A stretch of 64,000 bases of DNA, taken from assembly GCF_963921235.1 (NCBI RefSeq), contig NC_086097.1, positions 134,046,001 to 134,110,000 of the forward strand, in the 5' to 3' direction. The notes beneath the pieces are model-generated. The model searched no databases. It was not told the origin of the DNA and worked only from the letters and a program-made list of their open reading frames with translations. The stretch is from Mobula hypostoma (lineage: Eukaryota). Shown piece by piece: positions 1 through 64,000 of the stretch (the stretch's first letter is position 1; every line of letters starts with the position of its first letter). The position numbers were made by a program, and so were the translations under genes.

Positions 1-324
1 AGAACGTGATCCGGAAAGCAGAGCACCGGCCAGGGATTTTCATCTTTAATTTTATCCGCAGGAATAGGGAACACTCGACTCGTCGGGCTTATGGTGGTTT
101 TCTAATACCTGTCCTTCCTTGCCTCAAGATATAACGTAATTCAAGTAATCTCAGCAACATATTCTCGACGAGGGTATTATTCCTGCTCACACCGCACCTG
201 CTGGCTTTTATGGATCGTTTGGGGTAGATATTAAGCAGGGCCACTGACGTCTAAAGTACCTACCTATTTCCTCCCAACAACTTCCGCTCAAGCCGCCCCC
301 TCAGAAAAATTCTACCCCTCATCT

Positions 325-498
325 ACACACTGGGGGCCAATTAACTCACCAATCCGCACATTTTTAGGGAGCAGAGGGACGTGGAAGGAAGCCAGACAGA
401 GGCACAACATGCAAACTCCACACCGACAGCACCCAAAGCTAATATTGAACCCGAGTCTCAGGAGCTGTGACGAAGCTCCACCATCTGCTACGCCACTG
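325..498 (-). mobile_element. Old V-SINE/HE1-like SINE
   Basis: Minus strand tRNA-like head (CAGTGGCGTAGCAGATGG...GGGTTCAAT) followed by GTGTGGAGTTTGCATGTT (V-domain-like). Confidence 0.65.
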
Positions 499-1210
499 GT
501 CAGCCGGACCCTTAGCCTCGAAGATCCCTCTCTCATTGTCTTCCCTTCTTAAAGACACGGCATTAATTTCCCTTCTTTGAAAGAACCTCTTATATGTTTG
601 GGAATTAAATGGAAAACGTGTCTAGGAAGCGCTGTGGGGTACGCTGTTATGCCAATCCAGTTGGCTGTTGAATGCAACGTTTTTACATAAATATTCTCAA
701 CGTAAGTTTCCCATCTTTTCTTTTTTTACACAAGGCTACGGCGCAGGAATAGGTCCTCCGGCCACACTGTCTGTGGCGACGATGATTTCAATTTAAACTG
801 CAGATCATCCCGCACATGGCCTATATCCTCTGATTCCTAAATGGTCCACTGCAACGCCTTAAGGAGAAGGCCTTTCAGTCAGGTAGGACGAGTGCAGGAC
901 CTTCTCCTTAACCACGAAGAAAGGATTGCGATAATGCTAGCAATAACAAGCCCGTGTGTTTACTTGTCCCAAATAGAAACAGCGTGTATCAACACCAATT
1001 GGTAGCACCAGACCTGAAACATTAACTACTTCTCTCTCCTGAGATGCTGCCTGACACGCTGGGCTTCCAGCAGTTTGTGGGTTTTTTTCCATTTCAGATT
1101 TCGTGCATCTGCAGGCTTTGTTAAACATATTTTTAGTCAGTGCCCGTCATCCCTGGCCCAATCCTGATTGCAACCACGAAGCTGGCGATTGGCAAAAAGG
1201 ACGACAACAC

Positions 1211-1390
1211 AAGAGATTATAGATGCCGGAACGTGGCGAAACAACCGAGATGCTGGAGAAACTCGGGGAGTCAGGCAGCATCTATGGAAAGAAATGGGCA
1301 ATCAACATTTTAGGTTCAGACCTTTCATTGGAACTGATGAAGGGTCCCAACCCGAAACGTTGACTGAGCTCCTCTAGCATATTTTGTGTT
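1211..1390. mobile_element. Short palindromic element built from two inverted Penelope-like termini
   Basis: GATGCTGGAGAAACTC...CAGGCAGCATCTATGG...TTCAGACCCTTTCAT on the left is the reverse complement of CTGATGAAGGGTC...GAAACGTTGACTGAGCTCCTCTAGCAT on the right. Similar copies at ~3850-4045, 4670-4890 and 16735-16945. Confidence 0.65.
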
Positions 1391-4300
1391 ATTAGCAAAA
1401 ATAATGCTGGGTTTAGATTTAGGTATCCGTAGGAGATCAGTGCCTGAATACAGCATCAGCAGTGACCTGCCAGCTGTACGTTGTGTTCCCGCCATTACCC
1501 ACTCAAATGTTTAACTTTCAGCGTTGAGGTAAATAAAGCAGATTTAATGTGTAATCCCAATGCCATGTTAATTTGTTTGTAATGATAATGCACGGGCGGA
1601 ACTTTGTGGAGTCAACTTCTTAGGCATAAGACGAGGCATGGATAATTTCATATTAATAAATGGAATATATTAATTACATATACATGACTGTTTAATATAT
1701 ATACGCGCAATTTATACATTTGTGGAATTAATAAAACTTTCACAATTATATATAAATACATATCTGTGTACACACTCGCGCGCGCTCGCACATTTTTCCA
1801 TGCTCTCCATCAAACAAACAGTAAATGTGCATTATCCAATATTTTTGCTGTGGTCTTCAATCTATGTTTACAGTACAGAATAAAAGATGGACAGCACGTT
1901 CCCAGTACTGTAAGCATTTCAAGTGTGACGGTGTACAACAACTTGCTTCTACTTAGTTCCTTTAACAGCAGCCATCAAACAAAATTCACTGCCAAACTGA
2001 GTGGCGATGAGGCAGGTGCGCGAAGGTTACCAAAATCCATCTTAGGAAGCGTTTTGAAGAAGCAGGAAGGAAGAAAGGGAATTAGATGCACCAATTCTGG
2101 AACTCCGACTGCAGATGCCGAAAGCAGAATCTCCAACATTGGAACGATTCAATACGTGAATAGCCAGAATTTATCTATTCATGTACTCAGGGAAACCAAT
2201 AGGGCAGCACAGATCAACACAACATTTCCAACTAATAAGAATTTAATATCAAAATGATGGTTATTGTTGGCGTTGGTGTTATATCATTCACCGAGGGTTA
2301 ACAAAAACGTATTATTTATTATTCGCGGATTATTGTGCATGAAGCACAGTGGGCCAGATTATCGGGTTAAATCTACAGTGAGGCAGTGTGTCCCCGGTAG
2401 AGCTTGCACCGCCGTAAAAGATACTTTATTATTACTGAACGGTGTCAGCCGAGAGATCTCCTGTGCCTTTCCAAAAACTGCCGCGGGACTATTTAGCTCG
2501 CTGCAAAATAAAACAGGGGTCCCGGAATAAAACGAACAAATCTGAAAACGCTGGAACACCAGCTGGTCAGGCAGCGTCTGTGGACGAAGAAACAGTTAAT
2601 ATTTAGGAACCGGCACTCTTCGTCGGAACTGGAAAACCAGGGATTTGAATCTCACTGGAAAGGAATTGGGCCAAATTCCAATACCGGGGGCTTGTATTAG
2701 AGATCTGTGCGTGAACGGGGGAGAAGAAGAAACTAGCAGCCACAGTGATTAGAGCGAGAGGAATAAATCTGAGGAGAAGCGGGTATTTGGAAGAGGGTTG
2801 GTCAGTGTGGTGTGGTTTGTGTATAAAGGATTGGGAAGGGCTGTGACAAGACACAAAGCCATAGGCGGCACAAAGGGTGGTCTCTGAAATTTGAGACTGC
2901 GTCTGCATTAAAATTGTATGGGGGCTCACATTCCAACCACTTTCATTGTTACAGAGTCGGCCTGTCATAACGAAAGCATCAAATCTCAGGCCAAATGTGC
3001 AGCACAGTTATAATAAAGTCCCAAATGGCATCAGCGTATTGGAACAATTTTCAAGCTTTTGACTTGGAGTGTCTACTTGCAAAGCCCTCCGGACGAAGAT
3101 TTCTCTGATGCTGCTTCGTTAGAAGTCCGAACAATTCTAAAGCTCAAGACAGTCCAGGCAAAAAAAAATCAACCTTCTCCAGCTTCCCGTACCGAACGCA
3201 CTGCAAATCGTGTTATTCAATACATTTTCAACACGTACAACGGGAAGAAATAAAATATTTGAATTGATCTGGTTTCTTATATTCTAGGGACGTTGTGCAG
3301 TTTCATGCAATTAATGCCTTCCAAAATACAGGTCACGTGCTCTCCACTTGAAGGTCCCGGGAAGGAGAAAGAAACTTGCAAACTCTTCTGACGGACGATT
3401 GTTGGCAGCGAGCCCATTCTCAAAGGGAGCAATGGGAGTGATTCAGTAATGGAGCAATATAGCACGTTTACAGGCCCTTCGACTCAACGAGCCCTTGCCA
3501 ATCATGATGTCTGTCCTAGCTACTCCCAATTTCCTCTTATGGCCCTCTGTGCACTAGGCCCAATCCCGTCCTGTTACTATCCACGTGCTTCTTAAATGGC
3601 ACTTCTCTAATTTCGGCGATAACTCGGTGTAACGTCTAGTCTAAAAAGTTGGATCCACAACGTGGGTGGCGGGGAAGGTTTGACAGTCTAACTACAACCT
3701 GAAGGCATCTGCAGAGAACGCAGTCCTCGAAGCGGAACCCACCTAACCAGCGCTGAGTGACAAGTTGTCGTGGCGTCTCTGCACCCCGACCAACCTCAGG
3801 CATCCGCCCCAGTATCGGGAGCTGAAACAGCACCATATAGCCCAGAAGCAACAAACAGTCTGCTGGAGGAACTCAGCGGACAGAGCAGTATCCGTGATAG
3901 TCCTGCTGCAAGGGCCCCGGCGAGAAATCTCCACAGTTCCTTATCTCCACCCACCCACCACACACATACGCCGTTGGAACCGCTGAGTTCATCCAGTAGA
4001 TTGCTCGTTCCTGCAGTTTCCAGCATCTGCAGTCTCCTGTATCTTCATAACTCTTGAACTGACCCTGGATCTCCTCGAGCTTATATGGGACGTGACTTTG
4101 GTTTCACCGGCACCATTGGCTACGTGCTGAATGGAGAGCGAACGTAGCCCAAACAAAAGCGCGCTGACCACTCAAATTCCTGCCAGTTGCGGCATCCCCG
4201 GTGCTCCAGAGAGGATCACGTAATGATACAATTGTCAACACACAATATTTAACTTCTGCACACGTTTTTCCAGACCATCAAACCCCCAAAATGCGGCTGA

Positions 4301-4399
4301 GACAGTTGTGCACCGAATACTCTCTGCGTACAAAGAAACAGATTTGTTTAAAATATTATGCAACGTTCTAAATTCAACCTTTGCAGTGTTTTATTTTCA

Positions 4400-4628
4400 C
4401 AGATACGGCAAGGTAACAGACCCTCAGGCCAAAAGAGCCAACGCCGACCAATTACACCCACGTGGCCAAGTAACCTACTAACCCATCTGTCTGGACTGTG
4501 GGTGGAAACGGGAAGGCACCCACGCGACGTGGGAAGAACGTACACACTCTTTACAGATAGAGTATCGGTGAAATTAAACCCGGTTCGCCGGCGCTGTAAT
4601 ACCGTTGCGCTAACCACTACGCTACCAC
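4400..4628 (-). mobile_element. V-SINE/HE1-like SINE
   Basis: Minus strand GGTAGCGTAGTGGTTAGCGCAACG head, TGTAAAGAGTGTGTACGTTCTTCCC body and CR1-like tail GCCTGAGGGTCTGTTACC. Confidence 0.8.
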
Positions 4629-6109
4629 CCCACTCACATGATGCGGATGACTCAGGGAGCTAGAAAATGAGATGGCAGATGCTGGAATCTAGAACAACAT
4701 AAAAATGTTTTAAAAACTGCTTTAGGAACTCCGCGAGTCAAGCACGCCTGGAATAGGAAATTGTACTGTCGCTATTTTGGGTAGGGACCCTTCACACAGC
4801 TGAAGAGTCTCGACCCAAAACATCGACTGCCCATTTCTCTTTGCAGATGCTGCGCGAATCACTGAGATCCCGCAGAAGTTTGTTTTATGGTCCTGAAGGT
4901 TGATTTCTTTCCCTAAGTACAGGGAATTGTTTACACTATAAGCGGCAACTTTAACGACCGGTGCTTGCAACCAAAAGACTTCGGGATTGGGCAGATCCTG
5001 GCAATTGTCCATTTAAAACCGGCGTTTTGAAGTGGAGGAGCGTCGGGAGTTCAATGCAGAGAGAGCTGACATTGTCCAAACAGATGTGTTATTACATTTT
5101 CAGACTAATTGTTGACATATATTCCGTACACGTGATTAATAGCACACAATTTGAAGAGATACACGTCGGCAGCCCTTCCGGTCGAAGCAAGCTCATGTTA
5201 ACTGCTGAAAACTACAAACACACGGTGCTTTACCAACCGAATATCTCTGTCAGTGTATTTATCACACACTCACGCCTGGATATAAAACGCAATGAAAATC
5301 CTGACGCTCATGAGATCGGAGGCAGATCTTATAGTAAAAGTCATGTTAAAGATAGGAAGGTTTACATTTCTATAAGACCTTCGTTCGTTCAAGACAAACA
5401 CAAATTCTTTACAACCAACGAGGGACTTGGTGGGAAAGGAGGCATCTCATTGAGTAGACAGCCAACTCTAGAAGTGTGACAAACAGTTTGGAATTGGCAT
5501 TGGGTTACTATTGCCACATGCCACATGTACAGTGAAAACCGCGTTTTGCGTGCCATCCGTACAGGCCACTTCATTACAACATTGCATTGAGATAGTTCAA
5601 GGGGAAAATAAATAACGAATACAAAATAAGGTGTTACAGTTAAAGGGAACGTGCAGGCAGACAATAAGATGCAAGTTCATAATAAGTAAACTGCGAGCTC
5701 AAGAGTCCATCTTATCGTACTAGCTGACTGTTCGATGGTCTTGTCAACAGCATGAGTGGGGATAAGGAATGGTCACCGTCCTGCCCCCGACAGGTGAAGC
5801 TGCAGCCACTGAGCTCCCCCAGCAGATTATTTGTTGCTCCAGATTCTATCATCGGTAGCATCTTGCGTAAGACAGTGGCCAGATAACCTCATGGTGACTG
5901 AAAGATGTATTGGCCAGATCACCGTCCATGTCCAAACACCGTTGCTCGAGATATTTTACATCTCCCAGAGAGACCAGGTGCACCTTCCAATAATACAGCG
6001 CTCCCTCCTCCTCCAGTGAAGCAACAACCTGAAATGTGTGGGAAGACATTTCTGGAGTGGGACATGATGAACACCACAGTCTTGTGGCTTGGAGGAGAGC
6101 CAAAGCCGA

Positions 6110-6680
6110 AGTCGAGTTTATTGTCATATGCACAAGTACATGTAAACACAGGTGCAATGAAAAACGTACTCGCAGCAAAATCGCAGGCACATAGCACCAT
6201 AAACAGAATTCACGTGAAAAACGTAAATTAAACATAAAACTCACACACTTTTTAAAAAATAAAGCACAATTAGAACAAAAAAGAAACAAAGTTCATTTTA
6301 GTCCGAAATAATGAAAGCGGCCGTCGTGTTGCTAAAGCTGTTACGATTCGGGTTTTGTTGGTTGGTTCTGGAACTGATTGATCGAAGGGGGGCAGCTGCT
6401 CTTGAATCTGCTGGTGTGGTACTTAAGGCTCCTGTACCTTCTGCCCGAAGGTAGCTGTGAAAAGATAATATGGCCCAGGTAGTGGGGATCTTTGATGATA
6501 AATGTTGCCTTGGTGAGGCAGCACCTCCTGTAAATAGTACCAATGGTGAGGAGGGATGTGCCCGTGATGGATTTAGCAAAGTCCATTACTCTCGGCCGTT
6601 TCTTCCGTTCCTGCCATACCTGACGACCACGGAACCAGTCTGCATACTTTCAACAATGTATCAGTAAAAGTTTGTAGAAC
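6110..6680 (-). mobile_element. 3' end of L2/Rex-Babar-type LINE
   Basis: ORF 6341-6586 gives IIKDPHYLGHIIFSQLPSGRRYRSL..TSRFKSS, the C-terminal LINE ORF2 motif, followed by a T-rich 3' UTR. Confidence 0.75.
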
Positions 6681-7339
6681 ATCCCCATCTCACTATAGCA
6701 GCACGCCCATGCATGGAACACAAGCAATGTACCACTCATCAAGCATGGGCTAGCCGCGGCTTTAATATAGACGTAGCGCATCCAATCGCAGTCACTTTTA
6801 TCGAAGATCCTCCAGACAACTAAACCCTAAAATTCTAGATTTGATTTATAATAACAACCCAATAAACCAACTATATCACTAACACCAACGGATCTCCGCT
6901 CATCTCTCTCTCAGCTTCAAAAAGGACTGGGTTGCTACACATCTGTTTGTGGCCCAGTCAGAAGTGTTTTTGAGGCATGACCACCGTGGCTGCAAATGCT
7001 TTTAATGCTACACGCCTAAGCTTAAATATTTATTGCGCCTATTTTCTTTTCGTGGATTAGTTCAGCCGTGCCAAAACGTGAACAGGTCGAAGGCCAGCAG
7101 GTAGCTGACCACTGGACACCGGGAGACAATGTTGGGCGTGGTGTGAGCTTCCCACAAGCACGGCGATTGTCATTGCCCGAACCCCCATTGGCGAGGGTTG
7201 GAGGCACCGCGACCCTCCGCGGGTCGGGAACGGCTGAGAAATAACCAGTGACGGCAGGGCAGGGTAAGGCTTGTCAACAAGGTCAGTGATGATGAGTTGA
7301 TGAATTGGCGCTTGAGCTCAGGGCGAGAGAGTGAAAGCG

Positions 7340-7700
7340 GACTTATAAATAAAAGAGAGAAAAGAATTCCTGTAAGGCATTTCCCTTCCCGGGGACAGAG
7401 GAGTTCCATTCTACTTTGCAAATCATGAAATTAGCTTTCAATAACCCGAATCTATTTAACATGGATATGGTTGACGTACAGTATGACTGCTGAGACAGAA
7501 ACCAGCACATAAGCAATGGGGCACACGAGAGGGGCAAGAAGGATACTGCAAAAATGAACTCTCCCGGGCTTTTGTTCTGTTCTATTTCCCATGCCTGACC
7601 CGACTCCTTTGATAAATGGCACATGTCATTCTGTCAAGAGTTGACACAGCAACTGGGAGGCCCGGTGATGTACGATCTTGCTGCAAAAATGAAATCAACT
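7340..7700. promoter_or_regulatory. Candidate conserved non-coding element
   Basis: Non-repetitive block with clustered TGTCA/TGACA motifs (7624-7646). Conservation inferred, not measured. Confidence 0.4.
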
Positions 7701-8386
7701 ATTCGCCGGCTAGCAAGACGGTGCTATCAGGATATAGTTTCAGCAGACGGTGAAAGATAGGGTTTAACATTTTTTAGGGAGTTGAGTGCCGGTAGAGGCG
7801 GACTCGGCAGAATTGTCGCTGCAGCGTCCTTCCCTCAATCACAGAATACACGCTACTTTACAATAAGTTAAGGCATACAACTTGAATTATTAATCAATTG
7901 AAGTTGTGACTATCGAGAACCAGATAGCAAAGTAGCTGACGTTTTCTTTGTATGATATAGTCTGGAATGAATAAATGACTGAAAGGGGTAATGAAATGAA
8001 AGCTTTGGAACTTAAAGCTTGTTGTATCTGCTACTGGGAATAAAACCCGCCTTTTATTTTACCAAATGTGTTCTTGTTCACTTTGGGTGAAAGGGGCGAT
8101 TTGTAAATTAATCCCGAAAGCGACGAGCAGACGCACGTCAATTAATCGTCGGGCTCTCTCAAGGAAGTTTCCGAAGGATCTAAAATCCCATTAAGATCAC
8201 ACATATCGGCCATAAAGATCAAAAGTGATTATTAGCATGTGAAGTGCCGAGGGAATTCTTTCAACCCCCTGAGGAAGTGCAAGATTTAAAATAACAGAGG
8301 TGTCAACAAATAATGGACATTGCCTTAGTAGCAAATGTAATAACAATTAAATTTGAAACTCATGTACAATATACAAAAAAAATCTT

Positions 8387-8387
<1 letters not shown>

Positions 8388-8436
<49 letters not shown>
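8388..8436. repeat. (GT)n microsatellite
   Basis: Read directly. Confidence 0.95.
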
Positions 8437-8438
<2 letters not shown>

Positions 8439-8469
8439 CTTTGAAAAGCTCAAACCATCTGCGGGTACA

Positions 8470-8486
8470 TGAACTGTGGCTGACCT
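8470..8486 (-). promoter_or_regulatory. Consensus DR5 retinoic-acid response element
   Basis: Minus strand AGGTCA-GCCAC-AGTTCA is a perfect RGKTCA-N5-RGKTCA, in non-repetitive intronic DNA. Function untested. Confidence 0.6.
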
Positions 8487-11059
8487 CAAATGATTTGCAC
8501 TTCGGTCAGAATTCCCCCTCCCAGAAAAAAAGAGAGGAGAGTGGGGTGGGGGGAAGCTTCATTAAGAGTGACTGATGACTGCCAGTCATGCTTCACCTCA
8601 CCCAAGCTTTTGGTCTCTGCCTTGGTAATAAGCTGTCTTTTATTAGCAGAGACACTCCATAACAAGGGTGTGTTCAGTCAGAGACTTTGTTGACTTCTTA
8701 TTGCTGATACCGAAAAGATTGATAGACTTTACAAATCCCCCCCCCCATCCCAATTTATTTTAATTGCTACCACCGACCAATGATTCCTTCAAGTTAACCG
8801 CGTTGTGGCTGGCTACTCTCACATGCCCGTCGCGCACAAGGTTTCCCGTACCAAAAAAAAGTGCCCAACAGTTTAAAGTTTGGCCCAACTTTCTCTCCAC
8901 AGCAACTCCACCCCCCCCCCCCATGCCGCCCGTCTAAAGCAGCGTAATCGGTCAATTTCAGACCAGTTTTGCACAGTATCGAATTAACCAACCAGCGACC
9001 TCCTTGTAATTGGACTGGGTTCAGGCGCAACTACCCCAGCGCTGCACTAAAATTCAAATACAAACAGAAAGGTGAAGCGAACGATTGGGATTGTGTGAGT
9101 GGGGAAAAAACGCGATGAAATTGACAGCAACCTGGCTTCCCTCTGCTGCAGGGGATCACGGCGGTAACTCTTAAGAAAACACACACACACACACTTTTGA
9201 AACAACACTAAAGAAAACCCGTTACATTTCAAAAAATATTATGAATGTTGAGAATTGGAATTCCTTTGTGTTAATTCAAACGAGTTGGACAGTGATGGAT
9301 CCTGAGAGATTAATGTAATGTAAACAAATCTTATTCACCACATTGACAGGGAAGTGGAGAAATCAATGGACTGGTGTTACTGAATGTTGCAGCAGACATG
9401 ATGGGCTGAACAGCCTTCTTCTATCGTCATCTCTTGATAAAAACAGGCTTAAATGCAACAGACTAATTGAAACACTCACGAGTCATTCTAGGCAATCATT
9501 TACTGCCCATCCCTGGTTGCAATTAGAACACAGAGCTCAGAACAATACAGCACGGAAACAGGCCATTCGGCCCACAAAGTTGTGCCAAACTAATTAAACT
9601 AATAAATGTCTAACTAAACTAACATATATACTAATTATGCCAAATGTGGAAAAGTGTGATTTGTCCACTCAGTAGAAAAAAACAGGATTGACGAGTGTTT
9701 TTATAATGATGAGAGATTGAAAGCTGTTGCTATTCAGAGCGATCAGAATGTCCTTGTATGTGAATTATTGAACGTTAACATACAAGGACAGCAATTATTA
9801 GGAAGGGAAATTGTATATTAGCCTATGTTACATGATGGTTTGAGTACAAGAATTAAAGGCATCTTATTGAACTGAATGATTTGCAGGGTCACAATCAGAG
9901 AGCAGTCAACAGTGCTCTGCAGCTGAATTCACATACAGGTAACCCAGACCAGGTGTGTACAGCAGATAACAAGGTCATATGTGAACCAGTTCTGATCTAA
10001 CTGCAAACAGTAATCTCACTGATACTAGTACAGAGTCTAGATTTTTTTTGGAACTTATTTCAGATACAGTTAAATTTTGCAGTTTCCATGAAGCAGGGGG
10101 TTGGGGTTGGAATACGGACAGGAAAAGGCCACTTGGCCCCTCTGGCCTTCCCTGCCAATCAATAAAATCATGGTTGGTCCACTTTTAATCTTAGCTTCAC
10201 ATTCCTGTCAACCTATCCTCTCCCTATTCACCCCAAAGCAAAACTCTCAGGACCTTTTATATCCAACTAGCCCATCCAACTTTCCTCAGAATTCTGGTCA
10301 TTCCAGGTACAATATCATAAATATAGAAAACTTCATCCTAATTTTGTTGAATGGCAGGGCAGGTTTAAGGACCTGAATGTTTCCTTGCAAAGTTTTTTTA
10401 ATGTTTTCCTAAGTAAATAGCCATTGTGTTTAGAGTTCTCTAGATTCGTTAATTTTGCACTTGGGGAGAAAGTCTATGGAACCAATAATTCTAGTGAGCT
10501 ACAAGCCAAACCAGCCCATCTGGACCTCATAAGGCAAACTATCCTATGCAGGTATCAGTGTGAATTGCTTGCAAGGCATTTACATCCTTAAATAAGCATA
10601 CTGACATTTTTTCACAATTCTCCAGACAGGGTTTCACCAATCCTCTATATAACTGAAATATAATTATCCCAATTTTGTATTTAATTCACTTTGTGATATA
10701 CAATAAAATTTGATTTGCTTTCCTGAATACCTGATGTACCTGCATACTAGTCTTTGCAATACATGAGATAGGGTCCCCTACATCCCTCTGCATCTCAGAG
10801 CAGCAACAGAATTAGAGTGGGCTGTACAATGGTATCGAGCTGGTAATTCATCAGCTGTTGTACACACATTTCCCCCAATTGTGATTCCCATTTTGCAAAG
10901 CACAGGGTGATGCAAAACAGGAAGTTGGGTCACCATCACTCATTTTACCCTGTATAGACTGATACCCCTAACAACACAATGCTGACTGACACAGACTGAT
11001 GAAATCATCCTGAAAGAAAGATCTATTGGCAGCAATTATGTTAAAATAAACATTAAGGG

Positions 11060-11480
11060 GTGCAACGAAAGACTAGCATTCACCCAACACTTCCCTCAGC
11101 ATCCCTGAATACTTTGCATGTGTTTTGAGGTGTTGTCACAATTATAATGTAGGGAAATATAGTAGACCGATTGTGCATAGTGGGATCCCATGGACAACAG
11201 TCCAAATGTGAGCAGATGATCTGTTTGGTGATGCTGACTGGAGGATCAATGTTGGCCAAGTGCCTGGGAGAACTCCCCTGTCCTTCTTCACTGTGGTGCC
11301 ATCGGATTGCCAATAGAGGAAGTAGACATAGCCACTGATCCAAAAGCAAAAAGCATCAGCACTAGTTCACAGGTCTGTCAGCATATATAAAAATATATAT
11401 TGGGCACTCAAGCCTCCGGTATCGGATTTGAACCAGCAGCCTTCCGACTCAGAAGTCAAGAATCCTATCTACTTAGTTGA
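11060..11480 (-). mobile_element. Old Deu-SINE (SacSINE1-like)
   Basis: Minus strand tRNA head (TCTGAGTCGGAAGGCTGCTGGTTCAAATCC) and Deu-domain-like GGGGAGTTCTCCCAGG...TTGGCCAACATTGATCCTC...TGTTGTCCATGGGATCC. Related relics at ~14180-14410, 31400-31580 and 62190-62380. Confidence 0.6.
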
Positions 11481-11986
11481 TGGTACCCAATTCAAAAAAA
11501 GGCACGAAGTGGAAAATGTTCTTTCAATATAGAGAGACGTGAATATACATCAGTTGGACAAACTAGAAGTACATTTGATGTTCATCCCTTACATGTAGTT
11601 CCATACCTCAGTACAATATGAGGCAAGGTATCATTGTGTTGGGATTCTGTTCCCAGAAGAGATGTTAAGCAAAGACCCCAGCAGTTCAGGTGATAAGATG
11701 GGAAGTTCCTTTCTCCACAGCGGCTTGTTAACATTTGTTTCCCACATAATAATTCTGCTTTGCAATTCGTGGTTTAAGCTCACTGATTGTATCACAGTTA
11801 AACACCTGCAACAGATTTGAATGCCTTTTTCACAGCTCTAAAACCAAATTGATAGCACATTCTTTGGAAACTTGAATGAAGTGAGGTCACTTCCCAAACA
11901 AAGAGAGGAGGTGGGGAAGGAAGGGAAGATCGATATTCGAGCAGCTCACTGGGTGATGTTTTGGAAAGTATTTGACTTTGGTATGT

Positions 11987-12310
11987 AGAGTCATAGAGTT
12001 AGAGAAAAGTACAGCATTACAAACAGCCCATTTAGCCCATCTAGTCCATGCCAAGCCATTTAAACGGCCTAGCCCCATGGACTTGCACCAGCACCATAGT
12101 CCTCCATACCCCTACCATCCATGTACCTATCCAAACTTCTCTTAAATGTTGAAATTGAGTTTACCACTGGCACTGGCAGTTCATTCCACACTCTCACGTC
12201 CCTCTGAATGAAGAAGTTTCCCCTCATGTTCCCCTTAAATTTTTCACCTTTCACCCATTACCCATGACCTCTAGTTGCAGTCCCATCCAACTTCAGTGGG
12301 AAAAGCCTGT
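11987..12310 (-). mobile_element. CR1 LINE 3' fragment
   Basis: KGEKFKGNMRGNFFIQRDVRVWNELP (CR1 ORF2 C-terminus) plus 3' UTR with CTCTATGA-type tail. Confidence 0.85.
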
Positions 12311-14559
12311 AGTATAACCGGTACTCAAGAAAGTCTCGATAATTATCTGAGTTGCTTCAGGCACCCTGAGTTATAAGTGGACAGAAACCAGCACTGACTC
12401 TGTTGACATCAACTTAGTGACACTTGAGGTTTGGAATTAGATTTAAATTCCATTCCTGGAACCTGCACAGGAAATCCAGGTAGGCATTACTGGTGCAGCA
12501 CCGAAAGAGTGCCACACTGTTCAAAGTGCTGGCGTCAGATTTTTCAAAATTTAGTGGTCCTGTCTAGTAAGGCTTTGGGATGAAGTGGGTTGTGCTGGTG
12601 AATGGTAGAATCTAGGATGTGGTTAAAAAATAATTGGATGTAGGATAAAAATGGGAGAATGAAGGTCTGCACAGACTCAAAGGGCTGAAGGGCATTTTTC
12701 ACTCTTTATCACTCCATGACACTAAAAATGTAAAGAAAAACATATTATATTTTCAGCAACTTTGATCAGTGAACATGTAATAATGAGAATAAGGGAACAG
12801 TGGTCTGTTTCTCTCCCATTGGACAAGAATCTCAAATATATTATTTAATACAGCCAGGTTCACAAGGTGAATGTCATTATATAAGTGGGTGAATTAAAAT
12901 TGTTTGCACCTTTAACAGTTGTGCAATAGACTTTCACAGGTTCCTTCTCCCTAAAACACATCAGCAACTGATACAATTCAACAATCAGTTCTTTATAGCT
13001 GATCAACAATTCATCTTACAAAGTAGAACATCACCGAATTCAGATATTTTTGCCCCAATAATGAAGCAAAATGCAACGTCAGTATCAACCTATTGCTACA
13101 CAAAAGGAGGTGAACTATGAATACCCGAACAATGGGCAACTCCCCACAGGACAGGTGTGACATTGCATAGAAAATGTCTAAACAACCCAAAGTCATGACT
13201 GGTGACAGGATTGAGACTGAAACCATTTCTCTGGGGCAAAACACCCCAAAATCATCAAACTGATTCTGTGCTGATTGCAACATGCAGATTGTCAGGGTGT
13301 AGTGGAACTGCTTGAAGAGTGACAAATGATTGCGTTATTTGGTGTTTTCGAAGTATACATTATTAAGATATCACCTCTAGACCCCTGGTAAAATCATCAG
13401 CCCAACCCTGCCATACTGTACAGTTGCCTGCACAAAACTGCAGTCAGTCTCAAGGACAAATGACCATACAGCAGACTGTATACTATCCGAGATGTCTTAT
13501 CATGTGAGCAAACTATTGTTCTAAAATTGTATTCATTGCTTTTCAGAGTGTTATCAGCTATATGGCAACTGCTCCCTGTGAAAAATAAAGGTGTTCTGCA
13601 TCTTTCTGGTGCAGACCACCTTTATACCAGGGTGATTTAAAAATTTCAGAGGTATCTCATGATCTTGTTCAAAGATGTTCAGTGTTTAACAATTTCCACT
13701 GGACAACGCCAACAATGAACCTTACAATCTTTAGGTTCTCCTCTTCATCCTATTTATAAGCTTTGCAAAAAAAAGGTATGCATATGCGCAGGGCTACATT
13801 GAAAAAAACCAGTGGCTTCATAACCCCAGACAAATCTGTCAGTAGCAACCTGTACTGCATGCTGTTAATGTACTGCTAGATTACCAAGGTGCAATTTTAC
13901 AGAAAGTTGCCACAAATGTGGGAAATGATTATTTCAGATTCCCAATGCATTGAAATCCATGATGGTCAGGTTACAGATCAACTATGTTAACTGAGTCAGG
14001 AGCCTGGTATCTTTCAGGGCCAGGTGTTATAGTTCCATCATGTTAAACATCATTCTCAAACTATATGAAAAAGAGGTTTGTGCTTATCCTTTGGCGGACT
14101 CTGGGATTGTGAGAGAATGCCCAGAATTCCAGAATCTGCCAAAGGATGTAACGCCCATTGAAATACGTGTGTTGTCAGGGAAGGAAATTTAGCAGCCAAT
14201 TTGCTTGCAACAAGATCCTACAAAGTGCAAGGGATAACTCTTGTTTCATCTTTCACATGTTAGGTATCACCTCTGGCAGTGTGGCCCTCCCTAAATGCTG
14301 CTGAAGTGCCAGCTTACATCGTTGTGCTCAAGTCTCAGGGGTGATACTTGGGCCTACATGTGGTTCTGAGGTGTAAGTGTGACCTAAGTAGGTACAACCA
14401 CTATGGGTGCACTGAAGTGGTAATTTGGCAAGTTTGGAACCACAATGACATTATGGTTGTAGGTCAGTCTTCCCAGTCATTAATGACCTTTCTTCCATCT
14501 CACAATCAAAAGTGGGGATGTTATATTTGTCATATAACCAAGCAGTCCATGGCTGCACA

Positions 14560-15270
14560 AAGAAAAAGCTAGGCTACATTTGGGTGTAGACTAACAAGTG
14601 GCAACTAACATTCATACCAAATACACATAAGTGCTAAGCAATGAGATGAGGGTAGTCTTACCCCCTATCCTTGATGTACCATTGCATTATCATTGCCGAA
14701 TTGCCACCCTTATCATCTACTGACTGGAAACATTATGTAAATATTGGGCTGCAGATACAAAGGCAGGTCAGATGCTGGGAATTCTGCTGTGATTGTTCAT
14801 CTTAAGGTCTTTTCACCAAACACAAACTGCAACTTAGGGTATAATGCAATATTCTCTATTTATTTAAACGCTTGTGCCTCCAACGGCAATCAAGAAGCTA
14901 GACGCCGTCCAGATGAAGCAGCCTGTTTGCTTGTCTACCCATCCACCACCCTAAGTATGCATTTTCATCAGTGCCGACGCCCTGTAACTGCAGTGTGCAC
15001 CATCTATAAAATGCACTGCAGTTACTCTCAAGGACTTCATCAACAGCACCTTCTGAAACTCTACCATCTTGAAGGACAACATCTATGCCAACATTGTAAA
15101 GTGTGGATTCCCCTCAACATCATGCACCAGTTTGACCTGGAAGTCTGTCACTGGGTCTACACCGTGGGACGCCTTGCCCAGATATATTGCGGCAGCACCT
15201 CCATCAGAAGGCCTGCTTTGTTTCAAGGCAGAGGTTCAGCATCAGTGTCTCAACGGCAGTTAAAAATGTT
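14560..15270 (+). mobile_element. Highly decayed CR1/L2-group LINE 3' region
   Basis: Fragments resembling the ORF2 C-terminus (AACLLVYPSTTL..HFHQCR..VTAVCTIYKMHC; PWDALP). Confidence 0.5.
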
Positions 15271-16096
15271 CAATGAACTCTGGCCTGACCGGCAACGCAC
15301 ACATTTCAGGAATGACTGAAGAAAAATTCAGCAAACTTCTCCTTTTTTCAGTCAAAACGTTTGATCATAACCTTCTTAATTCTTGGACTATTTTCAAGCA
15401 ATACTTTTACCCTCTCAGATTGATGTGTTTGGACATGCAAGCACAGCAAATTACTTCCATCCGTACTTTGCACATTTCTGGCCTACGCGCTAAACAAAAG
15501 GCACGGAGGCACCACAGGTGTAAAAAAAAGATTTATAAAGGTGACCTCAGAAACGAGAGATTTAACCTATCAGGGAAAACTAGATATACTGAGAAGCAAA
15601 CAGAGAGAGCTTCTCAAGACTACTGAAGGGTTCAACGAAGCAGATGCAAACAAGATATTTCCACATATGGGGGATTAGATTCTGGAATGATAAGTATAAA
15701 GAGAATCACTAATGAATCCAACAGGGAATTTAAGAGATACAACTTCAACCAGGGTACAGGAAGAATGCAGAGCTCACTACTGCAGCATGTTCTCCAGGTG
15801 AAAGCAGGAATTTGTTAAAGGAAAGCAGAACAAGCACATGAGCGAAGACGTAGAAGGATGTGGCGAGAGGCGTGAAAGTGGCTTGAACGGAGTGCGTGCA
15901 CCAGCGTGGAGCAATGGGCTGAAAGGTCAACTTGCAATGTTACCAGTATGTAACTTCACAGTTGCTGCCTGGTTGCAGCATTTTTGTGTTTAGTATAATA
16001 CAAAAAATCCAGCAAATGTGTGATACAAGTGATATCATACTGTGACAACCATAAAGGGCTGAATTGGATCAGATTGCTGTGTTAATTTGTGGTCAC

Positions 16097-16655
16097 ATAG
16101 AACATAGAACGTAGAATAGTACAGCACAGTACAGGCCCTTCGGCCCACAATGTTGTGCCGACCCTCAAACCCTCCCTCCCATATAACCCTCCACCTTAAA
16201 TTCCTCCATATACCTGTCTGGTAGTCTCTTAAACTTCACGAGTGTGTCTGCCTCCACCACTGACTCAGGCAGTGCATTCCACACACCAACCACTCTCTAA
16301 GTGAAAAACCTTCCTCTAATATCCCCCTTGAACTTCCCACCCATTACCTTAAAGCCATGTCCCCTTGTATTGAGCAGTGGTGCCCGAGGGAAGAGGCGCT
16401 GGCTATCCACTCTATCTATTCCTCTTATTATCTTGTACACCTCTATCATGTCTCCTCTCATCCTCTTTCTCTCCGAAGAGTAAAGCCCTAGCTCCCTTTA
16501 TCTCTGATCATAATGCATACTCTCTAAACCAGGTAGCATCTTGGTAAATCTCCTCTGTACCCTTTCCAATGCTTCCACATCCTTCCTATAGTGAGGCGAC
16601 CAGAACTGGACACAGTACTCCAAGTGTGACCTAACCAGAGTTTTATAGAGCTGCA
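16097..16655 (-). mobile_element. Young CR1 LINE 3' fragment
   Basis: Little-decayed ORF2 C-terminus on the minus strand and a tandem (CATAGAA)n tail at 16097-16120. Confidence 0.9.
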
Positions 16656-17769
16656 TACATTTTGCAGAAAGCTTCATGGGTTTCTCAGATTTAATTTAGA
16701 TGCTCCTGGGCAGCTGGGCCTATGTTGCAGCATAGGGTATCAAACAGCTGGAGGAACTCAGTGGGGTGAGCAGCCTCAGTGGAGAGAAATTATCGACGTT
16801 TGAGGCTGAGGTCCTACACTGGGTTCTTGACATGAAGCATCCGCAATTCATTTTCCCCCACAGATGCTGCTCAACCCACTGAGTTTGTCCAGCTGTTTGT
16901 TATATTGCTCCAGATTCCAGCATCCGTAGTCTCTTATGTCTCCACTTTATGCTGAGGTGTGGTTTCCTCAGGAGCAGATTGTCCCTGTTTGAGCAGTCAG
17001 CCTCAGCGTGTAACTGAAAACAAGTTATTGATCAAATGATGTTTCTATGAGTGATCTGGCCCTATTTATTAATCTCCATCCACACAGACACTCATTCCAA
17101 CTGGGCGCTCACTGAAGAGTGCCCTCGGACAGTAACCTTGTGAAACTGGATAGTCTCCCACCACCCACTCAGAGGCAGTGTGGACTCATCCAAGACCTCA
17201 AATTAATAGGAAGTAATCCAGATTTTCCTGATGTGTAAGAATTCAAGGACCTGTGAAGGCCCTTCACCAAATAGGGCACTGAAGAAATAATCACCTTGTT
17301 CCCCTTGGTAACAAACTAGGCATTACATCTTGTCTGAGGACTCTCAGCCTCTGAGAGAATTGTATTGCAACACAAGCCCACAGGTCATGAAGTAGAGAGA
17401 GGAATTAACCAACATTGAGTCTGAATAACCTTGAATATTAAAGACCTTCTGAAATATCGCTCGTTTGCTTGTAGAATGTGTTCCAAATGAGCTATTTATC
17501 CTCTTCGTTGATCAATGTACTTCGCATTTAATTGCTTCGTCCAACTCGTTACTGTCAGTGTTGGTGTTCCAGAAAAGCCCTTCCCCACCCCTCCTCATCC
17601 CACCCCATCAGCACAAGCTTCAATGCCTTTCTCTCTCATGCTGCTCTTCAATGTATCCAGGCTCACCGCAGACCAAGCCAAATATCAACAAGATAGAGAC
17701 TAGGGTTACCTTGCTGCATCTGGTGCCAGAGAACCAACATACCCTCACATGAGCACACATGCAGTTGGA

Positions 17770-18290
17770 CATGGGCACATGATTAATACTTGCTGGTGAA
17801 AGCTCCAGTTAAAAGGAGGAATTCTGCTGAGATAAAAGATTGCTTCTTTTGTGAGAAACCCTGCTTATATTTGTTCAATGAAAGTGAAATGAGAAAATAA
17901 ATGTGCATTAGCAGCTCATTCTGGTAATACTTATTTTTCACAAGGTGCAGATGTGAAAGTACTGTTGCTACTTACACCCCAGGGTATTAGAGTATTAAAA
18001 ATTCTGAAGTAAATTGTTCATCATGGTATATGTGCACACTTGACGTATGCCAAGTAATGCTTGGTGTGTGCCAAACTCTGGTACGTGCTGTGCTTTGTAA
18101 TTTAACAGGGAAGTTATGTGGTAGAAATGAGATAATTTGCTTTCCTCTTACCTGTGGTTTTCCTGCTTCTAGCCGGTTAATCAGTGAAGGAAGGATCTTT
18201 AGAGTCTTTCAGAATTATCAATGCATCACTTGGGGGAACAAAAAATTCTTGGATGATTTCTGCAAATGAATCATATAAGCTAACAAGTTT
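17770..18290. promoter_or_regulatory. Candidate conserved non-coding element
   Basis: Unique AT-rich block with homeodomain cores (TGATTAAT at ~17780) between repeats. Confidence 0.3.
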
Positions 18291-19679
18291 TTTAAAACAT
18301 GAATGCTCAGGGCTATTTCACTTAAAATAGTGTAAATCATCAATTATAGGCATGGGATAGGTCCTGTACTATTGTTATTAGATCTTAACCACATCCAGCC
18401 ATCTCCCTAAGACTAGTAGGATCCCATACACATCAGCCTTTGAGTCCTCATAAATAAATCTGACACCTCACCGGGTGTAGATTTCCACTTCCAGTGAAAC
18501 TATCAATTCATTTAGAAACGTTTTCTTGGTGATGATGCCACATATTGTAAAAGAAAGCAGACTTTCTGCCAACAAGAACAAGGTGTGGGAGCAAGAAAGC
18601 CATTTAGCTTGCACCTCCATTCAACAAGGTGCCATTCAACATCCACTGCCTTCAGTTCATCCAGGCCCCACAACCTCTCGATTTTTCAGTATACTCAATA
18701 GTCAAAAACCAACAGCCGTCTGGGGTACTCACAACCCTCTCCTTCACAAGTCAGTGCTTGCTTCATCCATTACAGTCCTCCCCATTTCTTAAATCCCATA
18801 TCAGAGGAAGCAGCCCCTCAGCGTTGACTTCATCAAGCTCAAGGGGGTTTCCCGTAGATGCCCAACAGGAAAGTTCCACTCATCTGTAACATACAAGTAG
18901 TTCTGTTTTCAGCTGGAGTGATGATGGAAAGCTAAACATTGCACCATGCATGTGCTATTTACTGCTTTGCTGTTTCTAGATCCATGGTGCCTACCTGTCA
19001 CACTTACATTCTGGGTTGATCAAAAGGAACAAATGGGTAATACCCAATGACTAACAAAATATCCAAATGACTATTCGACCTAGTGCTGTTACTCTGCTTG
19101 GTTTCATTTTAATTATTTTTCTTTTTTTTAAAACATCTCTCCATTGTCTTTCTCCCTTTTCTCCACCTTCCCTCAGCATTGGCCTAGATCACCCTCTCTA
19201 ATAACCTGAATGTTTCTGAAGAGAATCGTCCCATCAAAGGCAGTTCTGCCTTCTGCGACCAAAGCTTCAGCCTCTGAAAACGACTCCCAAAACCTTCCCC
19301 ACTTCTCCACCCTCATTTAAGATTCTGCACAGAATTCCTCTGTAACTATGACCTAAAATTACTTTGAATAGCACAACATTAAGTCTTTCTTTTGACTTTG
19401 TTAAAACTTCAGCGAACAGGAGAAAACTATCTCCTTTTAACTGGATTAATACCTTACCAACAAGTATTAATCATGTGCCGATGTCCAACTGCATGTGTGC
19501 TCGTGTGAGCGTATGTTGGTTTGGGGCAAAGTATGTTTGTGCTCCCTTTTGAAATACCAACCCAACACTTCAGAGGTTTTACAATCCATACCCAAGAGGT
19601 TGGGTGGAGGAAGAAGGGAGTGCCTTAATTGAACATCTCAATATACAACGGCATATCCAGCAATGGATTGACTCATCAA

Positions 19680-19995
19680 TATCAGAATCGTGTTTATTAT
19701 CACTGATATACGCCATGCAGCAGCAACACAATCCAAGACATAAATAAATGACTATAAGTTACTATAAGAAATATAAAAAATAAATATGTAGTGCAAAAAA
19801 TAAGCTAGTTCTTATGGGTTCATAGTCCATTCAGAAATCTGATGGCAGAGAGGAAGAGGCTGTTCTAAACATGTTGAGTGTGTCTCTTCAGTCCCTTGTA
19901 CCTCCTCCCTGATGGCAGCAATGAGGGTCTTTAATAATGGTGCCTATTGAAGATGTCTTAGATAGTGGGGAGGCCCATGGTGGAATTGGCTGAAG
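19680..19995 (-). mobile_element. L2/Rex-type LINE 3' fragment
   Basis: CCATCAGGGAGGAGGTAC (PSGRRY motif) on the minus strand plus 3' UTR. Confidence 0.6.
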
Positions 19996-20814
19996 ACTTT
20001 GTCAGCTTGGACTATGCATTCATGTGTCCAGAGTGGGACTTGAATCCTCAACTCCCCAACTCCAACTAAGATTCCATTAAGGGATATCATGAAATAATTT
20101 TGACCAAGGTTCAGTCCCCCACTAGAGAATTTACTTAATATGTTGCATCATGCATTAAATCAAAGATTAAGTATGTTACTTCAATAGCATAAATCGCAGG
20201 CCTAAAAATAATGCTTCTGAAGGTCTACCGAGGATTATTCTTTGAAAACGTAAGGAGAAAACATAAGCAGATGAATATATAAAAGTAGTTTACTTAATTG
20301 GAGCTGCATAAATATAAGTTTTAAAAGGCTGAGATCAATAGGAATTATTAGGAATGGTGCTTTGCAGAAGATATTTTATATAGAGCACATCCTGTGAGCA
20401 TCAGACACCATTTACTGCTGTCATTTTGCTGAAGTGTGATGCTATGCCTACCAGTACCCAGCAAAACAAAGGACAGCAGGATGTTGTAAATCAGTGACGT
20501 GAATGAAACTTTTCAGCATTAAAGCCAGCAAGCAGCACTGGCCCTTTCTGAAAAAAATACTAAATAGCCTTTTGATAAATGGGCCATTTCCTGGTGAGAT
20601 GCTGGCGATTGTTAGTGTGTGTGTGTGTGTGTGTGTGTGCGCACGGCAGTCACCTCCTCGCTCGAGTTGGGCAGCAGAGGGAATTCAGAATCTATTTCCA
20701 CAGCTGGGGGTGAGGACTGGACAACAGCACAAGGTCCAACTCCCTTCTCCACTGGTAAAATGGTATTCAGTGTAGGTCAGTGCTACTTTCATCGGCTGGG
20801 CACATACAAAAGCT

Positions 20815-21310
20815 AGGCACACACACATACACAGAAACAACATGCACACATACAATCACATACACACACACAAAAACACATGCCAGACACAAATGCACAA
20901 ACACAAACACATAGCTATAAATACAGCTAGAAACATCGATGTGCATACAAATGAACACCCACATAGGAACATGAACCATAGTTCTAAAAATGTGCAAAAT
21001 ATGCGCACATCAATACAGAAACACACATACTTAGAAACATATAGAACCATGAGGATATTTGCATCAGATTCAAGGGTATGATGCACTTGCATGCATACAC
21101 ACACACACACACACACAGAATTGCATATATACCCTTAGATACAATGCTCATCACCTACAGATGCATACAGTTCATGTATATATCCATTAATACAGATGTA
21201 TTTGCACACATACACATGCGTATACACACAAACACACACACACTCAGACACAAAGATACTCAAGCATACATAAAGCACACAGAGGCACACACTCAAACAA
21301 ATGCATATTA
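20815..21310. repeat. Cryptic CA-rich simple repeat
   Basis: Degenerate (CA)n/ACAT tract with a pure (CA)n core at ~21097-21117. Confidence 0.85.
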
Positions 21311-21454
21311 CAGGTACACTGGTCATCTCCTTGTGAAGGCAAAAACTTGCCTTGTTAACAACCTCAGATGATAGAGGAGTTTTTGAGCTGCTGTCTTGTA
21401 CAGATTGTTCTAGACCTGGCCTCTGCGGGAATATATATCCGCCCTGAGCTGGGC

Positions 21455-21900
21455 AGTGGGCACATTTAATCAGCAGCTAATAACTATACAGGAGGAGCTG
21501 TTCTCATTCATAAATCAATGTGCAAAATAATTGCTAATACACTAGTTATCGATTAGCGTGCTGACGCTCATTTTGTGGCAATAGCAGAGGACTAACAAAG
21601 TGACAAGGGTAAAGTGTTATTTCTTTCACACACAGACAGCTGGGCTGGAAAAATGACTCCAGCAGGCAGTAATTCTTAATTGACACCTGTCAAGATAATG
21701 GCAGCAGTCACAGATGTTGCAGGGAAATTCATCCCAGGCCCGTTGATTTGTCAGCCTTAATTTTCTTTCAGCGCACCATTTGATCCCCTCTATCCTTTCC
21801 AAATGTGTGTAAATTGCTCCTACTTTTGCAACATTCCCAGGTTTTAATTTCTCCTTGTTGTAACTAAACCATCTCCCTCCATCAGCTCTTTGTACTGTAT
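21455..21900. promoter_or_regulatory. Candidate Pbx-Hox/Meis enhancer
   Basis: TGATTTATGA on the minus strand at 21508-21517, TTGACACCTGTCAA palindrome at ~21680-21693, further TGACA/TGTCA and TAAT sites. Confidence 0.5.
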
Positions 21901-22424
21901 TGTTTGCTCCCAGAACTGGTCATAGCACCAAGCTGATGCCGTGGAAGAGGGTGTAGCGGGGGTGGGGGGGGGAGGTGTTGGAAGGCAATTAATAAGACAT
22001 TAGAAAGTTTTATCAAAGGGTTCTCAACATCTAGACTTCTAGGGAAATCTTTCCCGATCTTGAGTGCAGACAGTGACAGGGGCGCTCAGTGCCTAAAAGG
22101 TTATTGGAAGCAGCAATCCTCGTTACAGTTACCATGCATCCCTTTGGGGCTATGGGGAGTACAATTAGAATGAAGACTTCTCTTTGGACTAGTATGGATA
22201 CAATGAGCCAAAAGGCCTCCTTCATATTTTTCCATGACTAATGGCATATCTATTACCTCATTGTAAATTCAGAAGTGCAGATTTAAAAGCTGTGGGGTTG
22301 GGGGTTGGTTATATGGCAGAATTATTTAGGGGGATTTTTTAAATGGCTTGATTAGGATACAAATCTAAGATCTATAAAATAATAATGACCCCTACCTTAT
22401 TGAGGCCAGGAGTCAACTCTCAGG

Positions 22425-24400
22425 CACATCCTCTTACTTACCCCTTGAAGAGGACCCACTCCAGACCATCAGAAAACTGTCTCCAACACCAGCACTGACC
22501 TCAGCAATTCTGAAGAACTCCCATCCACTGCCACCAAACTCATAGTTCCCCGACCTCACACTTCTCACTTCTGCCCCAACAAACCTGACTATCCGGGTAG
22601 GCCCATTGTCTTTGCCTGCTCCTGACCCCTGAACACATGTCCTCATACCTTGACTCCATTCTATCCCCCTTGGTTCAGTCCCTTCTCACCTACGTCCATG
22701 ACACTTCTCATGCTCTTGATCTCCTCACTAACTTTCAATTCCCTGGCCCTGACCATCTCATTTTCAACATAGATGTCCGGTCCCTATACACTTCTATCCC
22801 CATCGAGAAGGCCTTAAAGCTGTCTGCTTCTTTCGCAATAAAAGAACCAACCAGTCCTCCTCCTTCATCACACTTTTCCATCTGGCAGAACTGGTCCTAA
22901 CCCTCAACAATTTTTCTTTCAGCTCCTCCCACTTTTTCCAGACTCAAGGGGTCACCATGAGCACCCGCATGGGCCACAGCTTTTCATCAGCTACGTAGAA
23001 CAGTGTCTGTTCCAAGCCTTCCTGGGTAACGCTCCCCAACTCTTCCTCTGCTACATTGACAACTGCATTGGTGCTGCTTCATGCACCCAGTCTGAACTTG
23101 TCAAATTTCATCAACTTTGCCTCCAACTTCTGCTCTGCCCTTAAATTCAATTGGTCAATTTCTAACACCTCCTTCTCCTTTCTGAACCTCTCTGTCTCCA
23201 ACTCGGGAGACAATCTGTTGACCGACATCTTTTATAAACCTACCATTACTACGGCTATCTTGACTATCTCCTCCCACCCTGTCTCCTGTAAATATGCTAT
23301 CAGACATGTCATTCTTCTTCAAAGGGTTCACTTCTTCCACCATTTACGCTGTCCTCACCCACATCTCCTCCATTTCCCAGATATCCATGATCACTCGATC
23401 TTCCAGCTGCCTTAACAGTGATAGTGGTCCTACCATCATATGAGCTTCCACATCCAACGCACCATTCTCCGCAACTTCCACCATCTCCAAAGGGATCCAA
23501 TCACTAAACACATCTTTACCTCCTCACCCCCACCCCCAACTCTATGTTTTCTGTAGGGACCACTCCCTCCAGGATTCCTTTGTCCATTTGTTCCTCTTCA
23601 CTAATCCCCCTTCCAGAACTTATCCCTGCTAAGGGCTAAAGTTTTACAATTGCCCATTCATTTCCTCCCTCATCTCCATACTGGGCCCCAAACATTCCTT
23701 CCGGGTGAGACAACACTTCACCTGTGAATCTGCTGGGGTCGTCTACTGTATCTAGTACTCCTGATGTGGCTCCTCTACATTGGTGAGACCTCCCATAAAT
23801 CGGGGGCCACTTTGTCGAGAACCTTCGCTCCATCAGACACAAGTGGAGCTTCCTGGTGGCCAAACATTTTAATTCCAATTCCCATTCTCATTCCGACATG
23901 TCAGTCCTTGGCCTCCTCTTCTGCACCAATGAAGGCCACTTTCAGGATGGAGGAGCAATGCCTTATATTCTGTCTGGGTAGCCTCCAACCTGACGGCATG
24001 AATATTGATTTCTCCTTCCAGGTAAAAAAAATTCCCTCCCCTTCCCCTCTTCTTCTATCCCCCACTCTGGCATTTTGCCTCTTCTCACCTGCCTATCACT
24101 TCTCTCTCCTCCTTCCCTTTCTACTATGGTCCAATCTCCTCCCCTATCAGATTCCTTCCTCTCTAGCCCTTTACCTTTCCCACCTGCCTGGCTTCACCTA
24201 TGATTTTCTAACTATTCTCCTTTCCCTTCCCCACCTTTTTATTCTGGCATCTTCCCCCTTACTTTCCATTCCTGGTGAAGCATCTCAGCTCAAAACGTCA
24301 ACTGTTTATTCACCTCCATGGATGCTGCCTGACCCGCTGTGAACTCCCAGCATTTTGAGCATGTTGGCTGGGATTTCCAGCATCTGCAGAATTTCTTGTG
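22425..24400 (+). mobile_element. Penelope-like retroelement (RT + GIY-YIG), decayed
   Basis: SYLDSILSPLVQSL..YVHDT, DVRSLYTSIP, QGVTMSTRMG, YIDN (YIDD motif), GVVYCI...LLYIGET (GIY-YIG), pyrimidine-rich tail and terminal hammerhead-like motif at 24267-24304. Confidence 0.9.
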
Positions 24401-26248
24401 TTAATAATAATGATCTGTCCAGAACAACTGCCATTCCAAAAACGTTTTGGAAGCATGACTTTGTTGTTGCTCTACATGAAATTTAATGGAATGGAGTATT
24501 TTCCTGTCTCCCAGTGGAATAATGATTCATATAAGTGTGAAAATCCCATGGACCACACGTCATTCAGAATGAATTGAAATTGTTGTAACAGAGGGTTAAA
24601 TCTCAGACACAAAACATCATCGATTCACCCATAACAGGGGCCCATAAGAGGGCACCCTGTGCTATTTTAGAATTGGGACAACAACATTTAGGGTAACTTT
24701 TCCCCTTCAGTGTTTTTATTAACTAATTTTCTGGAACATGGGGGCCACTGACAAGACCAGCATTTGCTACCCATCACTAATTGCCTTGAATTAAGTGACT
24801 TGGTGGGTCATTTCAAATGGCATTGAAGAGTGAGCCACATAGATGGGTTTGGAAAGTATTTCAGGCAGTGTAACGCTGGCAAGTTCCTCCCCAATCTGAT
24901 TTTTTTTTGTCATAGCTATAAACAGTTAACTTCATGTTAACTCCAAATTATTAACCAAATTTAGCTTCCACGCTTTTTTTTTTGAAGTCAGATTTCTGGA
25001 TTTTTCGTACTGGCCTCTAGGTTATTAGTCCAGTAATTTAACCACTGCCACCACTCTATGATAACAGCTATAAGTCAGCAGTGGAAGGCATTTCCTTGCA
25101 ATTCCTTTCCACATCATAAAAAGGATGCACACATATGATGCCCAGTTCAGTAAGTTGCTGGCATCCCATTCAGAAATGTGAATGATTATGGCCTGGAATA
25201 AGACTCAGTGCTTTCAAAATGCCTTTCTTTAACAAGGCATTGATGCTGGCTGGTCCCACTTACAACTTCATTAGGGGCCAATGCTAGCAAGTGACCATTA
25301 TTCTTTCCAAGACTGGCCTAGCCTCCTTTAAATGAGCAGGTGCCCAGAACTTCAGGGCTCCATGATTTTTTGGCAAAAGTAATCACACTCTGAACTCCCT
25401 AAAATCAATATAGCATGTTCCACAGTTATAAACTCATGGCTTGGATAGCCAAAAATGGAAACTTCAGGAGGAATAATATTCCAGTTGAAGGGGTTAACCC
25501 AGTTAATTTCAGCAACCAAAATTATGAGCGGTTCCAATAACTGAACATTCATGCTGTGGGATTATTGGTGGAGGAATATATTTTGGTCCCAGGACCACTA
25601 GGGCACCCCCTCCTGATCTTCTTCAGAGCAAGAGATTGGAATATTTTGTGTCCACAGTAGAAGACAGACAAGGCTTCAGGGTAACATGTCAATCACACTG
25701 CAGAGTACTAACCTAGCTGCAGTCTGTTTTAAAAATGTATCCAAACTGATCACAGCGAATGCAAACGAGGAACTTCTTGTTTTCACAATGTACCAATTCT
25801 AACAACCTGACATTTGTGAAAGACAAGCTACAACATCAAGGACAAAGCTCCGCATCCTATCACAGCAAAGCTGCCGCAGTATCACAGCTCTCAGGAGGGA
25901 ACAGTCAGGAACCCTTCTTAATCTGCCTACTCTTTCTGGTTGAAACCTCCTTGATTCTCATCAGATTGTCACACTTCTGTTATGTGACTGCATCAGATCA
26001 GTCTGCAGTATAGCTGTTCACTCTCACTGTCCAATAATTCCTGGAATGCTGATATCTTTCTGAGCTGAATGGAAGTTGAACAAATCTATAACATTTTTCC
26101 AGGTTACTTAATAATGTGCAATTACTGTATAAGACAAGAGTTCTTTTTATGAACCAATAAATGTGATAAATGAGTGCATCTAACGCTATTGATTATACAT
26201 GTTTAAAAAACCCCACCTGATTCTGCTTCTTCCCATTTAAATTAATTG

Positions 26249-26499
26249 TGTTGTGTATTTAATATTTAAGTAATATTTGAGTACTCTTGTAAATATATTG
26301 CTTGATTAAGCATTCTTTTTTCCTTAAATAATTCAGTACAAGTTATATAGATATAAATTTGTGAATTACATATGCCATCATGCTACCACATGATATATGT
26401 GTGCCTCACTTAAAGTAAACACAAAGTTAGACCTGCATTTTTGGACTCCTCTGTCTTCCGTTTCAATTAGTTTAATGTTTTGAAGTTACAAAAAAAAAA
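26249..26499 (+). repeat. 5' LTR
   Basis: Begins TGTTGTGTATTTAATATTTAAGTAATATTTGA and ends ...TTTTGAAGTTACAAAA; collinear with 29474-29722. Confidence 0.85.
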
Positions 26500-26748
26500 T
26501 TGCTGACCAGGTATTTTTAAAACAAACCCAAGACAGCTATTGACCTGATGAAGCTCCGTGAGATGTTCATGTTAAAAAAAAATGCAGCGAGAAACAGCGA
26601 GTAAAAAAAAAACACAGCACAGCACATGCATAAACAGTCTTTGGAAGGGAAGAGATGAGTGAGTTTTTAAAATAAAGACAGAAAACAGAAGAATTTATAG
26701 GTTTATAAAGAATAAGTACCGAGTAATAATAATTATGAAAAATCAGAA

Positions 26749-27990
26749 ATGGCTGGCTACATTGGAATGATAGACATGTTTGATTACACATTAGATAACT
26801 GGATTTTTATACTGAGCAAATTCAACAGAATTTTCAAGCAAATAAAATAACCAATGAGAAACATATACCAATTTTGCTGAGAGCATTGGGTTTAAAGGCA
26901 TATAGTTTGCTTCAAATTTTGACTGCTCGGACCAAACCAACAGAAATGAGCTTTGCTGACATTATCAAAGTGATGCAGGAATATTTAGAACCAAAGCCAT
27001 TGTTCATTGCAGAATGCTGTAGGTTTCAAAAGCATAATCAAAAAGAAGAGAAATCCACTTCAGCCTACGTAGCTGAACTGAAGAGATTGTCAGTTTGGTA
27101 ATGGACTTAATGACACACTAAGAGATCGCTTAATTTGTGGAATCTTACAAGATAGCATTCAAAAACGGCTCCTAGCTGAAATACAACATGCATTTAAAAG
27201 AACAGTTGAAATTGCTCTTTCAATGGAAAGTGTAGATAGAGATGCAATTGAGTTGCAATCAGGAATGAAAGTGAGCATAAACAAAACTGCAAAGTCCAAA
27301 CAGAAACCAGCCTGGCTGAACAGATTGTGTTAATGTTGTGGCAAAGTCTCACATACACCAAAAAAATGCATGTTTAAAGGTGAAAATTGCAGAAAATGCA
27401 ACAAAGTAGGACACATACAAAGGATTAATTGGGCAGACAAAAATAAGTGAAGAGAAAATGTGAAGCACAGAAAAGAGAAAAAGTCAAGCTGCAATTTCAA
27501 AACGAGCATTATTCTACATGCTGTTGATGAAAAATCTGATAATGATGAAAGTGACACAGGACTGAGTAACCTTGGGATATACAGTGTGAAAATTAACAAT
27601 ATGGTTTATGCCAGAAGTGAACGACAAATTAATTAAAATGGAATTAGACACTGGTTCAGCTGCTGCAGTCATATCACAAAATGAGTTTGAGAGGCATTTC
27701 AAAGATACTAAACCGAAGTCTGTAGATATCCAATTAAGAACTTATACTGGAGAAAAGATAACTCCTGTGGGAATGACATTCTTAAAAGTAGAATACAATT
27801 TTGGATTTTACCACATACAAGCTAAATTGAGCTTGTGATTAGTAAAAGCAGGAGGACCAGCACTGTGCGGGCATGATTGGCTGAGCCAACTACAACTTGA
27901 TTGGAGATCCATCCATCATTTGCATGCCACATCTCCTACAATAAAGTCAACTGAAAGTGAACTAAGAAAGGTACAAGATGATGCCACAAC
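26749..27990 (+). pseudogene. Gypsy gag-protease remnant (stops and frameshifts)
   Basis: MAGYIG... start; YLEPKPLFIAECCRFQKHNQ...YVAELKRL (gag); CCHC knuckle remnants at ~27330-27430 (CRKCNKVGHIQR); MELDTGSAAAVIS aspartic protease motif; GGPALCGHDWLSQLQLDW. Confidence 0.85.
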
Positions 27991-28039
27991 TGTCTCCATG
28001 CCAAACATCATGAACCGTTGCCCCACAGAGGACAAGCAA

Positions 28040-28573
28040 GTGTTGGTGCCATCCTCTGTGCCTCTGGTTCGAAAGTACATTGGACCAAGGAACGACTATG
28101 CTGCTCAGGGGAACCATGAAAGTGACGAAAGCAGTGATCTGACTACGACAGTGTTTGTAAGGAACATATCTGAGAGACCTCCTGATCTGTTAATCAGGCT
28201 GTTACTTGCAAAATGTGGCTTGGTTTTAAGATGGGAGAGAGTCAAAGGAGTTTCTGGATAGTTGCAAGCATTTGGCTTTTGTGAGTATATAGAACCAGAA
28301 TCTACTCTGCATGCATTTAGGTTATTGCATGAACATCAAGTAGATGCAAAGACCAAAGCCCAGCCGGATGAATGGAAGGCCAAAAAGAAAGGAGTCAACA
28401 GAGATACAAAAATAGAGGATTTATCAGATGATGTGAATGAGGAAACCAAAAGGGGAGACCAGATCATAAGGGGAGCAATAGAAGGATTAATAAGGGAATA
28501 CTCCAGTGAACTAAATGTCCCTTCCCTAGATTAAGATACATGAACTAGAAGAAGCAAAAAAGAATAAGAAGAA
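28040..28573 (+). pseudogene. rbm25: Intronless (transduced) fragment of RNA-binding protein 25, RRM region
   Basis: VLVP...TTTVFVRNISERPPDLLIRLLLAKCGLVLRWERVKGVSG*LQAFGFCEYIEPESTLHAFRLLH...VDAKTKAQPDEWKAKKK...GAIEGLIREYSSELN closely follows RBM25 (TTTVFVGNISEKASDMLIRQLLAKCGLVLSWKRVQGASGKLQAFGFCEYKEPESTLRALRLLH...). In-frame stops at 28259, 28532, 28541 and 28565. Confidence 0.93.
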
Positions 28574-28766
28574 AGTTGGCTACCAGTGTCAGAACCACTT
28601 CCTGCAGTCTCAGAGTCAACTCATACAACCAGCATGGAGGAGGCCCCAGTACCTGAGATTGTTTTCAAAACCACAAGTTTCACCTGCCAGGCAGAGTGAT
28701 CCCCTTTGTCAGAAAAGATGTTATCACACAAGAGTAAGAAGCCCCCCACAGTGATTAAATCTTTAG
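28574..28766 (+). pseudogene. C-terminal tail of the Gypsy pol polyprotein
   Basis: P/E/T/S-rich SEPLPAVSESTHTTSMEEAPVPEIV, then (frameshifted) KRCYHTRVRSPPQ*LNL*, resembling the RRYPxRxRxPPxRL terminus of Gypsy pol. Confidence 0.65.
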
Positions 28767-28834
28767 GCCTGAATGGGACAATTTAAACTTTACTATGCTG
28801 GGGATGCCTTTATGGTAGTTATATTATATAGTAT

Positions 28835-29399
28835 AGGAAAGGTACGTCGCATCCGGAGTTTCTTCGGTTAGTGGACGATTTCCCTCCATGCCTCTCTGAC
28901 GTGTGTGGTGAGTGGCCAAGTGGTTAGGGTGTTGGACTAACGATCTGAAGGTCGTGGGTTTGAGCCTTGGCCGTGGCAGTGTGTGTCTCCTTGAGCGAGG
29001 CACTTAACCACACAATGCTCCAGTCTACCCAGCTGAGAATGGGTACCAGCAAAAATGCTGGGGGTTAACCTCATGATAGACTGGCATCCTATCCGGGGGT
29101 GGGGGGGAGGAGTCTCATACTCTCAGTCGCTTTACACCACGGAAACCGGCATAAGCACCGGCCTGATGAGCCACAAGGTTCGTGACAGACTTTAATTAAT
29201 CTCTCTGACGTAGTGGGGAATCACGTACGAGGCAAGTTACAAAAGTGGTTTGCCATTGCCTTCTGCCGGGTGAGTTTCCAAAGAGATCACCAGCTCGTAA
29301 CCCAGCACGGATGGAAAGCATGCAGGGGAGCCAGCTAGATTCGAACTCGGGACCTTTCATCCCGAGGTCCAACGCTGATGCCACTACGCCACCAGCCGG
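28835..29399 (-). mobile_element. tRNA-derived SINE with RTE-like segment, split by a second SINE
   Basis: Minus strand: A box TGGCGTAGTGG, B box GAGTTCGAATC, then GAAGGCAATGGCAAACCACT (motif typical of RTE/BovB-related SINEs). Confidence 0.75.
28903..29200 (+). mobile_element. tRNA-derived SINE (Meta/CORE-like body) with 11-bp TSD
   Basis: A box TGGCCAAGTGG, B box GGTTTGAGCC, body CCTTGAGCGAGGCACTTAACC...GATAGACTGGCATCCTATCC. Flanked by CTCTCTGACGT at 28892-28902 and 29201-29211. Confidence 0.85.
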
Positions 29400-29473
29400 G
29401 TCATTATACTATACTACTTATATATTTGAGATGCATTCTATTGAGTTAGAGTTCATTGCTAAGCAGGGAGAAG

Positions 29474-29722
29474 TATTGTGTAGTTAATATTTAAGTAATA
29501 TTTGACTAATCTTGAAAATATATTGTTTGATTAAGCATTTTTGTTTGTTTAAGTAATTCATTACAATTTATATGTATAAATACGTGAATTGCATATGTCA
29601 TCGCGCTACTGCATGATACAAGCCTGTTTCGTCTGAAGTAAACACGAAGTTGGACCCGCATTCTCGGACTCCTGGGTCTTCCTTTGAATTAGTCTAATGT
29701 TTTGAAGTTACAAAACATTACA
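29474..29722 (+). repeat. 3' LTR
   Basis: Begins TATTGTGTAGTTAATATTTAAGTAATATTTGA directly after the PPT and ends GAAGTTACAAAACATTACA. Confidence 0.85.
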
Positions 29723-30844
29723 CATCCGTCATTACAACTCTCTGCAGTTAATGTGAATAAGCAGAAAGAGTTTTACTGAAGCCTCTATGAAGTTGTATGT
29801 TTCTATCAAAAAGTTTCCTTTCAAGTCTCTCAGTAGCTGAGAGCCTCTCACACACTTCTAACCAAGCTCCAAGAGTGGTCGCTGCTGTAACATAGGAAAA
29901 CCAGGCATCGTGTTCAATGATTCTTGAATGTTTGCAGTAAAATTGCATTCTTCCTACTGATAGTCTCAAGACAAAACTCGAGGGTTTGTCCCAGCACTGT
30001 CCTGAGTTACGTATCTGCACCCACTCCAAACGCCAACCTCTCCTACCCTCAAGAAACATCTCAGTTTCCTCAGGCTCCATGCTGACCCCAATGCACATGC
30101 AAGTATTGTTGCTATCCATGTTACTGTGACCAGAAGAAAATGGGAGCAGGACTGGACCACTCAGCCCCTCAAATCTGCCCTGCCATTCAGTGTGACCACG
30201 GCTGATCTGCTGTACGCCTCCATTCCTCTTCTGTGCCAGTTCCCCGATCCTTCAAAAGTCCACTGACATCCTCTTTAAATACCCCCAATAACTTGGCTTC
30301 TGAAATCCTTTACAATAGAGAACTGATCAATGGTTTGTGCATAGCAAGCTCCAAAAACCAATGACAGGTCAATCAGTTTGCACAGTTAGGCTTATAGAAA
30401 GATAAATATCAGTCAGAGCATCTGGGCAATTTCAGATGCTCTCGGGAACCCCAATCAACCACTCAACTCTCAACCAAGTTGTGCATTTAAGCCTTGAGAC
30501 TAACTATCCAAGCCCAATACACCAACTTTTCAAACAAAATGTTGTTCAAACTTCAACTATTCACACTGAGATGAGGTCTCAACAGCACAGGAAACAGACG
30601 GACATATTACATCCTCATAGCTTCAGAAAGATGAAAGAACAGTAAAGCACACCCCGAGAAAAAAAGCTAATTGATAGATCCACAGATTAAACTGAAACAG
30701 AGTGCACACAATTTGTATCGTGACATTGTGGTTAAATTACCGGACTTGTGTCCAGTGGTCCAGAGATGCAAATTCAAATCCCACCACAGTAGCTGGGGAA
30801 TTTATAACCCACTAATTAAGTCAATCTGGAATTTAAAAAAAATC

Positions 30845-31080
30845 ATCTTTACTTTATTACTTTATTGTCGCCAAACAATTGATACTAGAGTGTACAATCA
30901 TCACAGCAATATTTGATTCTGCGCTTCACGCTCCCTGGAGTACAAATCGATAGTAAATATAATAAAAATTTAAATTATAAATCATAAATAGAAAATAGAA
31001 AAGGGAAAGTAAGGTAATGCAAAAAAACCGAGAGGCAGGTCCAGATATTTGGAGGGTACAGCCCAGATCCGGGTCAGGAT
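30845..31080 (-). mobile_element. Probable non-LTR retrotransposon 3' UTR inserted in an older repeat
   Basis: Minus strand ends in AATAAAGTAATAAAGTAAAG tandem tail; composition differs sharply from the flanks. Confidence 0.45.
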
Positions 31081-31654
31081 CTTGCACCACCATCTTCTTG
31101 GGTTGCAATGATAATAAAACAATTGCGTAACTGCGAAAATCCATCTAGTTCACTAATGTTCTCCAAGGAAGGAAATCTGCTGAGTTTATTAGTCTATCCT
31201 GTATGTGATATGCTCATGGTGATGTGACTCTTAACTGTCCTCTGAAATGTGCACTGAGTTTCAGGACAGTTACGGATGGACAATATATAAAGGCTTTGCT
31301 GGCAATGTCTGCAGGCCATTATAGAACAGAACAGAACCGATTTTAAAGTACTGTAGTATATAAATATATTAAGTGCAGAGAGAAAAAGAAGAAAAGCTTG
31401 CATCACAATGGTGGTTTGCATAATAGATCATCTTAAAACATTTCACAGATAATTAAATACTTCTTTGAAGTATGGGAAACACAGCAGTCAATTTGCACAC
31501 AGCAAGCTCCCTCTAACAGCAAGGTGATAGTGATGAATTAACCTGTTTCAGCAGAACTCAGGTGAGGGAAAAATATTAGAGCCATGAGGTATTGAATACA
31601 GTCGTCCATTTTACACTTGAGTGCACTAAGGAATAAAACTATAACGTTTGTTCT

Positions 31655-31940
31655 CATAGAGCCATTGAGCACCACAGCACAGATAAAGGCCCTTTAGCCC
31701 ATCTAATGTATCCCAAACTGTTACTCTGCCGAGTCCCACCAACCCACAGCTGGACCGTATCCCTCCATAGCCTTTTCATCCACGTACTTATCCAAACTTT
31801 GCTTAAATGCTGCAATTGAACCCACATCCACCACTTCCGCTGGCTGCTCATTCCACACTTGCACCACCATCTCGGTGAAGAAATTCCCATTAAGTCCCCT
31901 TTAAATATTTTACCTTTCACCCTTAACCTATGACCTCAAG
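31655..31940 (-). mobile_element. CR1 LINE 3' fragment
   Basis: KGKIFKGDLMG...WWCK plus CR1 3' UTR (AAAGGGCCT..TCTGTGCTGT..CTCTATG). Confidence 0.8.
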
Positions 31941-33038
31941 CACCATCTTAGTACGTATAACTGAAGCTAAATTGTATTTAAAGTGAAAACGGTTTAGTGG
32001 GAGTTCAAGGACATTAGTAGAATACAGCTGAAGTTCAAAACTCTGGGCATTTCCTTACATTGAGTGTACTACTAACATAAGCATACACAGAGATCACACA
32101 CACGCATAAAACTGCTTCCCCTTATACCACCAGCAGACATATACAGTGTTAGAGCAAAAATGTATGTTGGTAGATTGAAGATTCAGTGGAAAGAAAATCT
32201 TATTCACACAGTCATGAAAATATGGAATCTGTTGGCTGGAAGACTGGAAGAGAGATAAGTGCCCGCATGATGCACTGTACCCTGCTCAGGCGGGTTATGG
32301 AGTCAGCGATTGGACTTAGTCTCAATTGCTCTTTTTTTATAGGCAGCGGGGAAGTAAAGTGCCAAATTACCTCCCCGTGTGCAGTAAATCTCTTCCTTTC
32401 TACACCTTGTTCAATTGGGTTTAGTATTCACACCTGAACAGGACCTAATATTCCAAATCGTTTACAGATATGAACAGGTGGATTAATTCCTGGCCTCTCA
32501 GGTCATTTCACACAGTGACTGCCTACCAGCTGAGATACCAAATGTTGACGCCTTGCTGGGATTTTCAAGTAAAATGCAAAGGCTTCTCTTACAGTGGCTG
32601 CTGCAGCCCAGCACCCGGGAGTAAATCCACTCATTCCACAGTTTCAGTTATTTCTCCTTGCGGAATAGTGAGAGAGAATGAGAAATAAGCCATCCAACCC
32701 CTCAAGACATTTCCGCCATTGACCATATCTGATATGTTTTGCCATGTCGTCCACTTGTCTCGAACTACCTGCTAACTAAAATGTTTTAGTTTGTGGGGAA
32801 ATGGACGGCCAGAATACCACTACCTTCTGAATGAACAAATTCTGTCTTTTCAATGGCTTTGCTCCAATTTTGTTCAGCCCCTTCTCTCTTGTTCTAGACA
32901 CACATATCAAGGGAAACAGTTTTCTTCTCTCTGTGCTGTCTTCTCCTTAAGCACCACATTTTGATCACCTTTTTAGTCTTCAACATGTGCACAAACCCTA
33001 ACAAGGCGTTAAGAGGGGATTGGTAATTTAAAGCAAAT

Positions 33039-33042
<4 letters not shown>

Positions 33043-33074
<32 letters not shown>
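33043..33074. repeat. (CA)n microsatellite
   Basis: Read directly. Confidence 0.95.
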
Positions 33075-33076
<2 letters not shown>

Positions 33077-33534
33077 CCAACTAAATTAACTTCATTCCGG
33101 TACACACTGCCGGCACATTCTGTCACGTGAACATTATATTGACACCTAGAACAACCTGGATGAATACAGCCACCAAGCATTACACACAGCAGCGAAATGC
33201 AATGTAGTAACATTTACAGTAGCTGTTCCTTCATTTGTTCATCGCGCCAGGTTTAAAATCCTAATAATAACTTTAAATTAAACTAACAGATTTTAATAAA
33301 TCCCTGTCCGGTGAGGATGTGGAACTCATTCCCAAATGGAGTAGTTGAGGCTGTGCATTGAAAAAAGTGGAGTAAACACAGGAGAGAAGAGAATAGGCAG
33401 AGATGATGATGAGGGAGTGGAGATGAGGGAAGAAGCTTGTGTGGGATGTGAACAGCACCATGGACTATCGGGGACCACAAGCTGCGGACTCTATGTAATA
33501 CCGAAAATGTTTATTAAAACGAACTTGATGTCAG

Positions 33535-34470
33535 ATTAAAAGGGAGGAAAACTGCAGTAACCTCTCAGATTAGACAAAAAGAAGCAACATAGATGGAATG
33601 TTTTAGTCTGGCCTCAGAGTTATTTTAGCAGCAGAATTACTGAGGTGATTAAAGCAGCATTGTCATGATTAGTCAGGTAGTAAAGTCCATTTGTCACCTG
33701 CACCAGTAAATTGAGTTAATACTGCACTACGGGCTATAGGGACTGTATAATATCAACTTGATCACATCAAAATGACTGCCAACCTGACACCTTACTAAAT
33801 TTATCAGCATTAATCATTGAACCTGTCACAAATCCATCAAGTTTACAGATAATTAGATGCTTTGTAATGAAACGGGAGAAACATCCCCATTCTCTCCATT
33901 TATTTTTGCAAGTGATAATTCCAAGGTCTCCTGGTTTATGAAGAACCATTTTCTCCTTTCCTTACACCCATGCAGAAGCAATGGAAATGTTCCCCTTTCC
34001 TGAGTCCTCATCTTGAATTCCCCTCCATCCGAACAGTTGGCCCACATCTTTAGGGCCCAAATAATCTCGTTAAGACTCTCTGGATACTGGTCTGGGGGGA
34101 AAAATGTCAAGTTGGTGCAGCTGGACAAGGCAAGGGATATCCTAATGAACCCAAGATTCAAATATGCAATGTGCTTAAAGTGCTACTACAAAAGATATTT
34201 TTGCATCTTTTCAGCTAATTTCCTATCTGTTTAAACAGCAGATGACTTAGTCATCAACTCCTTTGCAATTGCAAACCTGCATTTTGATTAAGCATGCCAA
34301 ATGTCATGTACAGCAAAGAACTGAAACACTAAAGCCTGCCAACTTTTGATTGGCCATTAAAACCAATGATGTATGTGCCTGTCAAAAGACAGACAATTAA
34401 ATCAATATTGGAAAAAGTCGCCTTGACGGCTTGTTTCTATGTAAGAGCTGTCAGGACGAATTACCATGCA
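33535..34470. promoter_or_regulatory. Candidate Pbx-Hox/Meis enhancer cluster near exon 1
   Basis: Minus strand TGATTAAT (33809-33816), TGACAG (33823-33828) and TGATGGAT (33832-33839) within 31 bp; many more TGTCA/TAAT sites; TE-free. Confidence 0.5.
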
Positions 34471-35674
34471 CCATCACGCTTGAATCAAATGTCCAGGACC
34501 GCTTATATAAAATATTTGTTGTTCAAAGTTGCAAATATCCGATAACCCACGAATTAAATCGAAACGTACAATGTCATCCAGACTCACCCACCCGCAGTTG
34601 TAAATCTCATCCCAGTAAAAGGTACAATTAGAACACGCACAATGGAGAATTGTTTCGGTGGTGCATTTTTTAAAGTAAAAAGGAATATCAAGTTAATTAT
34701 TTTGTACTTGAATGGGGCGGGAGAGCGGAATGAGAGAATGAAGAGAGCCTTAAAACTTGTAAGGGTCGATAGGGAAATGTGACGGAAAGGGATGAAGGCA
34801 AACTTGTGGGGTTGAGGGTAAAATAATGATAAGTGTTGTGGCTTAGTGTGCACCACGTCAGGAACATGTGGGTTGCTATGGTGAGTGATTTATTGATGTT
34901 ATCAGGAATGAATAGATCAAAGGATGCCTGGATGACAGAGGATCAATCACATGTCAAATCAAGGATAGGAATCGTCTATTAGGGATAGAAAGAGTGGGAA
35001 AAAAAACTAGGTCCCGTTGACCACACAAAAAAAATCTTGCAGTTGAAAAAAAACTTGCCCTCTTCATTTGCTTTCATTTTAAAGACATACATTTAAACAA
35101 TAGGGTAAAAAACTTACAGCATTCCCCGACAGGTCCATACTGCATATACCTCTTATCGATAGGGTGACTTGTTACTTTAAAACATCATTGTTTGGTTTTT
35201 TTTGGAAATTTTCACTTCCTTATTTTTAAAAAGAAAAAGAAACATAATATTGTCTTTTTTTGTTCTAGTGCGAATGTCCAGACTTTCAGTGCTTCAATGC
35301 TATATTGTGTAAAACGAAAAAAAAACGAGCTGCACTCCTGATTGGAAGGGGGGGGGGGAAGCGTGTCTCTGGGTCGGGGAGGGGTGGGGGTACACAAACA
35401 GGTGAGGGGCTCTGGTGGAGATGCAGTCAGCAGATCGTCGACGCAGCACAGGGGGAGATTGCATGATCAGGACAGCGTCTGACAGACAGCTGACAAACCA
35501 CGCCACTCACACGGGGAAATAGTGTACCCATCTGCATAACATACACACAAATGCAATATAGAGAGGGGGTGGGAGGATGGTTAGTGTTAGTGAGGGGAAA
35601 TAGCCCTAAAAATTAATCACTATCTCCGTATCTTGCATTGGGCACAGGATTTGGATGAAATGCAAAATAAAGTC

Positions 35675-35728
<54 letters not shown>
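35675..35728. repeat. (CT)n/(GA)n microsatellite just inside tshz1 intron 1
   Basis: Read directly. Confidence 0.95.
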
Positions 35729-35730
<2 letters not shown>

Positions 35731-35739
35731 CGATCTTAC

Positions 35740-35779
35740 CTGCCGACCGTCGCGGCGCCTGCTGTTTTCTTCTCGGCAT
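35740..35779 (-). CDS. tshz1: Teashirt homolog 1, coding exon 1 (13 codons + 1 nt, phase-1 intron follows)
   Basis: Reverse complement reads gagccATG CCG AGA AGA AAA CAG CAG GCG CCG CGA CGG TCG GCA G|GTAAGA = MPRRKQQAPRRSA plus a canonical donor. This is the vertebrate teashirt N-terminus. RRSA matches TSHZ1 (as I recall, TSHZ2 has KRAA and TSHZ3 RRAA), and the adjacent ptgr3-like remnant supports TSHZ1 synteny. Confidence 0.93.
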
Positions 35780-35908
35780 GGCTCTGACCGCTTCTGACGC
35801 CGGTTGGGACTTTCCAGAGTTTTGACTTTAATTTTCGGTGTTTTCATGCAGACCAATAAAAGGCAGGAGGCGAAAAAGTAGCAATTTTTTTGGGTGTGGT
35901 GGTAGGTG

Positions 35909-35911
<3 letters not shown>

Positions 35912-35941
<30 letters not shown>
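35912..35941. repeat. (GT)n microsatellite upstream of the tshz1 ATG
   Basis: Read directly. Confidence 0.95.
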
Positions 35942-35942
<1 letters not shown>

Positions 35943-37528
35943 GGGGAGGGTGCAGTAGGGAGATGTGGTGGTAGGGAGAAAAAGGGGATGGGAGAGGAAA
36001 AGTTACAGCTCTTGAAAGAGGGAAGGAGGCGTGGGTCTGGTGTGGTGTCCTCACTCTGCTGAGGCTTTGTAGCGTGGATATCGATAAAAAGCGGCGGCCG
36101 CTCGGAAGAGCTCCTCAGTGACAGCAGAGAGGAGTGAGAGTGAGAAGGATTCCAGCCACCGCTTCATGTGCATGAGACAGACACACACACTACAGTTACT
36201 TCGCACCTCAGGTCCCTCTCTCACTCTCTCTGCGCCCACTTACAGCACTTCAATCAATGCAGCCAAGACATCACACACAGTTGAGTGAGAGAGCTGTGAA
36301 CTATTTCTGCACCATCAGTATTATTATTTTTTTTGTGAAGGGGGCGGAGGCGGTGGGGAGAAAAACTCTCTGTTGGGCTGTGGGGAAATCCACCATGCAA
36401 GACAGTCTCAGCGGATCCACAGAGCCATCGAGCAGTGCCCAGGGATAATCTCCTCTTCACCTACAGACACCAGCGCACTGCAATGTTCTCAATGATCTCC
36501 TTTGCTCAGGGAAGTATTAACGCAGCGCAACAACATTTTAAAAGGTTTCTGTTTGCGATCCAAATCTAATTGGCGTTTGTCTGCGAGGTACACTGGTAAA
36601 CCGTAGCTGCTTTTTTCTCTCTCTCTACCCGGTGAAATTGTTTGCAATTCCTGGATGAGGATTCAGCCGCTTGGACAGCCAGTAAGATTTGATTGTTAAG
36701 GTTTTCCCCAACCTTTAAATCTTAAAATCCCCCGTGGCGTTTCTACATTTATAGGACCTCAATATTCCAAACTTATATGCTGAATGAAACAAAATAAAAC
36801 TACGTAAGACTGCAGCTCTGCTGGCCTTGGGATATTTCTGTCGGCGGTCTCTATAAGAGGTTATTTGCCAAGCGGGATGTTGTAATGTGAACTTTCCAAC
36901 TAATTGTCAATTAAGTCTCCAATTGAACAAAAGTCTTCTTCTTTCAAGTTAATACTGTTTCTTCAAACATATGCCCGCTATTTTGGGTTATAGTTGTGAA
37001 GAGTACATGGATTTCGCATTTTTCCCTCTTCTACTTTTGGTTGGCTGAAACTCGGCTCCAGATTGATTCGTTACACCTTTAAGGAAGTGGATGCTTCGTA
37101 CGGGAAGAGGAGGTCCTCCCGCTCTCTCTTTCTCTGCCGCGTTCTTCCTTGCACTGATCTTACTCAGAAATATTACTCCATACAATCGTATTTTGCACTA
37201 CCGCCCACCTCTCTTTGTACCGAGTTTGTGCCGTAAAACCAACGACAGAGAATATTTTTTCGAATACAAGTTCCTCTTCTCCTCATATAAAGAATGCAGC
37301 TGGTCAAATCCAAGCAATAATAATTGAAATCCCCAGTGCGTGCATTAACTGTTGTGGCACTTTGCTTAACTTTATTCCTTGTTTTTGCTCCCTGTTGGTC
37401 GCTCGGTGACCTGTTTAGGGTTGGTAGGGAGGAGGGGGTGTTGTTACGCTGGCTGCTTCGCCCGACTCCACGTTACAAGTCTGGGGTTGGGCTGCCTTCC
37501 AGCGACCACTGCTCACCGCTGTCGAGTC

Positions 37529-37689
37529 GCCGGGTCCCTCTCGCGCCGTCTCCCGGAGTCCAACGCTTCGTCTGTCAGCGGCACCATGAGAAAACGGGCA
37601 ACGGAATACGCTGAGCCCGAACTTCAGAGAAGCGGTTCGCGTTCAACGCGCCAACCCCCCGCACACGCAGAATTACCGCTCCGCAATCG
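37529..37689 (+). pseudogene. ptgr3: Degenerate exon 1 of prostaglandin reductase 3 (PTGR3/ZADH2)
   Basis: Frame A gives AGSLSRRLPESNASSVSGTMRK (cf. human [22 protein letters not shown]). A +1 frame at 37611-37637 gives exactly LSPNFREAV. Frame A ends ELPLRNR with CG|GTGAGT (cf. DLLVRNR at the exon end). Head-to-head with tshz1, as in human. Confidence 0.75.
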
Positions 37690-40405
37690 GTGAGTGCATC
37701 TCCAGAATTTTAGCTCGACTGCAAATTTAAAAGTAAAACTTCCGCTGGAAACGGTCGGTCGAACGTTTTTTTTTACAACATAGCGATCTGCTGATGATCC
37801 TGGGTTCTGAGTCACAAATCCTCTTGAATTTGGTTTTTAAAAAAGGAAATAAAAAGGGGAGTGGGGGGATTGGAAAAATAATGTCCGACCCACTTGCACT
37901 TGAATGTTAGAAGTGCGTGTGGAGGTGATACGTATAGAACAACTCCAGGTTCCGCCCTGACATCTGTGCACTCATCCGTCCGTCATAACCCGTCCATCTA
38001 TCTGTCAGTCTGTCTGTATGCCTTTTGAGTGCCTGTGCGTCAGTTCCAAGCGCGGTTACGTGTGGGCTGTAGACTGACACAGATACACTCACACTGACTG
38101 ACTGACGGACTAACTGGGGGCAGTACTGTACATCGAAAGAGAGAGAGAGAGAGGGAGATAGTGCCACAGAACTCCACGCAGTGAAAAAAAAATCTCTTAA
38201 TAACTCCCAACATTGCGGATGTTTTATTACAACGTGTAAGTTAGTCCCTGTAAGCAATAGCTTTGCCTTTTTTAATTTTACACTTTTGTACTTATCCCAC
38301 ACGGGAAAATAGTGTTGCTGGATTTGGATATTATATTGTAGATTAAGATATCCAAATCAGGAGCGGGGTTAGTCATTACTCATAATGGAATGTACTTCTT
38401 TTACAAAGCAAAGCTTGGGAATTTTAACCGTTTTCGTCACTCTTGTGGCGCTACAGAATTGCAACATCTTACGTTTGAACATTAGGGTATACCTCGGCAG
38501 AATCAGGAATAAAATAACCCCTGGTTCAGATGGCACTGCACTCCCAATCCCCTCACCCCCTGCCACCACTTCTCCTCCTTGCTCCCTCTCCATATATTCC
38601 ATTTTTTTGTGCAATGTATCGGGAGTCACAACTTTATTAACGCACCTCCAGTTCCCTGGAAATGTGGCGCATGTCAGTGTCGAGTATAGTTGGAGACCCG
38701 TCCGGTATTTTAGCGTTCCATTCGCAGTTCAATTTAGAAAGCGTGCACTGTGTTATGAAGTGGAATTCTGATGTCCAAATACCGAATAGTGCCCTCAGCG
38801 AAGAATGGGTCACTTTACACGCGTTTTCTAAACTGGATTCTCAAGTGCCCCTCAGTAGGTGAGCGAACCGCAATTAGAACTGTTGGACCACACAGGATTT
38901 TAACATTTGATAGACAAGTTAGCCACTGCTGATAAACGAAACATAAGGACATACAATTCAGGTCGTCTTGAAGAACAGAAGGACGCACACACAAAGATGG
39001 CCTTTTTCCCACCTACGTCCTTTCCTGAATAAAATAGAATTGAATTATGTAATTTCTACTTCACCAGCGTTCGATATACACCAGATAGTTTGGCTATAGA
39101 GGCGTTCCTGCCCTGGTAAATTGTTCTGGTAAATCCCTGCCTTGATCGATTGTGGATATTCCACAATCTGTTTTTAGAGAATCCTTATGCGATAACCTGC
39201 CGTTCAAACTCCTAAAGACGCCCTCGACGTTCTATTCACCTTACTTATTCTTAAAAAGGGGGAAAAATCAGATTCCTGATGCCACATGAATGAATATATG
39301 TTCTCTTTTTTGTTGGTTTACCTATGAGGGAGCCTGGGAGATTTAATATTCCTTTCTCGTTATCATGAACAGTTAATGAGGGTAGGGTAGTCGTTAAATA
39401 TTTTACAACGCGTGGGAATGTATGTTTAAAAGAAAAAGGCATGTTGACAATAATCCAAAATACGATTTCGATTTTTTTTAAATTCACCAAAATTTCATCT
39501 GAACTGCACCCTCATTTATACACAGCACCTTGCGGGTTTGGGTAAACTTACTGAACCATTTTCTCCATGTTTAGTTCGGTCGTAAATTCAATTTGGTTAG
39601 GATTGTGGCAGAATAAGATATTACAAACGTATGTTTTAAGGAAATCATTTGAAGGCTTCATTGGTGGGGTGATTCCTAATCATCATTCGATATAAATTGT
39701 ATATTTTTTTATTTCTTTAAAATATAGCTTCCAGGATTCTGCATTCAGGCACGACACTTATAATTTTAAATTTGAGACTTTCTCAGGATTAACCTCGCAA
39801 TACGCGGTCTCGGTTTTTGCAAACTCGTTGCGCTTTTTTTTTGGAGTCGCAGTCTTAAATCGAGATTCTGTGTCAGAACATCTGGAGTGTTTGTACCTGC
39901 TGCAGCCCGATAGGAGGATGTAACTCAAACAGCGGGATGCCCTGACTAGCGGCGGAGTAGATCATTTTAGTCAGTGCTATTGCAGATTACACGCGCAGGT
40001 AACATTGTTCGCGTGACTTGTGGGACGATCGCGGCGACTACGAAACCAGGTTGTACACGTTAGTTAGGCGTCAGCCAGAAGCTATCTTGTCCTTTTTGAC
40101 CACGTCAAAATTAGAGAGATTGCCTGCCGGTGAATTCTGCGGGAAAATCTCGACCTTAAATAAATAAACATTCTAGGAAGATGAAACAATATGTGGAAAT
40201 ACGTTTTTAAAGAAAAGAGAAACAAATAGGGGTGTTTTGGAGCAAGATTTTAAAACCGGAAAGGCTCTCTTCTGTCTGACCTGTGTTAAAGTGATGGCGA
40301 CTAGCTTTGATACCTTGATCATGTCAAGAGCGAGCGATAAACGCTGGTTATTGGAAGGTTATTCAACCCAACAAAATGCGACTGTTCTTTGTAAACCTCC
40401 ACAAG

Positions 40406-40406
<1 letters not shown>

Positions 40407-40442
<36 letters not shown>

Positions 40443-40485
40443 GGAGGGAGAGTGAGTGAGAGAGAGGGGGAGAGAGAGAGAGAGA
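40407..40485. repeat. (GA)n-rich microsatellite
   Basis: Read directly. Confidence 0.92.
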
Positions 40486-43400
40486 ATAACTAATCAAAAG
40501 GCGCAGACATTTGAAATCTATAGAGAGTGAATCAAATTGTCTTGGTACAAGAAGCATTAAGAGAAGAGGGTTGATTTAAGTAAAAAGGTCTCTCAAAACT
40601 ACCAAGGAAACTCTCACTTCACACTTAAACACAGGGAGAGAAAAACTTTCACAGAATTTCAGCAGTCTTAAACATAAATGAAACTAGTTTTATTCCTGTC
40701 ATTGAAGACCTTTATAAATGTGTTTACTTACGCATCTAATTCAAACTCAAACTGCAAAAAATAGCCTGCATTCCATATGGAGTTCACGGAATCCAACTCG
40801 AACTGGAACTCTTGAAGTCAGTTTTATTTATTTCTTTAATACCATTATTTATTGGGAGGAAAGGTGTTCTTTTAATAATTCAGTGGGTTTCAGATGAACT
40901 AGTTAGTTTGTGACCATCGTACTGTTAATATCCAAATGATTCCAATCCTTAATGTTATTCTTGAAATATTTTAAATTGTATCCAAACCCGGGCTACGTAC
41001 AGAAGAGGATTCAGAGTTCTTAGAATAACATTCAGAGCTTTTAATCTTGTTAAGATTTTAACGTTTTGATTTAGAAATGTATATAAAGATATGATGCGGT
41101 TTAATTCCTTCATAGAAAACTAAATAAATGAACCTTAGTTTAAGAATTAAACCAAAAATGTTTCGAAGTTTTAGCTATTGCGTTAAAACTCAACACACTA
41201 AATAATAAACTCCTGGAGAACGGGATATTAAATGTGTTTTTTTTTTAAATAACGGCACAATAGGTTTGTAATTGTATGTCAGTGAACAATTCGATCCCGG
41301 ACACAGAATTTCCTTGACAAAATCACTCCATTCACATACATTCAAACGTCCACGGAAACGATTTTCTGCCAAGTTCTGATACAAACTCAGATCAGATAAA
41401 GCACAGAAATGGGTCTTTGTCCGACACAGTTTCACAATCAACATACGCAGAGGGGACTTTTATCTCATTTCGGCGAAAACTTCCACCGCTGTGCTTAAGG
41501 GGTTACCTGCCACACAGTGAAATTAGAATGGTTCCAGTGAATGGCCACTGTCGTACTTAACATTCATTCCATTATTCCGAAACACACAACGCACGAAGAT
41601 CAAATAATGATCCTTCAACTGCACTCACGCAAGAATTCATTTGGCTGTAGGAGGTGCAGGGAGGTGAGGTTGAGCAGCATAATTCAGGAAACTTGGTTCT
41701 AAAACGCATTAGCGCAAAGGTCCCTTGCGCGGTAAAACTGTCAACACCGTCTCAAAACTGGTGAGTGGTAGATTCATAAAGAAATCTTGGTTGTTTCTCT
41801 ATTTTATGATGAAACAGTTTGCTAATGTCCAACATACTTTTTGAGGAGCATTGACGTCCAGTACCTGGACTACGATGCTCCTAGTAATTTAAGTTGGATT
41901 CACTAAACAAAAACGGCTCCATTTCTCTCATTTTCTTCCAACGTTATGGCCCTTCATGATGGTTCGCCCAAGTTCCAGGTTAACTGAACTGTTTCAATAA
42001 GTTGTGTAGATTCGGGAAGAAAATTATAATCGAGCATCCAACTACACCTGGTACATTGGTTATGATAACCTGTCCCAATCAGAGTTCACTTTTAGCTGGA
42101 ATTGTAGAATTTCACTGCACAAACGGTTCTGATGTTAGTCCTCTCATCCCTCTGCCCTTACTTCACCTCACTGTTCTTTTTTCCCCCAGCATGATTGTCT
42201 ATTTCCCTTTCCAAAGATGGAATATATTTCATTGTCCCTGCAGTGGCTTTCTTAATATTTGGAAATTTATATTAAACACCTCGCCCCATCCTTCCTTTCT
42301 TCACCCAATCTCAAAATTAGCAAGCCAAAAGTGCAAGTAATTAAAATCACTTATAATTTGGAACCTTACATTAAAATCCCTTTGGTGTATTTGATGTATA
42401 TGATCCTTGTTTAGTTTCTAACAATGGAAATAATCTACATTGCATGCAAGTATGCCCAGGGATGACTCTCTATACCACAACTCTTTGTTCTTTCAAGATT
42501 CACTGGCAAGTCAATGTCCTGAGTCTGCTGTATTTTTTAAATGGTTAAAGAACAAGATTTCAATTATTCCTTGTAATAAACTGTCTTCTTCTGCATACAT
42601 TCCAATTCCTTTGGAAAAAAAAAATGCCTACAATATCAAGACTTACAATTTATGGGGTAATATTACCAAATAATTGACAATTTATACTTTAATGGTATTC
42701 AAACATTTTAATCAATTGAGTCCCTGCTAAAATCCTTAAAACTAAAGGATATATTTCTCGGATAATGAATATTTGAGTTCATTGGCAACATGATCATTCT
42801 AGAAATTGTTAGGGAGTTATATTTATAGCATTATGATTAATAGGGTTGTATTTTTTGAAACAAATGCATATTATTTTTCTATAAACAGGCAATATTGTCG
42901 AATTGTACTATACCACCTTCAGTGGTCTGTTACAAAAAGACTGAAATATGGTTCCTCAGAAGCAGTGACATGGGGTCCATCCTTTTCCATCATCTTTTAT
43001 TAACAAGGAGGGCAGGGCTTGGATCCAGATGAGAAATGTAGTCCATTGAGAGATAAACATTTCACAAGCTCACAACTACAATTCTGGAGCAGAGAACCAT
43101 CACTGGAAAAAGTAAGATAGAGAAAAATGTAGAGATAAAGAAGGGTAGAAAAATTACAGCAAATAGACAAAAGTGGTTTTCAGAGACTGCAATAAAACTA
43201 GAGGACACATATAGGCTGTATGAGACTTGCCTTTTATATATGACTCCATATTAAGTCATAGCCTATATCCAACTATGCAATAATTTTTTTATTTGAAGTG
43301 TGCAATTCCAAATAGACAAATAACTACCTCGATGGAAATATTTTAGAATTGTTCTTCTTGTAGAATGTTAAAATATAACTAACATTAGGGATTTTACACA

Positions 43401-44044
43401 TTTAAAGATGTTTTTTTTTTCCTCTACCAAGTTGTGCTCTGGAATTTGCTGCCTGGAAGGGGAAGAGAAGCAGATTTGGATTTTTCCAATGCCACTTTGA
43501 AAGGAACCATCCAGAAGACTACAGGTGAAGAGCAGGTGAGTGGGATTCTTCAGCTAACCCCATCAAACAGCCAAAGAGGTGGCACAGACAGATTGGACTA
43601 AATGGCCTCTTGCTGTGTTCTATGAATTGTGATATTTTCATAATAGGAAAATGATGGTGGGCAGCACTACCAATGACCGGATATTGGCTAGCACTCATCT
43701 GCAATAACCTTTACCAAGTTCTGAATTTCAATCACATTAAAATAGAGAAAAACCTGACAGAGCATTGTAAGATAAGCAGTATCATGCCAGTGCACTTCCT
43801 CGATGCTGGTCACCAAGCAAAATCAGTGCAAAAGTATAAAATACTGCAGATGCTGGAAATCTGAAATTAATTCAAAAATTGCAAAGATACTCAGCAGTTT
43901 GGGCACTGTCTGTGGCGAGAGAAACAGAGTTCATATTTCACGTGAGTGAGTGGTCGAGCTTTCAGGTGCTGCACTTGAGCTTACATTGGGCAGTGTTGGA
44001 ACAGCATGAGCCAATGGCAGAGAGGTCAGAGTGGGAATTGGGAG

Positions 44045-44262
44045 GAGTGGCATGGTAGTGTAGTGGTTAGCACAATGCTTTACAGTACCAGCGACCCGGG
44101 TTCAATTCCTCCCATTGCCTGTAAGGAGCTTGTACATTCTCCCTGTGACTGTGTGGATTTCCTCCCACATTCCAAAGGTATACCAGTTGCTAGGTTAATT
44201 GGTCATTGTAAATTGTCCTTTTTTTTAGATCAAATTGGGTGATTGCTAGGTGATGCAGCTTG
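44045..44262 (+). mobile_element. V-SINE/HE1-like SINE
   Basis: GGTAGTGTAGTGGTTAGCACAATGCTTTACAGTACCAGCGACCCGGGTTCAATTCC head and V-domain-like body; same family as 51588-51870. Confidence 0.8.
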
Positions 44263-45291
44263 AAGTCAGTAAAGTTTTAAAATAAATAAAATTACAACGG
44301 CAGATATCTGGAAGCTCAATGTTAGCTCGTGTAGATTGGATAGAGGTACTCTGCAAAATGATCACTCAATCTGTGTCTGGTTTAGAGACCACATTAGGAC
44401 AATGGAATGCAAGGTACTAGGTTGGACCAAATTGTCAGTGAATCACTGCTTCAACCTGAAATGTGAACCTGTTTCTCTCTATATGACTGACCTTCTGATC
44501 TGAGTACTCCCAGCATTTTCTTTTCTCTACATCAGTTGAGTGTGTTGCATGAATGCTCTGTGGGTAAGATGTACTTTAGGGAGTAGTGGTGGATTAACAC
44601 TGCATCAGCCAATGAATTAGAGGAAAGTTGGAACGTATGACTGACCAGGCTATTGTACAATAAATAAAGTCAATTTGTTCATATATAGTATAATTAAAGA
44701 GTAGAAGAAATAGACTGCAGCATTATTTACTAGCAAAAGTGAGGCAATTTTTCTGAAAAATGCAGTAAGTAGAAGATAGTATATATGAATGATGTGCATA
44801 AAATTGATCTAATCACGTTTATGCTGTGGGCTCTAAAATTGATTGATAGGGATATTACCAATCATATTTGGTTAAAGTATTGTCATCAAATGCACCCTTA
44901 GAAATGACAGTTTAAGATTGTTTAACCAAAATGATGTGTTGTACAACATATTGTAATTTGTGTGATAGGCAGTGCTTCGATTCTCTAGTTGTGTCTGAAT
45001 TAAGGCAGGAAAGGATTCTTTCACCGGTACAAAGAGGAAATTGCATTTACATGGCATCTGTAACAAAGTAAAGCACCTTGGGGCTCTTACTCAAAAAGCA
45101 ATGTCAGACAAAATTTGATGATGTGAGGGAATATTATGGATAGGTGTCAAAAACATTGTCCAAAAGTTAGATTCTGAGGATAGTTTCAAAGAATGGAGAA
45201 AGCACTGATGATATAGCACTAGCTTTTACTTGCATGGACATGACTTTCTATTAAAAATTTTATTATAATTTCCCTTTGGAATTTTTACTAT

Positions 45292-45295
<4 letters not shown>

Positions 45296-45330
<35 letters not shown>
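45296..45330. repeat. (TA)n microsatellite
   Basis: Read directly. Confidence 0.95.
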
Positions 45331-45333
<3 letters not shown>

Positions 45334-48319
45334 GTTTGTTTTCTTACTATTACCTATTTGCATAGTGAATGTGATTGCTGTTATTGATTCATTTATGTGG
45401 ATTTGAATAAATGCAGTTCATTTTCAATCTTGAAGTTATGAAAAGGTATAGTTATCTTCATTCTACAAAGGCTAATTCACATACTAATACAGAATTAAAA
45501 ACATTTTTGATTTAACACTACTCCTTCAGACAGTACTTGGGGAATAGTGAGGTAAGGTTTCTTAAAGGTATGATCTTTGTATAGATTTGAAATGAAGTGT
45601 TTAAAAACAGCACACAATCCTTGAGAATCTTATGATCTGAAGGGTTAACAATTTCATGGATTTTTTTTCACAAAGGGTGCTGGTTATGGCTTATCTGTTC
45701 CAAATTTAAAATTGTACTGTGGGTTGGATGAATAATTAGTTGGTCCAAATTCAACCCACAGTCCGTATGTTGCATAGTTCCACTCAAAAAACCTATTGGT
45801 TCATGAATAATGAGGTGTTAAATGGACCTATTTAAACAAACAATTATCAGATTGGTATTTGAAAAGGTGAAAACAAGGCCATTAATCTTTTATTTAAATA
45901 TACAAGTGATTTTTAAATGTTATACTGAAATTAAGATGATACTTTCATAATATCTGTAATGGGAAATCTGTAGAAATGGATGTCTTGAAAATATCGGTTT
46001 AAAAAGACTAATCTCTCGAAGAGATGATGTAATTTCTGTGATCAAATGCAAATACAATACTGAAAGTCTGAAATTTTTTTTAAAGTGCTGCAAACACTCA
46101 GCTGGTCTGAGAGTATGTTTGGAAAGAGAGCAAGTTAATGTTTCAGGTCTGAGATCTTTCCTTTATATAGCATTTTTAAAATAACAAAAATGGTACCAGG
46201 TGTGCTTCAATTTGGAGATGTTTAGCTTAAAGGAGGTTATCATTGAAGGTAGAAGGTAGAACGGTACAGCACAGTACAAGTCTTTCAGCCCATCATGTTG
46301 TGCTGTCCCTTATCTTAGACCAATCTAACCCTTCCCTCATGTGCCTAACTAAGAATTTCTTAAATTATCTGCCTCGACCACCACCACTAGCTGCGCATTC
46401 CATGCACCTATTATTCTCTGTGTAAAAATCCTGCCTATGACAACCCCCCTATTCTTTCCTCCAAGTATCTTAAAGTTAATGCCCTTTCATATTATCCATT
46501 ATTAGAAGTCAAGAAGATTTTACAAAGCATGGGAGCATAGGGGGCATCGAGTTATCCTGATGCTGGGTATCGACCCAAAGCTTTCTTCCCACGGATGCTG
46601 ATTGACCCAATGACCCAATGACCCAATGGAGAGTTATAGGGAATTCCAGAGAATGGGACAAACATGGCATCAACAGTGGAGTGAGGGAGAGGGTTTATAC
46701 ATGAGGTGTGAGTGGAAGAAATGAGACGAGCTGTAAGGCCTTCAGTGACTGGGAAGGAAAAGATCTTGAACAAAGGGAGTTTTACCTCTGTTCTGTTTGG
46801 ATGGAGTCTGGGTGAGAAATGCAAGCAAGGACTCTATCAATCACTATAGGAGGGGAGCTACATATCCTGAAAACAAAGACAATCTCTGATGAACACAAGA
46901 GATTCTGTAGGTGCAGGAAGTCCAGAGCAACACACACAAAATGCTGGAGGAACTCAGCAGATAAGGCAGCATCTAAATGAACAGTCAGCGTTTTGGGCTG
47001 AGATCCTTAATCAGGACTGCAGACCTGGAATGGAAGGCCTACATAGCAGAGATGGAGAAACAGGAAGAAAGGAGTGGCATTTTTACAAGAAACAGGGACT
47101 TAAGGAGATGTAGTCAAGGTAGCTTTGGGAGTCATTGCGGTTATAGAATCGGAATCAGATTTATTATCATTTGTTATTTTCTGGCAGCAGTACAGTGTAA
47201 GCATAGCAAATTACTTTAAGTTACAATAGCAATAAATAAATCGTGCAAAAGAGATATTGTCCATGGGTTGCACCTAGATTTCTTGAAGGGTTCTGGATTA
47301 CTGGCCTTAAGTGCCACAGGTTTATCCCTCAGCAAGCTGTGAATCATCCACACCTTCTGATCTGGTACATTTGGTATGTTCTCAAAGGCACATGCACACA
47401 TCCACACAGGTCTTGATGTCCGTGCCAGTGGATAGTTTGTCTCCTGAGATGAAGGTCTAAAAGTGCTGGAACCTGAAAAGTACGAAAGGTGATGATGGAA
47501 ACAATTTAAACGAGAGAGATGGCAGAGGATTTGTTTGGAAATTGTATGGGTAGTAAACGGGTGCAACCAGGAGGGAGAAGAGACAAAAAAGTACAAAGTG
47601 GGGCTGTGGGGGAAGGCAGTAATTGGGAAAACGGAACAAAAAAAATAGGACTACAGGTGCATTGAAAGGGGAGGGGGGAACATGGGGCAATATTTGAAAA
47701 TGAAAATTTATATTAATTGTTCAACCCCTTAGGTTGTAGACAACCCAGGTGGAACGTGAGTAATTGTTTCCCTATGTAGCGGAGAAACAAAGGCTTCAGA
47801 TGCCGGAATTCCAATCTCCACCACTCTCCCTCTCTCTCATACACTGGCTCCCTCTGCCCATCAATCTTCATTCCTCCTCTGTCCACCTATAAATCCAGTT
47901 CCTATCTCACCGCCGCACTCCCCCCCCCCACCCACCTCTTTATGCCAGCTATCTTCCCTCTCCACTCTCAGTCCTGATGCAGGGTCTCAAACTAAAACAA
48001 ATTCAGTTCTTTCTCTTCACATAAGCGGCTTGACACACTGACTTCCTTCAGCGGTTTGTGTTGTGCTCTACAAAATTACATATTTTCAATTGCAGAGAAG
48101 GGGGTGGTGTGGAAAGGACCAGGAGAGGCTGTGATGTCATTGGTTGCACTGGAAGTCGAGGGACTTGTGAAGGCTTGTTAATTCGGAAGAAGGACATTTC
48201 AGCTGTTATTCAATTAGCATTTCAGTTGCTATGCTAATCTCTTTTCCTGGTTTCTCCATCTCTGCCTCATCTGTTTGCAGAATGAGGATCTCCATTTTGA
48301 TACCGGTCCTTTAATCCAT

Positions 48320-49740
48320 AAGACCATGAGACATAGGAGAAGAATTAGGTCATTGGTTCCATCAAGACTGCTGTGCCATTTCATCGTGGCTAAATTGTTA
48401 TCCCTCTCAACCCCATTCTCAAGCCTTCTCCCCATACCTTTCATGCCCTTACTAATCAAGAACCTATCAACATTTACTTTAAATATACCTAATGACTTGG
48501 ACTCCAGAGACGTCTGTGGCAATAAATTACACAGAATCACCGTCCTTTGGCTAAAGCAATTCCACCTCATCTTTGTTCTAAAGGGGTGTCCTGCTATTCT
48601 GAGACTGTGCTCTCTGGACCTAGACCCTCCCACTATAGGAAACTACATCGACTCCATTTAGGTCTTTCAATATTCAAAAGGTTGCAATGAGATCCCCCAT
48701 CATTCATCCAAACCCATGCAAGTACAGGCCCAGAGCCATCAAACACCCTTCATACTCGTGAACCTCCACTGGACCCTCTCCAATTCTTCCTTAGATAACA
48801 GGCCCAAAACCGTTCACAGCACTGGACGTGCAGTCTGACCAATGCCTTATAAGGACTCAGCAGTACATCCTTGCTATTATATTCTAGTCCTCTCAAAATG
48901 AATGCTATCATTGCATTTGCCTTCCTTACCACCGACTCAACCTACGAGTTCAATTTTAGAGGATCTTGCATGAGTACTCCCAGTCCCTTTACACCTCTGA
49001 TTTCTGAATTTGTTCCGTGTTTAGAAGATAGTCCATGCCTTTATTCTTTTTACCAATGTGCTTGACCATTCACTTTCCTACACTGTATTCCATCTCCAAT
49101 GTTTTGCCCATTCTCCTAATCTGTCCAAGTACCTCAAACTTCCTTCTTCCTCAACACTACTTGCCCCTCCACCTTATCTTTGTAGCATCCACAAACTTGG
49201 CCACAAAGCCATCAATTCCATCATCCAAATCGTTGACATATGATGTGAAAAGAAGCTGTCCTAACACCAACCCCTGCAGAACACTACTATGCACCAGCAG
49301 CCAACCTGAAAAGGTTCCCTTTATTCCCACTCATGACCTCCTGCCAGTCAGCCAGTCTTCTATCCATGCTATTATCTTTCTGGTAATACCATGGGCTCTT
49401 ATCTTGTTAAACAGTTTCCTGTGCAGAACCTTGTCAAAGGCCTTCAGAAAATCCAAGTAGGCACATCCACTAACTTATCTTTGTCTATCGTGCTTATTAT
49501 TTCCTTTAAGAATTCCAACAGATTTGACACTTATCTACCTTCAGACCTTTCAGCCTCCCAAGCATTGCAACTACACTCACTTCTATCCCCTGATACCCTC
49601 GAATTTCTGGGATACTGCTGGTGTCTTCTGTAGCGAAGATTGATGCAAAATGCTTATTAATTTCATTGGCCATTTCTTTGTCCCCCATTACCACCTCTCC
49701 AGTGTCATTTCCCAGTGGTCCAATAGCCACTCTCATCTAT
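48320..49740 (-). mobile_element. CR1 LINE ORF2, decayed with internal deletions
   Basis: MVRKANAMIAFILRGLEYNSKDVLL..YKALVR; GGSRSREHSLRI..FSQR..LCNLLP; KEMANEINKHFASIFA. Confidence 0.88.
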
Positions 49741-50529
49741 TACATTTTATATATCTGAAAAAAAATGTTGTTATCTTCTTTTCTATTATTGTCTAGCTTT
49801 CTTTCATGTTTCATCTCACATTGCAAAGATGCACGGGTTAGTAAGTTAATTGGTCACATGGGTATAATTGGACAGCATGGGCTTGTTGGGCTGAAGGGCC
49901 TGTTACTGTGTTGTATCTCTAGATAAATAAATGGCTGATCTACCCTCGGCCTCAAATCCTTCAAAGTGCCAGTTTCCCCAAAACAGCTAATCTTTAAAAT
50001 ATTTATCTATCTCCACCTTAAATATTTATTTATCAAATGGTCTACCTTTGAGGCAGAGAATTCAGGGATTCACTAACCTTTAGGGGAAGAAATTACTGCA
50101 CAAAGAGGGTGAATCTTTCAGGCTATCAACCTTTCATCATATATCCGTCTCAACCTTCTTCACTCTGAGACCCAGGTATTCTGAATCAAAGTTAGTTATC
50201 CACCCAAAATGTTAAACCCTGTTTCTTTGACAGATGTTGCCTGACCTGCTGAGTGTTTACAGAAATTTTTACTTTTTTATATCAGAAAATTCCAAAGATT
50301 CATGATTCTCTGAGACAAAAAAATCCTCTTCATCTCCCTTTGAAATGGAAAACATCATGTTTTGAAATTACATCTCCTATTTGTAGATTCCTCACCACAG
50401 GAAACATCTAACAACATCTACCTTGTCAAAGGCAATATAGTCAAGCCTCATTTTTCTGTACTCCAGAGGGTAAAAAACAAATCTATTCATTCTTTCCTTA
50501 CGAGACAACCCATTCACTGAAAGAATAAA

Positions 50530-53160
50530 TAGTCATGGAGTCATCAAACACTACAACATCTAAACAGGCCTATTGGCCCATCTAGTCCATGCCAAAACAT
50601 TAATCTACCTATTCCCATCGACTTGCACCAGATCATAGCACGCTGTACCCATCCCATCCATCTACCTATCCAAATTTCTCTTAAGTGTTGAAATTGAACC
50701 CGCATCCACCAGTTCTACTGGCAGCTCATTCCACACTCTCACCACCCTCTGAGTGAAGAAATTCTCCCTCATGTTCCCCTTAAGCACTTCACCTTTCACC
50801 CTTAGCCTATGACCTGTAGTTCTAGTCTTACCCAACCTCAGTGCAAAAAGCCTGCTTACATTTACCCTCTCTATAACCCTCATTATTTTGCATACCTATC
50901 AAATCTCCCCTTGTTCTTCTACACGCTATAGAATAATGTCCTAATCTATTCAAGTCCTCAAGTCCTCAAGTCCTGGCAACATGCTTGTAAATTTTCTCTG
51001 CACTCTTTCAGTCTTATTGACATCTATCCTGCAAGTAGGTGATGAAAACTGCACACAGTGCTTCACTACGGCCTCACCAACATCTTATACAACTTCAACA
51101 AAACATCGCGACTGTACTCAGAACTTTGATTTGTGAAGGCCAATGTGCCAAAAGCTCTCTTTACAACCCTATCCAAATGTGACACCACTTTCAAGGATTT
51201 TTGGATCTGTATTCCCAGATCCCTCTGTTTTACCACTCTCCTCAGTGCCCTGCCACTCACATGTAAGTCCTACCCTGGTTAGTCCTGTCAAAGTGCAACA
51301 CCTCACACTTGTCTGCATTAAATTCCATCTTCCATTATTCAGTCATCTTTCCAGCTGATCCAGATCCCACTGCAAGCTTTGATAGTCTTCCTCACTATCC
51401 ACTACACTCCCAATCTTGGTATCATCCACAAATTTGCTGATCCAGTTTACCACATTATCATCTAGATCAGTCAGATCCCTGCAGATCCCTGTATCATCCA
51501 GATCATCCAGATCCCTGTGGCACCCCACTAGTCACAGGCCTCCAGTCAAAGATGCAACCATCTCCTGCAAAGCCAATGTCTGATCCATGGTGACACAGTA
51601 GTGTAGTGGTTAGGACAACACTTTACAGTACAGGCAACCCTGGTTCAATTAGCATCGCTGCCTGTAAAGGAGTTTGTACGTTCTCCCCGTGTCCACGTGG
51701 GTTTCCTCCAGAGGCTCTGATTTCCTGCTGCAGTCCAAAGGTGTATGGTCACTGTAAATTATCCCATGATTAGGCTAGGATTAAATTAGGGGATTGGTGG
51801 GCAGTGCAGCTCAAAGGGCCAGGAGGGCATATTCCACGCTGTGTCTCAATCAATCAATCAATAAATAAATAGCTAACTAACTTGAATGCCACGGACTGAA
51901 CCTTCCTGACCAACCTCCCATACGAACACCCCAGGCTCACCGGCCTACAATTTCCTGACTTATTCTTAAACAACAGCACAGCATTAGCTATCCTCCAATC
52001 CTCCAGCACCTCATCTGTGACTAAGGACGTTTTGAATATCTCTGTGTGGGTCCCTCCAATTTCTGCACTAGCCTCCCACAGTGTCCGAGGGAACACTTTG
52101 TCAGGCCCTGGGGTTTTTGTCCACCTCAAGGCAGCAAACATCTCCTCCTCTGTAATCTGTATATGGTCTATTACCTCTCTATTGCTTTGCCTCATTTTTA
52201 TATACTCTGTGTCTGTCTTCCAAGTAAATACAGATGCCAAAATTTCATTTAAGATCTTCCCCATTTTTTTCACCTCCATGCATAGATGACCATTCTGATC
52301 TTCTAGACAGCCCACTTTATTCCTTGCTATGCTTTTGCAGTTAATATATCTGTCAAAGCCTCTGAGATTCTCCTTCACCTTGTCTGCTAGAGTAACCTCA
52401 TGCCTTCTTTTGCACCTCCTGATTTCCTTCCTAAGTGTTCTCTTACATTTCTCGCACTCCTCAAGTATTTAATTTGTTCTTGCTTGCTTATACCTGCTGT
52501 GCGCCTCCTTCCTTTTCTTAACCAGAGCCTCAATATCTCTAAAAAGCCAAGGTTCCCTAAACCTGTTATCCTTGTCTTTTATTCTGACAGGAAAATACAA
52601 ACTCTGTACTCTCATAATTTCACTTTTGAAGGCCTCCCACTTACCAAGTACACCTTTGCCAGAAAACAACCTGTCCCAATCCACACTTTCCAGATCCTTT
52701 CTGATACCATCAAAATTGGCTTTTCTCCAATTTAGAATCTCAATGCGAGGACCAGACCTATCCTCCATAATTATCTTGAAACTGATAGCATTATGATCAC
52801 TTGAATTAAGATGTTTCCCTACACAAACTTCTATCACCGGCCCAGTCTCATTCCCAAATAGAAGATCTAATATCATACACTCTCTCAATGGGACCTCTAT
52901 GTACTGATTTAGGAAACTTTCCTGAGCACATTTGACTAACTCTTTCCCATCCAGTCCTTTTACAGTGTGGAAGTCTCAGTCAATGCATGATAAAATCACC
53001 TACTATAGCAACTTTATGTTTCTTGCAATAGTCTGCAAATCTCTTTACAAATTTGCTTCTCTAAATCCCATGGACTGTTGGGTGGTCTGTAATATAGCCC
53101 CATTAATGTGGACGTCCCTTTCGTATTCAATTCCATTCATATAGGCTTAGTAGACGAGCT
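50530..53160 (-). mobile_element. CR1 LINE ORF2 (endonuclease to 3' UTR), decayed
   Basis: ILDLLFGNETGPV..SSDHNAISF; KTPGPDKVFPRTLWE; WISKFVDDTKIG; RDLGIQI; ENFFTQRVVRVWNELP. Confidence 0.9.
51588..51870 (+). mobile_element. V-SINE inserted in CR1
   Basis: tRNA-like head GTAGTGTAGTGGTTAG...GGTTCAATT; tail (TCAA)n(TAAA)n. Confidence 0.8.
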
Positions 53161-54606
53161 CTAACAAAGTTTCCTTTTACTGCCTCTCCACTGTATCTAA
53201 GTTAATTAAACCCTTCATTAATTAAGGAGGCCAGGTGTAGTATTGCATATCATTGTAGGAAGACTTCCCTTCTTTTTCTTGCTTGAAGTGGGAAATGACA
53301 GGGAGCCATGACCGCGGATTGCTTTAGAATTACAAATTTATGTTTTAATCATCGTTTTGGATAGTGAACAAGTTCTGTAATTTGCTATTTGCATTGAGTA
53401 TTCACTTCAGATCAGAGTATTGATGATTAGAAATTAGAACTGCACAGGGTGGAGTACATTTCAAGAGAATGGCAAGAAGCACATTCCCACAAGGGTATGT
53501 TGCATGTCAGTAGTTACACAGAGGATTTCAAAAGTGCTGTTAACTAATTCAAAGCTGAATATCATTCCACCATTGTAAACTGGAGACTTTATTCCTTTTT
53601 TAACAAACTTCCAAAATGAACCTGGGCACCATCGCTGTTGCAGTGGGACAGTGCACTGTTCAACTCTCTCCATTACTTCCTCCCTCCACTCTTTACAGAA
53701 GTGACCCTCATCGGCTAGCAATCCAGAAAGGCTTTAATTTAGTCATTTTCACTTCCCCTTACAGATCCTGCCATGGAATCCCAACCCTTTCCTAACTCAG
53801 TTACAGGGTAGGTAGAGGCCGTTCTGCCATTTTGGTCAGTGCTGGCTGCTGGTGGAGCAGTCCCATCAGTATGCTTGCCTCTTGCCCAACGTTAACAAAT
53901 CTCACGCCATATGTCGGTGACAATAAACCTGATTCTGAAAACCCTGTCGTTCAAGGCTCCAAAATTCAGTGCAGATATCCGTTTTTTTTTTAGATTCCCT
54001 CCTGGGACCTCCTTACCCCTTTTTCTTTCCAAAGGTGCAAATTTATTGTCATATACACCAGGGTGCAATGAAGATCCTTGCTTGCAGGTTCACAGAGAAA
54101 ACATGGTAATAATAAGTACAACAAAGGGTGCAAAAACATTGGAATGGTGCAAAGTGCAGGCATGTAATGTGAGGTAATGCAAAAAGAAAAGCTAAACTGA
54201 CAATAACAGAAGAGGAAGAACTAAAGGGTCGAGACTGTGACACCACCGGGAAGGCGATGGGAAAGAGGTCTCCTGTCTCAGCATCTCATTAAATAGCTTG
54301 TAAAAACTTATTTGATAACATTCCATTGATAATCTCATAAATACCAGCATTCTTAAGGGGGAGGAGGAGCAGCCAGAGATCATTTTACCTATTGGCAGCA
54401 ACATAGGTAGGAAAAGGGATCCTGAGAGCGAATAGAAGGAACTATGCAGGAAGCTGAAAAGCAGGACCTCAAGTGCGATGATCTCTGGAATGCTGCCTGT
54501 GCCGTGTGCCAGTGAGAGTAAGATTAGGATGAAATGGTAGTTGAATGTGTGTCTGATGAATTGGTGCAAGGGGCAGGGTTTCAGCTTTGTGGACCATTGC
54601 AGTTTG

Positions 54607-55011
54607 ATTGAAACATATAAGATTGATTGAAACATATAAGATTATTAAGGGACTGGACACATTGGAGGCAGGAAGCATGTTCCCTCTGATGGGTGAGTCC
54701 AGAACCAGAGGCCACAGTTTAAGAATAAGGGGTTGGCCACTTAGAACGGAGTTGAGGAAAAACTTTTTCACCCAGAGAGTGGTGGATATGCGGAATGCTC
54801 TGCCCCAGAAGGCTGTGGAGGCCAAGTCTCTGGATGTTTTCAAGAAAGAGATGGATAGAGCTCTTAAAGATAGCGTAATCAGAGGTTATGGGGATAAGGC
54901 AGGAACTGGATACTGATTGTGGATAATTAGCCATGATCACAGTGAATGGCGGTGCTGGCTCGAAGGGCCGAATGGCCTGCACCTGCACCTGCACCTATTG
55001 TCTATTGTCTA
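54607..55011 (+). mobile_element. Young CR1 3' fragment nested in CR1 ORF1
   Basis: Intact LIETYKIIKGLDTLEAGSMFPLMGESRTRGHSLRIRG...FFTQRVV and (CTATTGT)n tail. Confidence 0.88.
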
Positions 55012-55997
55012 ATATCACTTCTGGGAAGGGATGACCTATACAACTGAATGGAACGGGGGGGGACCAGTGCTGAGTTCCTCCAACATTTTGTGCGTGTTGC
55101 TTTGGATTTCCAGCACCCGCAGATTTTCTCATGTTTGGGGGACCAATGTCCTTATGGGCAGGTGTGCTGGAGCTGTTGGGGAGGATTTAAACTAGGTCAG
55201 CAGGGGATGGGAACCAGATGATAGGATGGAGCAGTTGGTGTAAAGGTAGGTGCAATGTGTAGAGAGACTGTGACGATGATGAGCCATGGGTGGCATAAGT
55301 GCAGTGAGTTAGATGAGTTGAAATGTGCTTATTTTAATGCAAGAAGTATCAGGAACAAAGGTAATGAACTTAGAGCAGGAGTCAGTGCATGGAACTACAG
55401 TGTTGTGGTCATTACAGAGACTTGGCTGTCATAAAATCCGGAATGGCTGCTGGACGTTCTGTGGTTTAGATATTTCAAAAGGGAAAGGGAGAGAGGTAAA
55501 AGAGATGGGGGTGTGGCATTTCTAACCTGGGATAGTATCACAGCTGCAGAAAGGGAGGCCATCATGGAGATTTTGTCTGCTAAATCAGTGTGGCTGGCTG
55601 TCAACAACAGGAAGAGAGCAAACACTCTGTTGGGTGTAGTCTTTAGACTCTCCCCCACTATTGCAACAGAGACAGTAAGGAACAGATCAGGAGGCAAATT
55701 TTGGAAAGGTGCAAAAATAACATGGTTGTTGACATGGGTAACTTCAATCACCTAATATTGTTTGGTAACTTCTTAGTGCAAAAGGTTTAGATGAGGTGGA
55801 ATTTGTTTGTGTCCAGGAAGGATTCCATGCGCAATATGTATACGTACAGGGGAGGCCATGCTGGATCTAGTACTAGGCAATGAACCTGGTCAGGTGACAG
55901 ATCTCTCAGTGAGTGAGCATTTTGGAGACTGACCACAACTTGCTGACCTTTACTGTAGCTTTAGACAGTGAAAGAAGCAGACAGTATGGAAGAGTAT

Positions 55998-56726
55998 TTA
56001 CTGTCGCTGCAGACAGTGAGGAGGTGAGGCTGATTCGGGAGATGAGCCATCTTGGGATGGTGTGAGGCGCAACGTGTTCGAGCTACTGGGGTCGCAGACG
56101 AAGTTCATATTGTTGCCTGAGTGAATGAGTGTTTGGAGAGGAGTTTCATTGCCCATCCACCTAACCTGAGTGCAAGGTTGGATCGCCACAAACGCTGAGC
56201 CGATTTGGTGACATCGAGAACGGCTTCAGGCTGAGCAGCCCAAGCATATCGGGGCGTCGGGATCTGGGTCCTAAAACTTGGCAATATCCAGTGCTTGGAT
56301 AAATTAAATGTCAGCCCGGATAGACTGGAAAGCCAGAGTGTTGGGAGCGGAGGTGAAGGTTGGGCTGATGTCTCTTGCTGCCCCGCAAATGTACATTCCT
56401 TCCTTCATGGCACTGAGGTATGAACCGATCTGGCTGCTGTGCGTTTTTGCCTACGGGTGTGATGAACTGGGGAGAAAGACTTTGGCCTACTCCGGCTGCT
56501 CAGGGTGCAGACCTGGGACTCAGTCCGGTTTAGAATGCTGTTGGGTCGTTTCTGTTGTTCACATGCTGTGTGTTTTTGTTTCTCTTTCTCTCTCTGCACG
56601 ATGGCTTTTTGGTCGCTTATTATTGGGTTATTTGGGTTTCTTGCTTTGTGGCTGTCTGTAAGCAGACAAACTTCAAGATGTATAATTTATACATTCTTTG
56701 ATAATAAATGTGCTTTGAATCTTTGA
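55998..56726 (+). mobile_element. Non-coding retroelement segment (LINE 3' UTR-like) nested in CR1
   Basis: Interrupts CR1 ORF2; ends AATAAATGTGCTTTGAATCTTTGA. Confidence 0.55.
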
Positions 56727-58391
56727 CTCTTAATGGGGGAGTGTGAATTATGAAGCTATGAGGCAGGAGCTTCAGAAGCAAATTAGGAACAGATGCACTC
56801 AGGGAAATGCACAACGGAAATGTGGAGGCTGTTTAGGGAGCTCTTGGATAGAGTTCCAGATAGATTTGACCCACTGAGACAGGGCAAGGATGATAGGGTG
56901 GAGGAACCATGGTTGACATGAGATGTGGAACATCTAGTCAAGAGGAAGAAAGAGGCATATTTAAGGTTTAAGAAGCAAAGATCAGAGAGGGCTCAGGAGA
57001 ATTAGCCAAGAAGCAGTTTAAGAAGGCACTTAGAAGAACTGGAAGAAAACATGAGAAGGCCTTGGTAATTAGGAATAAGGAAAATCCCAAAGCATTCTAT
57101 ATGAATGTGATGAACAAGAAGATGACTAGAATGATGGTTGGGCCGATCAGGGATACAAGAGGAAACTTATGCCTGGAGTTGGAAGATGTAGGGGACGTCC
57201 TCAGAGAATACTTTGCATCAGTATTCACCATTGAGAGGGACCTTGATGAATGTGTGGATAGCATAAAACATTAAACAGAAGGATATGCTGGAACATGTCA
57301 ATGTTAAACAAGAGGTATGCTGGAACACCTGAGAAGCATTAGGGTAGATAAGTCTTGGGGTCAGATGAGATATTCTACAAGTTACTATGGTGATGATCTT
57401 TGTGTCCGCACTGGCCACAGGAGTAGTACCAGAAATTGGAAGGTGCAAGTATTATTCCTTTGTTCAAGAAGGTAATAGGTCTAATCCTGGGAATTATAGA
57501 CCAGTGAGTCTTATTAACTGGTGGACAAACTATTGGAAAGGATTCTTAGAGACAGGATTTAAGAACATTTGGAGATGCATAGTCTGATTATGGATAGGCA
57601 GCATGGCTTTGTGAGGGGCAGGTCATACCTCATGAATCTGATCAAATTATTTAAGGAAGTAATAAAGCAAATTGATGAAGGTAGAGCAGTAGGTATGGCG
57701 TATATGGATTTCATAAGATGTTTGACAAGGTTCTCCAATCAGAAAGTCAGGAGGCATTAGTTCCAGGAAACTTGGCCTTGTGGATTCAGAATTAGTTTGC
57801 CCACAGAAAGCAGAGATTGGTAGTGGATAGAGTGCATTCTGCCTCAAGGTCAGTAACCTATGTTGTGCCGCAGGGATCTATTCTGGGACCTCTGCTCTTT
57901 GTGATTTTTATAAATAACTTGGATGAGGCCTTGGAAAAGTGGGTTAGTAATTTTGCAGATGACATGGAGGTTGGTGATATAGTGAATAGTGGGGAAGATT
58001 GTCATAGGTAACAACTGGACATTGATAGGATGCAGAGCTGGGTTGAGAGGTTGCAGATGGAGTTCAAACTGGAAAAGTGTGAAGTGATACACTTTGGAAG
58101 ATAGAACTTGAAGACAGAGTACAAGGTTAATGGCAGGATTCTTAGCATTGTGGAGGAACAGTGGAATATTGGAGTCCAAGTCCAAAGATCCTTCATAGTT
58201 GCTGTGCAAGTTGATTGGGTGGTTTAGAAAGCATATGCCGTGTTGGAATTCATTAGTTGGGAGATGAGTTCAAGATCTGTACTGTAATGTTACAGCTCTG
58301 TAAAACTTTGGTTTGACCTCACTTAGAGTATTGTGTTCATTTCTGGTCCCCTCATTATAAGAAGGATGTGGAAGCTTTAGAGAGGGTGCAG

Positions 58392-59425
58392 TGGATGGAA
58401 AAGATGCTGCGTGACCTACCATTGAGGCTGCCCTCAACTGCATCTTCTCCATTTCCTGGACATCCACCTTCAGCCCATCTTTCTGCCGCCATAACAGGGA
58501 TAGTGTTCCTTTTGTCCTTGCCTATCACCCCATGAGCTTTCGCATCCAGCACACCATTCTCTGCAATTTCCACCAACTGCAACACAATCCTACCACCAAA
58601 CGCCCCACTCCCCGCTTTCTGCAGGGATCCCTCATCCATGATTCCCTAGTTCATTCGTCCCTCCCCAGCAATCTCCCTCCCTGTAAGCGACACAAGCATC
58701 CACCTCCTCCCTCATCATTATGCAGGGCCCCCAAGCCATCTTTCTAGATGAGGTAACACTTCGCCTGCGGGGCGGTCGGGGTTAACTACCGTATCCATCG
58801 TTCCCAGGTGCAGCCTCCTCTACATTGCTGAGACCCAACATAGCCTGGGGTACCACTTTGTCAAGCACTCCATAGCAGTCAAGATTTCCCGGTGGCCAAC
58901 CATTTTAATTCCACTCACCACTCCCATTCCTACATGTAGGTCCGTAGCTCTATTGCCACAATGAGGCCACTCCTAAGCTGAAGGAGCAACTCCTTATGTT
59001 CCAACAGGATAGCCTCCAACCTGACGGCATGAACATCAAGTTCTCTGACCTCCAGTAATTTCTCCCATCTCCCCTTCTCTCTTTTTGCATTCCCCATTAT
59101 GGCTCCCCTCTAAACTCTTTCTCTTCTCATCTCTCATCACCTTCCATCTGGAGGTGCCTGTCCTCTGTCCCTTTCTCCCTGGGTCCACTCTCCTCTCTTC
59201 AACCCTTTACCTGGCTTTACCTTGTTGCCTTCCAGCTTGTACTCCTTCCACTCCCCAGCTTCTTATTCTGGCTTCTTCCTCCTTCCTTTCCAGTCCTGAT
59301 GAAGGGTCTCAACCTGAAACTTCAACTTTTTATTCCTCTCCATAGATGCCTCCTGACCTGAGTTCTTCCAACAGTTTGTGTGCGTTATCCTGGGTTTCCA
59401 GCATCTGCAGAGCCTCCTGTGCTTG
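58392..59425 (+). mobile_element. Penelope-like element 3' part nested in CR1
   Basis: VPFVLAYHPMSFRIQHTILCNFHQLQHNPTT, LLYIAET (GIY-YIG), SLQPDGMNI, and terminal hammerhead motif at 59291-59328; homologous to 23300-24400. Confidence 0.88.
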
Positions 59426-59699
59426 AGATTTACCAGGATGATGTCCTGAAGAGAGAACACATGGAGACAGGATGAGCGCACAGTGGCTTTTCTCTTTGCA
59501 ATAAAGGAGGATGGGGGGTGATTTGATGGAGGTAAAACATGATGACAGGCATTGATAGAATGGACAGGCAGCATTTTCATTCCCAGAGTGGAAGTGGCTT
59601 ATACAGAAGGGCATAATTGTAATGTAATTGGAGGAGAGTATAGGAGAGATCTCAGACACAAGTTCTTTATACAGACAGTGGTGTGAAAGGTGCAAACCT

Positions 59700-61330
59700 T
59701 TGGGAAGGTACAAAAATAAATTTCTGCATCCCGATCAGTGTCTCTGTTGCTACTGGGTGGGTCTATGGGCTACTCCCAATAGTGATTGCTTCTTTTCTGT
59801 TTCTGACTTTAGCCTACACTGAATCAGTAGACGATCCCTCCACAACGTCCTTCCTTTCTGCAGCTGTGATAATCTCCCTGATCAGAAACATCACCTCCTA
59901 CTCCTTCTACTTCCCTCCTGTCCCTCGTGAAACATCTAAGCCCCGGAATAGCCAATCTTGCCTTTGTAGTGGCCAAGTATCTGTAATAGCCACAACATCA
60001 TAGTTCCATGTACTGATATACGTTCTTGTTCCTGATACTGATAGTATCCTGCCGCTGTCAGTAAGGAGTCTGCACATTCTCCCCACAACCACGTGGGTTT
60101 CCTTCAGATGCTCTGGTTTCCTCCCACATTTCAAAGGCCAAACGAGTGAGTTGCAGGCATCCGATACTGGTGCCCGAAGCGAGACAATACAAGCAGGCTG
60201 CCTGGCGAAATCTTCGCTGTAAACAACGCATTTCGCTATATGTTCTGATTTAGGTGTGACAAGTGAAGCCAATCTTTATCTTTTATTTATACCCCGCTGA
60301 TTGCTTTTATGCCATATCCATGGCCCGTCCTTTCTCACAGCCTCACTGCATGCTGCATCTACATTTACACCTATGTCTCCATCTTCTGACCTATCACACT
60401 GGTTCCCATTCCCCTGCCACACCAGTTTAAATCCTCTCCAACGTCTCTATCAAACTTACCCGCAAAGATGTTGGTCCCCCTCGAGTTAAGGTGTAAAGGT
60501 GTAACCCGTCCCTTTTGTACAGGTCATACCTTCCCTGGAAAACATCCCAATGATCCTTAAATCTAAAACCCTGCACCAGTTCTTCAGTCATGTATTCAGC
60601 TGCCATATCATCCTATTCTTACCCTCACTGCTGCATGGCACAGGCAGCAATCCAGAGATTGCTACCCTTTAGTCGGTGCTTTTCAGCTTTTTACCTACCT
60701 TACTATATTCCCTCTGCAGAACCCCATTCCTTTTCCTACCTATTTGTTGGGACCAATATGTACCATGACTTCCAGCGGTTCACCCTCCCACTTAAGAATG
60801 CTGTGGACCTGACCTGAGACGTCCATGATCCTGGCACCTGGGAGGCAACATACCATCCAGGAGTATCTTTCATGTCCAGAAAATCTCCAGGTCCATTTCC
60901 TTCACTTCTGGATCCACTAACACCACTGCTCTCCTCTTCCCCACCCCCCCGCCGAGCCACAGAGCCAGAGTCCGTGCTGGAGACCTGATCGATGTTGCTT
61001 TCCCCTGGTAAGACATTCCACCCTCCCAACAGTATCCAACATGGTATGTTCTTGAGGGGAACAGCCACAGGGGTACTCGGTATTACCTGCCTATTCCTCT
61101 TCTGATCATCACCAGCTACCTGCCTCCTACAAATTAGGTGTGATTACCTCCCTGTAGCTCCTATCTACCACCTCTTCATTCTCCCAAAGGAGTAAAGGTC
61201 CTCCAGTTATCTAATACAGTCTGTGAAGATCTGCACCAAGACACACTTCTCGCAGATGTAGCAATTAGGGACATTCTCCCAGATTGCCCACATCTTGTAT
61301 GACAATTAAACCACTCACCAGGGATCCATT
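59700..61330 (-). mobile_element. CR1 5' region (ORF1 and start of ORF2), with a SINE fragment at ~60055-60280
   Basis: YISTWNYDVVAITDTW (endonuclease start); ORF1-like AVPLKN...; segments reverse-homologous to 54340-54600. Confidence 0.75.
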
Positions 61331-61609
61331 CTCACTACTCTAATAAAGAAAGAAAGAGAAAATCTACAGAAATCTCGACCTAACCTCTGCCCCCCTCGAT
61401 GAAACCTCCTGATCAAAACTTCAGCTCCCCACTCTAATGCTGACCGCTCTCACAGTGGCCATTCTGCCTAAATCTCACTTCTTTTTATTGGCCTTTGCCG
61501 AATGCCTAATAACCCAAACGATCTCAAGCTCCTCAAAAAGTCCCAACAAGCCCCGCTTGCTTTTTAAACCTGGTACTTATTCTCAACAAATAACTCAGGT
61601 TTACCTGAA

Positions 61610-62050
61610 TTAGAGGATATTAGCTACAAGGAGAGTTTCGACAAATCTGCATTGTGAATCGCTGGAGGCTGAGGGGAGACCTGATAGATGTTTGTAAAAA
61701 TTATGAGCAGCATAGGTAGAATAAACGTACAGAAACTTTCTCCCAAGATAGAAATATTGAGTACAAGAGGACATAGCTTTAAGGTGAGAGGGGCAAAGTC
61801 TAGAGGAGATATAGAACAAGTTTCTTCCACTGATAACAGTAGGTTCCTGGAATGTGCTGCCAGGGTTCTATTGGAAGCAGATAGGATAGTGGTGTTTAGG
61901 AGGCTGTTAGATAGGTATACGAATATGCAGTGAATGAAGGGATATGGATCATATACAAGGTGAAGGGATACATTTAATTTGGCATTATGGTGGGCACAGA
62001 CAGCATGAGTTGAGTGGCCTGCTTCTGTCCTGTACTGTTCTGTGTTCACT
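61610..62050 (+). mobile_element. CR1 3' fragment
   Basis: RLRGDLIDV..STRGHSFKVRG..VFRRLLDRY plus 3' UTR. Confidence 0.8.
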
Positions 62051-62059
62051 GCCAAATCC

Positions 62060-62069
62060 TGATTGACAG
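62060..62069 (+). promoter_or_regulatory. Pbx-Meis/Prep decamer TGATTGACAG
   Basis: Exact consensus in a short unique island between LINE/SINE debris. Confidence 0.35.
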
Positions 62070-63364
62070 CTGAAGAGCTGCTGAAACATTTTCAGGCTTG
62101 TAGCCAACAAGCTTAATGACTGCCACAAGTGTCATTCAAACTTTGCACTTTGCAGTGCATAACCTGAATCTAGACAGATAGTAACTTGTATTTTGATGGC
62201 ACCTTTCATGGTTTAAGACCTCCCAAAACACTTCACAGCCAGAAAAGGGCCTTCTGGTATGTACTGACTGTTGTAATGCAGGAAACCATGCAAGCCAATT
62301 CATGCACAACAAGCTCTCATAACTAGCAATGTGATAACATTGCCAGTTATGGGAGCCTGATGGGTAATTCACTGTTAAGTATTTCTGCTTTTACTGCTCC
62401 TATCCACGCTGTTATTTCTTCCATTTCAAGTAAACCCCTGAGTTCCCTACATTCCACCAACTCTGGTCTCTTGATCAATCCTGAATTTCTTTGCTCCACC
62501 AGTAGCATTGAGCCTTTGGCAGCTTGGATCCCAAAACGTTGCAATTTCCTTACAAATTTCTCTTTCCACCCCTACTCTCTCCCTTCCTTTCAGACACACC
62601 CTAAAACCCTCCTTTGCTGATCAAGCCTATGGCCACATGCCCCAAAATCTCCTTAGATAGATCATTGTAAGTTGTACTTTAATACCATTCCTTTGAAGTA
62701 CCTTGGGAACACTTAGGTAATTTAAGAGTGATATTAAAATATAAACTCAGGTGCAGGAGTGGAACCTGGTGTAGTCTTAGGCTGCTGCAGCCCAACCACT
62801 CCAAGGTTCAACATTTGTGTTCAGGGATGCTCTTCTGTTACAACTGTAAAGAGTGTCAGTGAGACCACTCCTTCAGTGTGGTGCAAATATTGGAAGCCTT
62901 ATTAAAGAATGAGTGCGCCACAATTGGAAGCAGTCCAGGATAGATTCACTAGGCCTACTCCTGGGATGAAAGCGTAGTTCAATTGTCAACTGCTAAGTAA
63001 AAGTTAGATCTCTATTGTACGGAATTTAGAAGAAAGCAAGATTATCTTATTGAATATAAAAGGTTATAAGGGAACATGAGAGGGTAGTTGTTGAGAACTT
63101 TTGACTAACAGGAATCATAGTGTTATAGAGTCATACAATATGGGAACAGGCCCTTTGGTCAAATTGATTCATGCCGGCCAAGATCCTCATCTAAGCTCTC
63201 TTCATTTGTCCATTTGAGGAGTTTCATTTCATTATAAGGTTTATCAGCATTAGTGAGTCTCTAATGACGGGACATTGTTACAAGATAAGGGGGAAGTCAT
63301 TTAACACTTTCTTTATGAAGAAGGTAGGATTTTCTCCTCTCGCAGGTTATAGAGGCTAGATCAC

Positions 63365-64000
63365 AGTTCAAAGTAAATTTATTATCAAAGTACATATATG
63401 TCACCATATACAGCCCTGAAATTCATTTTCCTGTGGACATACTCAATAAATCTGTAGAGTACTAACCATGAGAGAATCAATTAAAGACAATAAACTGTAC
63501 AAATACAAATAGAAAGAAATGATAATGAATAATTATGCAATAAATATCGAGAACATGAGATTAAAAGTCCTTGAAAGTAAGTCCATTGGTTGTGGGAACA
63601 CTTCAATGATGGGGCAAGTGAAGTTATCTCCTTTGGTTCAAGAGCCTGATGGCTGAGAGGTAGTAACTGTTCCTGAACCTGGTGGTGTGAGATCTGGGGC
63701 TTCTATACCTTCTTCCTGATGGCAGCTGTGAAAGGAGAACATATCCTGCGTGGTAAGGGTCATTGATGATGGATGTTGCTTTCCTCCAGCAATATTTCAT
63801 GTAGATGTGTACAGTGATGGGGAGGGCTTTACCTGTAATGGACTGAGCCATGTCCATTGCATTTTGTAGGATTTTCTGTTCAAGGCCATTGGTGTTTCCG
63901 TACCAGGCTGTGATGCAACCAGTCAATATGCTCTCCACCACACACCTATAGACGTTTGTCAAAGTTATAGATGTCATGCCAAATCTTTGCAAACCCCTAA
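63365..64000 (-). mobile_element. L2/Rex-Babar-type LINE 3' end (runs off the window)
   Basis: ORF 63624-63992: YRCVVESILTGCITAWYGN...LPSGRRYRSPRSHTTRFRNSYYLSAIRLLN. Confidence 0.88.

Follow-up and report, generated by a model that had tools for sequence, protein, structure and literature searches.

How a fragment of a host splicing factor comes to lie between the two LTRs of a retrotransposon, and whether it does anything for the element that carries it, are the questions raised by a locus on contig NC_086097.1 of Mobula hypostoma. The locus occupies positions 26249-29722 of the stretch of DNA that was analysed, which is 64,000 nucleotides long and is called the window below. A sequence-only reading had described it as an LTR element in which a piece of spliced host RBM25 mRNA took the place of the pol core, and had expected a family of such copies elsewhere in the genome.

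Anatomy of the element and its siblings

The order LTR, primer-binding site (PBS), gag, protease, cargo, pol tail, polypurine tract (PPT) and LTR that the sequence-only reading had proposed is found, all on the plus strand, although the PBS has decayed in the window copy. The 5′ LTR (26249-26499, its end being approximate) starts with TG and has decayed into an A-run at its 3′ end. It shares 83% identity with the 3′ LTR (29474-29722) over 240 columns, a K2P distance of 0.19. The decayed PBS lies at 26500-26512, and other copies carry at the same place a clearer, TGGCGACGAG-like motif, which we take to be of the tRNA-Ser type. The gag gene with its CCHC knuckle (26749-27589) is broken by frameshifts and stops and is followed by an equally broken aspartic protease with a linker that reaches the start of RT (27590-27981). 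Together, 26749-27981 correspond in several frames to residues 1 to about 420 of intact single-ORF fish Gag-Pol proteins of 1,312-1,322 aa. The Pfam matches to zf-CCHC and to the aspartyl protease are weak and fall under the curated cut-offs, and the RRM match of the cargo is weak too. RT, RNase H and integrase, said to be absent, indeed give no Pfam match in the three plus frames of 26700-28835. What is left of pol is its C-terminal tail, from 3′ of the integrase core (28576-28766), and the PPT lies at 29462-29473. No target-site duplication (TSD) is visible flanking the window copy; near-TSDs occur in two of 16 other copies, most of the 16 being without one clean end.

Between the pol tail and the PPT lies a later insertion of about 570 nt (28836-29404) at an AT-rich site, which the sequence-only reading had left out and which contains two pieces of dispersed repeats that look SINE-like by eye. 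It is missing in the other copies that span the site and does not belong to the RBM25-cargo family. Part of it (28912-29026) is also present at loci L004, L036 and L042, and another part (29299-29399) at L021. Elsewhere in the window, a 204-codon open stretch (23728-24342, plus strand) resembles by eye the 3′ end of a LINE ORF2, and two adjoining frames (51854-52975, minus strand) presumably represent the endonuclease-to-RT linker of a CR1-type LINE. Rfam gave three matches, at chance level, and ARAGORN none.

The LTR-sharing partner that had been called for exists in decayed form. The sibling L081 carries the same LTR and encodes RT, RNase H and integrase in that order with no env, and the roughly 2.5 kb holding these domains is the stretch that the cargo replaced. 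A second pol-bearing sibling, L080, is likewise decayed, and no intact autonomous copy was seen. The nearest named relatives of the shell are K02A2.6-like or Gypsy proteins of fish with a single-ORF Gag-Pol. With its paired LTRs, PBS and PPT, and with the PR-RT-RH-IN order without env in its parent, the element is a Ty3/Gypsy LTR retrotransposon, and we suspect that the parent belongs to the Mag type. Large internal deletions reduce the pol-bearing sibling at L080:1911-2816 (also L046) to about 0.9 kb, compared with 2.5 kb in L081, and deleted non-autonomous forms without cargo therefore also exist.

The RBM25 insert and its switch points

The insert spans 27982-28575. Its identity as cDNA of the RBM25 RRM was read correctly from the start, whereas its length, put at about 530 bp, measures about 590 nt. 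Translated with its stop read as X, the insert has RBM25 as its named best matches (61%, E ~1e-52), as had been anticipated, and the best match overall is an RBM25-like shark isoform from Heptranchias (70%, E 1e-70). A PDB sequence search with the insert returned generic RRMs only. In the exon numbering of this analysis, the insert consists of the tail of exon 3, a cassette exon, exons 4-6, most of exon 7 and scraps of exons 9 and 10. Exons 4-6 make up the RRM, exon 6 having a 27-nt deletion. The host rbm25 gene lies 34 Mb off on the same contig (G000:C1 ~99.79-99.84 Mb, minus strand). The last 9-10 nt of its exon 3, the cassette exon and exons 4-7 are joined directly in the insert, which skips five introns of 5805, 3425, 1738, 2778 and 4824 nt and bears out the supposed origin from spliced host mRNA. 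The original capture was longer: in long copies it covers about 1,070 nt (host cDNA ~161-1234), beginning in the tail of exon 3 and ending just inside exon 10. Among 18 aligned copies, six extend to host cDNA 1230-1234, and three more end alike by eye.

The cassette exon (27992-28039) is 48 nt long and in frame, and has its host counterpart at L036:9586-9633, equivalent to G000:C1:99832586-99832633 on the minus strand. Over 14 aa it is identical to the Heptranchias isoform. It is present in shark isoforms and missing in the four RBM25 proteins compared, including those of gar, frog and lizard. In a relative, a host-like contig (X18 contig 20, from a presumed RNA run) has it spliced in; taken together, this indicates a cartilaginous fish as the host. 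A solo LTR of the same family (L041:3644-3883) sits in antisense orientation to rbm25, about 36 kb upstream of its start exon; given the size of the family, this is probably chance.

Both ends of the insert fall on short sequences common to donor and acceptor. At the 5′ switch point, the 7-nt microhomology TGCCACA (27982-27988) occurs both in the element and in the last nucleotides of host exon 3, and the protease frame runs on in the host frame. At the 3′ switch point, the purine-rich 9-nt microhomology GAGAAGAAA (28567-28575) joins host exon 10 to the end of pol and is common to host rbm25 and the sibling L081. When the best 20 of 39 non-self protease matches were chosen blind to cargo, 12 shells led into RBM25 and the remaining eight, from the identical position after the protease, into RT. 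The spacing at the 5′ junction has a mode of 144 nt (14 of 26 copies) and is 141 nt in the window copy, in frame. The idea that both junctions are in frame was discarded: it is true of the window copy only, whereas neither the long forms nor the modal trimmed form carry the host frame on into that of the pol tail.

These junctions bear on how the insert arrived. LINE- and SINE-like repeats are plentiful nearby, and a LINE-made RBM25 retrocopy might have landed in a pre-deleted Gypsy element that was then amplified or segmentally duplicated. However, neither a poly(A) tail nor a TSD bounds the insert, its 3′ end lies inside exon 10, and microhomologies are found at both ends. The element sequences that flank it are separated by about 2.5 kb in the sibling and show no duplication, and the copies are spread over 19 contigs with differing flanks where compared. 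An ordinary LINE retrocopy, which the sequence-only reading had named as an outcome that would refute it, is therefore extremely improbable.

It is proposed instead that an env-less single-ORF Ty3/Gypsy element co-packaged spliced rbm25 mRNA and that, inside the particle, RT switched templates twice at the short microhomologies. About 1,070 nt of mRNA, from the exon 3 tail to the exon 10 start, would thereby have taken the place of RT, RNase H and integrase. As the chimera kept both LTRs, the PBS and the PPT, abundant pol-bearing siblings could have copied it in trans, and an old burst would have brought it to about 2,000 copies. During this burst the purine-rich part encoding the RE repeats may have been deleted repeatedly, in a presumed order of steps, and the shell may have recombined with helper genomes, the cargo being a passenger throughout. 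This origin in its entirety, comprising the double template switch, mobilisation in trans, serial trimming of the RE repeats, helper recombination and a passenger cargo, is held with good confidence. It builds on the observed anatomy, loss of introns, microhomologies, shared junctions, copy count, siblings and neutral decay.

Size, forms and decay of the family

Searching the DNA with the chimeric stretch yielded 3,261 candidates. The 40 that were scored are all near-full-length, and the 39 besides the window copy are 77-81% identical to it and lie on 19 contigs. Of 29 other copies retrieved, about 19 contain 140 nt or more of the 3′ LTR. The sampled copies are top-scoring matches and are biased towards the subfamily of the window copy. 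Junctions were counted with 21-mers, allowing up to two mismatches: the 5′ chimeric junction occurs at 1,172 places (control 3) and the junction that continues into pol at 2,491 (control 0). The predicted family of LTR-borne RBM25 copies with shared junctions thus exists at no fewer than 1,172 places. Of the known copies, the chimeric 21-mer recovers 6 of 12 in one set and 21 of 30 in another, and it matches none of eight pol-bearing ones; corrected for this sensitivity, the count gives an estimate of 1,700-2,300 copies. A trimmed form whose cargo passes from exon 7 directly into exon 9 accounts for 667 matches compared with 191 for the intact exon 7 form, the host included, so that roughly 78% of classified matches share the deletion. 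The window copy, itself dead, belongs to this trimmed majority.

The copies are old and have decayed neutrally. In a set of 42 they are star-like, with a private divergence of 0.097, a pairwise divergence of 0.18 and 0.11 between the closest pair. In the three of 16 copies with four clean ends, the LTR-LTR K2P distance is 0.19, 0.25 and 0.28. An attempt at dating by the pedigree rate of the epaulette shark (7e-10 per generation), taken from part of the source (PMC10587355), was abandoned because it gives an implausible 1e8 generations. The low-frequency variants of the 42 copies are synonymous in a proportion of 0.21-0.24, compared with 0.22-0.28 expected under neutrality, and in-frame stops occur within the covered codons of 44 out of 54 copies. 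Selection tests on these 54 of more than 1,000 copies gave no sign of cargo function and no intact cargo ORF under purifying selection, and no Gag-RBM25 fusion protein was found among the protein matches listed.

Even so, the capture could be the same and the cargo have aided the element, an in-frame Gag-protease-RRM(-RE) fusion or its RNA improving packaging, processing or export and so raising the copy number. The 5′ junction is in frame and the relatives have a single-ORF Gag-Pol, which speaks for this reading, but an in-frame junction arises by chance in one case out of three. The RRM part is kept and the RE part trimmed in the copies examined; against this, slippage readily deletes repeats, and the copies were picked with queries from the RRM side, so that loss of the RRM is under-seen. 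A chimera about half as numerous as the pol-type junctions might also be read as successful. At 20 positions at least 70% of the copies differ from the host, and all 20 differences are synonymous, which also counts in favour of this reading. Of these 20 sites three can be polarised, and at all three the host-like contigs of relatives carry the letter of the copies (p=0.017 over third positions, among the rows listed); therefore it is the host that changed there. The CpG direction at the 20 sites (1 of 20) is uninformative. The locus L082, picked for its host-like letter, is an ordinary family member, and the locus L094 belongs to the family as well. Moreover, lineage-level variation in the cargo is almost nil for changes of either kind, and the sole marker that separates trimmed from long forms is non-synonymous. 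Help from the cargo is accordingly considered unlikely.

Host synonymous divergence (0.125-0.154) is slightly above that of the copies (0.10-0.11). Such near-equality is as expected if amplification soon followed capture and the host has drifted since, and the 20 synonymous differences fit host drift. The broader possibility that the captured piece mattered, either through an advantage of the fusion or its RNA or through small RNAs from the copies that target rbm25 mRNA and drive synonymous divergence of this essential host gene, is also given little credence. If true, it would make this a vertebrate retrotransposon that exploits, or is in conflict with, a captured splicing factor.

Two seemingly shared changes in the cargo proved to be artefacts. 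An apparent common deletion in the RRM reflects the 27-nt deletion of the query itself: nearly all copies from the DNA search have a deletion near host 470-560, at places that differ from copy to copy; one of 12 protease-selected copies has a deletion in this region, which some of the 12 do not cover. Shared non-synonymous changes at host 752/753 are a misalignment at the exon 7-to-9 deletion.

The shell has a different history. In 29 copies compared over both parts, intermediate-frequency non-CpG variants occupy 33 of 823 sites in gag-protease, 19 of them at third positions (p=0.004), compared with 4 of 565 sites in the cargo (p=1e-4). Since clonal descent predicts equal depth, the greater variability of the shell suggests that it recombined with diverse helper genomes, which would in turn be indirect evidence of co-packaging. 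The same diversity could be explained by recurrent capture, in which, instead of one founder, different shells each underwent an independent switch at identical microhomologies, and a recurrent switch site has been described for BLASTOPIA in the parts of Tan 2016 drawn on here (PMC5131818). However, the copies share the same cassette-exon isoform and the same 5′ point, the long forms share the 3′ point in exon 10, and the exon 7-to-9 deletion is common to most classified matches. A single founder with subsequent recombination is thus preferred, recurrent capture being very unlikely.

Relation to known captures

Acutely transforming retroviruses that carry v-onc sequences have exchanged viral genes for host cDNA, which is often fused in frame to gag, and they depend on a helper. 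The analogy drawn in the sequence-only reading holds for the mechanism, but the cargo gave no sign of function: the RBM25 element is env-less and non-infectious, was amplified in the germline and gives no evidence of selection on its cargo.

The closest precedents are LTR-mediated retrocopies of animals. As described in the excerpts of Tan 2016 used here (PMC5131818), internal ORFs between LTRs are replaced by partial spliced mRNAs; the two switch points show microsimilarity (median 6 bp), a poly(A) tail is lacking, and the products undergo secondary non-autonomous retrotransposition. The cases are young and have one or few insertion sites, nine fly retrocopies accounting for 18 of them. The RBM25 family shows the features tested, namely an intronless partial mRNA, 7- and 9-nt microsimilarity, no poly(A) or TSD at the insert and shared switch points, and qualifies on these as an LTR-mediated retrocopy in the sense of that text. 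Unlike the cases given there, it numbers at least 1,172 copies, is old, has a nested series of cargo trimming and has a shell more diverse than its cargo. Maize Bs1 is also a non-autonomous LTR element with spliced host fragments and switch points common to its copies, but, going by the parts of the sources used (Tan 2016; PMC13317346), it is a plant element with three parental genes, 1-5 copies and a reported hybrid protein. The RBM25 family has one parental gene, thousands of copies and no intact copy seen. The crocodilian elements CrocERV29 (KIT-ligand) and CrocERV31 (nectin3) are old vertebrate LTR captures that were amplified with their cargo. Unlike the RBM25 element, an env-less Gypsy with far more copies and a neutrally decaying cargo, they are retroviral ERVs, with nine intact KIT-ligand ORFs and purifying selection reported in the portion of the paper drawn on (PMC4299795). 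The mechanism is thus already known (Tan 2016, as excerpted); the novelty lies in the RBM25 family and in its size, which exceeds by a factor of 100-1,000 that of the published amplified cases in these partial sources, with their one to nine copies or few insertion sites. The family is not described in the literature searched on RBM25 retrocopies and stingray Gypsy retrocopies, though Repbase, Dfam or supplements may list it, and the consulted sections of the stingray genome paper (PMC10787021) mention neither RBM25 nor Gypsy.

LTR-mediated retroposition can thus turn one captured mRNA fragment into a vertebrate repeat family of thousands. An old state of rbm25, with the alternative exon common to the shark isoform, survives in about 2,000 dead copies. 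These serve as a built-in neutral clock for a lineage that evolves slowly and as a record of cargo trimming and of probable helper recombination. In practice, RBM25-like gene counts may be inflated and RNA reads mis-mapped. In a sequencing run from another organism, the exon sites are covered by 17-29 contigs whose exon-exon joints are diverged, suggesting that RBM25-cargo copies occur there too.

Two further candidate cargo loci, L095 (labelled SUDS3) and L096 (labelled MYH16), were considered as users of the same shell and rejected, as neither gives a blastn match. By tblastx the window element is 30-50% identical to the gag/protease of L095 and matches nothing in L096. Both loci have their own, younger LTR pairs (91-94% identical). 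Capture followed by amplification may therefore be recurrent in the lineage, the shell of L095 being a different, distantly related Gypsy.

Follow-up and report, generated by a model that had tools for sequence, protein, structure and literature searches.

A decayed gypsy-type LTR element of Mobula hypostoma with a spliced RBM25 fragment in place of its replication enzymes

In the window analysed here, a stretch of 64,000 nucleotides from Mobula hypostoma (NC_086097.1, positions 134,046,001 to 134,110,000; coordinates below count from its first letter), a retroelement protease, the RRM of the host protein RBM25 and the tail of a pol gene follow one another on the forward strand. A sequence-only reading of the locus took them for the remains of one ancestral polyprotein from which the host RRM could have been released. 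The locus thus raises the question of whether its active source translated a single protein of this kind and whether the captured domain worked for the element or travelled as a passenger.

The locus from 26249 to 29722 is a decayed gypsy-type LTR element and a single dead copy of a family (Table 1). Its LTRs are 82% identical (26249-26499 against 29473-29715, 246 columns; K2P 0.196). Loose contig ends pile up at 26248/26249, the outer border of the 5' LTR, and they are also found at 29722, the border of the 3' LTR, in all three genomic-size runs. The Metaviridae-type order is present, with the LTR pair, a primer site recognised by position only, gag followed by protease and a polypurine tract. 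Reverse transcriptase (RT), RNase H and integrase, which in the relative P0269 follow the protease (PR-RT-RH-IN), are missing, and an intron-free RBM25 fragment lies in their place. No target-site duplication was recognisable at this locus, which is about 10% decayed per side: the five bases flanking the element (26244-26248 and 29723-29727) match poorly, and the LTRs might stem from a recombined or partly deleted locus. The nested repeats downstream of the tail comprise a piece of ~309 nt with an 11-letter direct repeat, sitting inside another repeat; the joint 28891-29201 shares 11 letters, the depth there rises to 119,000 in run X1, and some contigs skip it cleanly. We take the ~309 nt piece to be SINE-like; it had no match in Rfam, where the search gave one chance match. 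Elsewhere in the window, decayed ORF pieces at 22700-24000, 51854-52975 (minus strand) and 54192-54885 resemble, by eye, remnants of non-LTR retroelements.

Table 1. Parts of the element, in window coordinates.
Feature	Position	Strand	Remarks
5' LTR	26249-26499	+	starts with TG; A-rich end
Primer-binding-site-like stretch, decayed	26500-26512	+	directly 3' of the 5' LTR; putative, from position only
gag with zinc-knuckle region	26749-27597	+	three pieces; frame changes and stops
Aspartic protease	27590-27949	+	DTG at 27647-27655; stop at 27836
Stub of protease-RT linker / RT start	27950-27982	+	aligns with P0213 up to residue 416
Spliced RBM25 fragment	27983-28573	+	shark-type extra segment, RRM, following helix, lysine-rich exon end; four stops
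RRM	28151-28348	+	PF00076, E 5e-4, just under the cut-off
C-terminal pol tail	28574-28766	+	RBM25 frame to ~28660, another frame beyond
Nested later repeat insertions	28836-29400 (outer borders approximate)	+	between tail and polypurine tract
Polypurine tract	29461-29473	+	purine run immediately 5' of the 3' LTR
3' LTR	29474-29722	+	ends with CA

The nearest relatives of the element part are Ty3/gypsy proteins named 'K02A2.6-like' (P0213 of Metynnis, P0250 of Labeo, P0229 of Xenopus), with which the hybrid shares a single gag-pol frame, CCHC and a DTG protease; it differs from them in that RBM25 replaces RT, RNase H and integrase. These fish and frog relatives presumably represent the Mag-like lineage. 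By tblastn, gag aligns with the fish gypsy-type protein P0213 in three pieces at 40-53% identity (E 1e-98), and it has a weak PNMA match. The protease match to PF13650 (E 1e-4) stays under the cut-off. Four extra residues near 27799 in the protease are private to this locus, where the depth is at the single-copy level (4.7, 29.5 and 18.4). The stub of the protease-RT linker recurs in the Hypanus protein P0201, and the end motif of the tail, resembling RxYxxRxRxPPxxLxL, matches the ends of P0213, P0229 and P0269. If each stop is translated as X, the stretch 27590-28696 yields a protease, an RRM and a low-complexity tail. In the P0213 model from Metynnis hypsauchen, most of pol is missing as well, and the pol tail follows gag-protease and an RT stub; this could reflect an internal deletion of the element or an error in the gene model.

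The origin of the cargo is firm, and the host derivation of the RRM proposed in the sequence-only reading stands. Overall, the fragment is 66-69% identical to shark RBM25, with 66% over 211 columns for P0210 (E 1.6e-81) and 136/198 identical residues for Heptranchias P0123. It begins at about 27983, and not at 27920, where one of the ORFs starts. The fragment runs unbroken over the exon borders marked by the intron-read-through proteins P0364, P0367 and P0361 and by exon L001, hence it came from spliced mRNA. One part of the fragment (27992-28039) has no counterpart in the aligned bony-fish, frog and mammal proteins and was seen only in shark proteins here. In shark RBM25 (P0123, P0209, P0210), this extra segment measures ~16 residues and exists in two forms four residues apart; the shorter one is the form captured by the element. 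The fragment includes the whole RRM span, and it excludes the RE/RD region and the PWI domain, domain names used for RBM25 in the consulted part of a preprint (bioRxiv 10.64898/2026.10.05.756609). In the RRM of this copy, nine residues are missing at 28339/28340; three contig pieces have further letters beyond the point at 28333-28341 where their match ends, which hints at a gap private to the copy. In the PDB only generic RRMs were matched, and no full-length shark or ray RBM25 occurred among the listed protein matches.

Both ends of the cargo lie close to recognisable landmarks. The 5' junction is found ~three codons upstream of the shark-type extra segment, and at the other end the likeness to RBM25 stops within ~two codons of an exon end (L001, with AG...GT borders; also P0209 and P0361). 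At 27983-27994, the element relative P0213 and the host protein P0210 both align, and this likeness at the protein level points to a putative in-phase microhomology at the 5' switch point.

For the question of copies, contigs from the runs X1, X5 and X9, which represent three organisms, were placed on the region 25700-30200 (55,696, 54,606 and 48,674 contigs). The depth of the flanks is 6-50; at five of six tabulated places within 28235-28650 it is ~400-3,900 times the flank value and at the sixth, 28538, 57-106 times, whereby summed contig depth is inflated by overlapping contigs and does not equal copy number. We read these values as a large family of the RBM25 hybrid in the three organisms, with hundreds to a few thousand copies. 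The depth at 28290 in the RRM (21,600) is about that of the tail (21,815), which crudely suggests that a large share of the family consists of the hybrid. Run X15, which may be RNA, covers the flanks as well and hence carries no information on expression. Among 32 pieces listed (with 167,057 further ones), at least seven contigs of other copies bridge the 5' junction. Three of these seven are gapless, at 17-19% difference from the copy, and one has a net change of -9, so that 4/7 stay in frame; the other three lose the frame at an unspecified place within the span (net -5, -11 and -13). The Hypanus sabinus protein P0201 (XP_059848386.1) crosses the same junction in frame with 50/79 identical residues, and the switch point is common to P0201 and the seven listed contigs. 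A lone processed pseudogene that landed in the element is ruled out by the family-wide depth and the shared junction, and an assembly chimera by the presence of the junction in three organisms and in Hypanus.

The 3' junction is covered more thinly: no listed piece bridges it with 31 letters on each side, record 23 reaches ~30 letters there with a net change of -1, and 240-257 contigs per genomic run cease matching at 28587. In several runs, internal skips recur at the joints 27780-27874, 27950-28053, 28664-28746 and 26493-26738; they suggest deletion subfamilies, one of them without the 5' junction. An intact fusion was absent among the protein matches (120 listed of 227 with 337-2000 aa, 150 listed of 2,721, and a set of 17), and among 89 protein matches the junction was crossed by P0201 only. 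The P0201 model, named GTF2IRD2-like, consists of ~80 residues of a family copy followed by unrelated transposase-like sequence, and is likely a mixed annotation or a nested insertion. Viral contigs gave no locus, and 2 of 64 parts of the metagenome contigs gave one, an ordinary rbm25 exon.

Within the copy, the ORFs at 27608 (ATG), 27920 (TTG) and 28262 (TTG) do share one frame, which contains all five stops given for it (27836, 28259, 28532, 28541 and 28565) and runs on into SEPLPAVSESTHTTSMEEAPVPEIV. Downstream of the cargo, 28586-28648 has a tail-like composition for which the RBM25 frame scores best of the three (12.5 against 2.4 and -0.1; the model was built from only two relatives). The single frame proposed for protease, RRM and pol tail holds up to ~28660, but the end of the tail with its motif lies in another frame. 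Gag, also assigned to the fusion, is not part of the shared frame in this copy: it falls into three pieces, and its frame changes three times from 26749 to 27597. The absence of frameshifts from 1,070 nt, given four in 2,020 nt, has P=0.049 for a span that was picked after the fact. For one copy taken alone, the chance of 1 in 9 for two in-frame junctions, as calculated in the sequence-only reading, does not reach significance; the 5' junction rises above chance because other copies share it. Stop 28259 is missing from 95-98% and stop 28541 from 90-96% of the depth; of the five stops, these two are covered by the 40 listed of 936 rows. Since the frame at the 5' junction is kept in other copies and these two stops are private, the source element likely had a single open gag-protease-RBM25-tail frame. 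The ancestral polyprotein is in this way backed at the 5' junction by other copies, whereas the frame at the 3' junction comes from a single copy.

The copy itself is dead, as had been stated: it has four frame changes, and its five stops in 357 codons compare with 3.5 (0-7) in a simulation of neutral decay at d=0.098. Selection on the copy after insertion was considered and is ruled out by this neutral stop count. At RBM25 sites that 17 or all of 18 hosts have in common, 26/109 differ in the copy, compared with 20 (13-28) for simulated post-insertion decay alone. At columns where two sharks agree, 43/169 differ, slightly more than the simulated 32 (22-42; P=0.024), the host reference being shark and not ray. 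The damage to the RRM fits neutral decay from a host-like source. When the copy is compared with P0201, both have the same non-host residue in 4 of 53 shark-agreed columns, next to 13 and 14 private differences. By eye, the four shared columns are all upstream of the RRM, and the 15 RRM columns covered by P0201 contain no shared change. With so few shared non-host residues, the source protein appears to have been near that of the host, which fits either a short interval from capture to spread or purifying selection.

In single-copy contigs of the flanks, which extend over the first ~28 letters of the 5' LTR, the difference is 0.9-1.9% for organism B and 4.5-7.8% for organism C. An internal piece is 98% identical in organism B, and contigs of both organisms cover the private stretch at 27799. 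Because these flank-LTR contigs and the private stretch are found in B and C, the insertion is likely older than the divergence of the three organisms. An absolute date was discarded: with the rate of 7e-10 per generation given for the epaulette shark in PMC10587355, it would come to an implausible 1.4e8 generations, and the missing target-site duplication weakens dating by the LTRs.

On balance, we favour an origin by two template switches followed by non-autonomous spread; within a likely single Gag-protease-RRM-tail protein, the RRM was probably carried along as a passenger. An rbm25 mRNA would have been co-packaged in a particle of the element, and RT would have switched onto it just after the protease, where A-x-x-V of the element and A-T-T-V of the host share codon phase. 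The switch back may have occurred towards the end of pol, within purine-rich sequence close to the exon end. The product would then have been spread by the RT and integrase of a sibling, since it retained both LTRs, the primer site, the polypurine tract and gag-protease. A single protein from Gag and protease through the RRM to the tail was likely translated from the source, and the open frame may have been tolerated or mildly favoured because it left the translation of Gag-protease undisturbed.

A rival account, in line with the sequence-only reading, is that of a working RRM, which would have been cut from Gag-protease or stayed tethered to it, bound the RNA of the element, aided packaging, export or the avoidance of splicing, and so driven the burst. 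We consider this unlikely, albeit with several observations on its side: the in-frame 5' junction is common to copies and species, the fragment spans the RRM completely and drops the other two domains, the element's own protease-RT linker, which likely held a cleavage site, is retained, no change is shared in the RRM columns covered by P0201, and the depths of RRM and tail are nearly equal. However, deletion derivatives that are non-autonomous and carry no cargo are often more numerous than their parents. Among 366 matched proteins, not one aligns with protease and RBM25 fragment alike, which counts only slightly against a working RRM, as repeats are rarely annotated. In-frame retrocopies are, moreover, common when young: in 14/17 Drosophila cases the longest ORF keeps the frame of the parental protein (PMC5131818). 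That a vertebrate LTR retrotransposon swapped its replication enzymes for a protease-released splicing-factor RRM, handled its own RNA with it and outnumbered its autonomous parent in rays is unlikely.

Two further readings concern the 3' junction. It could have been made by splicing, if an rbm25 exon was joined in this way to the tail of an element lying in the following intron and a single later switch supplied the 5' half. The closeness of both junctions to their landmarks, the exon end and the extra segment, speaks for this; the junction region of the copy, however, is purine-rich with no pyrimidine tract in view, and by a rough estimate (~1 in 10) a chance landing near an exon border is not rare, so we regard a splice-made junction as improbable. 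Alternatively, the family keeps the frame at the 5' junction only and the 3' frame arose by accident in this copy, the source protein being a Gag-protease-RRM that ended in a foreign frame. This would agree with the thin coverage of the 3' junction, the many contigs stopping at 28587, the net -1 of record 23 and the renewed frame shift of the copy near 28660. Against it, the tail-like frame continues unbroken from that of RBM25 in the copy, and we hold it to be very improbable.

Acutely transforming retroviruses are helper-dependent, with pol replaced by an in-frame, intron-free host coding fragment (gag-onc). The RBM25 hybrid resembles them in this replacement and differs in being a germline retrotransposon without env, whose cargo is known from sequence alone. 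LTR-mediated gene capture in animals, including its mechanism and secondary spread, has already been described (Tan et al. 2016, PMC5131818), and the locus shows the features of an LTR retrocopy, i.e. an intron-free host mRNA fragment with gag-protease before it, pol tail, polypurine tract and LTR after it, and no poly(A). As in the cases covered by the consulted part of that article, a partial spliced host mRNA lies in the same sense between two halves of one LTR element, lacks poly(A) and may be retroposed secondarily. In contrast to those cases, which occupy few insertion sites, the RBM25 hybrid has hundreds of copies or more in three organisms and its cargo continues the frame of the element's own protease. 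Maize Bs1, as outlined in the same part (PMC5131818), is likewise an LTR element with host exons in a hybrid ORF, and all its copies share their switch points. Bs1, however, combines exons of three donor genes, exists in one to five copies and has a reported function, whereas the RBM25 family has one donor, far more copies and a cargo known from its sequence only. What is new relative to known LTR gene capture is the scale of copies and the in-frame fusion, with a 5' in-frame junction common to copies and Hypanus. No description of an RBM25 hybrid family was found in the literature consulted, where unread supplements and repeat libraries may hold one; the main text of a manta and devil ray preprint has no occurrence of RBM25.

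A family of hundreds to thousands of copies over several species allows a direct test of selection on a captured host domain. If the RRM was kept under selection, the family would parallel, among retrotransposons, the gene transduction of retroviruses. If it was not, the family would be a large case of an ordinary passenger and also a source of false RBM25-like gene models in rays, of which P0201 is one.

Follow-up and report, generated by a model that had tools for sequence, protein, structure and literature searches.

A decayed first exon of ptgr3/zadh2 beside tshz1 is spliced to a LINE-derived exon, probably as part of a divergent non-coding RNA

In the part of Hezroni et al. (2017, PMC5577775) that deals with lncRNAs derived from lost coding genes, the human lncRNA LOC102606465, divergent to DPH5, is traced to the lost gene LOC768855, and the authors ascribe the retention of its sequence to DNA elements. 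The remnant of ptgr3 (zadh2) analyzed here resembles it in that a lost enzyme gene stood head-to-head with its neighbour and that the promoter apparently still yields a spliced, divergent RNA. On the other hand, gene and lineage are different, only exon 1 is ancestral at the ptgr3 locus, the neighbour is a developmental regulator within a cluster of ultraconserved elements, and the second exon is derived from a LINE, with an acceptor that is drifting. The same source describes JPX, which arose from USPL; as in the ptgr3 remnant, the first exon alone resembles the lost gene, a short ORF persists, and the remainder comes from transposable elements (PMC5577775). JPX differs in possessing an ancestral upstream ORF with tested function, whereas the ATG of the ptgr3 remnant is an internal methionine codon and a candidate start only. 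The loss of the same enzyme gene has a parallel in zebrafish, in which ZADH2/PTGR3 is reported to be absent; this was an independent event, and the part of that report concerned with the gene describes no remnant or transcript (PMC8919083). The present locus appears to work in the manner of these lncRNAs of coding-gene origin, the DPH5 divergent RNA and JPX being the closest of them.

The coding block of the remnant occupies positions 37529–37689 on the plus strand of the window, by which we mean the whole stretch of DNA that was analyzed, 64,000 nucleotides in length. Its relationship to PTGR3 is revealed by comparison with DNA and with full-length proteins. A motif scan of metagenome contigs yielded 41 loci, 40 of which are chance matches and one of which, L011, is ptgr3: it carries a teleost-like exon 1 with a phase-2 donor after RNR, as in the window. 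When L011 was compared with the whole window using blastn, the exon aligned with 62.6% identity in a match of 123 nt that takes in the donor (E 7e-4). A frameshift-aware profile built from 109 full-length PTGR3 proteins gives the exon a score of 86, the match ending exactly at 37690, compared with 42 for the next best site in the window and at most 39 for the nulls. Searching the PDB (177,635 sequences, to E 10) with the exon read through its first break returned two matches in all, both weak and both to human ZADH2 (E 0.31 and 1.8); the 27-residue shifted frame alone gave no match in the PDB, and a homologue search with the fossil alone gave 13 candidates, none reaching E 10. The protein tree was built from 42 of the 46 chosen proteins, the other four having been dropped as they were without the anchor motif. 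The remnant thus has in common with vertebrate PTGR3/ZADH2 exon 1 (L011; PDB structures 2x7h, 2c0c and 2wek) its homology to the block running from DMSY to RNR, a phase-2 intron immediately 3' of RNR (CG|GT both here and in L011) and a similarly spaced upstream element, and it adjoins tshz1 on the opposite strand (tshz ATG at 35779, minus). It differs by two frame breaks, by the loss of the DMSY methionine, by splicing to a LINE exon, and by the state of the 27 positions that are invariant in at least 90% of 181 PTGR3 blocks, 13 of which are kept and 14 changed. Judged from its sequence, 37529–37689 is a fossil ptgr3/zadh2 exon 1.

Several ancestral elements can still be recognized in this block. 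The ATG at 37586–37588, with the good start context GGCACCATGA, corresponds to an internal methionine codon of ancestral PTGR3 and is the sole ATG in the stop-free frame 37370–37689; from it, 35 codons lead to LRNR, followed by GTGAGT from 37690. The nine-codon PTGR3-like island LSPNFREAV, which the sequence-only reading had placed in a shifted frame, is indeed located at 37611–37637, one frame on from ATG 37586. The donor CG|GTGAGT (37690–37695) has the place and the ancestral phase 2 seen in L011 and is in use, its junction being found in all four runs described below, so that the earlier claim of a persisting good-context ATG and donor holds for both. The exon also sits, as proposed, within the tshz1 CpG island, at the local peak of CpG observed/expected (1.22 in 37501–38000) and within a 12-kb stretch without self-repeats (32001–44000). 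The CpG-rich domain reaches about 4 kb into the intron, CpG observed/expected being about 1 in five of six 500-nt bins of 39001–41500 at a G+C content of only 34–44%. The window contains 25 TTCNNNGAA sites, and the one at 37623 was given no weight.

The lesions that break the frame were examined against L011 and against independent sequence data. DNA alignment to L011 places one extra base near 37602–37604, which bears out the 1-nt insertion proposed earlier, and sets GGG (37532–37534) opposite the ATG of the DMSY methionine. The proposed deletion of about 10 nt is recovered after position ~37653, as a gap of 7 nt relative to the teleost sequence and of 10 nt relative to tetrapods, whose blocks have one more residue (57 amino acids compared with 56). 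Among 23 runs listed, 20 contain the stretch; four of them, from four studies and four organisms (A, B, D and E), were aligned as Logan contigs (X10, X16, X19 and X20), stretches to which no contig aligned being left out of the argument. None of the listed runs that contain the stretch is recorded as RNA, a blank to which no weight was given. In all four the frame is identical, with no gap in 37529–37689: the gap letters, 21 in the X19 contig and 11 in the X20 contig, all fall upstream of the fossil block; the contigs of X10 and X16 are gap-free. Over some 1,090 nt, organism D shows 25 and organism E 22 substitutions relative to the window, of which two fall inside the fossil block. The identical frame in four independent runs rules out assembly error as the source of the indels and means that they are not private to one species. 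The view of the lesions as recent or species-specific has to be corrected, as they are common to organisms 2–5% apart in flanking DNA; the disabling changes are fixed alike in A, B, D and E, as in a unitary pseudogene, the class to which the earlier reading assigned the remnant and to which it may belong.

With respect to the age of these changes, the score of the exon fits a decay of about 20% in simulation (median score 94 at 20% and 57 at 30%), and the divergence between A and D, 1–5%, is far below this value. Since the decay so greatly exceeds the divergence, ptgr3 would have died well before organisms A, B, D and E split. The suggestion that the two indels compensate each other stands in so far as they add up to a multiple of three and leave ATG 37586 in frame with the donor. 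It does not extend to the enzyme, which is not rescued: the donor leads into an exon of LINE origin, and every second near-invariant residue, roughly, has been replaced. In place of the open frame with conserved residues of a functional PTGR3 there are two indels with 13 of 27 residues kept, and in place of a junction to a catalytic exon of about 310 codons there is the LINE exon in four of four runs.

That catalytic exon could not be found in the window. In agreement with the earlier statement that no exon 2 of about 300 codons appears in the 26 kb downstream, tblastn with five PTGR3 orthologues and an hmmsearch profile gave no exon 2 in the window, and a frameshift-aware scan of the window (to position 64000) with a 309-position exon-2 profile reached 70 at best, compared with 59–67 on control strands. 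Simulated exon 2 sequences at 20–30% decay score 237–545 when whole and 52–231 when reduced to a third; the power of the scan drops at 40–50% decay or for small pieces. In an alternative explanation ptgr3 moved or was duplicated, a working copy being present elsewhere in the genome and the exon here having been left behind, with no loss of the enzyme. No cartilaginous-fish PTGR3 is named among the 120 best of 156 matches of a homologue search or among all 120 of a second profile search, and all 53 unnamed matches are nearest to a named bony-vertebrate protein; as word-limited searches that failed to return coelacanth and lungfish too, they are weak evidence and leave some room for such a copy. 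No second exon-1-like contig was found at 80% likeness in the four runs, although an old copy would fall below this level. Moreover, the loss of ptgr3 has its precedent in zebrafish, according to the passage cited above (PMC8919083). Taken together, a displaced working gene appears unlikely.

The exon 1 remnant is, on the other hand, joined to something else. The divergent spliced transcript from the old donor that had been anticipated is borne out by contigs that leave the genome at 37689/37690 in four of four runs. The transcribed first exon covers at least 37051–37689, the contigs starting at 37051 (X10) or 37148 (X16) or reaching upstream beyond 36600 (X19 and X20); it is followed by an intron of 5,742 nt (37690–43431; 5,770 nt to the second acceptor) and by a new second exon at 43432–43535, all on the plus strand. 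This exon, 104 nt long in A and B, begins 28 nt later, at 43460, in D and E, and is followed by a GTGAGT donor at 43536. Its placement was made from the first 30 letters and the length of the loose end of each contig; acceptor 43432 is preceded by a pyrimidine tract and AG, and the lengths of the loose ends terminate at the GT of 43536. No third junction at donor 37690 is listed in the four runs. The contigs spanning the junction measure 743 and 646 nt, and the GT-AG pair lies on the plus strand, from which the strand of the transcript was inferred, the contigs being unstranded. A spliced product above 200 nt in the syntenic place and on the syntenic strand, from runs presumed to be RNA, is a feature that the locus shares with lncRNAs of this origin. 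In D and E the unspliced contigs have depths of 39 and 36.5, compared with 142 and 447 for the junction contigs, contig depth being a poor measure of expression. The spliced form is unlikely to stem from a retrocopy: the X10 contig is identical to the locus over all 639 bases, and the acceptors differ by organism. Screening of 34000–46000 against Rfam gave no match at gathering score. In X19 and X20, one contig spans 36600–37690 and runs about 660 nt further towards tshz1; because of this continuation, the divergent transcripts of the ptgr3 remnant and tshz1 may overlap at their 5' ends.

The material of the new exon comes from a mobile element. A profile made from five further LINE tails found in the window picked out, by nhmmer, the decayed 3' end of a LINE at 43438–43639, which is in sense orientation on the plus strand (E 1.1e-5, compared with E 2.1 for the best null), and the tail encodes a peptide resembling that of an ORF2 end; we take the family to be CR1. 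By its repeat families, the window would come from a cartilaginous fish. Elsewhere in the window, at 27620–28540 on the plus strand, a retrotransposon-protease-like frame with several stops runs in-frame into an RBM25-like RNA-binding stretch. If its parts are, as we assume, a retrotransposon protease and the RNA-binding region of RBM25, it is possibly a piece of host mRNA captured in a mobile element; the stop-free parts gave no Pfam or PDB match.

On the other side of the remnant, 1.8 kb away, lies the 40-nt coding part of a tshz exon 1 (35740–35779, minus strand; ATG at 35779, followed by a phase-1 donor GTAAGA), which was located by an N-terminal motif that we take to be that of the tshz proteins. 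ZADH2/PTGR3 and TSHZ1 are head-to-head in human, and from the ptgr3 neighbour we infer that the gene is tshz1 and not tshz2 or tshz3. According to the portion of PMC3436827 concerned with them, TSHZ1 and ZADH2 belong to the same cluster, which comprises 59 ultraconserved elements; in the light of this shared cluster, it is plausible that ptgr3 was a bystander within the tshz1 block. Between the two genes, a non-coding element at 37061–37119 is conserved with the region upstream of teleost ptgr3 (75% over 60 nt, E 4e-5). It is colinear with the exon match, the distance to the donor being 571 nt here and 589 nt in L011, and no substitution is listed for it in either of the distant organisms; from its sequence, it is likely part of a shared promoter. 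A third colinear match to L011, a weak one, joins 36329–36443 of the window with 3185–3288 of L011 (local score 45, compared with 39 for the highest of 30 nulls) and falls in the probable 5' region of tshz1. A 78-codon ORF on the plus strand (37091–37327), without Pfam match, begins inside the conserved element and is probably a chance or upstream ORF.

The rate of change across the locus was compared between A and D. In the 3' part of the exon, 5 of 365 positions differ; for the adjacent intron the count is 5 of 436, and for the upstream sequence it is 20 of 725. A distal segment at 39310–40390, compared by means of one contig of depth 13, has 58 differences in 1081 positions. Relative to this distal segment, exon (p 6e-4) and adjacent intron (p 5e-5) are both slow; exon and intron do not differ from each other (p 1.0), and the difference between exon and upstream sequence is not significant (p 0.20). 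That the exon and the adjacent intron are equally slow fits either constraint at the DNA level or low mutation in the CpG island better than it fits a peptide. In the stop-free frame, three of four changed codons in D and two of four in E are non-synonymous, which is neutral-looking on small numbers. On the other hand, the run of nine intact codons is longer than shuffling usually gives (p 0.04, at a site that was found by that very run), and a stretch of 106 codons in the frame of ATG 37586 contains no stop (chance 0.10); both observations fit some residual coding or motif constraint.

These measurements also weigh on the notion of a new micropeptide starting at ATG 37586 and made of 35 codons, partly out-of-frame ptgr3, with a LINE-derived tail. 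The good start context, the lack of a stop ahead of the donor and the occurrence of a single change in the 35 codons between A and either D or E would be in its favour, and in the spliced form of A and B the ORF comprises 66 codons with the 43432 acceptor, ending at an in-frame stop codon (43526) 7 nt ahead of the next donor. However, the 43460 acceptor shifts the frame, so that the tail is not shared between A/B and D/E, the intron is conserved as much as the ORF, and the proportions of non-synonymous codons given above look neutral, small as the numbers are. Moreover, three upstream ATGs precede it (37007, 37091 and 37294), no Pfam match was obtained, the unspliced 35-residue ORF is absent from the protein collection, and a search of 1.84 billion representatives gave a single match, to an unrelated protein that is long and repetitive; we consider such a product very unlikely. 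A working PTGR3 with remodelled N-terminus, its donor skipping the LINE exon in some tissue and joining an intact exon 2 beyond the window, would profit from the net indel change, the ancestral donor phase and a solved human construct that starts at about the methionine of ATG 37586 (2wek matching from chain residue 1), but is scarcely credible given that no such junction occurs in four of four runs, that the indels enclose some 24 out-of-frame codons, with conserved residues changed on both sides, and that the 26 kb downstream hold no exon 2.

The explanation that we favour with reasonable confidence is that of a decayed ptgr3 exon 1 which no longer serves an enzyme and whose donor splices to a LINE exon, likely giving a divergent non-coding RNA and likely kept as DNA of the promoter shared with tshz1. 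Under this explanation the enzyme gene would have died long before the organisms split, its catalytic exon having been deleted, buried in repeats or moved, and the CpG-island promoter would have gone on firing away from tshz1. The strong orphan donor may then have recruited a cryptic acceptor within the tail of an intronic LINE, the exact position of the acceptor having drifted since, and the brake on change would be exerted by promoter DNA and low CpG-island mutability, not by a protein. Mammals already provide examples of this class of event, and the surprise is moderate; the locus would provide a clear non-mammalian case of the passage from coding gene to spliced non-coding RNA in which each step is visible, namely the broken ancestral exon, the reused donor, the exon recruited from a LINE and the drift of the acceptor between species. 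It would also make it possible to test whether it is the protein or the promoter that preserves a bystander gene at a conserved developmental site.

PTGR3 is intact in bony vertebrates according to the profile searches, and no report on ptgr3/zadh2 in sharks or rays was found in the literature searched; the lineage from which the window comes has probably undergone an unreported loss of this peroxisomal prostaglandin reductase. A bolder proposal, which we regard as doubtful, is that ptgr3 was lost at the base of the rays or of sharks and rays as a whole, and that exon 1 and its donor have been kept by selection because spliced divergent transcription itself tunes tshz1. If this were true, the lineage would run without the prostaglandin reductase PTGR3 and would constitute a natural experiment in which the protein of a bystander gene is separated from what its promoter and first donor do in cis.
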